DNA of 64,000 bases from the human T2T-CHM13v2.0 reference genome, Homo sapiens. The DNA is taken from NCBI RefSeq assembly GCF_009914755.1, contig NC_060946.1. The stretch is one strand, 5' to 3'. Below, one piece after another: positions 1-64,000 of this stretch. The notes beneath the pieces are model-generated. The model ran no database searches. It was not told where the DNA came from and saw only the letters and a list, made by a program, of their open reading frames with translations. Made by a program: the position numbers and the translations under genes. Positions within the stretch are counted from its first letter, which is position 1. Each line of letters opens with the position of its first letter.

Positions 1-37
1 GGGCCCCTTAAGGAAATGGAAATCAACCAACCAATGG

Positions 38-62
38 GACAGACAGACAGACAGACAGACAG
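38..62 (+). repeat. (GACA)6 microsatellite, one per unit
   Basis: Directly visible. Confidence 0.95.
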
Positions 63-809
63 AGATTCACTTGCCCAAGTGTTCTGTCCTGTCCTCTGAA
101 TCCGCTTTCAAGTCGCAAGACGCTGTGAGCTCCAAGTCCACGCAGAGTCCGCCAAACGCTCCGGCCGCTGATCCGCTCCGCGAAGATCTGAGTACAGGCC
201 AGCCAGGGTGGGTTTAAATAGCCTCGGGCGCAGCCTAGCAGCGGAAAGGGCGGAGCTTCACTCCTCCTTTCCATCAGTCACCCCCAACTTTCCCAGGCTA
301 CACCTCGTAGGAAACTGTTCTCCTGCTTTGATTTCATGCGCCACCTTTGGGACAATCTAAGAACTTACAGGTTTTCTTGGCCAGATTTATTAGGAATTGT
401 ATGCACTGAAACACTGAAAACCAACTAGTGGTTCTGTGCTTCCCACGTTGTGGTTTTGACACCAGCAGCATCCTTGCCACAATCAAACCCCGGAGATCCG
501 CAGATCTGTGTTGTAACAAGACCTCCCCCTGACCCTGATGCATGGCAGTTGAAGAAGTCTTTCCGTGTAAGCGAAAAGACTTTGAAGAAAAGGTGGAGAT
601 ATGCGTAGTATAAACATTCTTTGGCTCTGGAACCACGTAGAGACTTGGGAGCCAGTTGGGTGGAGCATTCGTTGGATGAGGGTGCTCGGGTTAGGAATAT
701 CAAGGTGTGGCTCCAGATAATGCAATCATCTAATTAAGATTCCAGTTATGCTCATCTGTTTTAAAATTCCGTTTGGGTAAATTCTTTTAGTCAGACTGAG
801 AATGGCAAA

Positions 810-1270
810 GCCTCAACCCCAATTTCCAGGGAGGGTGGAGAGCCTCAGGTGGAGTTGATCACCAATAGCCTATGGTTTAACCCATCATGCCTATAGAATG
901 AGGTCTCCATCAAAACCCAAAAGGACTGGGTTCAGAGAGCTTCTGGATAACACTTCCTGGAAGGTAGTGCACCCCTCCCCGCATGCCGGGCCCCACATTT
1001 ATTTCTGAACCTTGTGCAATGTCCGCTAAAATACAACGGCAAATGTAAGTGTTTCCCTGCGTGCTGTGAGCTCTTCCAGCAAATGAATGCAACTAAATCT
1101 GGGAGTGGTGGCAACCTGATTTATAGCCAGTTGCTGAGAAGCACAGGTAAAACAACGTAGGGCTTCCCATTGTTATTGGTGTGGGAGGCCTGTCTGGCGG
1201 GACTCGGCCCTTTGGAATCTAATGCTATGTCCCGGTAGATAGCGTCACCATTGAATTAGAAGACACACAT
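810..1270 (+). mobile_element. MER21-family LTR fragment (ERVL-related), one per unit
   Basis: Recalled MER21 consensus segments: ggagttgatcaccaat, catgccta..aatgag..ctccat.aaaacccaaaaggac.gggttc.gagagcttc, gtaagtgtttccctg, ggtagatag.gtca..attgaatt. Boundaries approximate. Confidence 0.75.
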
Positions 1271-1439
1271 ATGTGGAGAATAATCTTTCTGGTCATTTAC
1301 TGCATGTCATATTTACAATATGTAATCAAATTCTTTATCCTGACCTTATGGCACCTGGGTTTAGGACCATGATTTGAACCAAACGTTGGTCTGTCACTTT
1401 CTGAGTTTGAAACTTTATTTTGCCTTTAGCGTTTTGCTA

Positions 1440-1740
1440 TTGCTTTTTCGTTTTCTTTTGTTTCGTTTCGTTTCTAAGTTCTGGGGTATATGTGCAGGAT
1501 GTGCAGATTTGTTACTAAGGTAAACGTGTGCCATGGTGGTTTGCTGCACCTGTCAACCCGTCACCTAGGTATTAAGCCCAGCATGCAGTAGCTGTTTTTC
1601 TTAACGCTCTGCCTCCCGAAAGGCCCCAGTGTGTGTTGTTCCCCTTCCTGTGTCCATGGGATCTCACTTTTCAGCTCCCATTATAAGTGAGAAGGTGGCG
1701 TTTGGTTTTCTTTCCCTGGATTAGTTTGCTGACGATAATG
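1440..1740 (-). mobile_element. 5'-truncated primate L1PA 3' end with degenerate poly(A) tail, one per unit
   Basis: T-rich tail followed by the classic antisense L1PA 3'UTR: taagttctgggg.atatgtgcaggatgtgcag.tttgttac..aggtaaacgtgtgccatggtggtttgctgcacc...cagctccca.ttataagtgagaa...ttagtttgctga.gataatg. Confidence 0.9.
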
Positions 1741-2130
1741 ACCACACATCACCACTGTTTTTGTTTTTTAGTATAAAGAGTAGTATTTTATTGAATAAGA
1801 TTTGCTCACAGAAAAATAAGCTTAAATCTACAATGAATGCCAGACCCTACAGCAGAAAGCAATTTTCTCACTTTTCCACACACAATGGTTCCTACTAAGT
1901 GAAAAAAAAGCCATAAAATTTCATTCACAAATGTACTACTCTGTCTCAAAACATCTCACGTAATCATGCACTGTACTAAAGCCATCAGATCAGTTCTTCA
2001 GTCAGGTTAAAGAAGTATCCCTCTAATAACTGACTTTTATAATGCTATCAATATCCACTCCCAATCAGTCTGCCATTGTTAATGGTGTACAGCATTACTG
2101 AATACAACGGAATTGATGACGCCCATATCC

Positions 2131-2245
2131 ACAGACAAACCGTGACTTATGATGGTTTGACTTATGATTTTTCAACGTTATGATGGGTTTATTGGAATAT
2201 TAGATTCGTTTCTGAGTTACACTGGGTTTATGAGTATGCGACCCT
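2131..2245. mobile_element. MER47-like (TcMar-Tigger) DNA transposon remnant, one per unit
   Basis: gacttatgatggtttgacttatgatttttcaacgttatgatgggtttattgg resembles the recalled, CpG-decayed MER47 terminal sequences. Confidence 0.6.
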
Positions 2246-2486
2246 ACACTCCAGAAACAGCTGTATAAGGAAAAACAGGAGTACCTAATAAAAATATGCT
2301 TAGTGACTTGGGATAAACCAATAGATGTTCACAAGTGATGGAGAGTCGTGAAAGAGAGATAGCGGTAAATAGTTACAATAACACAATTTTCCTGCACCTG
2401 TCGAGGATTTCCCCCAAAAAACGCAGAATGTGGGATGCACCTAAGGCATATGAAAGAGAGAGGGCAGAAGGAGTAAGAGAGAAATA

Positions 2487-2604
2487 GGAGGAAGGAAGGA
2501 AGGAAGCAAGCAAGGAAGAAAGGAAGGAAGGAAAGAAGGAAGGAAGGACGGAAGGAAGGAAGGAAGGAAGGAAGGAAGGAAGGAAAGAAGGATGAAAGGA
2601 AGGA
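2487..2604 (+). repeat. Compound (GGAA)n microsatellite, length-variable between units
   Basis: Directly visible. It accounts for most of the unit-length variation and is largest in unit 4 (about 22297-22480). Confidence 0.97.
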
Positions 2605-2659
2605 GAAAACACCGGTGTTACTAAAACCCCCCAAAAAATGGTTTCCCCCTGTGGGTAAG

Positions 2660-2995
2660 CCTACAATGTGGATGAATCTTGAAAATATTGTGCTACGTGT
2701 TATGTCAGTCATAGCAGCTCACCTATTGTGCAATTCCGTTTATAGGAAATGTCCACAATATGGAAATCTATGCCTATGGGATTGATCGCACTAGGTAGTT
2801 GCTACCTAGGGCTGAGGGTCAGGGAGAGGGTTTGAGACAGAATGAGGAGTGACTAATGTCTACAGGGTCTTTCTCTGGTCGGGGGTGATAAGACGTTTTA
2901 CAATGGATTGCGAATTAAAATTGAATGTGCACAACCACAGGTATACTAAAAGCCACTCAATTCATGACCTTTAATGGGGGAATCTTACGTGGCGT
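2660..2995 (+). mobile_element. Old L1M (L1MB/MC/ME-type) 3' fragment, one per unit
   Basis: tacaatgtggatgaatcttgaaaatattgtgcta...attccgtttataggaaatgtcca...ggagtgact...gtatactaaaagccact matches recalled L1M 3'-end motifs. Subfamily not resolved. Confidence 0.7.
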
Positions 2996-3636
2996 AGTCT
3001 CATGGAGACCACGGCAGACATAGTGAGAGAGAAAAAGGTGAGTAAATATCTGAAACGGAGGCAGAAACAGAGAGAATGAAAAGCCCTGTGAATGGAAGGG
3101 AGAGCGAAAAGGGAAAATGGTCCTATTTACAAATGACAGATGTGAAACTGGGGTTCACATCAACAGTGTCACTGCCAGGAAGGAGGGTCATGCTAGCCAT
3201 GTCACCGGTAGTGTGGCCCGCAGGGACGCTGACCTGCTGGAGCGTCGTGCCAGCATGGGCTGTGGCAACCACGTGGGCCAGCAGGAGGTTCCCGCTGCAC
3301 AGCTGTGGGGTGAGGATAGACTGGGTGGTGATATCGGCCATTACAGGGGCCCTCTTCTGCTGGCAAGAGTGTGACAGTAGCAAGTAGATGGACAGGCCTG
3401 CGTGTGAGGACGGAATGCAGGAGGGGTTCTTGTGCGCCTGGGTGTGGGGCCCTCACGGGAACCGTGGAGAAATGGCCAGGTAACTGCGTCATGTGGGCTA
3501 GTAGATTGGCCAGGGCTTCGAACTGAAGGACGATAACGGGGAGTAGCTGTCAGGCCCTGGGAGTGCCTGAGTGTAAGTGGAGATGGGTTTGGGGTCACTG
3601 AGGGATGCGTGGGAGCCATCCCTGTATAGGTACAGG

Positions 3637-6474
3637 TCATAGGGAGATAGTCTCGTGAGGCCTGTGAGTGTCTAGGGTTGTCCTGGGTGCCTGGGGCTGA
3701 CTGTGGCAGAAATCTGGGGAAGGCTGGAGAGAAGCTGGGAGACCCAGGAGAGTCCCTGAAGGCAGGGGTGAAGAGGTGAAAGAAATGGGGGAGGGTTGCA
3801 GTAAGGTCCGTGAGTTTGTAGGTGATTCCTGGGTGCGGGAAGCTGACTCCAGGTGAAATCTGGAGATGGTTGGAGAGTAGCTGAGAGAGACAGAAGAGTC
3901 CCTGAGGGCTGGGGGTGAGAACATGAGGGAGACGGGGGAGTAAGTCAGTGAAATTCGTGAGTTCGGTGGTGTATCGTGGGTGCCTGGAACTGACTCCAGC
4001 TGGAATCTAGAGAAGTTTTGAGAGTAGCTGAAGGAGACACAAGAGTCCCTGTGGGCTGAGGGCAAAGACCTGAGACAGACCAGGGAGGACCTCAGTGAAG
4101 TCTGTGAGTCTGTAGGTGATTCCGGAGTGTGGGAGGCTGACTCCCGCTGAAATCTGGGCGTGGTGGGAGAGTAGGTGGGACAGACAGGAGAGTCCCAGGG
4201 GGCTGGGGGTGACGACGTGAGAGAGACTGGGGAGTAACTCAGTGAAATTGCTGAGTTGGTTGGTGATACCTGGGTGCCTGGAACTGACCCCCGCTGAAAT
4301 CTGGGCATGGTTGGAGAGTAGCTGGGACACACAGGAGAGTCCCTGAGGGCTGGGGGTGAAGACATGAGCGAGACCGGGGAGTAACTGAGTGAAACTGGTG
4401 AGTTTGGTGGTGACTCCGGGGTGCCTGGAACTGACTCCAGCTGAAATGTGGGCGTGGTTGGAGAGTAGCTGGGACAGACAGGAGAGTCCCTGAGGACTGG
4501 TGAAGACATGAGAGAGACTGGAGAGTAATTGAGTGAAATTGGTGAGTTTGGTGGTGATTCCTGGGTGCCTGGAACTGACTCCCGCTGAAGTGTGGGCGTG
4601 GTTGGAGAGTAGCTGGGACACACAGGAGAGTCCCTGAGGGTTGGAGATAAAGACGTGCTAGAGACTGAGGAGTAACTGAGTGAAATTGGTGAGTTTGGTG
4701 GTGATTCCGGGGTGCCTGGAACGGACTCCTGCTGAAATGTGGGCGTGGTTGGAGAGTAGCTGGGACAGACGGGAGAGTCCCTGAGGGATGGTGAAGACAT
4801 GAGAGAGACTGGGGAGTAACGCAGTGAAATTGGTGAGTTTGGTGGTGATTTCTGGGTGCCTGCAACGGACTCCCGCTGAAGTGTGGGCGTGCTTGGAGAG
4901 TAGCTGGGACAGACAGGCGAGTCCCTGAGGGTTGGAGATAAAGACGTGCTAGAGACTGAGGAGTAACTGAGTGAAATTGGTGAGTTTGGTGGTGATTCCG
5001 GGGTGCCTGGAACGGACTCCAGCTGAAATGTGGGCGTGGTTGGAGAGTAGCTGGGACAGACGGGAGAGTCCCTGAGGGATGGTGAAGACATGAGAGAGAC
5101 TGGGGAGTAACGCAGTGAAATTGGTGAGTTTGGTGGTGATTTCTGGGTGCCTGCAACGGACTCCCGCTGAAGTGTGGGCGTGCTTGGAGAGTAGCTGGGA
5201 CAGACAGGCGAGTCCCTGAGGGTTGGAGATAAAGACGTGCTGGAGACTGGGGAGTAACTCAGTGAAAGTGGTGGGCTTGGTGGTGATCCCAGGGTTCCTG
5301 GAACTGACCCGCGCTGAAATGTGGGCGTGGTTGGAGAGTAGCTGGGACAGACTGGAGGGTCCGTAAGGGCTGGGGGTGAAGACGTGAGAGAGACTGGCGA
5401 GGATCTCACTGAGGTCTGTGAGTTTGTAGGTGTTTCTGGGGTGTGGGGTACAGACTCCCGCTGAAATCTGGGCGTAGTTGGAGAGTAGCTGGGACAGACA
5501 GGAGAGTCATGGGTGGCTGGGGGTGAGCTGCTGGATGATGGCAGTAAGAACATATGGTACATTATTGATGAATGAGGTGACTGTGAAGAATCTCCAGAGG
5601 AGGACACGGGAGAACACAATGACATGAGTGACTGTCCTGCTTGGTTAGGAAAGGGAAACGTAAAGTTGTGGAATTCTGTTGATGATGGATGTGAGAGTGG
5701 TGAAGCCCTGCGGGATGATGTAGAGGACTTCCACATCCCTGGTGAGGAGCTGCCCCTTGGGTCTGAGTTTCTGGGAAGGGAGAGGGAGAAGCTGGGTGAG
5801 GCAGGCATGAATCTTGAGGAGTCAGGGCTGGGGGACCGCTCATATTCTCCCGAGACCTGTGAGTCTCTGGGGGACTCCTGGGTGCATGGGGCTGACTCCC
5901 GCAGGAACCTGGGGATGGCTGGAGAGTAACTGGGAGCCACAGGAGGGTCCCTGAGGCCTGGGGGTGAAGAGATGCAAGACACAGGGGTGGAGCAGCGTGA
6001 GGCTCGTGAGTTTGTAGGTGATTCCTGGGTGTGGGGGGCTGACTCCAGCTGAAATCTGGGGTTGTTTGGAGAGTAGCTGGGAGACACAGGAGAACCCCCG
6101 AGAGCTGGGGGTGAGCTGCTGGGTGATGGCAGTAAGAACATGTGGTATATTATTGATGAACGTGGGGACTCTGAGGAGTCCTCAGAGGAGGACACGGCAG
6201 AGCCCAATGGCTTCATTGATTGCCCATCACGGTGAGGACAGGGAAATGGGAGCTTGTGGGATTCTGGTGATGACAGAGGTGAGTGTGGTGAAGCCCTAGG
6301 GGATGGTGAATGGTAGTTCCGGATCCCTGGTGAGGAGCTTCCCCTTAAGCCGGAGTTTCTGAGAGGGGAGAGGGAGAAGCTGGGTGAGGCTCGCATGGAC
6401 CTTGGGGTGTCCGTGCTGGGGGACCGTTCATAAGAAGAGCCAGACAAGACCCTACTGTTCTTAGGTGCAGACAT
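3637..6474 (-). CDS. Ser/Pro-rich repeat protein with Pol II CTD-like YSPTTP motifs, 945-aa frameshift allele (copy 1)
   Basis: 2.8-kb uninterrupted ORF. The ATG has A at -3 (aatcATG) and is the first ATG after the predicted TSS. Internal repeats are 144/147 bp, preserving frame. A G4 run at 3765-3768 shifts the C-terminus. Confidence 0.65.
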   Translation of the reverse strand: MSAPKNSRVLSGSSYERSPSTDTPRSMRASPSFSLSPLRNSGLRGSSSPGIRNYHSPSPRASPHSPLSSPESHKLPFPCPHRDGQSMKPLGSAVSSSEDSSESPRSSIIYHMFLLPSPSSSPPALGGSPVSPSYSPNNPRFQLESAPHTQESPTNSRASRCSTPVSCISSPPGLRDPPVAPSYSPAIPRFLRESAPCTQESPRDSQVSGEYERSPSPDSSRFMPASPSFSLSLPRNSDPRGSSSPGMWKSSTSSRRASPLSHPSSTEFHNFTFPFPNQAGQSLMSLCSPVSSSGDSSQSPHSSIMYHMFLLPSSSSSPPATHDSPVCPSYSPTTPRFQRESVPHTPETPTNSQTSVRSSPVSLTSSPPALTDPPVCPSYSPTTPTFQRGSVPGTLGSPPSPPLSLSYSPVSSTSLSPTLRDSPVCPSYSPSTPTLQRESVAGTQKSPPNSPISLRYSPVSLMSSPSLRDSPVCPSYSPTTPTFQLESVPGTPESPPNSPISLSYSSVSSTSLSPTLRDSPVCPSYSPSTPTLQRESVAGTQKSPPNSPISLRYSPVSLMSSPSLRDSPVCPSYSPTTPTFQQESVPGTPESPPNSPISLSYSSVSSTSLSPTLRDSPVCPSYSPTTPTLQRESVPGTQESPPNSPISLNYSPVSLMSSPVLRDSPVCPSYSPTTPTFQLESVPGTPESPPNSPVSLSYSPVSLMSSPPALRDSPVCPSYSPTMPRFQRGSVPGTQVSPTNSAISLSYSPVSLTSSPPAPWDSPVCPTYSPTTPRFQRESASHTPESPTDSQTSLRSSLVCLRSLPSAHRDSCVSFSYSQNFSRFQLESVPGTHDTPPNSRISLTYSPVSLMFSPPALRDSSVSLSYSPTISRFHLESASRTQESPTNSRTLLQPSPISFTSSPLPSGTLLGLPASLQPSPDFCHSQPQAPRTTLDTHRPHETISL
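3680..5520 (-). repeat. Coding minisatellite: ~13 contiguous 144/147-bp units (48/49 aa) with a 291-bp dimeric higher-order period in the centre; present in every unit
   Basis: tagctgggacagacaggcgagtcc occurs at 4901 and 5192 (291 bp apart). The protein repeats DSPVCPSYSP..P.[FL]Q.ESV.GT..SPPNSPISL.YS.VS. Confidence 0.95.
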
Positions 6475-6485
6475 GATTAGGAAAC

Positions 6486-6671
6486 CTGCAGCTCCCAGGG
6501 GCCCCCACTAATGTTCTAACTCGCAGAAGGAAGGAGTGTGTGTGCGTGTGTGCGTGTGCGTGTGTGTGTGTGTGTGTTTGTGTGTGTGCGGTGTGAGGTA
6601 TGGGCCCCTTAAGGAAATGGAAATCAACCAACCAATGGGACAGACAGACAGACAGACAGACAGAGATTCAC
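6486..6671 (-). other. Putative 186-bp 5'UTR intron
   Basis: Minus-strand donor CAA|GTGAAT at 6671 and acceptor TGCAG|G at 6486, 11 nt before the ATG. It would enclose the (CA)n and (CTGT)n microsatellites. The polypyrimidine tract is weak. Confidence 0.35.
6536..6596 (+). repeat. Interrupted (GT)n microsatellite, one per complete unit
   Basis: gtgtgtgtgcgtgtgtgcgtgtgcgtgtgtgtgtgtgtgtgtttgtgtgtgtgcggtgtg; 2 bp shorter at the ends of units 3 and 7. Confidence 0.95.
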
Positions 6672-6785
6672 TTGCCCAAGTGTTCTGTCCTGTCCTCTGA
6701 ATCCGCTTTCAAGTCGCAAGACGCTGTGAGCTCCAAGTCCACGCAGAGTCCGCCAAACGCTCCGGCCGCTGATCCGCTCCGCGAA

Positions 6786-6856
6786 GATCTGAGTACAGGC
6801 CAGCCAGGGTGGGTTTAAATAGCCTCGGGCGCAGCCTAGCAGCGGAAAGGGCGGAG
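6786..6856 (-). promoter_or_regulatory. Core promoter of the long ORF: GC box, TATA-like box and Inr; predicted TSS 6790 (189 in unit 1; same offset in all units)
   Basis: Minus-strand TATTTAAA at 6821-6814. Inr TCAGATC at 6792-6786 is an exact YYANWYY match with A+1 31 nt from the first T of the TATA. GGGCGGAG GC box at 6849-6856. The region is locally CpG-rich. Confidence 0.6.
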
Positions 6857-7318
6857 CTTCACTCCTCCTTTCCATCAGTCACCCCCAACTTTCCCAGGCT
6901 ACACCTCGTAGGAAACTGTTCTCCTGCTTTGATTTCATGCGCCACCTTTGGGACAATCTAAGAACTTACAGGTTTTCTTGGCCAGATTTATTAGGAATTG
7001 TATGCACTGAAACACTGAAAACCAACTAGTGGTTCTGTGCTTCCCACGTTGTGGTTTTGACACCAGCAGCATCCTTGCCACAATCAAACCCCGGAGATCC
7101 GCAGATCTGTGTTGTAACAAGACCTCCCCCTGACCCTGATGCATGGCAGTTGAAGAAGTCTTTCCGTGTAAGCGAAAAGACTTTGAAGAAAAGGTGGAGA
7201 TATGCGTAGTATAAACATTCTTTGGCTCTGGAACCACGTAGAGACTTGGGAGCCAGTTGGGTGGAGCATTCGTTGGATGAGGGTGCTCGGGTTAGGAATA
7301 TCAAGGTGTTTCTCCAGA

Positions 7319-7329
7319 TAATCCAATCA
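7319..7329 (+). promoter_or_regulatory. DUX4-consensus double-homeodomain site TAATCCAATCA
   Basis: Matches TAAYYYAATCA. Also at 13928, 20527, 27196, 47013, 53606 and 60224; variant TAATGCAATCA at 718, 33801 and 40406. Confidence 0.5.
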
Positions 7330-10245
7330 TCTAATTAAGATTCCAGTTATGCTCATCTGTTTTAAAATTCCGTTTGGGTAAATTCTTTTAGTCAGACTGA
7401 GAATGGCAAAGCCTCAACCCCAATTTCCAGGGAGGGTGGAGAGCCTCAGGTGGAGTTGATCACCAATAGCCTATGGTTTAACCCATCATGCCTATAGAAT
7501 GAGGTCTCCATCAAAACCCAAAAGGACTGGGTTCAGAGAGCTTCTGGATAACACTTCCTGGAAGGTAGTGCACCCCTCCCCGCATGCCGGGCCCCACATT
7601 TATTTCTGAACTTTGTGCAATGTCCGCTAAAATACAACGGCAAATGTAAGTGTTTCCCTGCGTGCTGTGAGCTCTTCCAGCAAATGAATGCAACTAAATC
7701 TGGGAGTGGTGGCAACCTGATTTATAGCCAGTTGCTGAGAAGCACAGGTAAAACAACGTAGGGCTTCCCATTGTTATTGGTGTGGGAGGCCTGTCTGGCG
7801 GGACTCGGCCCTTTGGAATCTAATGCTATGTCCCGGTAGATAGCGTCACCATTGAATTAGAAGACACACATATGTGGAGAATAATCTTTCTGGTCATTTA
7901 CTGCATGTCATATTTACAATATGTAATCAAATTCTTTATCCTGACCTTATGGCACCTGGGTTTAGGACCATGATTTGAACCAAACGTTGGTCTGTCACTT
8001 TCTGAGTTTGAAACTTTATTTTGCCTTTAGCGTTTTGCTATTGCTTTTTCGTTTTCTTTTGTTTCGTTTCGTTTCTAAGTTCTGGGGTATATGTGCAGGA
8101 TGTGCAGATTTGTTACTAAGGTAAACGTGTGCCATGGTGGTTTGCTGCACCTGTCAACCCGTCACCTAGGTATTAAGCCCAGCATGCAGTAGCTGTTTTT
8201 CTTAACGCTCTGCCTCCCGAAAGGCCCCAGTGTGTGTTGTTCCCCTTCCTGTGTCCATGGGATCTCACTTTTCAGCTCCCATTATAAGTGAGAAGGTGGC
8301 GTTTGGTTTTCTTTCCCTGGATTAGTTTGCTGACGATAATGACCACACATCACCACTGTTTTTGTTTTTTAGTATAAAGAGTAGTATTTTATTGAATAAG
8401 ATTTGCTCACAGAAAAATAAGCTTAAATCTACAATGAATGCCAGACCCTACAGCAGAAAGCAATTTTCTCACTTTTCCACACACAATGGTTCCTACTAAG
8501 TGAAAAAAAAGCCATAAAATTTCATTCACAAATGTACTACTCTGTCTCAAAACATCTCACGTAATCATGCACTGTACTAAAGCCATCAGATCAGTTCTTC
8601 AGTCAGGTTAAAGAAGTATCCCTCTAATAACTGACTTTTATAATGCTATCAATATCCACTCCCAATCAGTCTGCCATTGTTAATGGTGTACAGCATTACT
8701 GAATACAACGGAATTGATGACGCCCATATCCACAGACAAACCGTGACTTATGATGGTTTGACTTATGATTTTTCAACGTTATGATGGGTTTATTGGAATA
8801 TTAGATTCGTTTCTGAGTTACACTGGGTTTATGAGTATGCGACCCTACACTCCAGAAACAGCTGTATAAGGAAAAACAGGAGTACCTAATAAAAATATGC
8901 TTAGTGACTTGGGATAAACCAATAGATGTTCACAAGTGATGGAGAGTCGTGAAAGAGAGATAGCGGTAAATAGTTACAATAACACAATTTTCCTGCACCT
9001 GTCGAGGATTTCCCCCAAAAAACGCAGAATGTGGGATGCACCTAAGGCATATGAAAGAGAGAGGGCAGAAGGAGTAAGAGAGAAATAGGAGGAAGGAAGG
9101 AAGGAAGCAAGCAAGGAAGAAAGGAAGGAAGGAAAGAAGGAAGGAAGGACGGAAGGAAGGAAGGAAGGAAGGAAGGAAGGAAGGAAGGAAGGAAAGAAGG
9201 ATGAAAGGAAGGAGAAAACACCGGTGTTACTAAAACCCCCCAAAAAATGGTTTCCCCCTGTGGGTAAGCCTACAATGTGGATGAATCTTGAAAATATTGT
9301 GCTACGTGTTATGTCAGTCATAGCAGCTCACCTATTGTGCAATTCCGTTTATAGGAAATGTCCACAATATGGAAATCTATGCCTATGGGATTGATCGCAC
9401 TAGGTAGTTGCTACCTAGGGCTGAGGGTCAGGGAGAGGGTTTGAGACAGAATGAGGAGTGACTAATGTCTACAGGGTCTTTCTCTGGTCGGGGGTGATAA
9501 GACGTTTTACAATGGATTGCGAATTAAAATTGAATGTGCACAACCACAGGTATACTAAAAGCCACTCAATTCATGACCTTTAATGGGGGAATCTTACGTG
9601 GCGTAGTCTCATGGAGACCACGGCAGACATAGTGAGAGAGAAAAAGGTGAGTAAATATCTGAAACGGAGGCAGAAACAGAGAGAATGAAAAGCCCTGTGA
9701 ATGGAAGGGAGAGCGAAAAGGGAAAATGGTCCTATTTACAAATGACAGATGTGAAACTGGGGTTCACATCAACAGTGTCACTGCCAGGAAGGAGGGTCAT
9801 GCTAGCCATGTCACCGGTAGTGTGGCCCGCAGGGACGCTGACCTGCTGGAGCGTCGTGCCAGCATGGGCTGTGGCAACCACGTGGGCCAGCAGGAGGTTC
9901 CCGCTGCACAGCTGTGGGGTGAGGATAGACTGGGTGGTGATATCGGCCATTACAGGGGCCCTCTTCTGCTGGCAAGAGTGTGACAGTAGCAAGTAGATGG
10001 ACAGGCCTGCGTGTGAGGACGGAATGCAGGAGGGGTTCTTGTGCGCCTGGGTGTGGGGCCCTCACGGGAACCGTGGAGAAATGGCCAGGTAACTGCGTCA
10101 TGTGGGCTAGTAGATTGGCCAGGGCTTCGAACTGAAGGACGATAACGGGGAGTAGCTGTCAGGCCCTGGGAGTGCCTGAGTGTAAGTGGAGATGGGTTTG
10201 GGGTCACTGAGGGATGCGTGGGAGCCATCCCTGTATAGGTACAGG

Positions 10246-13083
10246 TCATAGGGAGATAGTCTCGTGAGGCCTGTGAGTGTCTAGGGTTGTCCTGGGTGCC
10301 TGGGGCTGACTGTGGCAGAAATCTGGGGAAGGCTGGAGAGAAGCTGGGAGACCCAGGAGAGTCCCTGAAGGCAGGGGTGAAGAGGTGAAAGAAATGGGGG
10401 AGGGTTGCAGTAAGGTCCGTGAGTTTGTAGGTGATTCCTGGGTGCGGGAAGCTGACTCCAGGTGAAATCTGGAGATGGTTGGAGAGTAGCTGAGAGAGAC
10501 AGAAGAGTCCCTGAGGGCTGGGGGTGAGAACATGAGGGAGACGGGGGAGTAAGTCAGTGAAATTCGTGAGTTCGGTGGTGTATCGTGGGTGCCTGGAACT
10601 GACTCCAGCTGGAATCTAGAGAAGTTTTGAGAGTAGCTGAAGGAGACACAAGAGTCCCTGTGGGCTGAGGGCAAAGACCTGAGACAGACCAGGGAGGACC
10701 TCAGTGAAGTCTGTGAGTCTGTAGGTGATTCCGGAGTGTGGGAGGCTGACTCCCGCTGAAATCTGGGCGTGGTGGGAGAGTAGCTGGGACAGACAGGAGA
10801 GTCCCAGGGGGCTGGGGGTGACGACGTGAGAGAGACTGGGGAGTAACTCAGTGAAATTGCTGAGTTGGTTGGTGATACCTGGGTGCCTGGAACTGACCCC
10901 CGCTGAAATCTGGGCATGGTTGGAGAGTAGCTGGGACACACAGGAGAGTCCCTGAGGGCTGGGGGTGAAGACATGAGCGAGACCGGGGAGTAACTGAGTG
11001 AAACTGGTGAGTTTGGTGGTGACTCCGGGGTGCCTGGAACTGACTCCAGCTGAAATGTGGGCGTGGTTGGAGAGTAGCTGGGACAGACAGGAGAGTCCCT
11101 GAGGACTGGTGAAGACATGAGAGAGACTGGAGAGTAATTGAGTGAAATTGGTGAGTTTGGTGGTGATTCCTGGGTGCCTGGAACTGACTCCCGCTGAAGT
11201 GTGGGCGTGGTTGGAGAGTAGCTGGGACACACAGGAGAGTCCCTGAGGGTTGGAGATAAAGACGTGCTAGAGACTGAGGAGTAACTGAGTGAAATTGGTG
11301 AGTTTGGTGGTGATTCCGGGGTGCCTGGAACGGACTCCTGCTGAAATGTGGGCGTGGTTGGAGAGTAGCTGGGACAGACGGGAGAGTCCCTGAGGGATGG
11401 TGAAGACATGAGAGAGACTGGGGAGTAACGCAGTGAAATTGGTGAGTTTGGTGGTGATTTCTGGGTGCCTGCAACGGACTCCCGCTGAAGTGTGGGCGTG
11501 CTTGGAGAGTAGCTGGGACAGACAGGCGAGTCCCTGAGGGTTGGAGATAAAGACGTGCTAGAGACTGAGGAGTAACTGAGTGAAATTGGTGAGTTTGGTG
11601 GTGATTCCGGGGTGCCTGGAACGGACTCCAGCTGAAATGTGGGCGTGGTTGGAGAGTAGCTGGGACAGACGGGAGAGTCCCTGAGGGATGGTGAAGACAT
11701 GAGAGAGACTGGGGAGTAACGCAGTGAAATTGGTGAGTTTGGTGGTGATTTCTGGGTGCCTGCAACGGACTCCCGCTGAAGTGTGGGCGTGCTTGGAGAG
11801 TAGCTGGGACAGACAGGCGAGTCCCTGAGGGTTGGAGATAAAGACGTGCTGGAGACTGGGGAGTAACTCAGTGAAAGTGGTGGGGTTGGTGGTGATCCCA
11901 GGGTTCCTGGAACTGACCCGCGCTGAAATGTGGGCGTGGTTGGAGAGTAGCTGGGACAGACTGGAGGGTCCGTAAGGGCTGGGGGTGAAGACGTGAGAGA
12001 GACTGGCGAGGATCTCACTGAGGTCTGTGAGTTTGTAGGTGTTTCTGGGGTGTGGGGTACAGACTCCCGCTGAAATCTGGGCGTAGTTGGAGAGTAGCTG
12101 GGACAGACAGGAGAGTCATGGGTGGCTGGGGGTGAGCTGCTGGATGATGGCAGTAAGAACATATGGTACATTATTGATGAATGAGGTGACTGTGAAGAAT
12201 CTCCAGAGGAGGACACGGGAGAACACAATGACATGAGTGACTGTCCTGCTTGGTTAGGAAAGGGAAACGTAAAGTTGTGGAATTCTGTTGATGATGGATG
12301 TGAGAGTGGTGAAGCCCTGCGGGATGATGTAGAGGACTTCCACATCCCTGGTGAGGAGCTGCCCCTTGGGTCTGAGTTTCTGGGAAGGGAGAGGGAGAAG
12401 CTGGGTGAGGCAGGCATGAATCTTGAGGAGTCAGGGCTGGGGGACCGCTCATATTCTCCCGAGACCTGTGAGTCTCTGGGGGACTCCTGGGTGCATGGGG
12501 CTGACTCCCGCAGGAACCTGGGGATGGCTGGAGAGTAACTGGGAGCCACAGGAGGGTCCCTGAGGCCTGGGGGTGAAGAGATGCAAGACACAGGGGTGGA
12601 GCAGCGTGAGGCTCGTGAGTTTGTAGGTGATTCCTGGGTGTGGGGGGCTGACTCCAGCTGAAATCTGGGGTTGTTTGGAGAGTAGCTGGGAGACACAGGA
12701 GAACCCCCGAGAGCTGGGGGTGAGCTGCTGGGTGATGGCAGTAAGAACATGTGGTATATTATTGATGAACGTGGGGACTCTGAGGAGTCCTCAGAGGAGG
12801 ACACGGCAGAGCCCAATGGCTTCATTGATTGCCCATCACGGTGAGGACAGGGAAATGGGAGCTTGTGGGATTCTGGTGATGACAGAGGTGAGTGTGGTGA
12901 AGCCCTAGGGGATGGTGAATGGTAGTTCCGGATCCCTGGTGAGGAGCTTCCCCTTAAGCCGGAGTTTCTGAGAGGGGAGAGGGAGAAGCTGGGTGAGGCT
13001 CGCATGGACCTTGGGGTGTCCGTGCTGGGGGACCGTTCATAAGAAGAGCCAGACAAGACCCTACTGTTCTTAGGTGCAGACAT
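10246..13083 (-). CDS. Same protein, 945-aa allele (copy 2)
   Basis: ORF track; near-identical to copy 1; G4 allele. Confidence 0.65.
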   Translation of the reverse strand: MSAPKNSRVLSGSSYERSPSTDTPRSMRASPSFSLSPLRNSGLRGSSSPGIRNYHSPSPRASPHSPLSSPESHKLPFPCPHRDGQSMKPLGSAVSSSEDSSESPRSSIIYHMFLLPSPSSSPPALGGSPVSPSYSPNNPRFQLESAPHTQESPTNSRASRCSTPVSCISSPPGLRDPPVAPSYSPAIPRFLRESAPCTQESPRDSQVSGEYERSPSPDSSRFMPASPSFSLSLPRNSDPRGSSSPGMWKSSTSSRRASPLSHPSSTEFHNFTFPFPNQAGQSLMSLCSPVSSSGDSSQSPHSSIMYHMFLLPSSSSSPPATHDSPVCPSYSPTTPRFQRESVPHTPETPTNSQTSVRSSPVSLTSSPPALTDPPVCPSYSPTTPTFQRGSVPGTLGSPPTPPLSLSYSPVSSTSLSPTLRDSPVCPSYSPSTPTLQRESVAGTQKSPPNSPISLRYSPVSLMSSPSLRDSPVCPSYSPTTPTFQLESVPGTPESPPNSPISLSYSSVSSTSLSPTLRDSPVCPSYSPSTPTLQRESVAGTQKSPPNSPISLRYSPVSLMSSPSLRDSPVCPSYSPTTPTFQQESVPGTPESPPNSPISLSYSSVSSTSLSPTLRDSPVCPSYSPTTPTLQRESVPGTQESPPNSPISLNYSPVSLMSSPVLRDSPVCPSYSPTTPTFQLESVPGTPESPPNSPVSLSYSPVSLMSSPPALRDSPVCPSYSPTMPRFQRGSVPGTQVSPTNSAISLSYSPVSLTSSPPAPWDSPVCPSYSPTTPRFQRESASHTPESPTDSQTSLRSSLVCLRSLPSAHRDSCVSFSYSQNFSRFQLESVPGTHDTPPNSRISLTYSPVSLMFSPPALRDSSVSLSYSPTISRFHLESASRTQESPTNSRTLLQPSPISFTSSPLPSGTLLGLPASLQPSPDFCHSQPQAPRTTLDTHRPHETISL

Positions 13084-16000
13084 GATTAGGAAACCTGCAG
13101 CTCCCAGGGGCCCCCACTAATGTTCTAACTCGCAGAAGGAAGGAGTGTGTGTGCGTGTGTGCGTGTGCGTGTGTGTGTGTGTGTGTTTGTGTGTGTGCGG
13201 TGTGAGGTATGGGCCCCTTAAGGAAATGGAAATCAACCAACCAATGGGACAGACAGACAGACAGACAGACAGAGATTCACTTGCCCAAGTGTTCTGTCCT
13301 GTCCTCTGAATCCGCTTTCAAGTCGCAAGACGCTGTGAGCTCCAAGTCCACGCAGAGTCCGCCAAACGCTCCGGCCGCTGATCCGCTCCGCGAAGATCTG
13401 AGTACAGGCCAGCCAGGGTGGGTTTAAATAGCCTCGGGCGCAGCCTAGCAGCGGAAAGGGCGGAGCTTCACTCCTCCTTTCCATCAGTCACCCCCAACTT
13501 TCCCAGGCTACACCTCGTAGGAAACTGTTCTCCTGCTTTGATTTCATGCGCCACCTTTGGGACAATCTAAGAACTTACAGGTTTTCTTGGCCAGATTTAT
13601 TAGGAATTGTATGCACTGAAACACTGAAAACCAACTAGTGGTTCTGTGCTTCCCACGTTGTGGTTTTGACACCAGCAGCATCCTTGCCACAATCAAACCC
13701 CGGAGATCCGCAGATCTGTGTTGTAACAAGACCTCCCCCTGACCCTGATGCATGGCAGTTGAAGAAGTCTTTCCGTGTAAGCGAAAAGACTTTGAAGAAA
13801 AGGTGGAGATATGCGTAGTATAAACATTCTTTGGCTCTGGAACCACGTAGAGACTTGGGAGCCAGTTGGGTGGAGCATTCGTTGGATGAGGGTGCTCGGG
13901 TTAGGAATATCAAGGTGTTTCTCCAGATAATCCAATCATCTAATTAAGATTCCAGTTATGCTCATCTGTTTTAAAATTCCGTTTGGGTAAATTCTTTTAG
14001 TCAGACTGAGAATGGCAAAGCCTCAACCCCAATTTCCAGGGAGGGTGGAGAGCCTCAGGTGGAGTTGATCACCAATAGCCTATGGTTTAACCCATCATGC
14101 CTATAGAATGAGGTCTCCATCAAAACCCAAAAGGACTGGGTTCAGAGAGCTTCTGGATAACACTTCCTGGAAGGTAGTGCACCCCTCCCCGCATGCCGGG
14201 CCCCACATTTATTTCTGAACTTTGTGCAATGTCCGCTAAAATACAACGGCAAATGTAAGTGTTTCCCTGCGTGCTGTGAGCTCTTCCAGCAAATGAATGC
14301 AACTAAATCTGGGAGTGGTGGCAACCTGATTTATAGCCAGTTGCTGAGAAGCACAGGTAAAACAACGTAGGGCTTCCCATTGTTATTGGTGTGGGAGGCC
14401 TGTCTGGCGGGACTCGGCCCTTTGGAATCTAATGCTATGTCCCGGTAGATAGCGTCACCATTGAATTAGAAGACACACATATGTGGAGAATAATCTTTCT
14501 GGTCATTTACTGCATGTCATATTTACAATATGTAATCAAATTCTTTATCCTGACCTTATGGCACCTGGGTTTAGGACCATGATTTGAACCAAACGTTGGT
14601 CTGTCACTTTCTGAGTTTGAAACTTTATTTTGCCTTTAGCGTTTTGCTATTGCTTTTTCGTTTTCTTTTGTTTCGTTTCGTTTCTAAGTTCTGGGGTATA
14701 TGTGCAGGATGTGCAGATTTGTTACTAAGGTAAACGTGTGCCATGGTGGTTTGCTGCACCTGTCAACCCGTCACCTAGGTATTAAGCCCAGCATGCAGTA
14801 GCTGTTTTTCTTAACGCTCTGCCTCCCGAAAGGCCCCAGTGTGTGTTGTTCCCCTTCCTGTGTCCATGGGATCTCACTTTTCAGCTCCCATTATAAGTGA
14901 GAAGGTGGCGTTTGGTTTTCTTTCCCTGGATTAGTTTGCTGACGATAATGACCACACATCACCACTGTTTTTGTTTTTTAGTATAAAGAGTAGTATTTTA
15001 TTGAATAAGATTTGCTCACAGAAAAATAAGCTTAAATCTACAATGAATGCCAGACCCTACAGCAGAAAGCAATTTTCTCACTTTTCCACACACAATGGTT
15101 CCTACTAAGTGAAAAAAAAGCCATAAAATTTCATTCACAAATGTACTACTCTGTCTCAAAACATCTCACGTAATCATGCACTGTACTAAAGCCATCAGAT
15201 CAGTTCTTCAGTCAGGTTAAAGAAGTATCCCTCTAATAACTGACTTTTATAATGCTATCAATATCCACTCCCAATCAGTCTGCCATTGTTAATGGTGTAC
15301 AGCATTACTGAATACAACGGAATTGATGACGCCCATATCCACAGACAAACCGTGACTTATGATGGTTTGACTTATGATTTTTCAACGTTATGATGGGTTT
15401 ATTGGAATATTAGATTCGTTTCTGAGTTACACTGGGTTTATGAGTATGCGACCCTACACTCCAGAAACAGCTGTATAAGGAAAAACAGGAGTACCTAATA
15501 AAAATATGCTTAGTGACTTGGGATAAACCAATAGATGTTCACAAGTGATGGAGAGTCGTGAAAGAGAGATAGCGGTAAATAGTTACAATAACACAATTTT
15601 CCTGCACCTGTCGAGGATTTCCCCCAAAAAACGCAGAATGTGGGATGCACCTAAGGCATATGAAAGAGAGAGGGCAGAAGGAGTAAGAGAGAAATAGGAG
15701 GAAGGAAGGAAGGAAGCAAGCAAGGAAGAAAGGAAGGAAGGAAAGAAGGAAGGAAGGACGGAAGGAAGGAAGGAAGGAAGGAAGGAAGGAAGGAAAGAAG
15801 GATGAAAGGAAGGAGAAAACACCGGTGTTACTAAAACCCCCCAAAAAATGGTTTCCCCCTGTGGGTAAGCCTACAATGTGGATGAATCTTGAAAATATTG
15901 TGCTACGTGTTATGTCAGTCATAGCAGCTCACCTATTGTGCAATTCCGTTTATAGGAAATGTCCACAATATGGAAATCTATGCATATGGGATTGATCGCA

Positions 16001-16846
16001 CTAGGTAGTTGCTACCTAGGGCTGAGGGTCAGGGAGAGGGTTTGAGACAGAATGAGGAGTGACTAATGTCTACAGGGTCTTTCTCTGGTCGGGGGTGATA
16101 AGACGTTTTACAATGGATTGCGAATTAAAATTGAATGTGCACAACCACAGGTATACTAAAAGCCACTCAATTCATGACCTTTAATGGGGGAATCTTACGT
16201 GGCGTAGTCTCATGGAGACCACGGCAGACATAGTGAGAGAGAAAAAGGTGAGTAAATATCTGAAACGGAGGCAGAAACAGAGAGAATGAAAAGCCCTGTG
16301 AATGGAAGGGAGAGCGAAAAGGGAAAATGGTCCTATTTACAAATGACAGATGTGAAACTGGGGTTCACATCAACAGTGTCACTGCCAGGAAGGAGGGTCA
16401 TGCTAGCCATGTCACCGGTAGTGTGGCCCGCAGGGACGCTGACCTGCTGGAGCGTCGTGCCAGCATGGGCTGTGGCAACCACGTGGGCCAGCAGGAGGTT
16501 CCCGCTGCACAGCTGTGGGGTGAGGATAGACTGGGTGGTGATATCGGCCATTACAGGGGCCCTCTTCTGCTGGCAAGAGTGTGACAGTAGCAAGTAGATG
16601 GACAGGCCTGCGTGTGAGGACGGAATGCAGGAGGGGTTCTTGTGCGCCTGGGTGTGGGGCCCTCACGGGAACCGTGGAGAAATGGCCAGGTAACTGCGTC
16701 ATGTGGGCTAGTAGATTGGCCAGGGCTTCGAACTGAAGGACGATAACGGGGAGTAGCTGTCAGGCCCTGGGAGTGCCTGAGTGTAAGTGGAGATGGGTTT
16801 GGGGTCACTGAGGGATGCGTGGGAGCCATCCCTGTATAGGTACAGG

Positions 16847-19684
16847 TCATAGGGAGATAGTCTCGTGAGGCCTGTGAGTGTCTAGGGTTGTCCTGGGTGC
16901 CTGGGGCTGACTGTGGCAGAAATCTGGGGAAGGCTGGAGAGAAGCTGGGAGACCCAGGAGAGTCCCTGAAGGCAGGGGTGAAGAGGTGAAAGAAATGGGG
17001 GAGGGTTGCAGTAAGGTCCGTGAGTTTGTAGGTGATTCCTGGGTGCGGGAAGCTGACTCCAGGTGAAATCTGGAGATGGTTGGAGAGTAGCTGAGAGAGA
17101 CAGAAGAGTCCCTGAGGGCTGGGGGTGAGAACATGAGGGAGACGGGGGAGTAAGTCAGTGAAATTCGTGAGTTCGGTGGTGTATCGTGGGTGCCTGGAAC
17201 TGACTCCAGCTGGAATCTAGAGAAGTTTTGAGAGTAGCTGAAGGAGACACAAGAGTCCCTGTGGGCTGAGGGCAAAGACCTGAGACAGACCAGGGAGGAC
17301 CTCAGTGAAGTCTGTGAGTCTGTAGGTGATTCCGGAGTGTGGGAGGCTGACTCCCGCTGAAATCTGGGCGTGGTGGGAGAGTAGGTGGGACAGACAGGAG
17401 AGTCCCAGGGGGCTGGGGGTGACGACGTGAGAGAGACTGGGGAGTAACTCAGTGAAATTGCTGAGTTGGTTGGTGATACCTGGGTGCCTGGAACTGACCC
17501 CCGCTGAAATCTGGGCATGGTTGGAGAGTAGCTGGGACACACAGGAGAGTCCCTGAGGGCTGGGGGTGAAGACATGAGCGAGACCGGGGAGTAACTGAGT
17601 GAAACTGGTGAGTTTGGTGGTGACTCCGGGGTGCCTGGAACTGACTCCAGCTGAAATGTGGGCGTGGTTGGAGAGTAGCTGGGACAGACAGGAGAGTCCC
17701 TGAGGACTGGTGAAGACATGAGAGAGACTGGAGAGTAATTGAGTGAAATTGGTGAGTTTGGTGGTGATTCCTGGGTGCCTGGAACTGACTCCCGCTGAAG
17801 TGTGGGCGTGGTTGGAGAGTAGCTGGGACACACAGGAGAGTCCCTGAGGGTTGGAGATAAAGACGTGCTAGAGACTGAGGAGTAACTGAGTGAAATTGGT
17901 GAGTTTGGTGGTGATTCCGGGGTGCCTGGAACGGACTCCTGCTGAAATGTGGGCGTGGTTGGAGAGTAGCTGGGACAGACGGGAGAGTCCCTGAGGGATG
18001 GTGAAGACATGAGAGAGACTGGGGAGTAACGCAGTGAAATTGGTGAGTTTGGTGGTGATTTCTGGGTGCCTGCAACGGACTCCCGCTGAAGTGTGGGCGT
18101 GCTTGGAGAGTAGCTGGGACAGACAGGCGAGTCCCTGAGGGTTGGAGATAAAGACGTGCTAGAGACTGAGGAGTAACTGAGTGAAATTGGTGAGTTTGGT
18201 GGTGATTCCGGGGTGCCTGGAACGGACTCCAGCTGAAATGTGGGCGTGGTTGGAGAGTAGCTGGGACAGACGGGAGAGTCCCTGAGGGATGGTGAAGACA
18301 TGAGAGAGACTGGGGAGTAACGCAGTGAAATTGGTGAGTTTGGTGGTGATTTCTGGGTGCCTGCAACGGACTCCCGCTGAAGTGTGGGCGTGCTTGGAGA
18401 GTAGCTGGGACAGACAGGCGAGTCCCTGAGGGTTGGAGATAAAGACGTGCTGGAGACTGGGGAGTAACTCAGTGAAAGTGGTGGGCTTGGTGGTGATCCC
18501 AGGGTTCCTGGAACTGACCCGCGCTGAAATGTGGGCGTGGTTGGAGAGTAGCTGGGACAGACTGGAGGGTCCGTAAGGGCTGGGGGTGAAGACGTGAGAG
18601 AGACTGGCGAGGATCTCACTGAGGTCTGTGAGTTTGTAGGTGTTTCTGGGGTGTGGGGTACAGACTCCCGCTGAAATCTGGGCGTAGTTGGAGAGTAGCT
18701 GGGACAGACAGGAGAGTCATGGGTGGCTGGGGGTGAGCTGCTGGATGATGGCAGTAAGAACATATGGTACATTATTGATGAATGAGGTGACTGTGAAGAA
18801 TCTCCAGAGGAGGACACGGGAGAACACAATGACATGAGTGACTGTCCTGCTTGGTTAGGAAAGGGAAACGTAAAGTTGTGGAATTCTGTTGATGATGGAT
18901 GTGAGAGTGGTGAAGCCCTGCGGGATGATGTAGAGGACTTCCACATCCCTGGTGAGGAGCTGCCCCTTGGGTCTGAGTTTCTGGGAGGGGAGAGGGAGAA
19001 GCTGGGTGAGGCAGGCATGAATCTTGAGGAGTCAGGGCTGGGGGACCGCTCATATTCTCCCGAGACCTGTGAGTCTCTGGGGGACTCCTGGGTGCATGGG
19101 GCTGACTCCCGCAGGAACCTGGGGATGGCTGGAGAGTAACTGGGAGCCACAGGAGGGTCCCTGAGGCCTGGGGGTGAAGAGATGCAAGACACAGGGGTGG
19201 AGCAGCGTGAGGCTCGTGAGTTTGTAGGTGATTCCTGGGTGTGGGGGGCTGACTCCAGCTGAAATCTGGGGTTGTTTGGAGAGTAGCTGGGAGACACAGG
19301 AGAACCCCCGAGAGCTGGGGGTGAGCTGCTGGGTGATGGCAGTAAGAACATGTGGTATATTATTGATGAACGTGGGGACTCTGAGGAGTCCTCAGAGGAG
19401 GACACGGCAGAGCCCAATGGCTTCATTGATTGCCCATCACGGTGAGGACAGGGAAATGGGAGCTTGTGGGATTCTGGTGATGACAGAGGTGAGTGTGGTG
19501 AAGCCCTAGGGGATGGTGAATGGTAGTTCCGGATCCCTGGTGAGGAGCTTCCCCTTAAGCCGGAGTTTCTGAGAGGGGAGAGGGAGAAGCTGGGTGAGGC
19601 TCGCATGGACCTTGGGGTGTCCGTGCTGGGGGACCGTTCATAAGAAGAGCCAGACAAGACCCTACTGTTCTTAGGTGCAGACAT
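16847..19684 (-). CDS. Same protein, 945-aa allele (copy 3)
   Basis: ORF track; G4 allele. Confidence 0.65.
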   Translation of the reverse strand: MSAPKNSRVLSGSSYERSPSTDTPRSMRASPSFSLSPLRNSGLRGSSSPGIRNYHSPSPRASPHSPLSSPESHKLPFPCPHRDGQSMKPLGSAVSSSEDSSESPRSSIIYHMFLLPSPSSSPPALGGSPVSPSYSPNNPRFQLESAPHTQESPTNSRASRCSTPVSCISSPPGLRDPPVAPSYSPAIPRFLRESAPCTQESPRDSQVSGEYERSPSPDSSRFMPASPSFSLSPPRNSDPRGSSSPGMWKSSTSSRRASPLSHPSSTEFHNFTFPFPNQAGQSLMSLCSPVSSSGDSSQSPHSSIMYHMFLLPSSSSSPPATHDSPVCPSYSPTTPRFQRESVPHTPETPTNSQTSVRSSPVSLTSSPPALTDPPVCPSYSPTTPTFQRGSVPGTLGSPPSPPLSLSYSPVSSTSLSPTLRDSPVCPSYSPSTPTLQRESVAGTQKSPPNSPISLRYSPVSLMSSPSLRDSPVCPSYSPTTPTFQLESVPGTPESPPNSPISLSYSSVSSTSLSPTLRDSPVCPSYSPSTPTLQRESVAGTQKSPPNSPISLRYSPVSLMSSPSLRDSPVCPSYSPTTPTFQQESVPGTPESPPNSPISLSYSSVSSTSLSPTLRDSPVCPSYSPTTPTLQRESVPGTQESPPNSPISLNYSPVSLMSSPVLRDSPVCPSYSPTTPTFQLESVPGTPESPPNSPVSLSYSPVSLMSSPPALRDSPVCPSYSPTMPRFQRGSVPGTQVSPTNSAISLSYSPVSLTSSPPAPWDSPVCPTYSPTTPRFQRESASHTPESPTDSQTSLRSSLVCLRSLPSAHRDSCVSFSYSQNFSRFQLESVPGTHDTPPNSRISLTYSPVSLMFSPPALRDSSVSLSYSPTISRFHLESASRTQESPTNSRTLLQPSPISFTSSPLPSGTLLGLPASLQPSPDFCHSQPQAPRTTLDTHRPHETISL

Positions 19685-22600
19685 GATTAGGAAACCTGCA
19701 GCTCCCAGGGGCCCCCACTAATGTTCTAACTCGCAGAAGGAAGGAGTGTGTGTGCGTGTGTGCGTGTGCGTGTGTGTGTGTGTGTTTGTGTGTGTGCGGT
19801 GTGAGGTATGGGCCCCTTAAGGAAATGGAAATCAACCAACCAATGGGACAGACAGACAGACAGACAGACAGAGATTCACTTGCCCAAGTGTTCTGTCCTG
19901 TCCTCTGAATCCGCTTTCAAGTCGCAAGACGCTGTGAGCTCCAAGTCCACGCAGAGTCCGCCAAACGCTGCGGCCGCTGATCCGCTCCGCGAAGATCTGA
20001 GTACAGGCCAGCCAGGGTGGGTTTAGATAGCCTCGGGCGCAGCCTAGCAGCGGAAAGGGCGGAGCTTCACTCCTCCTTTCCATCAGTCACCCCCAACTTT
20101 CCCAGGCTACACCTCGTAGGAAACTGTTCTCCTGCTTTGATTTCATGCGCCACCTTTGGGACAATCTAAGAACTTACAGGTTTTCTTGGCCAGATTTATT
20201 AGGAATTGTATGCACTGAAACACTGAAAACCAACTAGTGGTTCTGTGCTTCCCACGTTGTGGTTTTGACACCAGCAGCATCCTTGCCACAATCAAACCCC
20301 GGAGATCCGCAGATCTGTGTTGTAACAAGACCTCCCCCTGACCCTGAAGCGTGGCAGTTGAAGAAGTCTTTCCGTGTAAGCGAAAAGACTTTGAAGAAAA
20401 GGTGGAGATATGCGTTGTATAAACATTCTTTTGCTCTGGAACCACGTAGAGACTTGGGAGCCAGTTGGGTGGAGCATTCGTTGGATGAGGGTGCTCGGGT
20501 TAGGAATATCAAGGTGTGGCTCCAGATAATCCAATCATCTAATTAAGATTCCAGTTATGCTCATCTGTTTTAAAATTCCGTTTGGGTAAATTCTTTTAGT
20601 CAGACTGAGAATGGCAAAGCCTCAAGCCCAATTTCCAGGGAGGGTGGAGAGCCTCAGGTGGAGTTGATCACCAATACCCTATGGTTTAACCCATCATGCC
20701 TATAGAATGAGGTCTCCATCAAAACCCAAAAGGACTGGGTTCAGAGAGCTTCTGGATAACACTTCCTGGAAGGTAGTGCGCCCCTCCCCGCATGGCGGGC
20801 CCCACATTTATTTCTGAACTTTGTGCAATGTCCGCTAAAATACAACGGCAAATGTAAGTGTTTCCCTGCGTGCTGTGAGCTCTTCCAGCAAATGAATGCA
20901 ACTAAATCTGGAAGTGGTGGCAACCTGATTTATAGCCAGTTGCTGAGAAGTACAGGTAAAACAACGTAGGGCTTCCCATTGTTATTGGTGTGGGAGGCCT
21001 GTCTGGCGGGACTCGGCCCTTTGGAATCTAATGCTATGTCCCGGTAGATAGCGTCACCATTGAATTAGAAGACACACATATGTGGAGAATAATCTTTCTG
21101 GTCATTTACTGCATGTCATATTTACAATATGTAATCAAATTCTTTATCCTGACCTTATGGCACCTGGGTTTAGGACCATGATTTGAACCAAACGTTGGTC
21201 TGTCACTTTCTGAGTTTGAAACTTTATTTTGCCTTTAGCGTTTTGCTATTGCTTTTTCGTTTTCTTTTGTTTCGTTTCGTTTCTAAGTTCTGGGGTATAT
21301 GTGCAGGATGTGCAGATTTGTTACTAAGGTAAACGTGTGCCATGGTGGTTTGCTGCACCTGTCAACCCGTCACCTAGGTATTAAGCCCAGCATGCAGTAG
21401 CTGTTTTTCTTAACGCTCTGCCTCCCGAAAGGCCCCAGTGTGTGTTGTTCCCCTTCCTGTGTCCATGGGATCTCACTTTTCAGCTCCCATTATAAGTGAG
21501 AAGGTGGCGTTTGGTTTTCTTTCCCTGGATTAGTTTGCTGACGATAATGACCACACATCACCACTGTTTTTGTTTTTTAGTATAAAGAGTAGTATTTTAT
21601 TGAATAAGATTTGCTCACAGAAAAATAAGCTTAAATCTACAATGAATGCCAGACCCTACAGCAGAAAGCAATTTTCTCACTTTTCCACACACAATGGTTC
21701 CTACTAAGTGAAAAAAAAGCCATAAAATTTCATTCACAAATGTACTACTCTGTCTCAGAACATCTCACGTAATCATGCACTGTACTAAAGCCATCAGATC
21801 AGTTCTTCAGTCAGGTTAAAGAAGTATCCCTCTAATAACTGACTTTTATAATGCTATCAATATCCACTCCCAATCAGTCTGCCATTGTTAATGGTGTACA
21901 GCATTACTGAATACAACGGAATTGATGACGCCCATATCCACGGACAAACCGTGACTTATGATGGTTTGACTTATGATTTTTCAACGTTATGATGGGTTTA
22001 TTGGAATATTAGATTCGTTTCTGAGTTACACTGGGTTTATGAGTATGCGACCCTACACTCCAGAAACAGCTGTATAAGGAAAAACAGGAGTACCTAATAA
22101 AAATATGCTTAGTGACTTGGGATAAACCAATAGATGTTCACAAGTGATGGAGAGTCGTGAAAGAGAGATAGCGGTAAATAGTTACAATAACACAATTTTC
22201 CTGCACCTGTCGAGGATTTCCCCCAAAAAACGCAGAATGTGGGATGCACCTAAGGCATATGAAAGAGAGAGGGCAGAAGGAGTAAGAGAGAAATAGGAGG
22301 AAGGAAGGAAGGAAGGAAGCAAGGAAGGAAAGAAGGAAGGAAGGACGGAAGGAAGGAAGGAAGGAAGGAAGGAAGGAAGGAAGGAAGGAAGGAAGGAAGG
22401 AAAGAAGGAAGGAAGGACGGAAGGAAGGAAGGAAGGAAGGAAGGAAGGAAGGAAGGAAGGAAAGAAGGATGAAAGGAAGGAGAAAACACCGGTGTTACTA
22501 AAACCCCCCCAAAAATGGTTTCCCCCTGTGGGTAAGCCTACAATGTGGATGAATCTTGAAAATATTGTGCTACGTGTTATGTCAGTCATAGCAGCTCACC

Positions 22601-23513
22601 TATTGTGCAATTCCGTTTATAGGAAATGTCCACAATATGGAAATCTATGCATATGGGATTGATCGCACTAGGTAGTTGCTACCTAGGGCTGAGGGTCAGG
22701 GAGAGGGTTTGAGACAGAATGAGGAGTGACTAATGTCTACAGGGTCTTTCTCTGGTCGGGGGTGATAAGACGTTTTACAATGGATTGCGAATTAAAATTG
22801 AATGTGCACAACCACAGGTATACTAAAAGCCACTCAATTCATGACCTTTAATGGGGGAATCTTACGTGGCGTAGTCTCATGGAGACCACGGCAGACATAG
22901 TGAGAGAGAAAAAGGTGAGTAAATATCTGAAACGGAGGCAGAAACAGAGAGAATGAAAAGCCCTGTGAATGGAAGGGAGAGCGAAAAGGGAAAATGGTCC
23001 TATTTACAAATGACAGATGTGAAACTGGGGTTCACATCAACAGTGTCACTGCCAGGAAGGAGGGTCATGCTAGCCATGTCACCGGTAGTGTGGCCCGCAG
23101 GGACGCTGACCTGCTGGAGCGTCGTGCCAGCATGGGCTGTGGCAACCACGTGGGCCAGCAGGAGGTTCCCGCTGCACAGCTGTGGGGTGAGGATAGACTG
23201 GGTGGTGATATCGGCCATTACAGGGGCCCTCTTCTGCTGGCAAGAGTGTGACAGTAGCAAGTAGATGGACAGGCCTGCGTGTGAGGACGGAATGCAGGAG
23301 GGGTTCTTGTGCGCCTGGGTGTGGGGCCCTCACGGGAACCGTGGAGAAATGGCCAGGTAACTGCGTCATGTGGGCTAGTAGATTGGCCAGGGCTTCGAAC
23401 TGAAGGACGATAACGGGGAGTAGCTGTCAGGCCCTGGGAGTGCCTGAGTGTAAGTGGAGATGGGTTTGGGGTCACTGAGGGATGCGTGGGAGCCATCCCT
23501 GTATAGGTACAGG

Positions 23514-26351
23514 TCATAGGGAGATAGTCTCGTGAGGCCTGTGAGTGTCTAGGGTTGTCCTGGGTGCCTGGGGCTGACTGTGGCAGAAATCTGGGGAAGG
23601 CTGGAGAGAAGCTGGGAGACCCAGGAGAGTCCCTGAAGGCAGGGGTGAAGAGGTGAAAGAAATGGGGGAGGGTTGCAGTAAGGTCCGTGAGTTTGTAGGT
23701 GATTCCTGGGTGCGGGAAGCTGACTCCAGGTGAAATCTGGAGATGGTTGGAGAGTAGCTGAGAGAGACAGAAGAGTCCCTGAGGGCTGGGGGTGAGAACA
23801 TGAGGGAGACGGGGGAGTAAGTCAGTGAAATTCGTGAGTTCGGTGGTGTATCGTGGGTGCCTGGAACTGACTCCAGCTGGAATCTAGAGAAGTTTTGAGA
23901 GTAGCTGAAGGAGACACAAGAGTCCCTGTGGGCTGAGGGCAAAGACCTGAGACAGACCAGGGAGGACCTCAGTGAAGTCTGTGAGTCTGTAGGTGATTCC
24001 GGAGTGTGGGAGGCTGACTCCCGCTGAAATCTGGGCGTGGTGGGAGAGTAGCTGGGACAGACAGGAGAGTCCCAGGGGGCTGGGGGTGACGACGTGAGAG
24101 AGACTGGGGAGTAACTCAGTGAAATTGCTGAGTTGGTTGGTGATACCTGGGTGCCTGGAACTGACCCCCGCTGAAATCTGGGCATGGTTGGAGAGTAGCT
24201 GGGACACACAGGAGAGTCCCTGAGGGCTGGGGGTGAAGACATGAGCGAGACCGGGGAGTAACTGAGTGAAACTGGTGAGTTTGGTGGTGACTCCGGGGTG
24301 CCTGGAACTGACTCCAGCTGAAATGTGGGCGTGGTTGGAGAGTAGCTGGGACAGACAGGAGAGTCCCTGAGGACTGGTGAAGACATGAGAGAGACTGGAG
24401 AGTAATTGAGTGAAATTGGTGAGTTTGGTGGTGATTCCTGGGTGCCTGGAACTGACTCCCGCTGAAGTGTGGGCGTGGTTGGAGAGTAGCTGGGACACAC
24501 AGGAGAGTCCCTGAGGGTTGGAGATAAAGACGTGCTAGAGACTGAGGAGTAACTGAGTGAAATTGGTGAGTTTGGTGGTGATTCCGGGGTGCCTGGAACG
24601 GACTCCAGCTGAAATGTGGGCGTGGTTGGAGAGTAGCTGGGACAGACGGGAGAGTCCCTGAGGGATGGTGAAGACATGAGAGAGACTGGGGAGTAACGCA
24701 GTGAAATTGGTGAGTTTGGTGGTGATTTCTGGGTGCCTGCAACGGACTCCCGCTGAAGTGTGGGCGTGCTTGGAGAGTAGCTGGGACAGACAGGCGAGTC
24801 CCTGAGGGTTGGAGATAAAGACGTGCTAGAGACTGAGGAGTAACTGAGTGAAATTGGTGAGTTTGGTGGTGATTCCGGGGTGCCTGGAACGGACTCCAGC
24901 TGAAATGTGGGCGTGGTTGGAGAGTAGCTGGGACAGACGGGAGAGTCCCTGAGGGATGGTGAAGACATGAGAGAGACTGGGGAGTAACGCAGTGAAATTG
25001 GTGAGTTTGGTGGTGATTTCTGGGTGCCTGCAACGGACTCCCGCTGAAGTGTGGGCGTGCTTGGAGAGTAGCTGGGACAGACAGGCGAGTCCCTGAGGGT
25101 TGGAGATAAAGACGTGCTGGAGACTGGGGAGTAACTCAGTGAAAGTGGTGGGCTTGGTGGTGATCCCAGGGTTCCTGGAACTGACCCGCGCTGAAATGTG
25201 GGCGTGGTTGGAGAGTAGCTGGGACAGACTGGAGGGTCCGTAAGGGCTGGGGGTGAAGACGTGAGAGAGACTGGCGAGGATCTCACTGAGGTCTGTGAGT
25301 TTGTAGGTGTTTCTGGGGTGTGGGGTACAGACTCCCGCTGAAATCTGGGCGTAGTTGGAGAGTAGCTGGGACAGACAGGAGAGTCATGGGTGGCTGGGGG
25401 TGAGCTGCTGGATGATGGCAGTAAGAACATATGGTACATTATTGATGAATGAGGTGACTGTGAAGAATCTCCAGAGGAGGACACGGGAGAACACAATGAC
25501 ATGAGTGACTGTCCTGCTTGGTTAGGAAAGGGAAACGTAAAGTTGTGGAATTCTGTTGATGATGGATGTGAGAGTGGTGAAGCCCTGCGGGATGATGTAG
25601 AGGACTTCCACATCCCTGGTGAGGAGCTGCCCCTTGGGTCTGAGTTTCTGGGAGGGGAGAGGGAGAAGCTGGGTGAGGCAGGCATGAATCTTGAGGAGTC
25701 AGGGCTGGGGGACCGCTCATATTCTCCCGAGACCTGTGAGTCTCTGGGGGACTCCTGGGTGCATGGGGCTGACTCCCGCAGGAACCTGGGGATGGCTGGA
25801 GAGTAACTGGGAGCCACAGGAGGGTCCCTGAGGCCTGGGGGTGAAGAGATGCAAGACACAGGGGTGGAGCAGCGTGAGGCTCGTGAGTTTGTAGGTGATT
25901 CCTGGGTGTGGGGGGCTGACTCCAGCTGAAATCTGGGGTTGTTTGGAGAGTAGCTGGGAGACACAGGAGAACCCCCGAGAGCTGGGGGTGAGCTGCTGGG
26001 TGATGGCAGTAAGAACATGTGGTATATTATTGATGAACGTGGGGACTCTGAGGAGTCCTCAGAGGAGGACACGGCAGAGCCCAATGGCTTCATTGATTGC
26101 CCATCACGGTGAGGACAGGGAAATGGGAGCTTGTGGGATTCTGGTGATGACAGAGGTGAGTGTGGTGAAGCCCTAGGGGATGGTGAATGGTAGTTCCGGA
26201 TCCCTGGTGAGGAGCTTCCCCTTAAGCCGGAGTTTCTGAGAGGGGAGAGGGAGAAGCTGGGTGAGGCTCGCATGGACCTTGGGGTGTCCGTGCTGGGGGA
26301 CCGTTCATAAGAAGAGCCAGACAAGACCCTACTGTTCTTAGGTGCAGACAT
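23514..26351 (-). CDS. Same protein, 945-aa allele (copy 4)
   Basis: ORF track; G4 allele. Confidence 0.65.
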   Translation of the reverse strand: MSAPKNSRVLSGSSYERSPSTDTPRSMRASPSFSLSPLRNSGLRGSSSPGIRNYHSPSPRASPHSPLSSPESHKLPFPCPHRDGQSMKPLGSAVSSSEDSSESPRSSIIYHMFLLPSPSSSPPALGGSPVSPSYSPNNPRFQLESAPHTQESPTNSRASRCSTPVSCISSPPGLRDPPVAPSYSPAIPRFLRESAPCTQESPRDSQVSGEYERSPSPDSSRFMPASPSFSLSPPRNSDPRGSSSPGMWKSSTSSRRASPLSHPSSTEFHNFTFPFPNQAGQSLMSLCSPVSSSGDSSQSPHSSIMYHMFLLPSSSSSPPATHDSPVCPSYSPTTPRFQRESVPHTPETPTNSQTSVRSSPVSLTSSPPALTDPPVCPSYSPTTPTFQRGSVPGTLGSPPSPPLSLSYSPVSSTSLSPTLRDSPVCPSYSPSTPTLQRESVAGTQKSPPNSPISLRYSPVSLMSSPSLRDSPVCPSYSPTTPTFQLESVPGTPESPPNSPISLSYSSVSSTSLSPTLRDSPVCPSYSPSTPTLQRESVAGTQKSPPNSPISLRYSPVSLMSSPSLRDSPVCPSYSPTTPTFQLESVPGTPESPPNSPISLSYSSVSSTSLSPTLRDSPVCPSYSPTTPTLQRESVPGTQESPPNSPISLNYSPVSLMSSPVLRDSPVCPSYSPTTPTFQLESVPGTPESPPNSPVSLSYSPVSLMSSPPALRDSPVCPSYSPTMPRFQRGSVPGTQVSPTNSAISLSYSPVSLTSSPPAPWDSPVCPSYSPTTPRFQRESASHTPESPTDSQTSLRSSLVCLRSLPSAHRDSCVSFSYSQNFSRFQLESVPGTHDTPPNSRISLTYSPVSLMFSPPALRDSSVSLSYSPTISRFHLESASRTQESPTNSRTLLQPSPISFTSSPLPSGTLLGLPASLQPSPDFCHSQPQAPRTTLDTHRPHETISL

Positions 26352-29300
26352 GATTAGGAAACCTGCAGCTCCCAGGGGCCCCCACTAATGTTCTAACTCG
26401 CAGAAGGAAGGAGTGTGTGTGCGTGTGTGCGTGTGCGTGTGTGTGTGTGTGTGTTTGTGTGTGTGCGGTGTGAGGTATGGGCCCCTTAAGGAAATGGAAA
26501 TCAACCAACCAATGGGACAGACAGACAGACAGACAGACAGAGATTCACTTGCCCAAGTGTTCTGTCCTGTCCTCTGAATCCGCTTTCAAGTCGCAAGACG
26601 CTGTGAGCTCCAAGTCCACGCAGAGTCCGCCAAACGCTCCGGCCGCTGATCCGCTCCGCGAAGATCTGAGTACAGGCCAGCCAGGGTGGGTTTAAATAGC
26701 CTCGGGCGCAGCCTAGCAGCGGAAAGGGCGGAGCTTCACTCCTCCTTTCCATCAGTCACCCCCAACTTTCCCAGGCTACACCTCGTAGGAAACTGTTCTC
26801 CTGCTTTGATTTCATGCGCCACCTTTGGGACAATCTAAGAACTTACAGGTTTTCTTGGCCAGATTTATTAGGAATTGTATGCACTGAAACACTGAAAACC
26901 AACTAGTGGTTCTGTGCTTCCCACGTTGTGGTTTTGACACCAGCAGCATCCTTGCCACAATCAAACCCCGGAGATCCGCAGATCTGTGTTGTAACAAGAC
27001 CTCCCCCTGACCCTGATGCATGGCAGTTGAAGAAGTCTTTCCGTGTAAGCGAAAAGACTTTGAAGAAAAGGTGGAGATATGCGTAGTATAAACATTCTTT
27101 GGCTCTGGAACCACGTAGAGACTTGGGAGCCAGTTGGGTGGAGCATTCGTTGGATGAGGGTGCTCGGGTTAGGAATATCAAGGTGTTTCTCCAGATAATC
27201 CAATCATCTAATTAAGATTCCAGTTATGCTCATCTGTTTTAAAATTCCGTTTGGGTAAATTCTTTTAGTCAGACTGAGAATGGCAAAGCCTCAACCCCAA
27301 TTTCCAGGGAGGGTGGAGAGCCTCAGGTGGAGTTGATCACCAATAGCCTATGGTTTAACCCATCATGCCTATAGAATGAGGTCTCCATCAAAACCCAAAA
27401 GGACTGGGTTCAGAGAGCTTCTGGATAACACTTCCTGGAAGGTAGTGCACCCCTCCCCGCATGCCGGGCCCCACATTTATTTCTGAACTTTGTGCAATGT
27501 CCGCTAAAATACAACGGCAAATGTAAGTGTTTCCCTGCGTGCTGTGAGCTCTTCCAGCAAATGAATGCAACTAAATCTGGGAGTGGTGGCAACCTGATTT
27601 ATAGCCAGTTGCTGAGAAGCACAGGTAAAACAACGTAGGGCTTCCCATTGTTATTGGTGTGGGAGGCCTGTCTGGCGGGACTCGGCCCTTTGGAATCTAA
27701 TGCTATGTCCCGGTAGATAGCGTCACCATTGAATTAGAAGACACACATATGTGGAGAATAATCTTTCTGGTCATTTACTGCATGTCATATTTACAATATG
27801 TAATCAAATTCTTTATCCTGACCTTATGGCACCTGGGTTTAGGACCATGATTTGAACCAAACGTTGGTCTGTCACTTTCTGAGTTTGAAACTTTATTTTG
27901 CCTTTAGCGTTTTGCTATTGCTTTTTCGTTTTCTTTTGTTTCGTTTCGTTTCTAAGTTCTGGGGTATATGTGCAGGATGTGCAGATTTGTTACTAAGGTA
28001 AACGTGTGCCATGGTGGTTTGCTGCACCTGTCAACCCGTCACCTAGGTATTAAGCCCAGCATGCAGTAGCTGTTTTTCTTAACGCTCTGCCTCCCGAAAG
28101 GCCCCAGTGTGTGTTGTTCCCCTTCCTGTGTCCATGGGATCTCACTTTTCAGCTCCCATTATAAGTGAGAAGGTGGCGTTTGGTTTTCTTTCCCTGGATT
28201 AGTTTGCTGACGATAATGACCACACATCACCACTGTTTTTGTTTTTTAGTATAAAGAGTAGTATTTTATTGAATAAGATTTGCTCACAGAAAAATAAGCT
28301 TAAATCTACAATGAATGCCAGACCCTACAGCAGAAAGCAATTTTCTCACTTTTCCACACACAATGGTTCCTACTAAGTGAAAAAAAAGCCATAAAATTTC
28401 ATTCACAAATGTACTACTCTGTCTCAAAACATCTCACGTAATCATGCACTGTACTAAAGCCATCAGATCAGTTCTTCAGTCAGGTTAAAGAAGTATCCCT
28501 CTAATAACTGACTTTTATAATGCTATCAATATCCACTCCCAATCAGTCTGCCATTGTTAATGGTGTACAGCATTACTGAATACAACGGAATTGATGACGC
28601 CCATATCCACAGACAAACCGTGACTTATGATGGTTTGACTTATGATTTTCCAACGTTATGATGGGTTTATTGGAATATTAGATTCGTTTCTGAGTTACAC
28701 TGGGTTTATGAGTATGTGACCCTACACTCCAGAAACAGCTGTATAAGGAAAAACAGGAGTACCTAATAAAAATATGCTTAGTGACTTGGGATAAACCAAT
28801 AGATGTTCACAAGTGATGGAGAGCCGTGAAAGAGAGATAGCGGTAAATAGTTACAATAACACAATTTTCCTGCACCTGTCGAGGATTTCCCCCAAAAAAC
28901 GCAGAATGTGGGATGCACCTAAGGCATATGAAAGAGAGAGGGCAGAAGGAGTAAGAGAGAAATAGGAGGAAGGAAGGAAGGAAGGAAGCAAGGAAGAAAG
29001 GAAGGAAGGAAAGAAGGAAGGAAGGACGGAAGGAAGGAAGGAAGGAAGGAAGGAAGGAAGGAAGGAAAGAAGGATGAAAGGAAGGAGAAAACTCCGGTGT
29101 TACTAAAACCCCCCAAAAAATGGTTTCCCCCTGTGGGTAAGCCTACAATGTGGATGAATCTTGAAAATATTGTGCTACGTGTTATGTCAGTCATAGCAGC
29201 TCACCTATTGTGCAATTCCGTTTATAGGAAATGTCCACAATATGGAAATCTATGCATATGGGATTGATCGCACTAGGTAGTTGCTACCTAGGGCTGAGGG

Positions 29301-29683
29301 TCAGGGAGAGGGTTTGAGACAGAATGAGGAGTGACTAATGTCTACAGGGTCTTTCTCTGGTCGGGGGTGATAAGACGTTTTACAATGGATTGCGAATTAA
29401 AATTGAATGTGCACAACCACAGGTATACTAAAAGCCACTCAATTCATGACCTTTAATGGGGGAATCTTACGTGGCGTAGTCTCATGGAGACCACGGCAGA
29501 CATAGTGAGAGAGAAAAAGGTGAGTAAATATCTGAAACGGAGGCAGAAACAGAGAGAATGAAAAGCCCTGTGAATGGAAGGGAGAGCGAAAAGGGAAAAT
29601 GGTCCTATTTACAAATGACAGATGGGAAACTGGGGTTCACATCAACAGTGTCACTGCCAGGAAGGAGGGTCATGCTAGCCATG

Positions 29684-32600
29684 TCACCGGTAGTGTGGCC
29701 CGCAGGGACGCCGACCTGCTGGAGCGTCGTGCCAGCATGGGCTGTGGCAACCACGTGGGCCAGCAGGAGGTTCCCGCTGCACAGCTGTGGGGTGAGGATA
29801 GACTGGGTGGTGATATCGGCCATTACAGGGGCCTCTTCTGCTGGCAAGAGTGTGACAGTAGCAAGTAGATGGACAGACCTGCGTGTGAGGACGGAATGCA
29901 GGAGGGGTTCTTGTGCGCCTGGGTGTGGGGCCCTCACGGGAACCGTGGAGAAATGGCCAGGTAACTGCGTCATGTGGGCTAGTAGATTGGCCAGGGCTTC
30001 GAACTGAAGGACGATAACGGGGAGTAGCTGTCAGGCCCTGGGAGTGCCTGAGTGTAAGTGGAGATGGGTTTGGGGTCACTGAGGGATGCGTGGGAGCCAT
30101 CCCTGTATAGGTACAGGTCATAGGGAGATAGTCTCGTGAGGCCTGTGAGTGTCTAGGGTTGTCCTGGGTGCCTGGGGCTGACTGTGGCAGAAATCTGGGG
30201 AAGGCTGGAGAGAAGCTGGGAGACCCAGGAGAGTCCCTGAAGGCAGGGGGTGAAGAGGTGAAAGAAATGGGGGAGGGTTGCAGTAAGGTCCGTGAGTTTG
30301 TAGGTGATTCCTGGGTGCGGGAAGCTGACTCCAGGTGAAATCTGGAGATGGTTGGAGAGTAGCTGAGAGAGACAGAAGAGTCCCTGAGGGCTGGGGGTGA
30401 GAACATGAGGGAGACGGGGGAGTAAGTCAGTGAAATTCGTGAGTTCGGTGGTGTATCGTGGGTGCCTGGAACTGACTCCAGCTGGAATCTAGAGAAGTTT
30501 TGAGAGTAGCTGAAGGAGACACAAGAGTCCCTGTGGGCTGAGGGCAAAGACCTGAGACAGACCAGGGAGGACCTCAGTGAAGTCTGTGAGTCTGTAGGTG
30601 ATTCCGGAGTGTGGGAGGCTGACTCCCGCTGAAATCTGGGCGTGGTGGGAGAGTAGGTGGGACAGACAGGAGAGTCCCAGGGGGCTGGGGGTGACGACGT
30701 GAGAGAGACTGGGGAGTAACTCAGTGAAATTGCTGAGTTGGTTGGTGATACCTGGGTGCCTGGAACTGACCCCCGCTGAAATCTGGGCATGGTTGGAGAG
30801 TAGCTGGGACACACAGGAGAGTCCCTGAGGGCTGGGGGTGAAGACATGAGCGAGACCGGGGAGTAACTGAGTGAAACTGGTGAGTTTGGTGGTGACTCCG
30901 GGGTGCCTGGAACTGACTCCAGCTGAAATGTGGGCGTGGTTGGAGAGTAGCTGGGACAGACAGGAGAGTCCCTGAGGACTGGTGAAGACATGAGAGAGAC
31001 TGGAGAGTAATTGAGTGAAATTGGTGAGTTTGGTGGTGATTCCTGGGTGCCTGGAACTGACTCCAGCTGAAATGTGGGCCTGGTTGGAGAGTAGCTGGGA
31101 CACACAGGAGAGTCCCTGAGGGTTGGAGATAAAGACGTGCTAGAGACTGAGGAGTAACTGAGTGAAATTGGTGAGTTTGGTGGTGATTCCGGGGTGCCTG
31201 GAACGGACTCCTGCTGAAATGTGGGCGTGGTTGGAGAGTAGCTGGGACAGACGGGAGAGTCCCTGAGGGATGGTGAAGACATGAGAGAGACTGGGGAGTA
31301 ACGCAGTGAAATTGGTGAGTTTGGTGGTGATTTCTGGGTGCCTGCAACGGACTCCCGCTGAAGTGTGGGCGTGCTTGGAGAGTAGCTGGGACAGACAGGC
31401 GAGTCCCTGAGGGTTGGAGATAAAGACGTGCTAGAGACTGAGGAGTAACTGAGTGAAATTGGTGAGTTTGGTGGTGATTCCGGGGTGCCTGGAACGGACT
31501 CCAGCTGAAATGTGGGCGTGGTTGGAGAGTAGCTGGGACAGACGGGAGAGTCCCTGAGGGATGGTGAAGACATGAGAGAGACTGGGGAGTAACGCAGTGA
31601 AATTGGTGAGTTTGGTGGTGATTTCTGGGTGCCTGCAACGGACTCCCGCTGAAGTGTGGGCGTGCTTGGAGAGTAGCTGGGACAGACAGGCGAGTCCCTG
31701 AGGGTTGGAGATAAAGACGTGCTGGAGACTGGGGAGTAACTCAGTGAAAGTGGTGGGCTTGGTGGTGATCCCAGGGTTCCTGGAACTGACCCGCGCTGAA
31801 ATGTGGGCGTGGTTGGAGAGTAGCTGGGACAGACTGGAGGGTCCGTAAGGGCTGGGGGTGAAGACGTGAGAGAGACTGGCGAGGATCTCACTGAGGTCTG
31901 TGAGTTTGTAGGTGTTTCTGGGGTGTGGGGTACAGACTCCCGCTGAAATCTGGGCGTAGTTGGAGAGTAGCTGGGACAGACAGGAGAGTCATGGGTGGCT
32001 GGGGGTGAGCTGCTGGATGATGGCAGTAAGAACATATGGTACATTATTGATGAATGAGGTGACTGTGAAGAATCTCCAGAGGAGGACACGGGAGAACACA
32101 ATGACATGAGTGACTGTCCTGCTTGGTTAGGAAAGGGAAACGTAAAGTTGTGGAATTCTGTTGATGATGGATGTGAGAGTGGTGAAGCCCTGCGGGATGA
32201 TGTAGAGGACTTCCACATCCCTGGTGAGGAGCTGCCCCTTGGGTCTGAGTTTCTGGGAGGGGAGAGGGAGAAGCTGGGTGAGGCAGGCATGAATCTTGAG
32301 GAGTCAGGGCTGGGGGACCGCTCATATTCTCCCGAGACCTGTGAGTCTCTGGGGGACTCCTGGGTGCATGGGGCTGACTCCCGCAGGAACCTGGGGATGG
32401 CTGGAGAGTAACTGGGAGCCACAGGAGGGTCCCTGAGGCCTGGGGGTGAAGAGATGCAAGACACAGGGGTGGAGCAGCGTGAGGCTCGTGAGTTTGTAGG
32501 TGATTCCTGGGTGTGGGGGGCTGACTCCAGCTGAAATCTGGGGTTGTTTGGAGAGTAGCTGGGAGACACAGGAGAACCCCCGAGAGCTGGGGGTGAGCTG

Positions 32601-32956
32601 CTGGGTGATGGCAGTAAGAACATGTGGTATATTATTGATGAACGTGGGGACTCTGAGGAGTCCTCAGAGGAGGACACGGCAGAGCCCAATGGCTTCATTG
32701 ATTGCCCATCACGGTGAGGACAGGGAAATGGGAGCTTGTGGGATTCTGGTGATGACAGAGGTGAGTGTGGTGAAGCCCTAGGGGATGGTGAATGGTAGTT
32801 CCGGATCCCTGGTGAGGAGCTTCCCCTTAAGCCTGAGTTTCTGAGAGGGGAGAGGGAGAAGCTGGGTGAGGCTCGCATGGACCTTGGGGTGTCCGTGCTG
32901 GGGGACCGTTCATAAGAAGAGCCAGACAAGACCCTACTGTTCTTAGGTGCAGACAT
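29684..32956 (-). CDS. Same protein, 1090-aa allele (copy 5)
   Basis: ORF track. G5 at 30246-30250 keeps the repeat frame, and C2 at 29832-29833 bypasses the TAA used by the 1044-aa allele. Confidence 0.65.
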   Translation of the reverse strand: MSAPKNSRVLSGSSYERSPSTDTPRSMRASPSFSLSPLRNSGLRGSSSPGIRNYHSPSPRASPHSPLSSPESHKLPFPCPHRDGQSMKPLGSAVSSSEDSSESPRSSIIYHMFLLPSPSSSPPALGGSPVSPSYSPNNPRFQLESAPHTQESPTNSRASRCSTPVSCISSPPGLRDPPVAPSYSPAIPRFLRESAPCTQESPRDSQVSGEYERSPSPDSSRFMPASPSFSLSPPRNSDPRGSSSPGMWKSSTSSRRASPLSHPSSTEFHNFTFPFPNQAGQSLMSLCSPVSSSGDSSQSPHSSIMYHMFLLPSSSSSPPATHDSPVCPSYSPTTPRFQRESVPHTPETPTNSQTSVRSSPVSLTSSPPALTDPPVCPSYSPTTPTFQRGSVPGTLGSPPSPPLSLSYSPVSSTSLSPTLRDSPVCPSYSPSTPTLQRESVAGTQKSPPNSPISLRYSPVSLMSSPSLRDSPVCPSYSPTTPTFQLESVPGTPESPPNSPISLSYSSVSSTSLSPTLRDSPVCPSYSPSTPTLQRESVAGTQKSPPNSPISLRYSPVSLMSSPSLRDSPVCPSYSPTTPTFQQESVPGTPESPPNSPISLSYSSVSSTSLSPTLRDSPVCPSYSPTRPTFQLESVPGTQESPPNSPISLNYSPVSLMSSPVLRDSPVCPSYSPTTPTFQLESVPGTPESPPNSPVSLSYSPVSLMSSPPALRDSPVCPSYSPTMPRFQRGSVPGTQVSPTNSAISLSYSPVSLTSSPPAPWDSPVCPTYSPTTPRFQRESASHTPESPTDSQTSLRSSLVCLRSLPSAHRDSCVSFSYSQNFSRFQLESVPGTHDTPPNSRISLTYSPVSLMFSPPALRDSSVSLSYSPTISRFHLESASRTQESPTNSRTLLQPSPISFTSSPPAFRDSPGSPSFSPAFPRFLPQSAPGTQDNPRHSQASRDYLPMTCTYTGMAPTHPSVTPNPSPLTLRHSQGLTATPRYRPSVRSPGQSTSPHDAVTWPFLHGSREGPTPRRTRTPPAFRPHTQVCPSTCYCHTLASRRGPCNGRYHHPVYPHPTAVQREPPAGPRGCHSPCWHDAPAGRRPCGPHYR

Positions 32957-35900
32957 GATTAGGAAACCTGCAGCTCCCAGGGGCCCCCACTAATGTTCTA
33001 ACTCGCAGAAGGAAGGAGTGTGTGTGCGTGAGTGCGTGTGCGTGTGTGTGTGTGTGTGTTTGTGTGTGTGCGGTGTGAGGTATGGGCCCCTTAAGGAAAT
33101 GGAAATCAACCAACCAATGGGACAGACAGACAGACAGACAGACAGAGATTCACTTGCCCAAGTGTTCTGTCCTGTCCTCTGAATCCGCTTTCAAGTCGCA
33201 AGACGCTGTGAGCTCCAAGTCCACGCAGAGTCCGCCAAACGCTCCGGCCGCTGATCCGCTCCGCGAAGATCTGAGTACAGGCCAGCCAGGGTGGGTTTAA
33301 ATAGCCTCGGGCGCAGCCTAGCAGCGGAAAGGGCGGAGCTTCACTCCTCCTTTCCATCAGTCACCCCCAACTTTCCCAGGCTACACCTCGTAGGAAACTG
33401 TTCTCCTGCTTTGATTTCATGCGCCACCTTTGGGACAATCTAAGAACTTACAGGTTTTCTTGGCCAGATTTATTAGGAATTGTATGCACTGAAACACTGA
33501 AAACCAACTAGTGGTTCTGTGCTTCCCACGTTGTGGTTTTGACACCAGCAGCATCCTTGCCACAATCAAACCCCGGAGATCCGCAGATCTGTGTTGTAAC
33601 AAGACCTCCCCCTGACCCTGATGCATGGCAGTTGAAGAAGTCTTTCCGTGTAAGCGAAAAGACTTTGAAGAAAAGGTGGAGATATGCGTAGTATAAACAT
33701 TCTTTGGCTCTGGAACCACGTAGAGACTTGGGAGCCAGTTGGGTGGAGCATTCGTTGGATGAGGGTGCTCGGGTTAGGAATATCAAGGTGTGGCTCCAGA
33801 TAATGCAATCATCTAATTAAGATTCCAGTTATGCTCATCTGTTTTAAAATTCCGTTTGGGTAAATTCTTTTAGTCAGACTGAGAATGGCAAAGCCTCAAC
33901 CCCAATTTCCAGGGAGGGTGGAGAGCCTCAGGTGGAGTTGATCACCAATAGCCTATGGTTTAACCCATCATGCCTATAGAATGAGGTCTCCATCAAAACC
34001 CAAAAGGACTGGGTTCAGAGAGCTTCTGGATAACACTTCCTGGAAGGTAGTGCACCCCTCCCCGCATGCCGGGCCCCACATTTATTTCTGAACTTTGTGC
34101 AATGTCCGCTAAAATACAACGGCAAATGTAAGTGTTTCCCTGCGTGCTGTGAGCTCTTCCAGCAAATGAATGCAACTAAATCTGGGAGTGGTGGCAACCT
34201 GATTTATAGCCAGTTGCTGAGAAGCACAGGTAAAACAACGTAGGGCTTCCCATTGTTATTGGTGTGGGAGGCCTGTCTGGCGGGACTCGGCCCTTTGGAA
34301 TCTAATGCTATGTCCCGGTAGATAGCGTCACCATTGAATTAGAAGACACACATATGTGGAGAATAATCTTTCTGGTCATTTACTGCATGTCATATTTACA
34401 ATATGTAATCAAATTCTTTATCCTGACCTTATGGCACCTGGGTTTAGGACCATGATTTGAACCAAACGTTGGTCTGTCACTTTCTGAGTTTGAAACTTTA
34501 TTTTGCCTTTAGCGTTTTGCTATTGCTTTTTCGTTTTCTTTTGTTTCGTTTCGTTTCTAAGTTCTGGGGTATATGTGCAGGATGTGCAGATTTGTTACTA
34601 AGGTAAACGTGTGCCATGGTGGTTTGCTGCACCTGTCAACCCGTCACCTAGGTATTAAGCCCAGCATGCAGTAGCTGTTTTTCTTAACGCTCTGCCTCCC
34701 GAAAGGCCCCAGTGTGTGTTGTTCCCCTTCCTGTGTCCATGGGATCTCACTTTTCAGCTCCCATTATAAGTGAGAAGGTGGCGTTTGGTTTTCTTTCCCT
34801 GGATTAGTTTGCTGACGATAATGACCACACATCACCACTGTTTTTGTTTTTTAGTATAAAGAGTAGTATTTTATTGAATAAGATTTGCTCACAGAAAAAT
34901 AAGCTTAAATCTACAATGAATGCCAGACCCTACAGCAGAAAGCAATTTTCTCACTTTTCCACACACAATGGTTCCTACTAAGTGAAAAAAAAGCCATAAA
35001 ATTTCATTCACAAATGTACTACTCTGTCTCAAAACATCTCACGTAATCATGCACTGTACTAAAGCCATCAGATCAGTTCTTCAGTCAGGTTAAAGAAGTA
35101 TCCCTCTAATAACTGACTTTTATAATGCTATCAATATCCACTCCCAATCAGTCTGCCATTGTTAATGGTGTACAGCATTACTGAATACAACGGAATTGAT
35201 GACGCCCATATCCACAGACAAACCGTGACTTATGATGGTTTGACTTATGATTTTCCAACGTTATGATGGGTTTATTGGAATATTAGATTCGTTTCTGAGT
35301 TACACTGGGTTTATGAGTATGTGACCCTACACTCCAGAAACAGCTGTATAAGGAAAAACAGGAGTACCTAATAAAAATATGCTTAGTGACTTGGGATAAA
35401 CCAATAGATGTTCACAAGTGATGGAGAGCCGTGAAAGAGAGATAGCGGTAAATAGTTACAATAACACAATTTTCCTGCACCTGTCGAGGATTTCCCCCAA
35501 AAAACGCAGAATGTGGGATGCACCTAAGGCATATGAAAGAGAGAGGGCAGAAGGAGTAGGAGAGAAATAGGAGGAAGGAAGGAAGGAAGGAAGCAAGGAA
35601 GAAAGGAAGGAAGGAAAGAAGGAAGGAAGGACGGAAGGAAGGAAGGAAGGAAGGAAGGAAGGAAGGAAGGAAAGAAGGATGAAAGGAAGGAGAAAACTCC
35701 GGTGTTACTAAAACCCCCCAAAAAATGGTTTCCCCCTGTGGGTAAGCCTACAATGTGGATGAATCTTGAAAATATTGTGCTACGTGTTATGTCAGTCATA
35801 GCAGCTCACCTATTGTGCAATTCCGTTTATAGGAAATGTCCACAATATGGAAATCTATGCATATGGGATTGATCGCACTAGGTAGTTGCTACCTAGGTCT

Positions 35901-36288
35901 GAGGGTCAGGGAGAGGGTTTGAGACAGAATGAGGAGTGACTAATGTCTACAGGGTCTTTCTCTGGTCGGGGGTGATAAGACGTTTTACAATGGATTGCGA
36001 ATTAAAATTGAATGTGCACAACCACAGGTATACTAAAAGCCACTCAATTCATGACCTTTAATGGGGGAATCTTACGTGGCGTAGTCTCATGGAGACCACG
36101 GCAGACATAGTGAGAGAGAAAAAGGTGAGTAAATATCTGAAACGGAGGCAGAAACAGAGAGAATGAAAAGCCCTGTGAATGGAAGGGAGAGCGAAAAGGG
36201 AAAATGGTCCTATTTACAAATGACAGATGGGAAACTGGGGTTCACATCAACAGTGTCACTGCCAGGAAGGAGGGTCATGCTAGCCATG

Positions 36289-39200
36289 TCACCGGTAGTG
36301 TGGCCCGCAGGGACGCCGACCTGCTGGAGCGTCGTGCCAGCATGGGCTGTGGCAACCACGTGGGCCAGCAGGAGGTTCCCGCTGCACAGCTGTGGGGTGA
36401 GGATAGACTGGGTGGTGATATCGGCCATTACAGGGGCCTCTTCTGCTGGCAAGAGTGTGACAGTAGCAAGTAGATGGACAGACCTGCGTGTGAGGACGGA
36501 ATGCAGGAGGGGTTCTTGTGCGCCTGGGTGTGGGGCCCTCACGGGAACCGTGGAGAAATGGCCAGGTAACTGCGTCATGTGGGCTAGTAGATTGGCCAGG
36601 GCTTCGAACTGAAGGACGATAACGGGGAGTAGCTGTCAGGCCCTGGGAGTGCCTGAGTGTAAGTGGAGATGGGTTTGGGGTCACTGAGGGATGCGTGGGA
36701 GCCATCCCTGTATAGGTACAGGTCATAGGGAGATAGTCTCGTGAGGCCTGTGAGTGTCTAGGGTTGTCCTGGGTGCCTGGGGCTGACTGTGGCAGAAATC
36801 TGGGGAAGGCTGGAGAGAAGCTGGGAGACCCAGGAGAGTCCCTGAAGGCAGGGGGTGAAGAGGTGAAAGAAATGGGGGAGGGTTGCAGTAAGGTCCGTGA
36901 GTTTGTAGGTGATTCCTGGGTGCGGGAAGCTGACTCCAGGTGAAATCTGGAGATGGTTGGAGAGTAGCTGAGAGAGACAGAAGAGTCCCTGAGGGCTGGG
37001 GGTGAGAACATGAGGGAGACGGGGGAGTAAGTCAGTGAAATTCGTGAGTTCGGTGGTGTATCGTGGGTGCCTGGAACTGACTCCAGCTGGAATCTAGAGA
37101 AGTTTTGAGAGTAGCTGAAGGAGACACAAGAGTCCCTGTGGGCTGAGGGCAAAGACCTGAGACAGACCAGGGAGGACCTCAGTGAAGTCTGTGAGTCTGT
37201 AGGTGATTCCGGAGTGTGGGAGGCTGACTCCCGCTGAAATCTGGGCGTGGTGGGAGAGTAGGTGGGACAGACAGGAGAGTCCCAGGGGGCTGGGGGTGAC
37301 GACGTGAGAGAGACTGGGGAGTAACTCAGTGAAATTGCTGAGTTGGTTGGTGATACCTGGGTGCCTGGAACTGACCCCCGCTGAAATCTGGGCATGGTTG
37401 GAGAGTAGCTGGGACACACAGGAGAGTCCCTGAGGGCTGGGGGTGAAGACATGAGCGAGACCGGGGAGTAACTGAGTGAAACTGGTGAGTTTGGTGGTGA
37501 CTCCGGGGTGCCTGGAACTGACTCCAGCTGAAATGTGGGCGTGGTTGGAGAGTAGCTGGGACAGACAGGAGAGTCCCTGAGGACTGGTGAAGACATGAGA
37601 GAGACTGGAGAGTAATTGAGTGAAATTGGTGAGTTTGGTGGTGATTCCTGGGTGCCTGGAACTGACTCCAGCTGAAATGTGGGCCTGGTTGGAGAGTAGC
37701 TGGGACACACAGGAGAGTCCCTGAGGGTTGGAGATAAAGACGTGCTAGAGACTGAGGAGTAACTGAGTGAAATTGGTGAGTTTGGTGGTGATTCCGGGGT
37801 GCCTGGAACGGACTCCTGCTGAAATGTGGGCGTGGTTGGAGAGTAGCTGGGACAGACGGGAGAGTCCCTGAGGGATGGTGAAGACATGAGAGAGACTGGG
37901 GAGTAACGCAGTGAAATTGGTGAGTTTGGTGGTGATTTCTGGGTGCCTGCAACGGACTCCCGCTGAAGTGTGGGCGTGCTTGGAGAGTAGCTGGGACAGA
38001 CAGGCGAGTCCCTGAGGGTTGGAGATAAAGACGTGCTAGAGACTGAGGAGTAACTGAGTGAAATTGGTGAGTTTGGTGGTGATTCCGGGGTGCCTGGAAC
38101 GGACTCCAGCTGAAATGTGGGCGTGGTTGGAGAGTAGCTGGGACAGACGGGAGAGTCCCTGAGGGATGGTGAAGACATGAGAGAGACTGGGGAGTAACGC
38201 AGTGAAATTGGTGAGTTTGGTGGTGATTTCTGGGTGCCTGCAACGGACTCCCGCTGAAGTGTGGGCGTGCTTGGAGAGTAGCTGGGACAGACAGGCGAGT
38301 CCCTGAGGGTTGGAGATAAAGACGTGCTGGAGACTGGGGAGTAACTCAGTGAAAGTGGTGGGCTTGGTGGTGATCCCAGGGTTCCTGGAACTGACCCGCG
38401 CTGAAATGTGGGCGTGGTTGGAGAGTAGCTGGGACAGACTGGAGGGTCCGTAAGGGCTGGGGGTGAAGACGTGAGAGAGACTGGCGAGGATCTCACTGAG
38501 GTCTGTGAGTTTGTAGGTGTTTCTGGGGTGTGGGGTACAGACTCCCGCTGAAATCTGGGCGTAGTTGGAGAGTAGCTGGGACAGACAGGAGAGTCATGGG
38601 TGGCTGGGGGTGAGCTGCTGGATGATGGCAGTAAGAACATATGGTACATTATTGATGAATGAGGTGACTGTGAAGAATCTCCAGAGGAGGACACGGGAGA
38701 ACACAATGACATGAGTGACTGTCCTGCTTGGTTAGGAAAGGGAAACGTAAAGTTGTGGAATTCTGTTGATGATGGATGTGAGAGTGGTGAAGCCCTGCGG
38801 GATGATGTAGAGGACTTCCACATCCCTGGTGAGGAGCTGCCCCTTGGGTCTGAGTTTCTGGGAGGGGAGAGGGAGAAGCTGGGTGAGGCAGGCATGAATC
38901 TTGAGGAGTCAGGGCTGGGGGACCGCTCATATTCTCCCGAGACCTGTGAGTCTCTGGGGGACTCCTGGGTGCATGGGGCTGACTCCCGCAGGAACCTGGG
39001 GATGGCTGGAGAGTAACTGGGAGCCACAGGAGGGTCCCTGAGGCCTGGGGGTGAAGAGATGCAAGACACAGGGGTGGAGCAGCGTGAGGCTCGTGAGTTT
39101 GTAGGTGATTCCTGGGTGTGGGGGGCTGACTCCAGCTGAAATCTGGGGTTGTTTGGAGAGTAGCTGGGAGACACAGGAGAACCCCCGAGAGCTGGGGGTG

Positions 39201-39561
39201 AGCTGCTGGGTGATGGCAGTAAGAACATGTGGTATATTATTGATGAACGTGGGGACTCTGAGGAGTCCTCAGAGGAGGACACGGCAGAGCCCAATGGCTT
39301 CATTGATTGCCCATCACGGTGAGGACAGGGAAATGGGAGCTTGTGGGATTCTGGTGATGACAGAGGTGAGTGTGGTGAAGCCCTAGGGGATGGTGAATGG
39401 TAGTTCCGGATCCCTGGTGAGGAGCTTCCCCTTAAGCCTGAGTTTCTGAGAGGGGAGAGGGAGAAGCTGGGTGAGGCTCGCATGGACCTTGGGGTGTCCG
39501 TGCTGGGGGACCGTTCATAAGAAGAGCCAGACAAGACCCTACTGTTCTTAGGTGCAGACAT
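36289..39561 (-). CDS. Same protein, 1090-aa allele (copy 6)
   Basis: ORF track; G5/C2 allele. Confidence 0.65.
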   Translation of the reverse strand: MSAPKNSRVLSGSSYERSPSTDTPRSMRASPSFSLSPLRNSGLRGSSSPGIRNYHSPSPRASPHSPLSSPESHKLPFPCPHRDGQSMKPLGSAVSSSEDSSESPRSSIIYHMFLLPSPSSSPPALGGSPVSPSYSPNNPRFQLESAPHTQESPTNSRASRCSTPVSCISSPPGLRDPPVAPSYSPAIPRFLRESAPCTQESPRDSQVSGEYERSPSPDSSRFMPASPSFSLSPPRNSDPRGSSSPGMWKSSTSSRRASPLSHPSSTEFHNFTFPFPNQAGQSLMSLCSPVSSSGDSSQSPHSSIMYHMFLLPSSSSSPPATHDSPVCPSYSPTTPRFQRESVPHTPETPTNSQTSVRSSPVSLTSSPPALTDPPVCPSYSPTTPTFQRGSVPGTLGSPPSPPLSLSYSPVSSTSLSPTLRDSPVCPSYSPSTPTLQRESVAGTQKSPPNSPISLRYSPVSLMSSPSLRDSPVCPSYSPTTPTFQLESVPGTPESPPNSPISLSYSSVSSTSLSPTLRDSPVCPSYSPSTPTLQRESVAGTQKSPPNSPISLRYSPVSLMSSPSLRDSPVCPSYSPTTPTFQQESVPGTPESPPNSPISLSYSSVSSTSLSPTLRDSPVCPSYSPTRPTFQLESVPGTQESPPNSPISLNYSPVSLMSSPVLRDSPVCPSYSPTTPTFQLESVPGTPESPPNSPVSLSYSPVSLMSSPPALRDSPVCPSYSPTMPRFQRGSVPGTQVSPTNSAISLSYSPVSLTSSPPAPWDSPVCPTYSPTTPRFQRESASHTPESPTDSQTSLRSSLVCLRSLPSAHRDSCVSFSYSQNFSRFQLESVPGTHDTPPNSRISLTYSPVSLMFSPPALRDSSVSLSYSPTISRFHLESASRTQESPTNSRTLLQPSPISFTSSPPAFRDSPGSPSFSPAFPRFLPQSAPGTQDNPRHSQASRDYLPMTCTYTGMAPTHPSVTPNPSPLTLRHSQGLTATPRYRPSVRSPGQSTSPHDAVTWPFLHGSREGPTPRRTRTPPAFRPHTQVCPSTCYCHTLASRRGPCNGRYHHPVYPHPTAVQREPPAGPRGCHSPCWHDAPAGRRPCGPHYR

Positions 39562-42500
39562 GATTAGGAAACCTGCAGCTCCCAGGGGCCCCCACTAATG
39601 TTCTAACTCGCAGAAGGAAGGAGTGTGTGTGCGTGAGTGCGTGTGCGTGTGTGTGTGTGTGTGTTTGTGTGTGTGCGGTGTGAGGTATGGGCCCCTTAAG
39701 GAAATGGAAATCAACCAACCAATGGGACAGACAGACAGACAGACAGACAGAGATTCACTTGCCCAAGTGTTCTGTCCTGTCCTCTGAATCCGCTTTCAAG
39801 TCGCAAGACGCTGTGAGCTCCAAGTCCACGCAGAGTCCGCCAAACGCTCCGGCCGCTGATCCGCTCCGCGAAGATCTGAGTACAGGCCAGCCAGGGTGGG
39901 TTTAAATAGCCTCGGGCGCAGCCTAGCAGCGGAAAGGGCGGAGCTTCACTCCTCCTTTCCATCAGTCACCCCCAACTTTCCCAGGCTACACCTCGTAGGA
40001 AACTGTTCTCCTGCTTTGATTTCATGCGCCACCTTTGGGACAATCTAAGAACTTACAGGTTTTCTTGGCCAGATTTATTAGGAATTGTATGCACTGAAAC
40101 ACTGAAAACCAACTAGTGGTTCTGTGCTTCCCACGTTGTGGTTTTGACACCAGCAGCATCCTTGCCACAATCAAACCCCGGAGATCCGCAGATCTGTGTT
40201 GTAACAAGACCTCCCCCTGACCCTGATGCATGGCAGTTGAAGAAGTCTTTCCGTGTAAGCGAAAAGACTTTGAAGAAAAGGTGGAGATATGCGTAGTATA
40301 AACATTCTTTGGCTCTGGAACCACGTAGAGACTTGGGAGCCAGTTGGGTGGAGCATTCGTTGGATGAGGGTGCTCGGGTTAGGAATATCAAGGTGTGGCT
40401 CCAGATAATGCAATCATCTAATTAAGATTCCAGTTATGCTCATCTGTTTTAAAATTCCGTTTGGGTAAATTCTTTTAGTCAGACTGAGAATGGCAAAGCC
40501 TCAACCCCAATTTCCAGGGAGGGTGGAGAGCCTCAGGTGGAGTTGATCACCAATAGCCTATGGTTTAACCCATCATGCCTATAGAATGAGGTCTCCATCA
40601 AAACCCAAAAGGACTGGGTTCAGAGAGCTTCTGGATAACACTTCCTGGAAGGTAGTGCACCCCTCCCCGCATGCCGGGCCCCACATTTATTTCTGAACTT
40701 TGTGCAATGTCCGCTAAAATACAACGGCAAATGTAAGTGTTTCCCTGCGTGCTGTGAGCTCTTCCAGCAAATGAATGCAACTAAATCTGGGAGTGGTGGC
40801 AACCTGATTTATAGCCAGTTGCTGAGAAGCACAGGTAAAACAACGTAGGGCTTCCCATTGTTATTGGTGTGGGAGGCCTGTCTGGCGGGACTCGGCCCTT
40901 TGGAATCTAATGCTATGTCCCGGTAGATAGCGTCACCATTGAATTAGAAGACACACATATGTGGAGAATAATCTTTCTGGTCATTTACTGCATGTCATAT
41001 TTACAATATGTAATCAAATTCTTTATCCTGACCTTATGGCACCTGGGTTTAGGACCATGATTTGAACCAAACGTTGGTCTGTCACTTTCTGAGTTTGAAA
41101 CTTTATTTTGCCTTTAGCGTTTTGCTATTGCTTTTTCGTTTTCTTTTGTTTCGTTTCGTTTCTAAGTTCTGGGGTATATGTGCAGGATGTGCAGATTTGT
41201 TACTAAGGTAAACGTGTGCCATGGTGGTTTGCTGCACCTGTCAACCCGTCACCTAGGTATTAAGCCCAGCATGCAGTAGCTGTTTTTCTTAACGCTCTGC
41301 CTCCCGAAAGGCCCCAGTGTGTGTTGTTCCCCTTCCTGTGTCCATGGGATCTCACTTTTCAGCTCCCATTATAAGTGAGAAGGTGGCGTTTGGTTTTCTT
41401 TCCCTGGATTAGTTTGCTGACGATAATGACCACACATCACCACTGTTTTTGTTTTTTAGTATAAAGAGTAGTATTTTATTGAATAAGATTTGCTCACAGA
41501 AAAATAAGCTTAAATCTACAATGAATGCCAGACCCTACAGCAGAAAGCAATTTTCTCACTTTTCCACACACAATGGTTCCTACTAAGTGAAAAAAAAGCC
41601 ATAAAATTTCATTCACAAATGTACTACTCTGTCTCAAAACATCTCACGTAATCATGCACTGTACTAAAGCCATCAGATCAGTTCTTCAGTCAGGTTAAAG
41701 AAGTATCCCTCTAATAACTGACTTTTATAATGCTATCAATATCCACTCCCAATCAGTCTGCCATTGTTAATGGTGTACAGCATTACTGAATACAACGGAA
41801 TTGATGACGCCCATATCCACAGACAAACCGTGACTTATGATGGTTTGACTTATGATTTTCCAACGTTATGATGGGTTTATTGGAATATTAGATTCGTTTC
41901 TGAGTTACACTGGGTTTATGAGTATGTGACCCTACACTCCAGAAACAGCTGTATAAGGAAAAACAGGAGTACCTAATAAAAATATGCTTAGTGACTTGGG
42001 ATAAACCAATAGATGTTCACAAGTGATGGAGAGCCGTGAAAGAGAGATAGCGGTAAATAGTTACAATAACACAATTTTCCTGCACCTGTCGAGGATTTCC
42101 CCCAAAAAACGCAGAATGTGGGATGCACCTAAGGCATATGAAAGAGAGAGGGCAGAAGGAGTAGGAGAGAAATAGGAGGAAGGAAGGAAGGAAGGAAGCA
42201 AGGAAGAAAGGAAGGAAGGAAAGAAGGAAGGAAGGACGGAAGGAAGGAAGGAAGGAAGGAAGGAAGGAAGGAAGGAAGGAAAGAAGGATGAAAGGAAGGA
42301 GAAAACTCCGGTGTTACTAAAACCCCCCAAAAAATGGTTTCCCCCTGTGGGTAAGCCTACAATGTGGATGAATCTTGAAAATATTGTGCTACGTGTTATG
42401 TCAGTCATAGCAGCTCACCTATTGTGCAATTCCGTTTATAGGAAATGTCCACAATATGGAAATCTATGCATATGGGATTGATCGCACTAGGTAGTTGCTA

Positions 42501-42897
42501 CCTAGGTCTGAGGGTCAGGGAGAGGGTTTGAGACAGAATGAGGAGTGACTAATGTCTACAGGGTCTTTCTCTGGTCGGGGGTGATAAGACGTTTTACAAT
42601 GGATTGCGAATTAAAATTGAATGTGCACAACCACAGGTATACTAAAAGCCACTCAATTCATGACCTTTAATGGGGGAATCTTACGTGGCGTAGTCTCATG
42701 GAGACCACGGCAGACATAGTGAGAGAGAAAAAGGTGAGTAAATATCTGAAACGGAGGCAGAAACAGAGAGAATGAAAAGCCCTGTGAATGGAAGGGAGAG
42801 CGAAAAGGGAAAATGGTCCTATTTACAAATGACAGATGGGAAACTGGGGTTCACATCAACAGTGTCACTGCCAGGAAGGAGGGTCATGCTAGCCATG

Positions 42898-45800
42898 TCA
42901 CCGGTAGTGTGGCCCGCAGGGACGCCGACCTGCTGGAGCGTCGTGCCAGCATGGGCTGTGGCAACCACGTGGGCCAGCAGGAGGTTCCCGCTGCACAGCT
43001 GTGGGGTGAGGATAGACTGGGTGGTGATATCGGCCATTACAGGGGCCTCTTCTGCTGGCAAGAGTGTGACAGTAGCAAGTAGATGGACAGACCTGCGTGT
43101 GAGGACGGAATGCAGGAGGGGTTCTTGTGCGCCTGGGTGTGGGGCCCTCACGGGAACCGTGGAGAAATGGCCAGGTAACTGCGTCATGTGGGCTAGTAGA
43201 TTGGCCAGGGCTTCGAACTGAAGGACGATAACGGGGAGTAGCTGTCAGGCCCTGGGAGTGCCTGAGTGTAAGTGGAGATGGGTTTGGGGTCACTGAGGGA
43301 TGCGTGGGAGCCATCCCTGTATAGGTACAGGTCATAGGGAGATAGTCTCGTGAGGCCTGTGAGTGTCTAGGGTTGTCCTGGGTGCCTGGGGCTGACTGTG
43401 GCAGAAATCTGGGGAAGGCTGGAGAGAAGCTGGGAGACCCAGGAGAGTCCCTGAAGGCAGGGGGTGAAGAGGTGAAAGAAATGGGGGAGGGTTGCAGTAA
43501 GGTCCGTGAGTTTGTAGGTGATTCCTGGGTGCGGGAAGCTGACTCCAGGTGAAATCTGGAGATGGTTGGAGAGTAGCTGAGAGAGACAGAAGAGTCCCTG
43601 AGGGCTGGGGGTGAGAACATGAGGGAGACGGGGGAGTAAGTCAGTGAAATTCGTGAGTTCGGTGGTGTATCGTGGGTGCCTGGAACTGACTCCAGCTGGA
43701 ATCTAGAGAAGTTTTGAGAGTAGCTGAAGGAGACACAAGAGTCCCTGTGGGCTGAGGGCAAAGACCTGAGACAGACCAGGGAGGACCTCAGTGAAGTCTG
43801 TGAGTCTGTAGGTGATTCCGGAGTGTGGGAGGCTGACTCCCGCTGAAATCTGGGCGTGGTGGGAGAGTAGGTGGGACAGACAGGAGAGTCCCAGGGGGCT
43901 GGGGGTGACGACGTGAGAGAGACTGGGGAGTAACTCAGTGAAATTGCTGAGTTGGTTGGTGATACCTGGGTGCCTGGAACTGACCCCCGCTGAAATCTGG
44001 GCATGGTTGGAGAGTAGCTGGGACACACAGGAGAGTCCCTGAGGGCTGGGGGTGAAGACATGAGCGAGACCGGGGAGTAACTGAGTGAAACTGGTGAGTT
44101 TGGTGGTGACTCCGGGGTGCCTGGAACTGACTCCAGCTGAAATGTGGGCGTGGTTGGAGAGTAGCTGGGACAGACAGGAGAGTCCCTGAGGACTGGTGAA
44201 GACATGAGAGAGACTGGAGAGTAATTGAGTGAAATTGGTGAGTTTGGTGGTGATTCCTGGGTGCCTGGAACTGACTCCCGCTGAAGTGTGGGCGTGGTTG
44301 GAGAGTAGCTGGGACACACAGGAGAGTCCCTGAGGGTTGGAGATAAAGACGTGCTAGAGACTGAGGAGTAACTGAGTGAAATTGGTGAGTTTGGTGGTGA
44401 TTCCGGGGTGCCTGGAACGGACTCCTGCTGAAATGTGGGCGTGGTTGGAGAGTAGCTGGGACAGACGGGAGAGTCCCTGAGGGATGGTGAAGACATGAGA
44501 GAGACTGGGGAGTAACGCAGTGAAATTGGTGAGTTTGGTGGTGATTTCTGGGTGCCTGCAACGGACTCCCGCTGAAGTGTGGGCGTGCTTGGAGAGTAGC
44601 TGGGACAGACAGGCGAGTCCCTGAGGGTTGGAGATAAAGACGTGCTAGAGACTGAGGAGTAACTGAGTGAAATTGGTGAGTTTGGTGGTGATTCCGGGGT
44701 GCCTGGAACGGACTCCAGCTGAAATGTGGGCGTGGTTGGAGAGTAGCTGGGACAGACGGGAGAGTCCCTGAGGGATGGTGAAGACATGAGAGAGACTGGG
44801 GAGTAACGCAGTGAAATTGGTGAGTTTGGTGGTGATTTCTGGGTGCCTGCAACGGACTCCCGCTGAAGTGTGGGCGTGCTTGGAGAGTAGCTGGGACAGA
44901 CAGGCGAGTCCCTGAGGGTTGGAGATAAAGACGTGCTGGAGACTGGGGAGTAACTCAGTGAAAGTGGTGGGCTTGGTGGTGATCCCAGGGTTCCTGGAAC
45001 TGACCCGCGCTGAAATGTGGGCGTGGTTGGAGAGTAGCTGGGACAGACTGGAGGGTCCGTAAGGGCTGGGGGTGAAGACGTGAGAGAGACTGGCGAGGAT
45101 CTCACTGAGGTCTGTGAGTTTGTAGGTGTTTCTGGGGTGTGGGGTACAGACTCCCGCTGAAATCTGGGCGTAGTTGAAGAGTAGCTGGGACAGACAGGAG
45201 AGTCATGGGTGGCTGGGGGTGAGCTGCTGGATGATGGCAGTAAGAACATATGGTACATTATTGATGAATGAGGTGACTGTGAAGAATCTCCAGAGGAGGA
45301 CACGGGAGAACACAATGACATGAGTGACTGTCCTGCTTGGTTAGGAAAGGGAAACGTAAAGTTGTGGAATTCTGTTGATGATGGATGTGAGAGTGGTGAA
45401 GCCCTGCGGGATGATGTAGAGGACTTCCACATCCCTGGTGAGGAGCTGCCCCTTTGGTCTGAGTTTCTGGGAGGGGAGAGGGAGAAGCTGGGTGAGGCAG
45501 GCATGAATCTTGAGGAGTCAGGGCTGGGGGACCGCTCATATTCTCCCGAGACCTGTGAGTCTCTGGGGGACTCCTGGGTGCATGGGGCTGACTCCCGCAG
45601 GAACCTGGGGATGGCTGGAGAGTAACTGGGAGCCACAGGAGGGTCCCTGAGGCCTGGGGGTGAAGAGATGCAAGACACAGGGGTGGAGCAGCGTGAGGCT
45701 CGTGAGTTTGTAGGTGATTCCTGGGTGTGGGGGGCTGACTCCAGCTGAAATCTGGGGTTGTTTGGAGAGTAGCTGGGAGACACAGGAGACCCCCCGAGAG

Positions 45801-46170
45801 CTGGGGGTGAGCTGCTGGGTGATGGCAGTAAGAACATGTGGTATATTATTGATGAACGTGGGGACTCTGAGGAGTCCTCAGAGGAGGACACGGCAGAGCC
45901 CAATGGCTTCATTGATTGCCCATCACGGTGAGGACAGGGAAATGGGAGCTTGTGGGATTCTGGTGATGACAGAGGTGAGTGTGGTGAAGCCCTAGGGGAT
46001 GGTGAATGGTAGTTCCGGATCCCTGGTGAGGAGCTTCCCCTTAAGCCGGAGTTTCTGAGAGGGGAGAGGGAGAAGCTGGGTGAGGCTCGCATGGACCTTG
46101 GGGTGTCCGTGCTGGGGGACCGTTCATAAGAAGAGCCAGACAAGACCCTACTGTTCTTAGGTGCAGACAT
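42898..46170 (-). CDS. Same protein, 1090-aa allele (copy 7)
   Basis: ORF track; G5/C2 allele. Confidence 0.65.
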   Translation of the reverse strand: MSAPKNSRVLSGSSYERSPSTDTPRSMRASPSFSLSPLRNSGLRGSSSPGIRNYHSPSPRASPHSPLSSPESHKLPFPCPHRDGQSMKPLGSAVSSSEDSSESPRSSIIYHMFLLPSPSSSPPALGGSPVSPSYSPNNPRFQLESAPHTQESPTNSRASRCSTPVSCISSPPGLRDPPVAPSYSPAIPRFLRESAPCTQESPRDSQVSGEYERSPSPDSSRFMPASPSFSLSPPRNSDQRGSSSPGMWKSSTSSRRASPLSHPSSTEFHNFTFPFPNQAGQSLMSLCSPVSSSGDSSQSPHSSIMYHMFLLPSSSSSPPATHDSPVCPSYSSTTPRFQRESVPHTPETPTNSQTSVRSSPVSLTSSPPALTDPPVCPSYSPTTPTFQRGSVPGTLGSPPSPPLSLSYSPVSSTSLSPTLRDSPVCPSYSPSTPTLQRESVAGTQKSPPNSPISLRYSPVSLMSSPSLRDSPVCPSYSPTTPTFQLESVPGTPESPPNSPISLSYSSVSSTSLSPTLRDSPVCPSYSPSTPTLQRESVAGTQKSPPNSPISLRYSPVSLMSSPSLRDSPVCPSYSPTTPTFQQESVPGTPESPPNSPISLSYSSVSSTSLSPTLRDSPVCPSYSPTTPTLQRESVPGTQESPPNSPISLNYSPVSLMSSPVLRDSPVCPSYSPTTPTFQLESVPGTPESPPNSPVSLSYSPVSLMSSPPALRDSPVCPSYSPTMPRFQRGSVPGTQVSPTNSAISLSYSPVSLTSSPPAPWDSPVCPTYSPTTPRFQRESASHTPESPTDSQTSLRSSLVCLRSLPSAHRDSCVSFSYSQNFSRFQLESVPGTHDTPPNSRISLTYSPVSLMFSPPALRDSSVSLSYSPTISRFHLESASRTQESPTNSRTLLQPSPISFTSSPPAFRDSPGSPSFSPAFPRFLPQSAPGTQDNPRHSQASRDYLPMTCTYTGMAPTHPSVTPNPSPLTLRHSQGLTATPRYRPSVRSPGQSTSPHDAVTWPFLHGSREGPTPRRTRTPPAFRPHTQVCPSTCYCHTLASRRGPCNGRYHHPVYPHPTAVQREPPAGPRGCHSPCWHDAPAGRRPCGPHYR

Positions 46171-49100
46171 GATTAGGAAACCTGCAGCTCCCAGGGGCCC
46201 CCACTAATGTTCTAACTCGCAGAAGGAAGGAGTGTGTGTGCGTGTGTGCGTGTGCGTGTGTGTGTGTGTGTTTGTGTGTGTGCGGTGTGAGGTATGGGCC
46301 CCTTAAGGAAATGGAAATCAACCAACCAATGGGACAGACAGACAGACAGACAGACAGAGATTCACTTGCCCAAGTGTTCTGTCCTGTCCTCTGAATCCGC
46401 TTTCAAGTCGCAAGACGCTGTGAGCTCCAAGTCCACGCAGAGTCCGCCAAACGCTCCGGCCGCTGATCCGCTCCGCGAAGATCTGAGTACAGGCCAGCCA
46501 GGGTGGGTTTAAATAGCCTCGGGCGCAGCCTAGCAGCGGAAAGGGCGGAGCTTCACTCCTCCTTTCCATCAGTCACCCCCAACTTTCCCAGGCTACACCT
46601 CGTAGGAAACTGTTCTCCTGCTTTGATTTCATGCGCCACCTTTGGGACAATCTAAGAACTTACAGGTTTTCTTGGCCAGATTTATTAGGAATTGTATGCA
46701 CTGAAACACTGAAAACCAACTAGTGGTTCTGTGCTTCCCACGTTGTGGTTTTGACACCAGCAGCATCCTTGCCACAATCAAACCCCGGAGATCCGCAGAT
46801 CTGTGTTGTAACAAGACCTCCCCCTGACCCTGAAGCATGGCAGTTGAAGAAGTCTTTCCGTGTAAGCGAAAAGACTTTGAAGAAAAGGTGGAGATATGCG
46901 TTGTATAAACATTCTTTGGCTCTGGAACCACGTAGAGACTTGGGAGCCAGTTGGGTGGAGCATTCGTTGGATGAGGGTGCTCGGGTTAGGAATATCAAGG
47001 TGTTTCTCCAGATAATCCAATCATCTAATTAAGATTCCAGTTATGCTCATCTGTTTTAAAATTCCGTTTGGGTAAATTCTTTTAGTCAGACTGAGAATGG
47101 CAAAGCCTCAAGCCCAATTTCCAGGGAGGGTGGAGAGCCTCAGGTGGAGTTGATCACCAATAGCCTATGGTTTAACCCATCATGCCTATAGAATGAGGTC
47201 TCCATCAAAACCCAAAAGGACTGGGTTCAGAGAGCTTCTGGATAACACTTCCTGGAAGGTAGTGCACCCCTCCCCGCATGCCGGGCCCCACATTTATTTC
47301 TGAACCTTGTGCAATGTCCGCTAAAATACAACGGCAAATGTAAGTGTTTCCCTGCGTGCTGTGAGCTCTTCCAGCAAATGAATGCAACTAAATCTGGGAG
47401 TGGTGGCAACCTGATTTATAGCCAGTTGCTGAGAAGCACAGGTAAAACAACGTAGGGCTTCCCATTGTTATTGGTGTGGGAGGCCTGTCTGGCGGGACTC
47501 GGCCCTTTGGAATCTAATGCTATGTCCCGGTAGATAGCGTCACCATTGAATTAGAAGACACACATATGTGGAGAATAATCTTTCTGGTCATTTACTGCAT
47601 GTCATATTTACAATATGTAATCAAATTCTTTATCCTGACCTTATGGCACCTGGGTTTAGGACCATGATTTGAACCAAACGTTGGTCTGTCACTTTCTGAG
47701 TTTGAAACTTTATTTTGCCTTTAGCGTTTTGCTATTGCTTTTTCGTTTTCTTTTGTTTCGTTTCGTTTCTAAGTTCTGGGGTATATGTGCAGGATGTGCA
47801 GATTTGTTACTAAGGTAAACGTGTGCCATGGTGGTTTGCTGCACCTGTCAACCCGTCACCTAGGTATTAAGCCCAGCATGCAGTAGCTGTTTTTCTTAAC
47901 GCTCTGCCTCCCGAAAGGCCCCAGGGTGTGTTGTTCCCCTTCCTGTGTCCATGGGATCTCACTTTTCAGCTCCCATTATAAGTGAGAAGGTGGCGTTTGG
48001 TTTTCTTTCCCTGGATTAGTTTGCTGACGATAATGACCACACATCACCACTGTTTTTGTTTTTTAGTATAAAGAGTAGTATTTTATTGAATAAGATTTGC
48101 TCACAGAAAAATAAGCTTAAATCTACAATGAATGCCAGACCCTACAGCAGAAAGCAATTTTCTCACTTTTCCACACACAATGGTTCCTACTAAGTGAAAA
48201 AAAAGCCATAAAATTTCATTCACAAATGTACTACTCTGTCTCAAAACATCTCACGTAATCATGCACTGTACTAAAGCCATCAGATCAGTTCTTCAGTCAG
48301 GTTAAAGAAGTATCCCTCTAATAACTGACTTTTATAATGCTATCAATATCCACTCCCAATCAGTCTGCCATTGTTAATGGTGTACAGCATTACTGAATAC
48401 AACGGAATTGATGACGCCCATATCCACAGACAAACCGTGACTTATGATGGTTTGATTTATGATTTTTCAACGTTATGATGGGTTTATTGGAATATTAGAT
48501 TCGTTTCTGAGTTACACTGGGTTTATGAGTATGCGACCCTACACTCCAGAAACAACTGTATAAGGAAAAACAGGTGTACCTAATAAAAATATGCTTAGTG
48601 ACTTGGGATAAACCAATAGATGTTCACAAGTGATGGAGAGCCGTGAAAGAGAGATAGCGGTAAATAGTTACAATAACACAATTTTCCTGCACCTGTCGAG
48701 GATTTCCCCCAAAAAACGCAGAATGTGGGATGCACCTAAGGCATATGAAAGAGAGAGGGCAGAAGGAGTAAGAGAGAAATAGGAGGAAGGAAGGAAGGAA
48801 GCAAGGAAGAAAGGAAGGAAGGAAAGAAGGAAGGAAGGACGGAAGGAAGGAAGGAAGGAAGGAAGGAAGGAAAGAAGGATGAAAGGAAGGAGAAAACACC
48901 GGTGTTACTAAAACCCCCCAAAAAATGGTTTCCCCCTGTGGGTAAGCCTACAATGTGGATGAATCTTGAAAATATTGTGCTACGTGTTATGTCAGTCATA
49001 GCAGCTCACCTATTGTGCAATTCCGTTTATAGGAAATGTCCACAATATGGAAATCTATGCATATGGGATTGATCGCACTAGGTAGTTGCTACCTAGGGCT

Positions 49101-49488
49101 GAGGGTCAGGGAGAGGGTTTGAGACAGAATGAGGAGTGACTAATGTCTACAGGGTCTTTCTCTGGTCGGGGGTGATAAGACGTTTTACAATGGATTGCGA
49201 ATTAAAATTGAATGTGCACAACCACAGGTATACTAAAAGCCACTCAATTCATGACCTTTAATGGGGGAATCTTACGTGGCGTAGTCTCATGGAGACCACG
49301 GCAGACATAGTGAGAGAGAAAAAGGTGAGTAAATATCTGAAACGGAGGCAGAAACAGAGAGAATGAAAAGCCCTGTGAATGGAAGGGAGAGCGAAAAGGG
49401 AAAATGGTCCTATTTACAAATGACAGATGTGAAACTGGGGTTCACATCAACAGTGTCACTGCCAGGAAGGAGGGTCATGCTAGCCATG

Positions 49489-52400
49489 TCACCGGTAGTG
49501 TGGCCCGCAGGGACGCCGACCTGCTGGAGCGTCGTGCCAGCATGGGCTGTGGCAACCACGTGGGCCAGCAGGAGGTTCCCGCTGCACAGCTGTGGGGTGA
49601 GGATAGACTGGGTGGTGATATCGGCCATTACAGGGGCCTCTTCTGCTGGCAAGAGTGTGACAGTAGCAAGTAGATGGACAGGCCTGCGTGTGAGGACGGA
49701 ATGCAGGAGGGGTTCTTGTGCGCCTGGGTGTGGGGCCCTCACGGGAACCGTGGAGAAATGGCCAGGTAACTGCGTCATGTGGGCTAGTAGATTGGCCAGG
49801 GCTTCGAACTGAAGGACGATAACGGGGAGTAGCTGTCAGGCCCTGGGAGTGCCTGAGTGTAAGTGGAGATGGGTTTGGGGTCACTGAGGGATGCGTGGGA
49901 GCCATCCCTGTATAGGTACAGGTCATAGGGAGATAGTCTCGTGAGGCCTGTGAGTGTCTAGGGTTGTCCTGGGTGCCTGGGGCTGACTGTGGCAGAAATC
50001 TGGGGAAGGCTGGAGAGAAGCTGGGAGACCCAGGAGAGTCCCTGAAGGCAGGGGGTGAAGAGGTGAAAGAAATGGGGGAGGGTTGCAGTAAGGTCCGTGA
50101 GTTTGTAGGTGATTCCTGGGTGCGGGAAGCTGACTCCAGGTGAAATCTGGAGATGGTTGGAGAGTAGCTGAGAGAGACAGAAGAGTCCCTGAGGGCTGGG
50201 GGTGAGAACATGAGGGAGACGGGGGAGTAAGTCAGTGAAATTCGTGAGTTCGGTGGTGTATCGTGGGTGCCTGGAACTGACTCCAGCTGGAATCTAGAGA
50301 AGTTTTGAGAGTAGCTGAAGGAGACACAAGAGTCCCTGTGGGCTGAGGGCAAAGACCTGAGACAGACCAGGGAGGACCTCAGTGAAGTCTGTGAGTCTGT
50401 AGGTGATTCCGGAGTGTGGGAGGCTGACTCCCGCTGAAATCTGGGCGTGGTGGGAGAGTAGGTGGGACAGACAGGAGAGTCCCAGGGGGCTGGGGGTGAC
50501 GACGTGAGAGAGACTGGGGAGTAACTCAGTGAAATTGCTGAGTTGGTTGGTGATACCTGGGTGCCTGGAACTGACCCCCGCTGAAATCTGGGCATGGTTG
50601 GAGAGTAGCTGGGACACACAGGAGAGTCCCTGAGGGCTGGGGGTGAAGACATGAGCGAGACCGGGGAGTAACTGAGTGAAACTGGTGAGTTTGGTGGTGA
50701 CTCCGGGGTGCCTGGAACTGACTCCAGCTGAAATGTGGGCGTGGTTGGAGAGTAGCTGGGACAGACAGGAGAGTCCCTGAGGACTGGTGAAGACATGAGA
50801 GAGACTGGGGAGTAACGCAGTGAAATTGGTGAGTTTGGTGGTGATTCCTGGGTGCCTGGAACTGACTCCCGCTGAAGTGTGGGCGTGGTTGGAGAGTAGC
50901 TGGGACACACAGGAGAGTCCCTGAGGGTTGGAGATAAAGACGTGCTAGAGACTGAGGAGTAACTGAGTGAAATTGGTGAGTTTGGTGGTGATTCCGGGGT
51001 GCCTGGAACGGACTCCTGCTGAAATGTGGGCGTGGTTGGAGAGTAGCTGGGACAGACGGGAGAGTCCCTGAGGGATGGTGAAGACATGAGAGAGACTGGG
51101 GAGTAACGCAGTGAAATTGGTGAGTTTGGTGGTGATTTCTGGGTGCCTGCAATGGACTCCCGCTGAAGTGTGGGCGTGCTTGGAGAGTAGCTGGGACAGA
51201 CAGGAGAGTCCCTGAGGGTTGGAGATAAAGACGTGCTAGAGACTGAGGAGTAACTGAGTGAAATTGGTGAGTTTGGTGGTGATTCCGGGGTGCCTGGAAC
51301 GGACTCCAGCTGAAATGTGGGCGTGGTTGGAGAGTAGCTGGGACAGACGGGAGAGTCCCTGAGGGATGGTGAAGACATGAGAGAGACTGGGGAGTAACGC
51401 AGTGAAATTGGTGAGTTTGGTGGTGATTTCTGGGTGCCTGCAACGGACTCCCGCTGAAGTGTGGGCGTGCTTGGAGAGTAGCTGGGACAGACAGGCGAGT
51501 CCCTGAGGGTTGGAGATAAAGACGTGCTGGAGACTGGGGAGTAACTCAGTGAAAGTGGTGGGCTTGGTGGTGATCCCAGGGTTCCTGGAACTGACCCGCG
51601 CTGAAATGTGGGCGTGGTTGGAGAGTAGCTGGGACAGACTGGAGGGTCCGTAAGGGCTGGGGGTGAAGACGTGAGAGAGACTGGCGAGGATCTCACTGAG
51701 GTCTGTGAGTTTGTAGGTGTTTCTGGGGTGTGGGGTACAGACTCCCGCTGAAATCTGGGCGTAGTTGGAGAGTAGCTGGGACAGACAGGAGAGTCATGGG
51801 TGGCTGGGGGTGAGCTGCTGGATGATGGCAGTAAGAACATATGGTACATTATTGATGAATGAGGTGACTGTGAAGAATCTCCAGAGGAGGACACGGGAGA
51901 ACACAATGACATGAGTGACTGTCCTGCTTGGTTAGGAAAGGGAAACGTAAAGTTGTGGAATTCTGTTGATGATGGATGTGAGAGTGGTGAAGCCCTGCGG
52001 GATGATGTAGAGGACTTCCACATCCCTGGTGAGGAGCTGCCCCTTGGGTCTGAGTTTCTGGGAGGGGAGAGGGAGAAGCTGGGTGAGGCAGGCATGAATC
52101 TTGAGGAGTCAGGGCTGGGGGACCGCTCATATTCTCCCGAGACCTGTGAGTCTCTGGGGGACTCCTGGGTGCATGGGGCTGACTCCCGCAGGAACCTGGG
52201 GATGGCTGGAGAGTAACTGGGAGCCACAGGAGGGTCCCTGAGGCCTGGGGGTGAAGAGATGCAAGACACAGGGGTGGAGCAGCGTGAGGCTCGTGAGTTT
52301 GTAGGTGATTCCTGGGTGTGGGGGGCTGACTCCAGCTGAAATCTGGGGTTGTTTGGAGAGTAGCTGGGAGACACAGGAGAACCCCCGAGAGCTGGGGGTG

Positions 52401-52761
52401 AGCTGCTGGGTGATGGCAGTAAGAACATGTGGTATATTATTGATGAACGTGGGGACTCTGAGGAGTCCTCAGAGGAGGACACGGCAGAGCCCAATGGCTT
52501 CATTGATTGCCCATCACGGTGAGGACAGGGAAATGGGAGCTTGTGGGATTCTGGTGATGACAGAGGTGAGTGTGGTGAAGCCCTAGGGGATGGTGAATGG
52601 TAGTTCCGGATCCCTGGTGAGGAGCTTCCCCTTAAGCCGGAGTTTCTGAGAGGGGAGAGGGAGAAGCTGGGTGAGGCTCGCATGGACCTTGGGGTGTCCG
52701 TGCTGGGGGACCGTTCATAAGAAGAGCCAGACAAGACCCTACTGTTCTTAGGTGCAGACAT
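49489..52761 (-). CDS. Same protein, 1090-aa allele (copy 8)
   Basis: ORF track; G5/C2 allele. Confidence 0.65.
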   Translation of the reverse strand: MSAPKNSRVLSGSSYERSPSTDTPRSMRASPSFSLSPLRNSGLRGSSSPGIRNYHSPSPRASPHSPLSSPESHKLPFPCPHRDGQSMKPLGSAVSSSEDSSESPRSSIIYHMFLLPSPSSSPPALGGSPVSPSYSPNNPRFQLESAPHTQESPTNSRASRCSTPVSCISSPPGLRDPPVAPSYSPAIPRFLRESAPCTQESPRDSQVSGEYERSPSPDSSRFMPASPSFSLSPPRNSDPRGSSSPGMWKSSTSSRRASPLSHPSSTEFHNFTFPFPNQAGQSLMSLCSPVSSSGDSSQSPHSSIMYHMFLLPSSSSSPPATHDSPVCPSYSPTTPRFQRESVPHTPETPTNSQTSVRSSPVSLTSSPPALTDPPVCPSYSPTTPTFQRGSVPGTLGSPPSPPLSLSYSPVSSTSLSPTLRDSPVCPSYSPSTPTLQRESVAGTQKSPPNSPISLRYSPVSLMSSPSLRDSPVCPSYSPTTPTFQLESVPGTPESPPNSPISLSYSSVSSTSLSPTLRDSPVCPSYSPSTPTLQRESIAGTQKSPPNSPISLRYSPVSLMSSPSLRDSPVCPSYSPTTPTFQQESVPGTPESPPNSPISLSYSSVSSTSLSPTLRDSPVCPSYSPTTPTLQRESVPGTQESPPNSPISLRYSPVSLMSSPVLRDSPVCPSYSPTTPTFQLESVPGTPESPPNSPVSLSYSPVSLMSSPPALRDSPVCPSYSPTMPRFQRGSVPGTQVSPTNSAISLSYSPVSLTSSPPAPWDSPVCPTYSPTTPRFQRESASHTPESPTDSQTSLRSSLVCLRSLPSAHRDSCVSFSYSQNFSRFQLESVPGTHDTPPNSRISLTYSPVSLMFSPPALRDSSVSLSYSPTISRFHLESASRTQESPTNSRTLLQPSPISFTSSPPAFRDSPGSPSFSPAFPRFLPQSAPGTQDNPRHSQASRDYLPMTCTYTGMAPTHPSVTPNPSPLTLRHSQGLTATPRYRPSVRSPGQSTSPHDAVTWPFLHGSREGPTPRRTRTPPAFRPHTQACPSTCYCHTLASRRGPCNGRYHHPVYPHPTAVQREPPAGPRGCHSPCWHDAPAGRRPCGPHYR

Positions 52762-55700
52762 GATTAGGAAACCTGCAGCTCCCAGGGGCCCCCACTAATG
52801 TTCTAACTCGCAGAAGGAAGGAGTGTGTGTGCGTGTGTGCGTGTGCGTGTGTGTGTGTGTGTGTTTGTGTGTGTGCGGTGTGAGGTATGGGCCCCTTAAG
52901 GAAATGGAAATCAACCAACCAATGGGACAGACAGACAGACAGACAGACAGAGATTCACTTGCCCAAGTGTTCTGTCCTGTCCTCTGAATCCGCTTTCAAG
53001 TCGCAAGACGCTGTGAGCTCCAAGTCCACGCAGAGTCCGCCAAACGCTCCGGCCGCTGATCCGCTCCGCGAAGATCTGAGTACAGGCCAGCCAGGGTGGG
53101 TTTACATAGCCTCGGGCGCAGCCTAGCAGCGGAAAGGGCGGAGCTTCACTCCTCCTTTCCATCAGTCACCCCCAACTTTCCCAGGCTACACCTCGTAGGA
53201 AACTGTTCTCCTGCTTTGATTTCATGCGCCACCTTTGGGACAATCTAAGAACTTACAGGTTTTCTTGGCCAGATTTATTAGGAATTGTATGCACTGAAAC
53301 ACTGAAAACCAACTAGTGGTTCTGTGCTTCCCACGTTGTGGTTTTGACACCAGCAGCATCCTTGCCACAATCAAACCCCGGAGATCCGCAGATCTGTGTT
53401 GTAACAAGACCTCCCCCTGACCCTGATGCATGGCAGTTGAAGAAGTCTTTCCGTGTAAGCGAAAAGACTTTGAAGAAAAGGTGGAGATATGCGTAGTATA
53501 AACATTCTTTGGCTCTGGAACCACGTAGAGACTTGGGAGACAGTTGCGTGGAGCATTCGTTGGATGAGGGTTCTCGGGTTTGGAATATCAAGGTGTTTCT
53601 CCAGATAATCCAATCATCTAATTAAGATTCCAGTTATGCTCATCTGTTTTAAAATTCCGTTTGGGTAAATTCTTTTAGTCAGACTGAGAATGGCAAAGCC
53701 TCAACCCCAATTTCCAGGGAGGGTGGAGAGCCTCAGGTGGAGTTGATCACCAATAGCCTATGGTTTAACCCATCATGCCTATAGAATGAGGTCTCCATCA
53801 AAACCCAAAAGGACTGGGTTCAGAGAGCTTCTGGATAACACTTCCTGGAAGGTAGTGCACCCCTCCCCGCATGCCGGGCCCCACATTTATTTCTGAACTT
53901 TGTGCAATGTCCGCTAAAATACAACGGCAAATGTAAGTGTTTCCCTGCGTGCTGTGAGCTCTTCCAGCAAATGAATGCAACTAAATCTGGGAGTGGTGGC
54001 AACCTGATTTATAGCCAGTTGCTGAGAAGCACAGGTAAAACAACGTAGGGCTTCCCATTGTTATTGGTGTGGGAGGCCTGTCTGGCGGGACTCGGCCCTT
54101 TGGAATCTAATGCTATGTCCCGGTAGGTAGCGTCACCATTGAATTAGAAGACACACATATGTGGAGAATAATCTTTCTGGTCATTTACTGCATGTCATAT
54201 TTACAATATGTAATCAAATTCTTTATCCTGACCTTATGGCACCTGGGTTTAGGACCATGATTTGAACCAAACGTTGGTCTGTCACTTTCTGAGTTTGAAA
54301 CTTTATTTTGCCTTTAGCGTTTTGCTATTGCTTTTTCGTTTTCTTTTGTTTCGTTTCGTTTCTAAGTTCTGGGGTATATGTGCAGGATGTGCAGATTTGT
54401 TACTAAGGTAAACGTGTGCCATGGTGGTTTGCTGCACCTGTCAACCCGTCACCTAGGTATTAAGCCCAGCATGCAGTAGCTGTTTTTCTTAACGCTCTGC
54501 CTCCCGAAAGGCCCCAGTGTGTGTTGTTCCCCTTCCTGTGTCCATGGGATCTCACTTTTCAGCTCCCATTATAAGTGAGAAGGTGGCGTTTGGTTTTCTT
54601 TCCCTGGATTAGTTTGCTGACGATAATGACCACACATCACCACTGTTTTTGTTTTTTAGTATAAAGAGTAGTATTTTATTGAATAAGATTTGCTCACAGA
54701 AAAATAAGCTTAAATCTACAATGAATGCCAGACCCTACAGCAGAAAGCAATTTTCTCACTTTTCCACACACAATGGTTCCTACTAAGTGAAAAAAAAGCC
54801 ATAAAATTTCATTCACAAATGTACTACTCTGTCTCAAAACATCTCACGTAATCATGCACTGTACTAAAGCCATCAGATCAGTTCTTCAGTCAGGTTAAAG
54901 AAGTATCCCTCTAATAACTGACTTTTATAATGCTATCAATATCCACTCCCAATCAGTCTGCCATTGTTAATGGTGTACAGCATTACTGAATACAACGGAA
55001 TTGATGACGCCCATATCCACAGACAAACCGTGACTTATGATGGTTTGACTTATGATTTTTCAACGTTATGATGGGTTTATTGGAATATTAGATTCGTTTC
55101 TGAGTTACACTGGGTTTATGAGTATGCGACCCTACACTCCAGAAACAGCTGTATAAGGAAAAACAGGAGTACCTAATAAAAATATGCTTAGTGACTTGGG
55201 ATAAACCAATAGATGTTCACAAGTGATGGAGAGTCGTGAAAGAGAGATAGCGGTAAATAGTTACAATAACACAATTTTCCTGCACCTGTCGAGGATTTCC
55301 CCCAAAAAACGCAGAATGTGGGATGCACCTAAGGCATATGAAAGAGAGAGGGCAGAAGGAGTAAGAGAGAAATAGGAGGAAGGAAGGAAGGAAGCAAGCA
55401 AGGAAGAAAGGAAGGAAGGAAAGAAGGAAGGAAGGACGGAAGGAAGGAAGGAAGGAAGGAAGGAAGGAAGGAAGGAAGGAAGGAAGGAAAGAAGGATGAA
55501 AGGAAGGAGAAAACACCGGTGTTACTAAAACCCCCCAAAAAATGGTTTCCCCCTGTGGGTAAGCCTACAATGTGGATGAATCTTGAAAATATTGTTCTAC
55601 GTGTTATGTCAGTCATAGCAGCTCACCTATTGTGCAATTCCGTTTATAGGAAATGTCCACAATATGGAAATCTATGCATATGGGATTGATCGCACTAGGT

Positions 55701-56244
55701 AGTTGCTACCTAGGTCTGAGGGTCAGGGAGAGGGTTTGAGACAGAATGAGGAGTGACTAATGTCTACAGGGTCTTTCTCTGGTCGGGGGTGATAAGACGT
55801 TTTACAATGGATTGCGAATTAAAATTGAATGTGCACAACCACAGGTATACTAAAAGCCACTCAATTCATGACCTTTAATAGGGGAATCTTACGTGGCGTA
55901 GTCTCATGGAGACCACGGCAGACATAGTGAGAGAGAAAAAGGTGAGTAAATATCTGAAACGGAGGCAGAAACAGAGAGAATGAAAAGCCCTGTGAATGGA
56001 AGGGAGAGCGAAAAGGGAAAATGGTCCTATTTACAAATGACAGATGTGAAACTGGGGTTCACATCAACAGTGTCACTGCCAGGAAGGAGGGTCATGCTAG
56101 CCATGTCACCGGTAGTGTGGCCCGCAGGGACGCTGACCTGCTGGAGCGTCGTGCCAGCATGGGCTGTGGCAACCACGTGGGCCAGCAGGAGGTTCCCGCT
56201 GCACAGCTGTGGGGTGAGGATAGACTGGGTGGTGATATCGGCCA

Positions 56245-59200
56245 TTACAGAGGCCCTCTTCTGCTGGCAAGAGTGTGACAGTAGCAAGTAGATGGACAGG
56301 CCTGCGTGTGAGGACGGAATGCAGGAGGGGTTCTTGTGCGCCTGGGTGTGGGGCCCTCACGGGAACCGTGGAGAAATGGCCAGGTAACTGCGTCATGTGG
56401 GCTAGTAGATTGGCCAGGGCTTCGAACTGAAGGACGATAACGGGGAGTAGCTGTCAGGCCCTGGGAGTGCCTGAGTGTAAGTGGAGATGGGTTTGGGGTC
56501 ACTGAGGGATGCGTGGGAGCCATCCCTGTATAGGTACAGGTCATAGGGAGATAGTCTCGTGAGGCCTGTGAGTGTCTAGGGTTGTCCTGGGTGCCTGGGG
56601 CTGACTGTGGCAGAAATCTGGGGAAGGCTGGAGAGAAGCTGGGAGACCCAGGAGAGTCCCTGAAGGCAGGGGGTGAAGAGGTGAAAGAAATGGGGGAGGG
56701 TTGCAGTAAGGTCCGTGAGTTTGTAGGTGATTCCTGGGTGCGGGAAGCTGACTCCAGGTGAAATCTGGAGATGGTTGGAGAGTAGCTGAGAGAGACAGAA
56801 GAGTCCCTGAGGGCTGGGGGTGAGAACATGAGGGAGACGGGGGAGTAAGTCAGTGAAATTCGTGAGTTCGGTGGTGTATCGTGGGTGCCTGGAACTGACT
56901 CCAGCTGGAATCTAGAGAAGTTTTGAGAGTAGCTGAAGGAGACACAAGAGTCCCTGTGGGCTGAGGGCAAAGACCTGAGACAGACCAGGGAGGACCTCAG
57001 TGAAGTCTGTGAGTCTGTAGGTGATTCCGGAGTGTGGGAGGCTGACTCCCGCTGAAATCTGGGCGTGGTGGGAGAGTAGCTGGGACAGACAGGAGAGTCC
57101 CAGGGGGCTGGGGGTGACGACGTGAGAGAGACTGGGGAGTAACTCAGTGAAATTGCTGAGTTGGTTGGTGATACCTGGGTGCCTGGAACTGACCCCCGCT
57201 GAAATCTGGGCATGGTTGGAGAGTAGCTGGGACACACAGGAGAGTCCCTGAGGGCTGGGGGTGAAGACATGAGCGAGACCGGGGAGTAACTGAGTGAAAC
57301 TGGTGAGTTTGGTGGTGACTCCGGGGTGCCTGGAACTGACTCCAGCTGAAATGTGGGCGTGGTTGGAGAGTAGCTGGGACAGACAGGAGAGTCCCTGAGG
57401 ACTGGTGAAGACATGAGAGAAACTGGAGAGTAATTGAGTGAAATTGGTGAGTTTGGTGGTGATTCCTGGGTGCCTGGAACTGACTCCCGCTGAAGTGTGG
57501 GCGTGGTTGGAGAGTAGCTGGGACACACAGGAGAGTCCCTGAGGGTTGGAGATAAAGACGTGCTAGAGACTGAGGAGTAACTGAGTGAAATTGGTGAGTT
57601 TGGTGGTGATTCCGGGGTGCCTGGAACGGACTCCAGCTGAAATGTGGGCGTGGTTGGAGAGTAGCTGGGACAGACGGGAGAGTCCCTGAGGGATGGTGAA
57701 GACATGAGAGAGACTGGGGAGTAACGCAGTGAAATTGGTGAGTTTGGTGGTGATTTCTGGGTGCCTGCAACGGACTCCCGCTGAAGTGTGGGCGTGCTTG
57801 GAGAGTAGCTGGGACAGACAGGCGAGTCCCTGAGGGTTGGAGATAAAGACGTGCTAGAGACTGAGGAGTAACTGAGTGAAATTGGTGAGTTTGGTGGTGA
57901 TTCCGGGGTGCCTGGAACGGACTCCAGCTGAAATGTGGGCGTGGTTGGAGAGTAGCTGGGACAGACGGGAGAGTCCCTGAGGGATGGTGAAGACATGAGA
58001 GAGACTGGGGAGTAACGCAGTGAAATTGGTGAGTTTGGTGGTGATTTCTGGGTGCCTGCAACGGACTCCCGCTGAAGTGTGGGCGTGCTTGGAGAGTAGC
58101 TGGGACAGACAGGCGAGTCCCTGAGGGTTGGAGATAAAGACGTGCTGGAGACTGGGGAGTAACTCAGTGAAAGTGGTGGGCTTGGTGGTGATCCCAGGGT
58201 TCCTGGAACTGACCCGCGCTGAAATGTGGGCGTGGTTGGAGAGTAGCTGGGACAGACTGGAGGGTCCGTAAGGGCTGGGGGTGAAGACGTGAGAGAGACT
58301 GGCGAGGATCTCACTGAGGTCTGTGAGTTTGTAGGTGTTTCTGGGGTGTGGGGTACAGACTCCCGCTGAAATCTGGGCGTAGTTGGAGAGTAGCTGGGAC
58401 AGACAGGAGAGTCATGGGTGGCTGGGGGTGAGCTGCTGGATGATGGCAGTAAGAACATATGGTACATTATTGATGAATGAGGTGACTGTGAAGAATCTCC
58501 AGAGGAGGACACGGGAGAACACAATGACATGAGTGACTGTCCTGCTTGGTTAGGAAAGGGAAACGTAAAGTTGTGGAATTCTGTTGATGATGGATGTGAG
58601 AGTGGTGAAGCCCTGCGGGATGATGTAGAGGACTTCCACATCCCTGGTGAGGAGCTGCCCCTTGGGTCTGAGTTTCTGGGAGGGGAGAGGGAGAAGCTGG
58701 GTGAGGCAGGCATGAATCTTGAGGAGTCAGGGCTGGGGGACCGCTCATATTCTCCCGAGACCTGTGAGTCTCTGGGGGACTCCTGGGTGCATGGGGCTGA
58801 CTCCCGCAGGAACCTGGGGATGGCTGGAGAGTAACTGGGAGCCACAGGAGGGTCCCTGAGGCCTGGGGGTGAAGAGATGCAAGACACAGGGGTGGAGCAG
58901 CGTGAGGCTCGTGAGTTTGTAGGTGATTCCTGGGTGTGGGGGGCTGACTCCAGCTGAAATCTGGGGTTGTTTGGAGAGTAGCTGGGAGACACAGGAGAAC
59001 CCCCGAGAGCTGGGGGTGAGCTGCTGGGTGATGGCAGTAAGAACATGTGGTATATTATTGATGAACGTGGGGACTCTGAGGAGTCCTCAGAGGAGGACAC
59101 GGCAGAGCCCAATGGCTTCATTGATTGCCCATCACGGTGAGGACAGGGAAATGGGAGCTTGTGGGATTCTGGTGATGACAGAGGTGAGTGTGGTGAAGCC

Positions 59201-59379
59201 CTAGGGGATGGTGAATGGTAGTTCCGGATCCCTGGTGAGGAGCTTCCCCTTAAGCCGGAGTTTCTGAGAGGGGAGAGGGAGAAGCTGGGTGAGGCTCGCA
59301 TGGACCTTGGGGTGTCCGTGCTGGGGGACCGTTCATAAGAAGAGCCAGACAAGACCCTACTGTTCTTAGGTGCAGACAT
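56245..59379 (-). CDS. Same protein, 1044-aa allele (copy 9), carrying neither 1-bp deletion
   Basis: ORF track; G5 plus C3 (56254-56256). Confidence 0.68.
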   Translation of the reverse strand: MSAPKNSRVLSGSSYERSPSTDTPRSMRASPSFSLSPLRNSGLRGSSSPGIRNYHSPSPRASPHSPLSSPESHKLPFPCPHRDGQSMKPLGSAVSSSEDSSESPRSSIIYHMFLLPSPSSSPPALGGSPVSPSYSPNNPRFQLESAPHTQESPTNSRASRCSTPVSCISSPPGLRDPPVAPSYSPAIPRFLRESAPCTQESPRDSQVSGEYERSPSPDSSRFMPASPSFSLSPPRNSDPRGSSSPGMWKSSTSSRRASPLSHPSSTEFHNFTFPFPNQAGQSLMSLCSPVSSSGDSSQSPHSSIMYHMFLLPSSSSSPPATHDSPVCPSYSPTTPRFQRESVPHTPETPTNSQTSVRSSPVSLTSSPPALTDPPVCPSYSPTTPTFQRGSVPGTLGSPPSPPLSLSYSPVSSTSLSPTLRDSPVCPSYSPSTPTLQRESVAGTQKSPPNSPISLRYSPVSLMSSPSLRDSPVCPSYSPTTPTFQLESVPGTPESPPNSPISLSYSSVSSTSLSPTLRDSPVCPSYSPSTPTLQRESVAGTQKSPPNSPISLRYSPVSLMSSPSLRDSPVCPSYSPTTPTFQLESVPGTPESPPNSPISLSYSSVSSTSLSPTLRDSPVCPSYSPTTPTLQRESVPGTQESPPNSPISLNYSPVSLMSSPVLRDSPVCPSYSPTTPTFQLESVPGTPESPPNSPVSLSYSPVSLMSSPPALRDSPVCPSYSPTMPRFQRGSVPGTQVSPTNSAISLSYSPVSLTSSPPAPWDSPVCPSYSPTTPRFQRESASHTPESPTDSQTSLRSSLVCLRSLPSAHRDSCVSFSYSQNFSRFQLESVPGTHDTPPNSRISLTYSPVSLMFSPPALRDSSVSLSYSPTISRFHLESASRTQESPTNSRTLLQPSPISFTSSPPAFRDSPGSPSFSPAFPRFLPQSAPGTQDNPRHSQASRDYLPMTCTYTGMAPTHPSVTPNPSPLTLRHSQGLTATPRYRPSVRSPGQSTSPHDAVTWPFLHGSREGPTPRRTRTPPAFRPHTQACPSTCYCHTLASRRGPL

Positions 59380-62300
59380 GATTAGGAAACCTGCAGCTCC
59401 CAGGGGCCCCCACTAATGTTCTAACTCGCAGAAGGAAGGAGTGTGTGTGCGTGTGTGCGTGTGCGTGTGTGTGTGTGTGTGTTTGTGTGTGTGCGGTGTG
59501 AGGTATGGGCCCCTTAAGGAAATGGAAATCAACCAACCAATGGGACAGACAGACAGACAGACAGACAGAGATTCACTTGCCCAAGTGTTCTGTCCTGTCC
59601 TCTGAATCCGCTTTCAAGTCGCAAGACGCTGTGAGCTCCAAGTCCACGCAGAGTCCGCCAAACGCTCCGGCCGCTGATCCGCTCCGCGAAGATCTGAGTA
59701 CAGGCCAGCCAGGGTGGGTTTACATAGCCTCGGGCGCAGCCTAGCAGCGGAAAGGGCGGAGCTTCACTCCTCCTTTCCATCAGTCACCCCCAACTTTCCC
59801 AGGCTACACCTCGTAGGAAACTGTTCTCCTGCTTTGATTTCATGCGCCACCTTTGGGACAATCTAAGAACTTACAGGTTTTCTTGGCCAGATTTATTAGG
59901 AATTGTATGCACTGAAACACTGAAAACCAACTAGTGGTTCTGTGCTTCCCACGTTGTGGTTTTGACACCAGCAGCATCCTTGCCACAATCAAACCCCGGA
60001 GATCCGCAGATCTGTGTTGTAACAAGACCTCCCCCTGACCCTGATGCATGGCAGTTGAAGAAGTCTTTCCGTGTAAGCGAAAAGACTTTGAAGAAAAGGT
60101 GGAGATATGCGTAGTATAAACATTCTTTGGCTCTGGAACCACGTAGAGACTTGGGAGACAGTTGCGTGGAGCATTCGTTGGATGAGGGTTCTCGGGTTTG
60201 GAATATCAAGGTGTTTCTCCAGATAATCCAATCATCTAATTAAGATTCCAGTTATGCTCATCTGTTTTAAAATTCCGTTTGGGTAAATTCTTTTAGTCAG
60301 ACTGAGAATGGCAAAGCCTCAACCCCAATTTCCAGGGAGGGTGGAGAGCCTCAGGTGGAGTTGATCACCAATAGCCTATGGTTTAACCCATCATGCCTAT
60401 AGAATGAGGTCTCCATCAAAACCCAAAAGGACTGGGTTCAGAGAGCTTCTGGATAACACTTCCTGGAAGGTAGTGCACCCCTCCCCGCATGCCGGGCCCC
60501 ACATTTATTTCTGAACTTTGTGCAATGTCCGCTAAAATACAACGGCAAATGTAAGTGTTTCCCTGCGTGCTGTGAGCTCTTCCAGCAAATGAATGCAACT
60601 AAATCTGGGAGTGGTGGCAACCTGATTTATAGCCAGTTGCTGAGAAGCACAGGTAAAACAACGTAGGGCTTCCCATTGTTATTGGTGTGGGAGGCCTGTC
60701 TGGCGGGACTCGGCCCTTTGGAATCTAATGCTATGTCCCGGTAGGTAGCGTCACCATTGAATTAGAAGACACACATATGTGGAGAATAATCTTTCTGGTC
60801 ATTTACTGCATGTCATATTTACAATATGTAATCAAATTCTTTATCCTGACCTTATGGCACCTGGGTTTAGGACCATGATTTGAACCAAACGTTGGTCTGT
60901 CACTTTCTGAGTTTGAAACTTTATTTTGCCTTTAGCGTTTTGCTATTGCTTTTTCGTTTTCTTTTGTTTCGTTTCGTTTCTAAGTTCTGGGGTATATGTG
61001 CAGGATGTGCAGATTTGTTACTAAGGTAAACGTGTGCCATGGTGGTTTGCTGCACCTGTCAACCCGTCACCTAGGTATTAAGCCCAGCATGCAGTAGCTG
61101 TTTTTCTTAACGCTCTGCCTCCCGAAAGGCCCCAGTGTGTGTTGTTCCCCTTCCTGTGTCCATGGGATCTCACTTTTCAGCTCCCATTATAAGTGAGAAG
61201 GTGGCGTTTGGTTTTCTTTCCCTGGATTAGTTTGCTGACGATAATGACCACACATCACCACTGTTTTTGTTTTTTAGTATAAAGAGTAGTATTTTATTGA
61301 ATAAGATTTGCTCACAGAAAAATAAGCTTAAATCTACAATGAATGCCAGACCCTACAGCAGAAAGCAATTTTCTCACTTTTCCACACACAATGGTTCCTA
61401 CTAAGTGAAAAAAAAGCCATAAAATTTCATTCACAAATGTACTACTCTGTCTCAAAACATCTCACGTAATCATGCACTGTACTAAAGCCATCAGATCAGT
61501 TCTTCAGTCAGGTTAAAGAAGTATCCCTCTAATAACTGACTTTTATAATGCTATCAATATCCACTCCCAATCAGTCTGCCATTGTTAATGGTGTACAGCA
61601 TTACTGAATACAACGGAATTGATGACGCCCATATCCACAGACAAACCGTGACTTATGATGGTTTGACTTATGATTTTTCAACGTTATGATGGGTTTATTG
61701 GAATATTAGATTCGTTTCTGAGTTACACTGGGTTTATGAGTATGCGACCCTACACTCCAGAAACAGCTGTATAAGGAAAAACAGGAGTACCTAATAAAAA
61801 TATGCTTAGTGACTTGGGATAAACCAATAGATGTTCACAAGTGATGGAGAGTCGTGAAAGAGAGATAGCGGTAAATAGTTACAATAACACAATTTTCCTG
61901 CACCTGTCGAGGATTTCCCCCAAAAAACGCAGAATGTGGGATGCACCTAAGGCATATGAAAGAGAGAGGGCAGAAGGAGTAAGAGAGAAATAGGAGGAAG
62001 GAAGGAAGGAAGCAAGCAAGGAAGAAAGGAAGGAAGGAAAGAAGGAAGGAAGGACGGAAGGAAGGAAGGAAGGAAGGAAGGAAGGAAGGAAGGAAGGAAG
62101 GAAAGAAGGATGAAAGGAAGGAGAAAACACCGGTGTTACTAAAACCCCCCAAAAAATGGTTTCCCCCTGTGGGTAAGCCTACAATGTGGATGAATCTTGA
62201 AAATATTGTTCTACGTGTTATGTCAGTCATAGCAGCTCACCTATTGTGCAATTCCGTTTATAGGAAATGTCCACAATATGGAAATCTATGCATATGGGAT

Positions 62301-62858
62301 TGATCGCACTAGGTAGTTGCTACCTAGGTCTGAGGGTCAGGGAGAGGGTTTGAGACAGAATGAGGAGTGACTAATGTCTACAGGGTCTTTCTCTGGTCGG
62401 GGGTGATAAGACGTTTTACAATGGATTGCGAATTAAAATTGAATGTGCACAACCACAGGTATACTAAAAGCCACTCAATTCATGACCTTTAATGGGGGAA
62501 TCTTACGTGGCGTAGTCTCATGGAGACCACGGCAGACATAGTGAGAGAGAAAAAGGTGAGTAAATATCTGAAACGGAGGCAGAAACAGAGAGAATGAAAA
62601 GCCCTGTGAATGGAAGGGAGAGCGAAAAGGGAAAATGGTCCTATTTACAAATGACAGATGTGAAACTGGGGTTCACATCAACAGTGTCACTGCCAGGAAG
62701 GAGGGTCATGCTAGCCATGTCACCGGTAGTGTGGCCCGCAGGGACGCTGACCTGCTGGAGCGTCGTGCCAGCATGGGCTGTGGCAACCACGTGGGCCAGC
62801 AGGAGGTTCCCGCTGCACAGCTGTGGGGTGAGGATAGACTGGGTGGTGATATCGGCCA

Positions 62859-64000
62859 TTACAGAGGCCCTCTTCTGCTGGCAAGAGTGTGACAGTAGCA
62901 AGTAGATGGACAGGCCTGCGTGTGAGGACGGAATGCAGGAGGGGTTCTTGTGCGCCTGGGTGTGGGGCCCTCACGGGAACCGTGGAGAAATGGCCAGGTA
63001 ACTGCGTCATGTGGGCTAGTAGATTGGCCAGGGCTTCGAACTGAAGGACGATAACGGGGAGTAGCTGTCAGGCCCTGGGAGTGCCTGAGTGTAAGTGGAG
63101 ATGGGTTTGGGGTCACTGAGGGATGCGTGGGAGCCATCCCTGTATAGGTACAGGTCATAGGGAGATAGTCTCGTGAGGCCTGTGAGTGTCTAGGGTTGTC
63201 CTGGGTGCCTGGGGCTGACTGTGGCAGAAATCTGGGGAAGGCTGGAGAGAAGCTGGGAGACCCAGGAGAGTCCCTGAAGGCAGGGGGTGAAGAGGTGAAA
63301 GAAATGGGGGAGGGTTGCAGTAAGGTCCGTGAGTTTGTAGGTGATTCCTGGGTGCGGGAAGCTGACTCCAGGTGAAATCTGGAGATGGTTGGAGAGTAGC
63401 TGAGAGAGACAGAAGAGTCCCTGAGGGCTGGGGGTGAGAACATGAGGGAGACGGGGGAGTAAGTCAGTGAAATTCGTGAGTTCGGTGGTGTATCGTGGGT
63501 GCCTGGAACTGACTCCAGCTGGAATCTAGAGAAGTTTTGAGAGTAGCTGAAGGAGACACAAGAGTCCCTGTGGGCTGAGGGCAAAGACCTGAGACAGACC
63601 AGGGAGGACCTCAGTGAAGTCTGTGAGTCTGTAGGTGATTCCGGAGTGTGGGAGGCTGACTCCCGCTGAAATCTGGGCGTGGTGGGAGAGTAGCTGGGAC
63701 AGACAGGAGAGTCCCAGGGGGCTGGGGGTGACGACGTGAGAGAGACTGGGGAGTAACTCAGTGAAATTGCTGAGTTGGTTGGTGATACCTGGGTGCCTGG
63801 AACTGACCCCCGCTGAAATCTGGGCATGGTTGGAGAGTAGCTGGGACACACAGGAGAGTCCCTGAGGGCTGGGGGTGAAGACATGAGCGAGACCGGGGAG
63901 TAACTGAGTGAAACTGGTGAGTTTGGTGGTGACTCCGGGGTGCCTGGAACTGACTCCAGCTGAAATGTGGGCGTGGTTGGAGAGTAGCTGGGACAGACAG
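62859..64000 (-). CDS. Same protein, 3' part of copy 10 (1044-aa-type C-terminus); the 5' part lies beyond the window end
   Basis: The 341-aa ORF 62859..63884 matches the C-terminal part of copy 9, and the repeats continue to the window edge. Confidence 0.6.
   Translation of the reverse strand, partial: VCPSYSPTTPTFQLESVPGTPESPPNSPVSLSYSPVSLMSSPPALRDSPVCPSYSPTMPRFQRGSVPGTQVSPTNSAISLSYSPVSLTSSPPAPWDSPVCPSYSPTTPRFQRESASHTPESPTDSQTSLRSSLVCLRSLPSAHRDSCVSFSYSQNFSRFQLESVPGTHDTPPNSRISLTYSPVSLMFSPPALRDSSVSLSYSPTISRFHLESASRTQESPTNSRTLLQPSPISFTSSPPAFRDSPGSPSFSPAFPRFLPQSAPGTQDNPRHSQASRDYLPMTCTYTGMAPTHPSVTPNPSPLTLRHSQGLTATPRYRPSVRSPGQSTSPHDAVTWPFLHGSREGPTPRRTRTPPAFRPHTQACPSTCYCHTLASRRGPL

What the first reader, a model, noticed from the sequence alone, without database searches (positions are those of the whole stretch)
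7319..7340. DUX4-consensus site ~530 bp upstream of each gene copy: candidate zygotic-genome-activation array
Seen: TAATCCAATCA followed by a TAATTA homeobox palindrome, upstream of the predicted minus-strand TSS. Established: DUX4 binds TAAYYYAATCA, and many of its cleavage-stage targets are multicopy clusters (PRAMEF, TRIM43/49, MBD3L, ZSCAN4, RFPL4). TAATCC is also the K50 paired-like homeodomain motif. Inference: the CTD-like protein could be induced at the 4-8-cell stage, when Pol II is globally engaged, and ectopically in FSHD muscle or DUX4-positive tumours. A single 11-mer can arise by chance, and the ten copies are not independent evidence.
Basis: partly seen in the sequence, partly recalled or inferred. 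Interest (0 to 1): 0.72.

Follow-up and report, generated by a model that had tools for sequence, protein, structure and literature searches.

The report
DUX4-bound hidden gene in ACRO repeats
A repeat filed as satellite DNA, present about 200 times in the human genome and mostly on the acrocentric short arms, holds an unannotated ~1,000-codon reading frame with relatives in other primates and a DUX4 site that published data show bound at sister copies, so it is likely an overlooked protein-coding gene family that DUX4 probably helps switch on in the early embryo.

Summary
The motif is real: TAATCCAATCA at 7319-7329, exact in 7 of 10 units, about 530 bp upstream of a predicted minus-strand TATA/Inr start. 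The window is the known ACRO composite array (147-bp ACRO1 satellite). Published DUX4 ChIP-seq peaks (Young 2013) match this site in sister copies by spacing: chr2 5,905 vs 5,905 bp, chr4 12,434 vs 12,435 bp. The same paper shows ACRO1 RNA up 15.8-fold with DUX4, and another shows a 4-cell peak. DUX4 induction of ACRO1 and its CTD-like codons are already in print. Not found in print: the site and promoter, and that each unit carries a 945-1090-codon ORF. That ORF is shared from the same Met with a marmoset protein and with more distant non-human proteins, and frameshifts are depleted in it. Against: the site is no more conserved than its flanks, is missing in some intact-ORF copies and in an old chr8 paralogue, per-peak induction was not significant, dN/dS is 0.5 to above 1, and no protein has been shown. 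Verdict: likely an overlooked multicopy DUX4-responsive cleavage-stage gene family; protein function is inferred only.

The parts
7319..7329 (+). DUX4 consensus site, CC flavour (TAATCCAATCA); also contains the K50 homeodomain hexamer TAATCC
   Evidence: CC flavour binds DUX4 and activates a reporter in Zhang 2016; ChIP peaks at homologous sites on chr2 and chr4
7332..7337 (.). TAATTA palindrome; probably not a DUX4 element
   Evidence: the Pitx1-type TAATTA sequence gave no reporter activity in Zhang 2016; altered in 5 of 19 ACRO paralogues
7288..7365 (.). About 78-bp segment holding the site; present in all 19 ACRO paralogues examined, absent from the old chr8 paralogue (boundaries approximate)
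7398..7874 (+). LTR fragment shared with the chr8 paralogue (77% identity); taken as the MER21B part of ACRO (name from the paper's list of ACRO parts plus recall); the DUX4 site lies outside it
   Evidence: the matched peaks are labelled 'Unique' in Young 2013 Table S1
6849..6856 (+). GC box (GGGCGGAG), variable among paralogues
6814..6821 (-). TATA-like box TATTTAAA at -31; intact in 7 of 10 units, changed in the units with motifs at 20527, 53606, 60224
6786..6792 (-). Initiator-like TCAGATC, predicted start site 6790; invariant in 20 aligned rows and kept in the chr8 paralogue
   Evidence: prediction only
6676..6790 (-). Predicted non-coding exon 1 (115 nt, no ATG)
6486..6675 (-). Predicted 190-nt intron with (AC)n tract; donor is GC here and GT in older paralogues including chr8; acceptor CAG with a weak pyrimidine tract; no ATG
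3637..6474 (-). ORF of the flagged unit, 945 aa, Ser/Pro-rich with 20 YSP; tail out of frame
3681..5526 (-). ACRO1 satellite array, 12.6 copies of 147/144 bp = 49/48-aa modules in the ORF frame
   Evidence: Boots 2020
3765..3768 (-). Run one base shorter than in the other units; shifts the frame in 4 of 9 complete ORFs and loses the Cys/His C-terminal block
2970..2975 (-). ATTAAA, candidate poly(A) signal
   Evidence: prediction only
42898..46170 (-). Full-length 1090-aa ORF; this unit also has an exact DUX4 site (47013) and an intact TATA box
47013..47023 (+). DUX4 site of that unit; further exact sites at 13928, 20527, 27196, 53606, 60224; one-mismatch variants at 718, 33801, 40406

Best explanation
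Each 6.6-kb ACRO unit is likely one copy of an unannotated protein-coding gene, and the 11-mer at 7319 is a DUX4 site, bound at sister copies in published ChIP data, that probably helps switch on the gene's predicted TATA/Inr promoter in 4-cell embryos and DUX4-expressing cells. Steps: (1) the motif and the ACRO identity are shown. (2) DUX4 occupancy is shown for homologous sites on chr2 and chr4 and inferred for these chr22 copies (about 0.85). (3) DUX4 would recruit p300/CBP (established DUX4 biology) and fire the promoter 530 bp away; induction is shown for the family's RNA, while dependence on this site is inferred (about 0.6). (4) The transcript would have a short non-coding exon, a 190-nt intron and one long coding exon ending near ATTAAA (predicted). 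(5) It would encode a ~1,000-aa disordered Ser/Pro protein with a conserved IIYHMF motif, 49-aa YSP modules and a Cys/His C-terminal block (coding inferred, about 0.7). (6) Its most likely action is as a phospho-acceptor scaffold or decoy for proline-directed kinases and CTD-reading factors during genome activation (inferred from composition only, about 0.25).
For: ChIP: hg19 chr2 motifs 133,041,212 and 133,047,117 (heights 141, 121) are 5,905 bp apart, as are T2T ACRO sites 132,719,987 and 132,725,892. hg19 chr4 motifs 49,296,723 and 49,309,157 (heights 62, 102) are 12,434 bp apart against 12,435 for two T2T sites that match the window's 28-mer exactly. A fifth peak at chr2:162,137,203 (height 151) fits by a recalled offset only. 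Peaks cover about 0.8% of the genome. RNA: ACRO1 15.8x with DUX4; 4-cell peak; rise in early embryo with hypomethylation in sperm. Genome-wide 178 CC and 15 TC sites carry the ACRO flank, against 6 G variants (4 of the 121 listed lie outside known ACRO loci). Coding: 9 of 9 complete units have 945-1090-aa ORFs; 115 of 130 top-scoring units listed have a stop-free frame of 890+ codons (counted by hand, biased to close copies); marmoset protein of 832 aa from the same Met, 71% N-terminal and 72% C-terminal identity; P0088 keeps both ends and the Cys/His block and has no human match above 49%; among ATG-bearing paralogues 19 frameshifting indels in 1.9 kb upstream against 1 in 1.5 kb of ORF, p=1.5e-4.
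Against: The 11-mer is not conserved above its flanks (5 variable states against a mean of 4.0). It is lost in the distal chr15/21 subfamily, which has intact 1377-aa ORFs, and absent from the chr8 paralogue. Only 2 of 6 chr4 sites had a matching peak in the range searched, and a motif-less peak of height 207 lies nearby, so pile-up from collapsed copies may inflate hg19 peaks. Per-peak induction was not significant (log2FC 2.62, Inf, 3.21; FDR 0.62-0.97; two 'not expressed'), and only about 0.8% of single-motif peaks gave induced transcripts. The ACRO1 row itself has 0 peaks and 1.1x ChIP reads, though the site lies outside that satellite. dN/dS against the window copy is 0.47-0.88 for cleanly aligned older paralogues (below 1 at p<=0.05 for 2 of 4 tested) and 0.6-3.7 for young ones. 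The indel test ignores that upstream DNA is more AT-rich and leaves out the start-lost clade. Sense ACRO1 RNA blocks Pol II elongation in cis in HeLa reporters. No peptide or ribosome evidence was seen. Papio and Piliocolobus models are short, and one stretch of the marmoset model reads like the shifted frame.
Confidence: 0.62

Rival explanations
1. DUX4 binds the site incidentally. ACRO is switched on at the 4-cell stage by its TATA/GC promoter on hypomethylated chromatin, or indirectly through other DUX4 targets, and the motif was amplified as a passenger.
For: Site not conserved above flanks; intact-ORF copies lack it; most single-motif peaks do not induce transcripts; per-peak fold changes not significant; ACRO1 is hypomethylated in sperm.
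Against: Family RNA rises 15.8x on DUX4 expression in myoblasts; the bound site is 530 bp from the predicted start; the one change fixed in the amplified copies moved between two consensus flavours, TC to CC.
Confidence: 0.18
2. ACRO is a decaying or non-coding array descended from an old gene. DUX4 induces its RNA, which acts as a Pol II-binding, self-limiting transcript, and the open frames persist through recent amplification and concerted evolution.
For: Boots 2020 shows ACRO1 RNA binds Pol II and stops elongation in cis; dN/dS near 1 in young copies and many broken paralogues; no annotation in the window; no protein evidence.
Against: Frame kept from the same Met in marmoset and in a non-human 355-aa protein with the same C-terminal block; frameshift depletion; module lengths of 147 and 144 bp keep frame; diverged subfamilies are separately intact.
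Confidence: 0.14
3. The working element is the TAATCC hexamer, read by K50 paired-like homeodomain factors of the cleavage embryo, with DUX4 secondary.
For: TAATCC is inside the site; K50 preference for TAATCC is recalled knowledge.
Against: Older paralogues carry TAATTC, not TAATCC, yet are DUX4-bound; the hexamer is very common.
Confidence: 0.06

Closest known systems
ACRO composite / ACRO1 satellite (ACRE of Boots 2020, PMC7714431; ACRO_Comp of Hoyt, 10.1101/2021.07.12.451456; 10.64898/2025.12.22.696095)
   Same: This is that element: 147-bp monomers in a ~6-kb unit with LTR and L1 pieces on acrocentric short arms; CTD-like translation of the monomer, DUX4 activation and the 4-cell peak are reported.
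   Different: The passages read treat it as non-coding and primate-specific. None gives a promoter, a DUX4 site, an ATG-to-stop ORF across the unit, or non-human protein homologues.
Multicopy DUX4 target gene clusters (PRAMEF, TRIM43/49, ZSCAN4, MBD3L, RFPL4A)
   Same: Tandem multicopy genes with a DUX4 site near the start, induced by DUX4 and expressed around genome activation.
   Different: About 200 copies on several chromosomes, no annotation, no Pfam domain, a single motif, site absent in some copies, protein not yet shown.
D4Z4/DUX4 and other gene-bearing macrosatellites
   Same: An ORF embedded in each unit of a homogenised macrosatellite, with broken copies dispersed on acrocentric arms.
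   Different: No homeodomain; the ORF itself contains an inner coding satellite.
RPB1 (POLR2A) C-terminal domain; NCBI/UniRef 'RPB1-like' models in marmoset, Papio, Piliocolobus
   Same: Ser/Pro-rich repeats with YSPT; the 49-aa module can be read as 7 degenerate heptads; the primate models are orthologues or paralogues of this ORF.
   Different: 0 perfect YSPTSPS, no polymerase domains; the automatic name reflects composition only.

Membership tests
ACRO composite repeat | 147-bp monomer array inside a ~6-kb higher-order unit | tested here: met
   against the description
ACRO composite repeat | Tandem arrays on acrocentric short arms, chr3 and chr4 | tested here: met
Direct DUX4 target gene | TAAYYYAATCA site near the start | tested here: met
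   the start site is predicted
Direct DUX4 target gene | DUX4 ChIP peak on the site | tested here: met
   Met for 4 sister sites pinned by spacing and 1 by recalled offset; no peak data were seen for the chr22 copies themselves
Direct DUX4 target gene | Transcript induced by DUX4 | tested here: inconclusive
   Family RNA 15.8x, but per-peak changes not significant and strand and 5' end unknown
Direct DUX4 target gene | Cleavage-stage expression | tested here: met
   From papers only: passages
Direct DUX4 target gene | Site required for induction | not testable with these tools
   Needs reporter or copy-resolved RNA
Protein-coding gene | ORF conserved across species with frameshift depletion | tested here: met
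Protein-coding gene | dN/dS clearly below 1 | tested here: inconclusive
   0.47-0.88 in older paralogues, 0.6-3.7 in young ones
Protein-coding gene | Translation shown | not testable with these tools
   No Ribo-seq or mass spectrometry at hand
RPB1 CTD | Tandem consensus YSPTSPS heptads | tested here: not met
   0 perfect heptads, 19 YSP, 8 YSP[TS][TS]P in 1090 aa
RPB1 CTD | Joined to polymerase large-subunit domains | tested here: not met
   No Pfam match for 6 of 6 proteins; no PDB match for P0018

The most novel reading that the evidence does not exclude
ACRO, the most acrocentric-specific repeat in great apes, is an old mammalian protein-coding gene amplified to roughly 200 copies in humans. 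DUX4 turns it on through this site at the 4-cell stage, and in FSHD muscle and DUX4-positive tumours, to make a ~1,000-aa CTD-like phosphoprotein that tunes Pol II or nucleolar assembly at genome activation. It would be among the highest-copy human protein-coding genes and is absent from the annotation of this window.
Probability: 0.3. Interest if true: 0.93.

Novelty: new member of a known kind. Interest (0 to 1): 0.74.

Why it matters
It gives a concrete mechanism for a known but unexplained result (ACRO1 RNA appears with DUX4 and at the 4-cell stage) and recasts a 'satellite' as a probable gene family hidden on the acrocentric short arms. If translated, it adds a high-copy, copy-number-variable protein to human genome activation and a candidate FSHD marker or tumour antigen that standard pipelines discard as repeat. 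Natural copies with and without the site, TATA box or intact tail make it directly testable with existing data.

Tried and rejected
Motif as part of the LTR: rejected, it lies outside the LTR fragment and matched peaks are labelled 'Unique'. Motif under selection: not supported. Ten copies as independent evidence: rejected. Window shuffles overstate significance for the same reason. GGAA microsatellite driven by EWS:FLI1: ACRO1 was not substantially changed in EWS:FLI1-expressing HeLa cells. Known domains or folds: none; no structure was predicted because the protein looks disordered (Atlas pLDDT 0.40). The module indel tally was confounded by one mis-split module and is not used. dN/dS rows for L035, L037 and L043 are misaligned past deletions and are not used. 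chr8 as negative control: no peak row at hg19 chr8:48.99-49.01 Mb, but the offset is recalled, so this is weak. A full census of units and a check of the chr2:162 Mb offset from neighbouring peaks were not done. Hendrickson 2017 and De Iaco 2017 were not readable and are cited second-hand. Searches for a named gene or ORF in print found none; one search was swamped by unrelated papers; most subscription journals are not covered.

Full report
Observation. TAATCCAATCA is at 7319-7329 on the + strand, with TAATTA at 7332-7337. The window is a tandem array of ~6.6-kb units. The motif is exact in 7 of 10 units and reads TAATGCAATCA in 3. The genome has 25,274 TAAYYYAATCA sites in 3.117 Gb, so one within 530 bp of a given start has a 0.4% chance and one per unit 5%. 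The copies count as one event. It is the only site within one mismatch in the unit.

Identity. Each unit holds 12.6 copies of a 147-bp monomer. This is the ACRO composite. Boots 2020 (PMC7714431; parts 1-3 of 5 read) describes the 147-bp ACRO1 monomer in a 6-kb unit, notes 23 of 49 identities to the Pol II CTD, treats it as a Pol II-binding RNA that blocks elongation in cis, and found no non-primate homologue. A preprint (10.64898/2025.12.22.696095; passages) calls ACRO the repeat most specific to ape acrocentrics. Hoyt (passages) places it on 12 chromosomes. DUX4 activation of ACRO1 is stated in Vuoristo 2022, a 2024 review and a 2025 preprint (passages); the primary paper, Hendrickson 2017, was not available. 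ACRO1 RNA peaks at the 4-cell stage (PMC6545021, passages) and rises in the early embryo, with hypomethylation in sperm (PMC5832720, passage).

Gene anatomy, predicted from sequence. On the minus strand: GC box 6849-6856, TATTTAAA 6821-6814, Inr-like TCAGATC with start 6790, a 115-nt ATG-free exon, a 190-nt ATG-free intron, then ATG 6474 with A at -3. The donor is GC in the amplified copies and GT in older ones. All 9 complete units have long ORFs: 945 aa (4 units, including the flagged one, with a one-base-shorter run and shifted tail), 1044 aa (1) and 1090 aa (4). The other five frames of one 1090-aa copy hold 12-100 stops. TATA is changed in 3 of 10 units. The protein is 24% Ser and 18% Pro with 91 SP, 19 YSP and no perfect YSPTSPS, and has no Pfam match.

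DUX4 binding. Zhang 2016 (PMC4730607, passages) shows that all four flavours, including this CC flavour, bind DUX4 and drive a reporter, and that the TAATTA type does not. Young 2013 (PMC3836709; passages, Table S2 rows, and searched parts of Table S1, which is held only to about chr13) lists hg19 DUX4 peaks from uniquely mapped reads. Two consecutive chr2 peaks have best motifs 5,905 bp apart, exactly the spacing of the two T2T chr2 ACRO sites. Two chr4 peaks are 12,434 bp apart; two T2T chr4 sites identical to the window's 28-mer are 12,435 bp apart, and no other chr4 pair fits. A fifth peak at chr2:162,137,203 fits the T2T site at 161,739,000 by an offset I recalled and did not verify. All five are labelled 'Unique'. 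Against: 4 of 6 chr4 sites had no matching peak in hg19 49.24-49.33 Mb, a motif-less peak lies beside them, and the five peaks' RNA changes were not significant. Table S2 gives ACRO1 0 peaks of 61 instances, 1.1x ChIP reads and 15.8x RNA; the site is outside the ACRO1 monomers, so the first two numbers do not test it. Only about 0.8% of single-motif peaks gave induced transcripts.

History of the site. Genome-wide, 178 CC, 15 TC and 6 GC sites carry the ACRO 5' flank; 78 CC sites were not listed, 4 of the 121 listed lie outside known ACRO loci, and the 5 ACRO G variants are all in this chr22 array. Among 20 loci picked for divergence or location, older paralogues (86-93% identical) carry TAATTCAATCA and younger ones TAATCCAATCA; 15 of 19 ACRO loci keep a consensus site, the distal chr15/21 subfamily and one chr14 copy do not. 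A single-copy paralogue on chr8 (about 74% identity, ORF 152 aa) keeps Inr, donor, acceptor and ATG but lacks the ~78 bp holding the site. The 11-mer is as variable as its flanks. So the site is old within ACRO and bound, but shows no sign of selection.

Coding evidence. A marmoset protein (P0004, 832 aa, named RPB1 by UniRef) starts at the same Met and matches 71% over the first 330 aa and 72% over the C-terminal block; Papio and Piliocolobus models are shorter. A profile search returned 72 proteins, many apparently human-derived fragments, and some distant ones. P0088 (355 aa) has the N-terminal IIYHMF motif, one YSPT module and the CPSTCYCH block (44% C-terminal identity, E 4e-26), and its best match in this genome is 48-49%, so it is not human; its species is not given. 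115 of the 130 top-scoring units have stop-free frames of 890+ codons (hand count; the other 15 are shorter or hold a stop). Separate subfamilies have 896-1377-aa ORFs; 11 of the 20 fetched loci are under 700 aa, and 4 of those lack the ATG. In 17 loci compared, leaving out the start-lost clade and one misaligned stretch, there are 19 frameshifting indels in 1.9 kb upstream and 1 in 1.5 kb of ORF (p=1.5e-4, not corrected for base composition). dN/dS is only 0.47-0.88 in cleanly aligned older paralogues and 0.6-3.7 in young ones, as for a fast-evolving disordered protein or a weakly constrained one.

Mechanism. Most likely DUX4, present briefly after fertilisation, binds the site and opens the promoter on hypomethylated arrays, giving a burst of mRNA from many copies; self-attenuation by the nascent RNA may limit it. 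Binding at sister sites and family-level induction are shown in print; dependence on the site, the transcript structure, translation and a CTD-decoy role are inferred, in falling order of confidence (0.6, predicted, 0.7, 0.25).

Novelty. The repeat, its DUX4 response and its CTD-like codons are known. My searches found no paper giving the site, the promoter or the ORF as a gene; automatic 'RPB1-like' models exist for other primates. Unseen supplements (Boots SI, preprint supplements, Hendrickson 2017) could already show some of this. I file it as a probable new member of the multicopy DUX4-target class, interest 0.74.

Noticed in passing
protein P0111 (598 aa): A non-human protein joins an ACRO-family N-terminus (38% to P0018 over 186 aligned positions) and its own YSP repeats to a C-terminus that looks like the DUX4/DUXC activation domain (resemblance recalled); that tail matches five human loci on chr1, 13, 14, 15, 21 at 44-49%. 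It may be a natural fusion or adjacent genes read through.
   Followed up: partly
L035 (chr8:48,456,000-48,465,900): Single-copy old paralogue, about 74% identical, without the N-terminal duplication or the DUX4 segment, with about 2 kb more upstream DNA; a candidate relic of the ancestral locus.
   Followed up: partly
6675-6674 and paralogues: The predicted splice donor changed from GT to GC in the amplified copies.
   Followed up: no
L050, L051 (distal chr21 and chr15): Subfamily with 1377-aa ORFs and 28-29 YSP that has lost the DUX4 site; a natural control.
   Followed up: partly
2489-2604, 9090-9213 and each unit: (GGAA)n tract about 2.3 kb upstream of each predicted start; ACRO1 RNA is raised in Ewing sarcoma plasma vesicles but not by EWS:FLI1 in HeLa.
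   Followed up: partly
P0009, P0020: Human ACRO-like sequence (93-100% identity) is deposited as Plasmodium ovale proteins, one named RPB1; likely human contamination.
   Followed up: no
L037 (chr2:161.74 Mb): Copy with the ACRO1 array deleted in frame, leaving a 358-aa ORF with both conserved ends, close to the layout of P0088.
   Followed up: no
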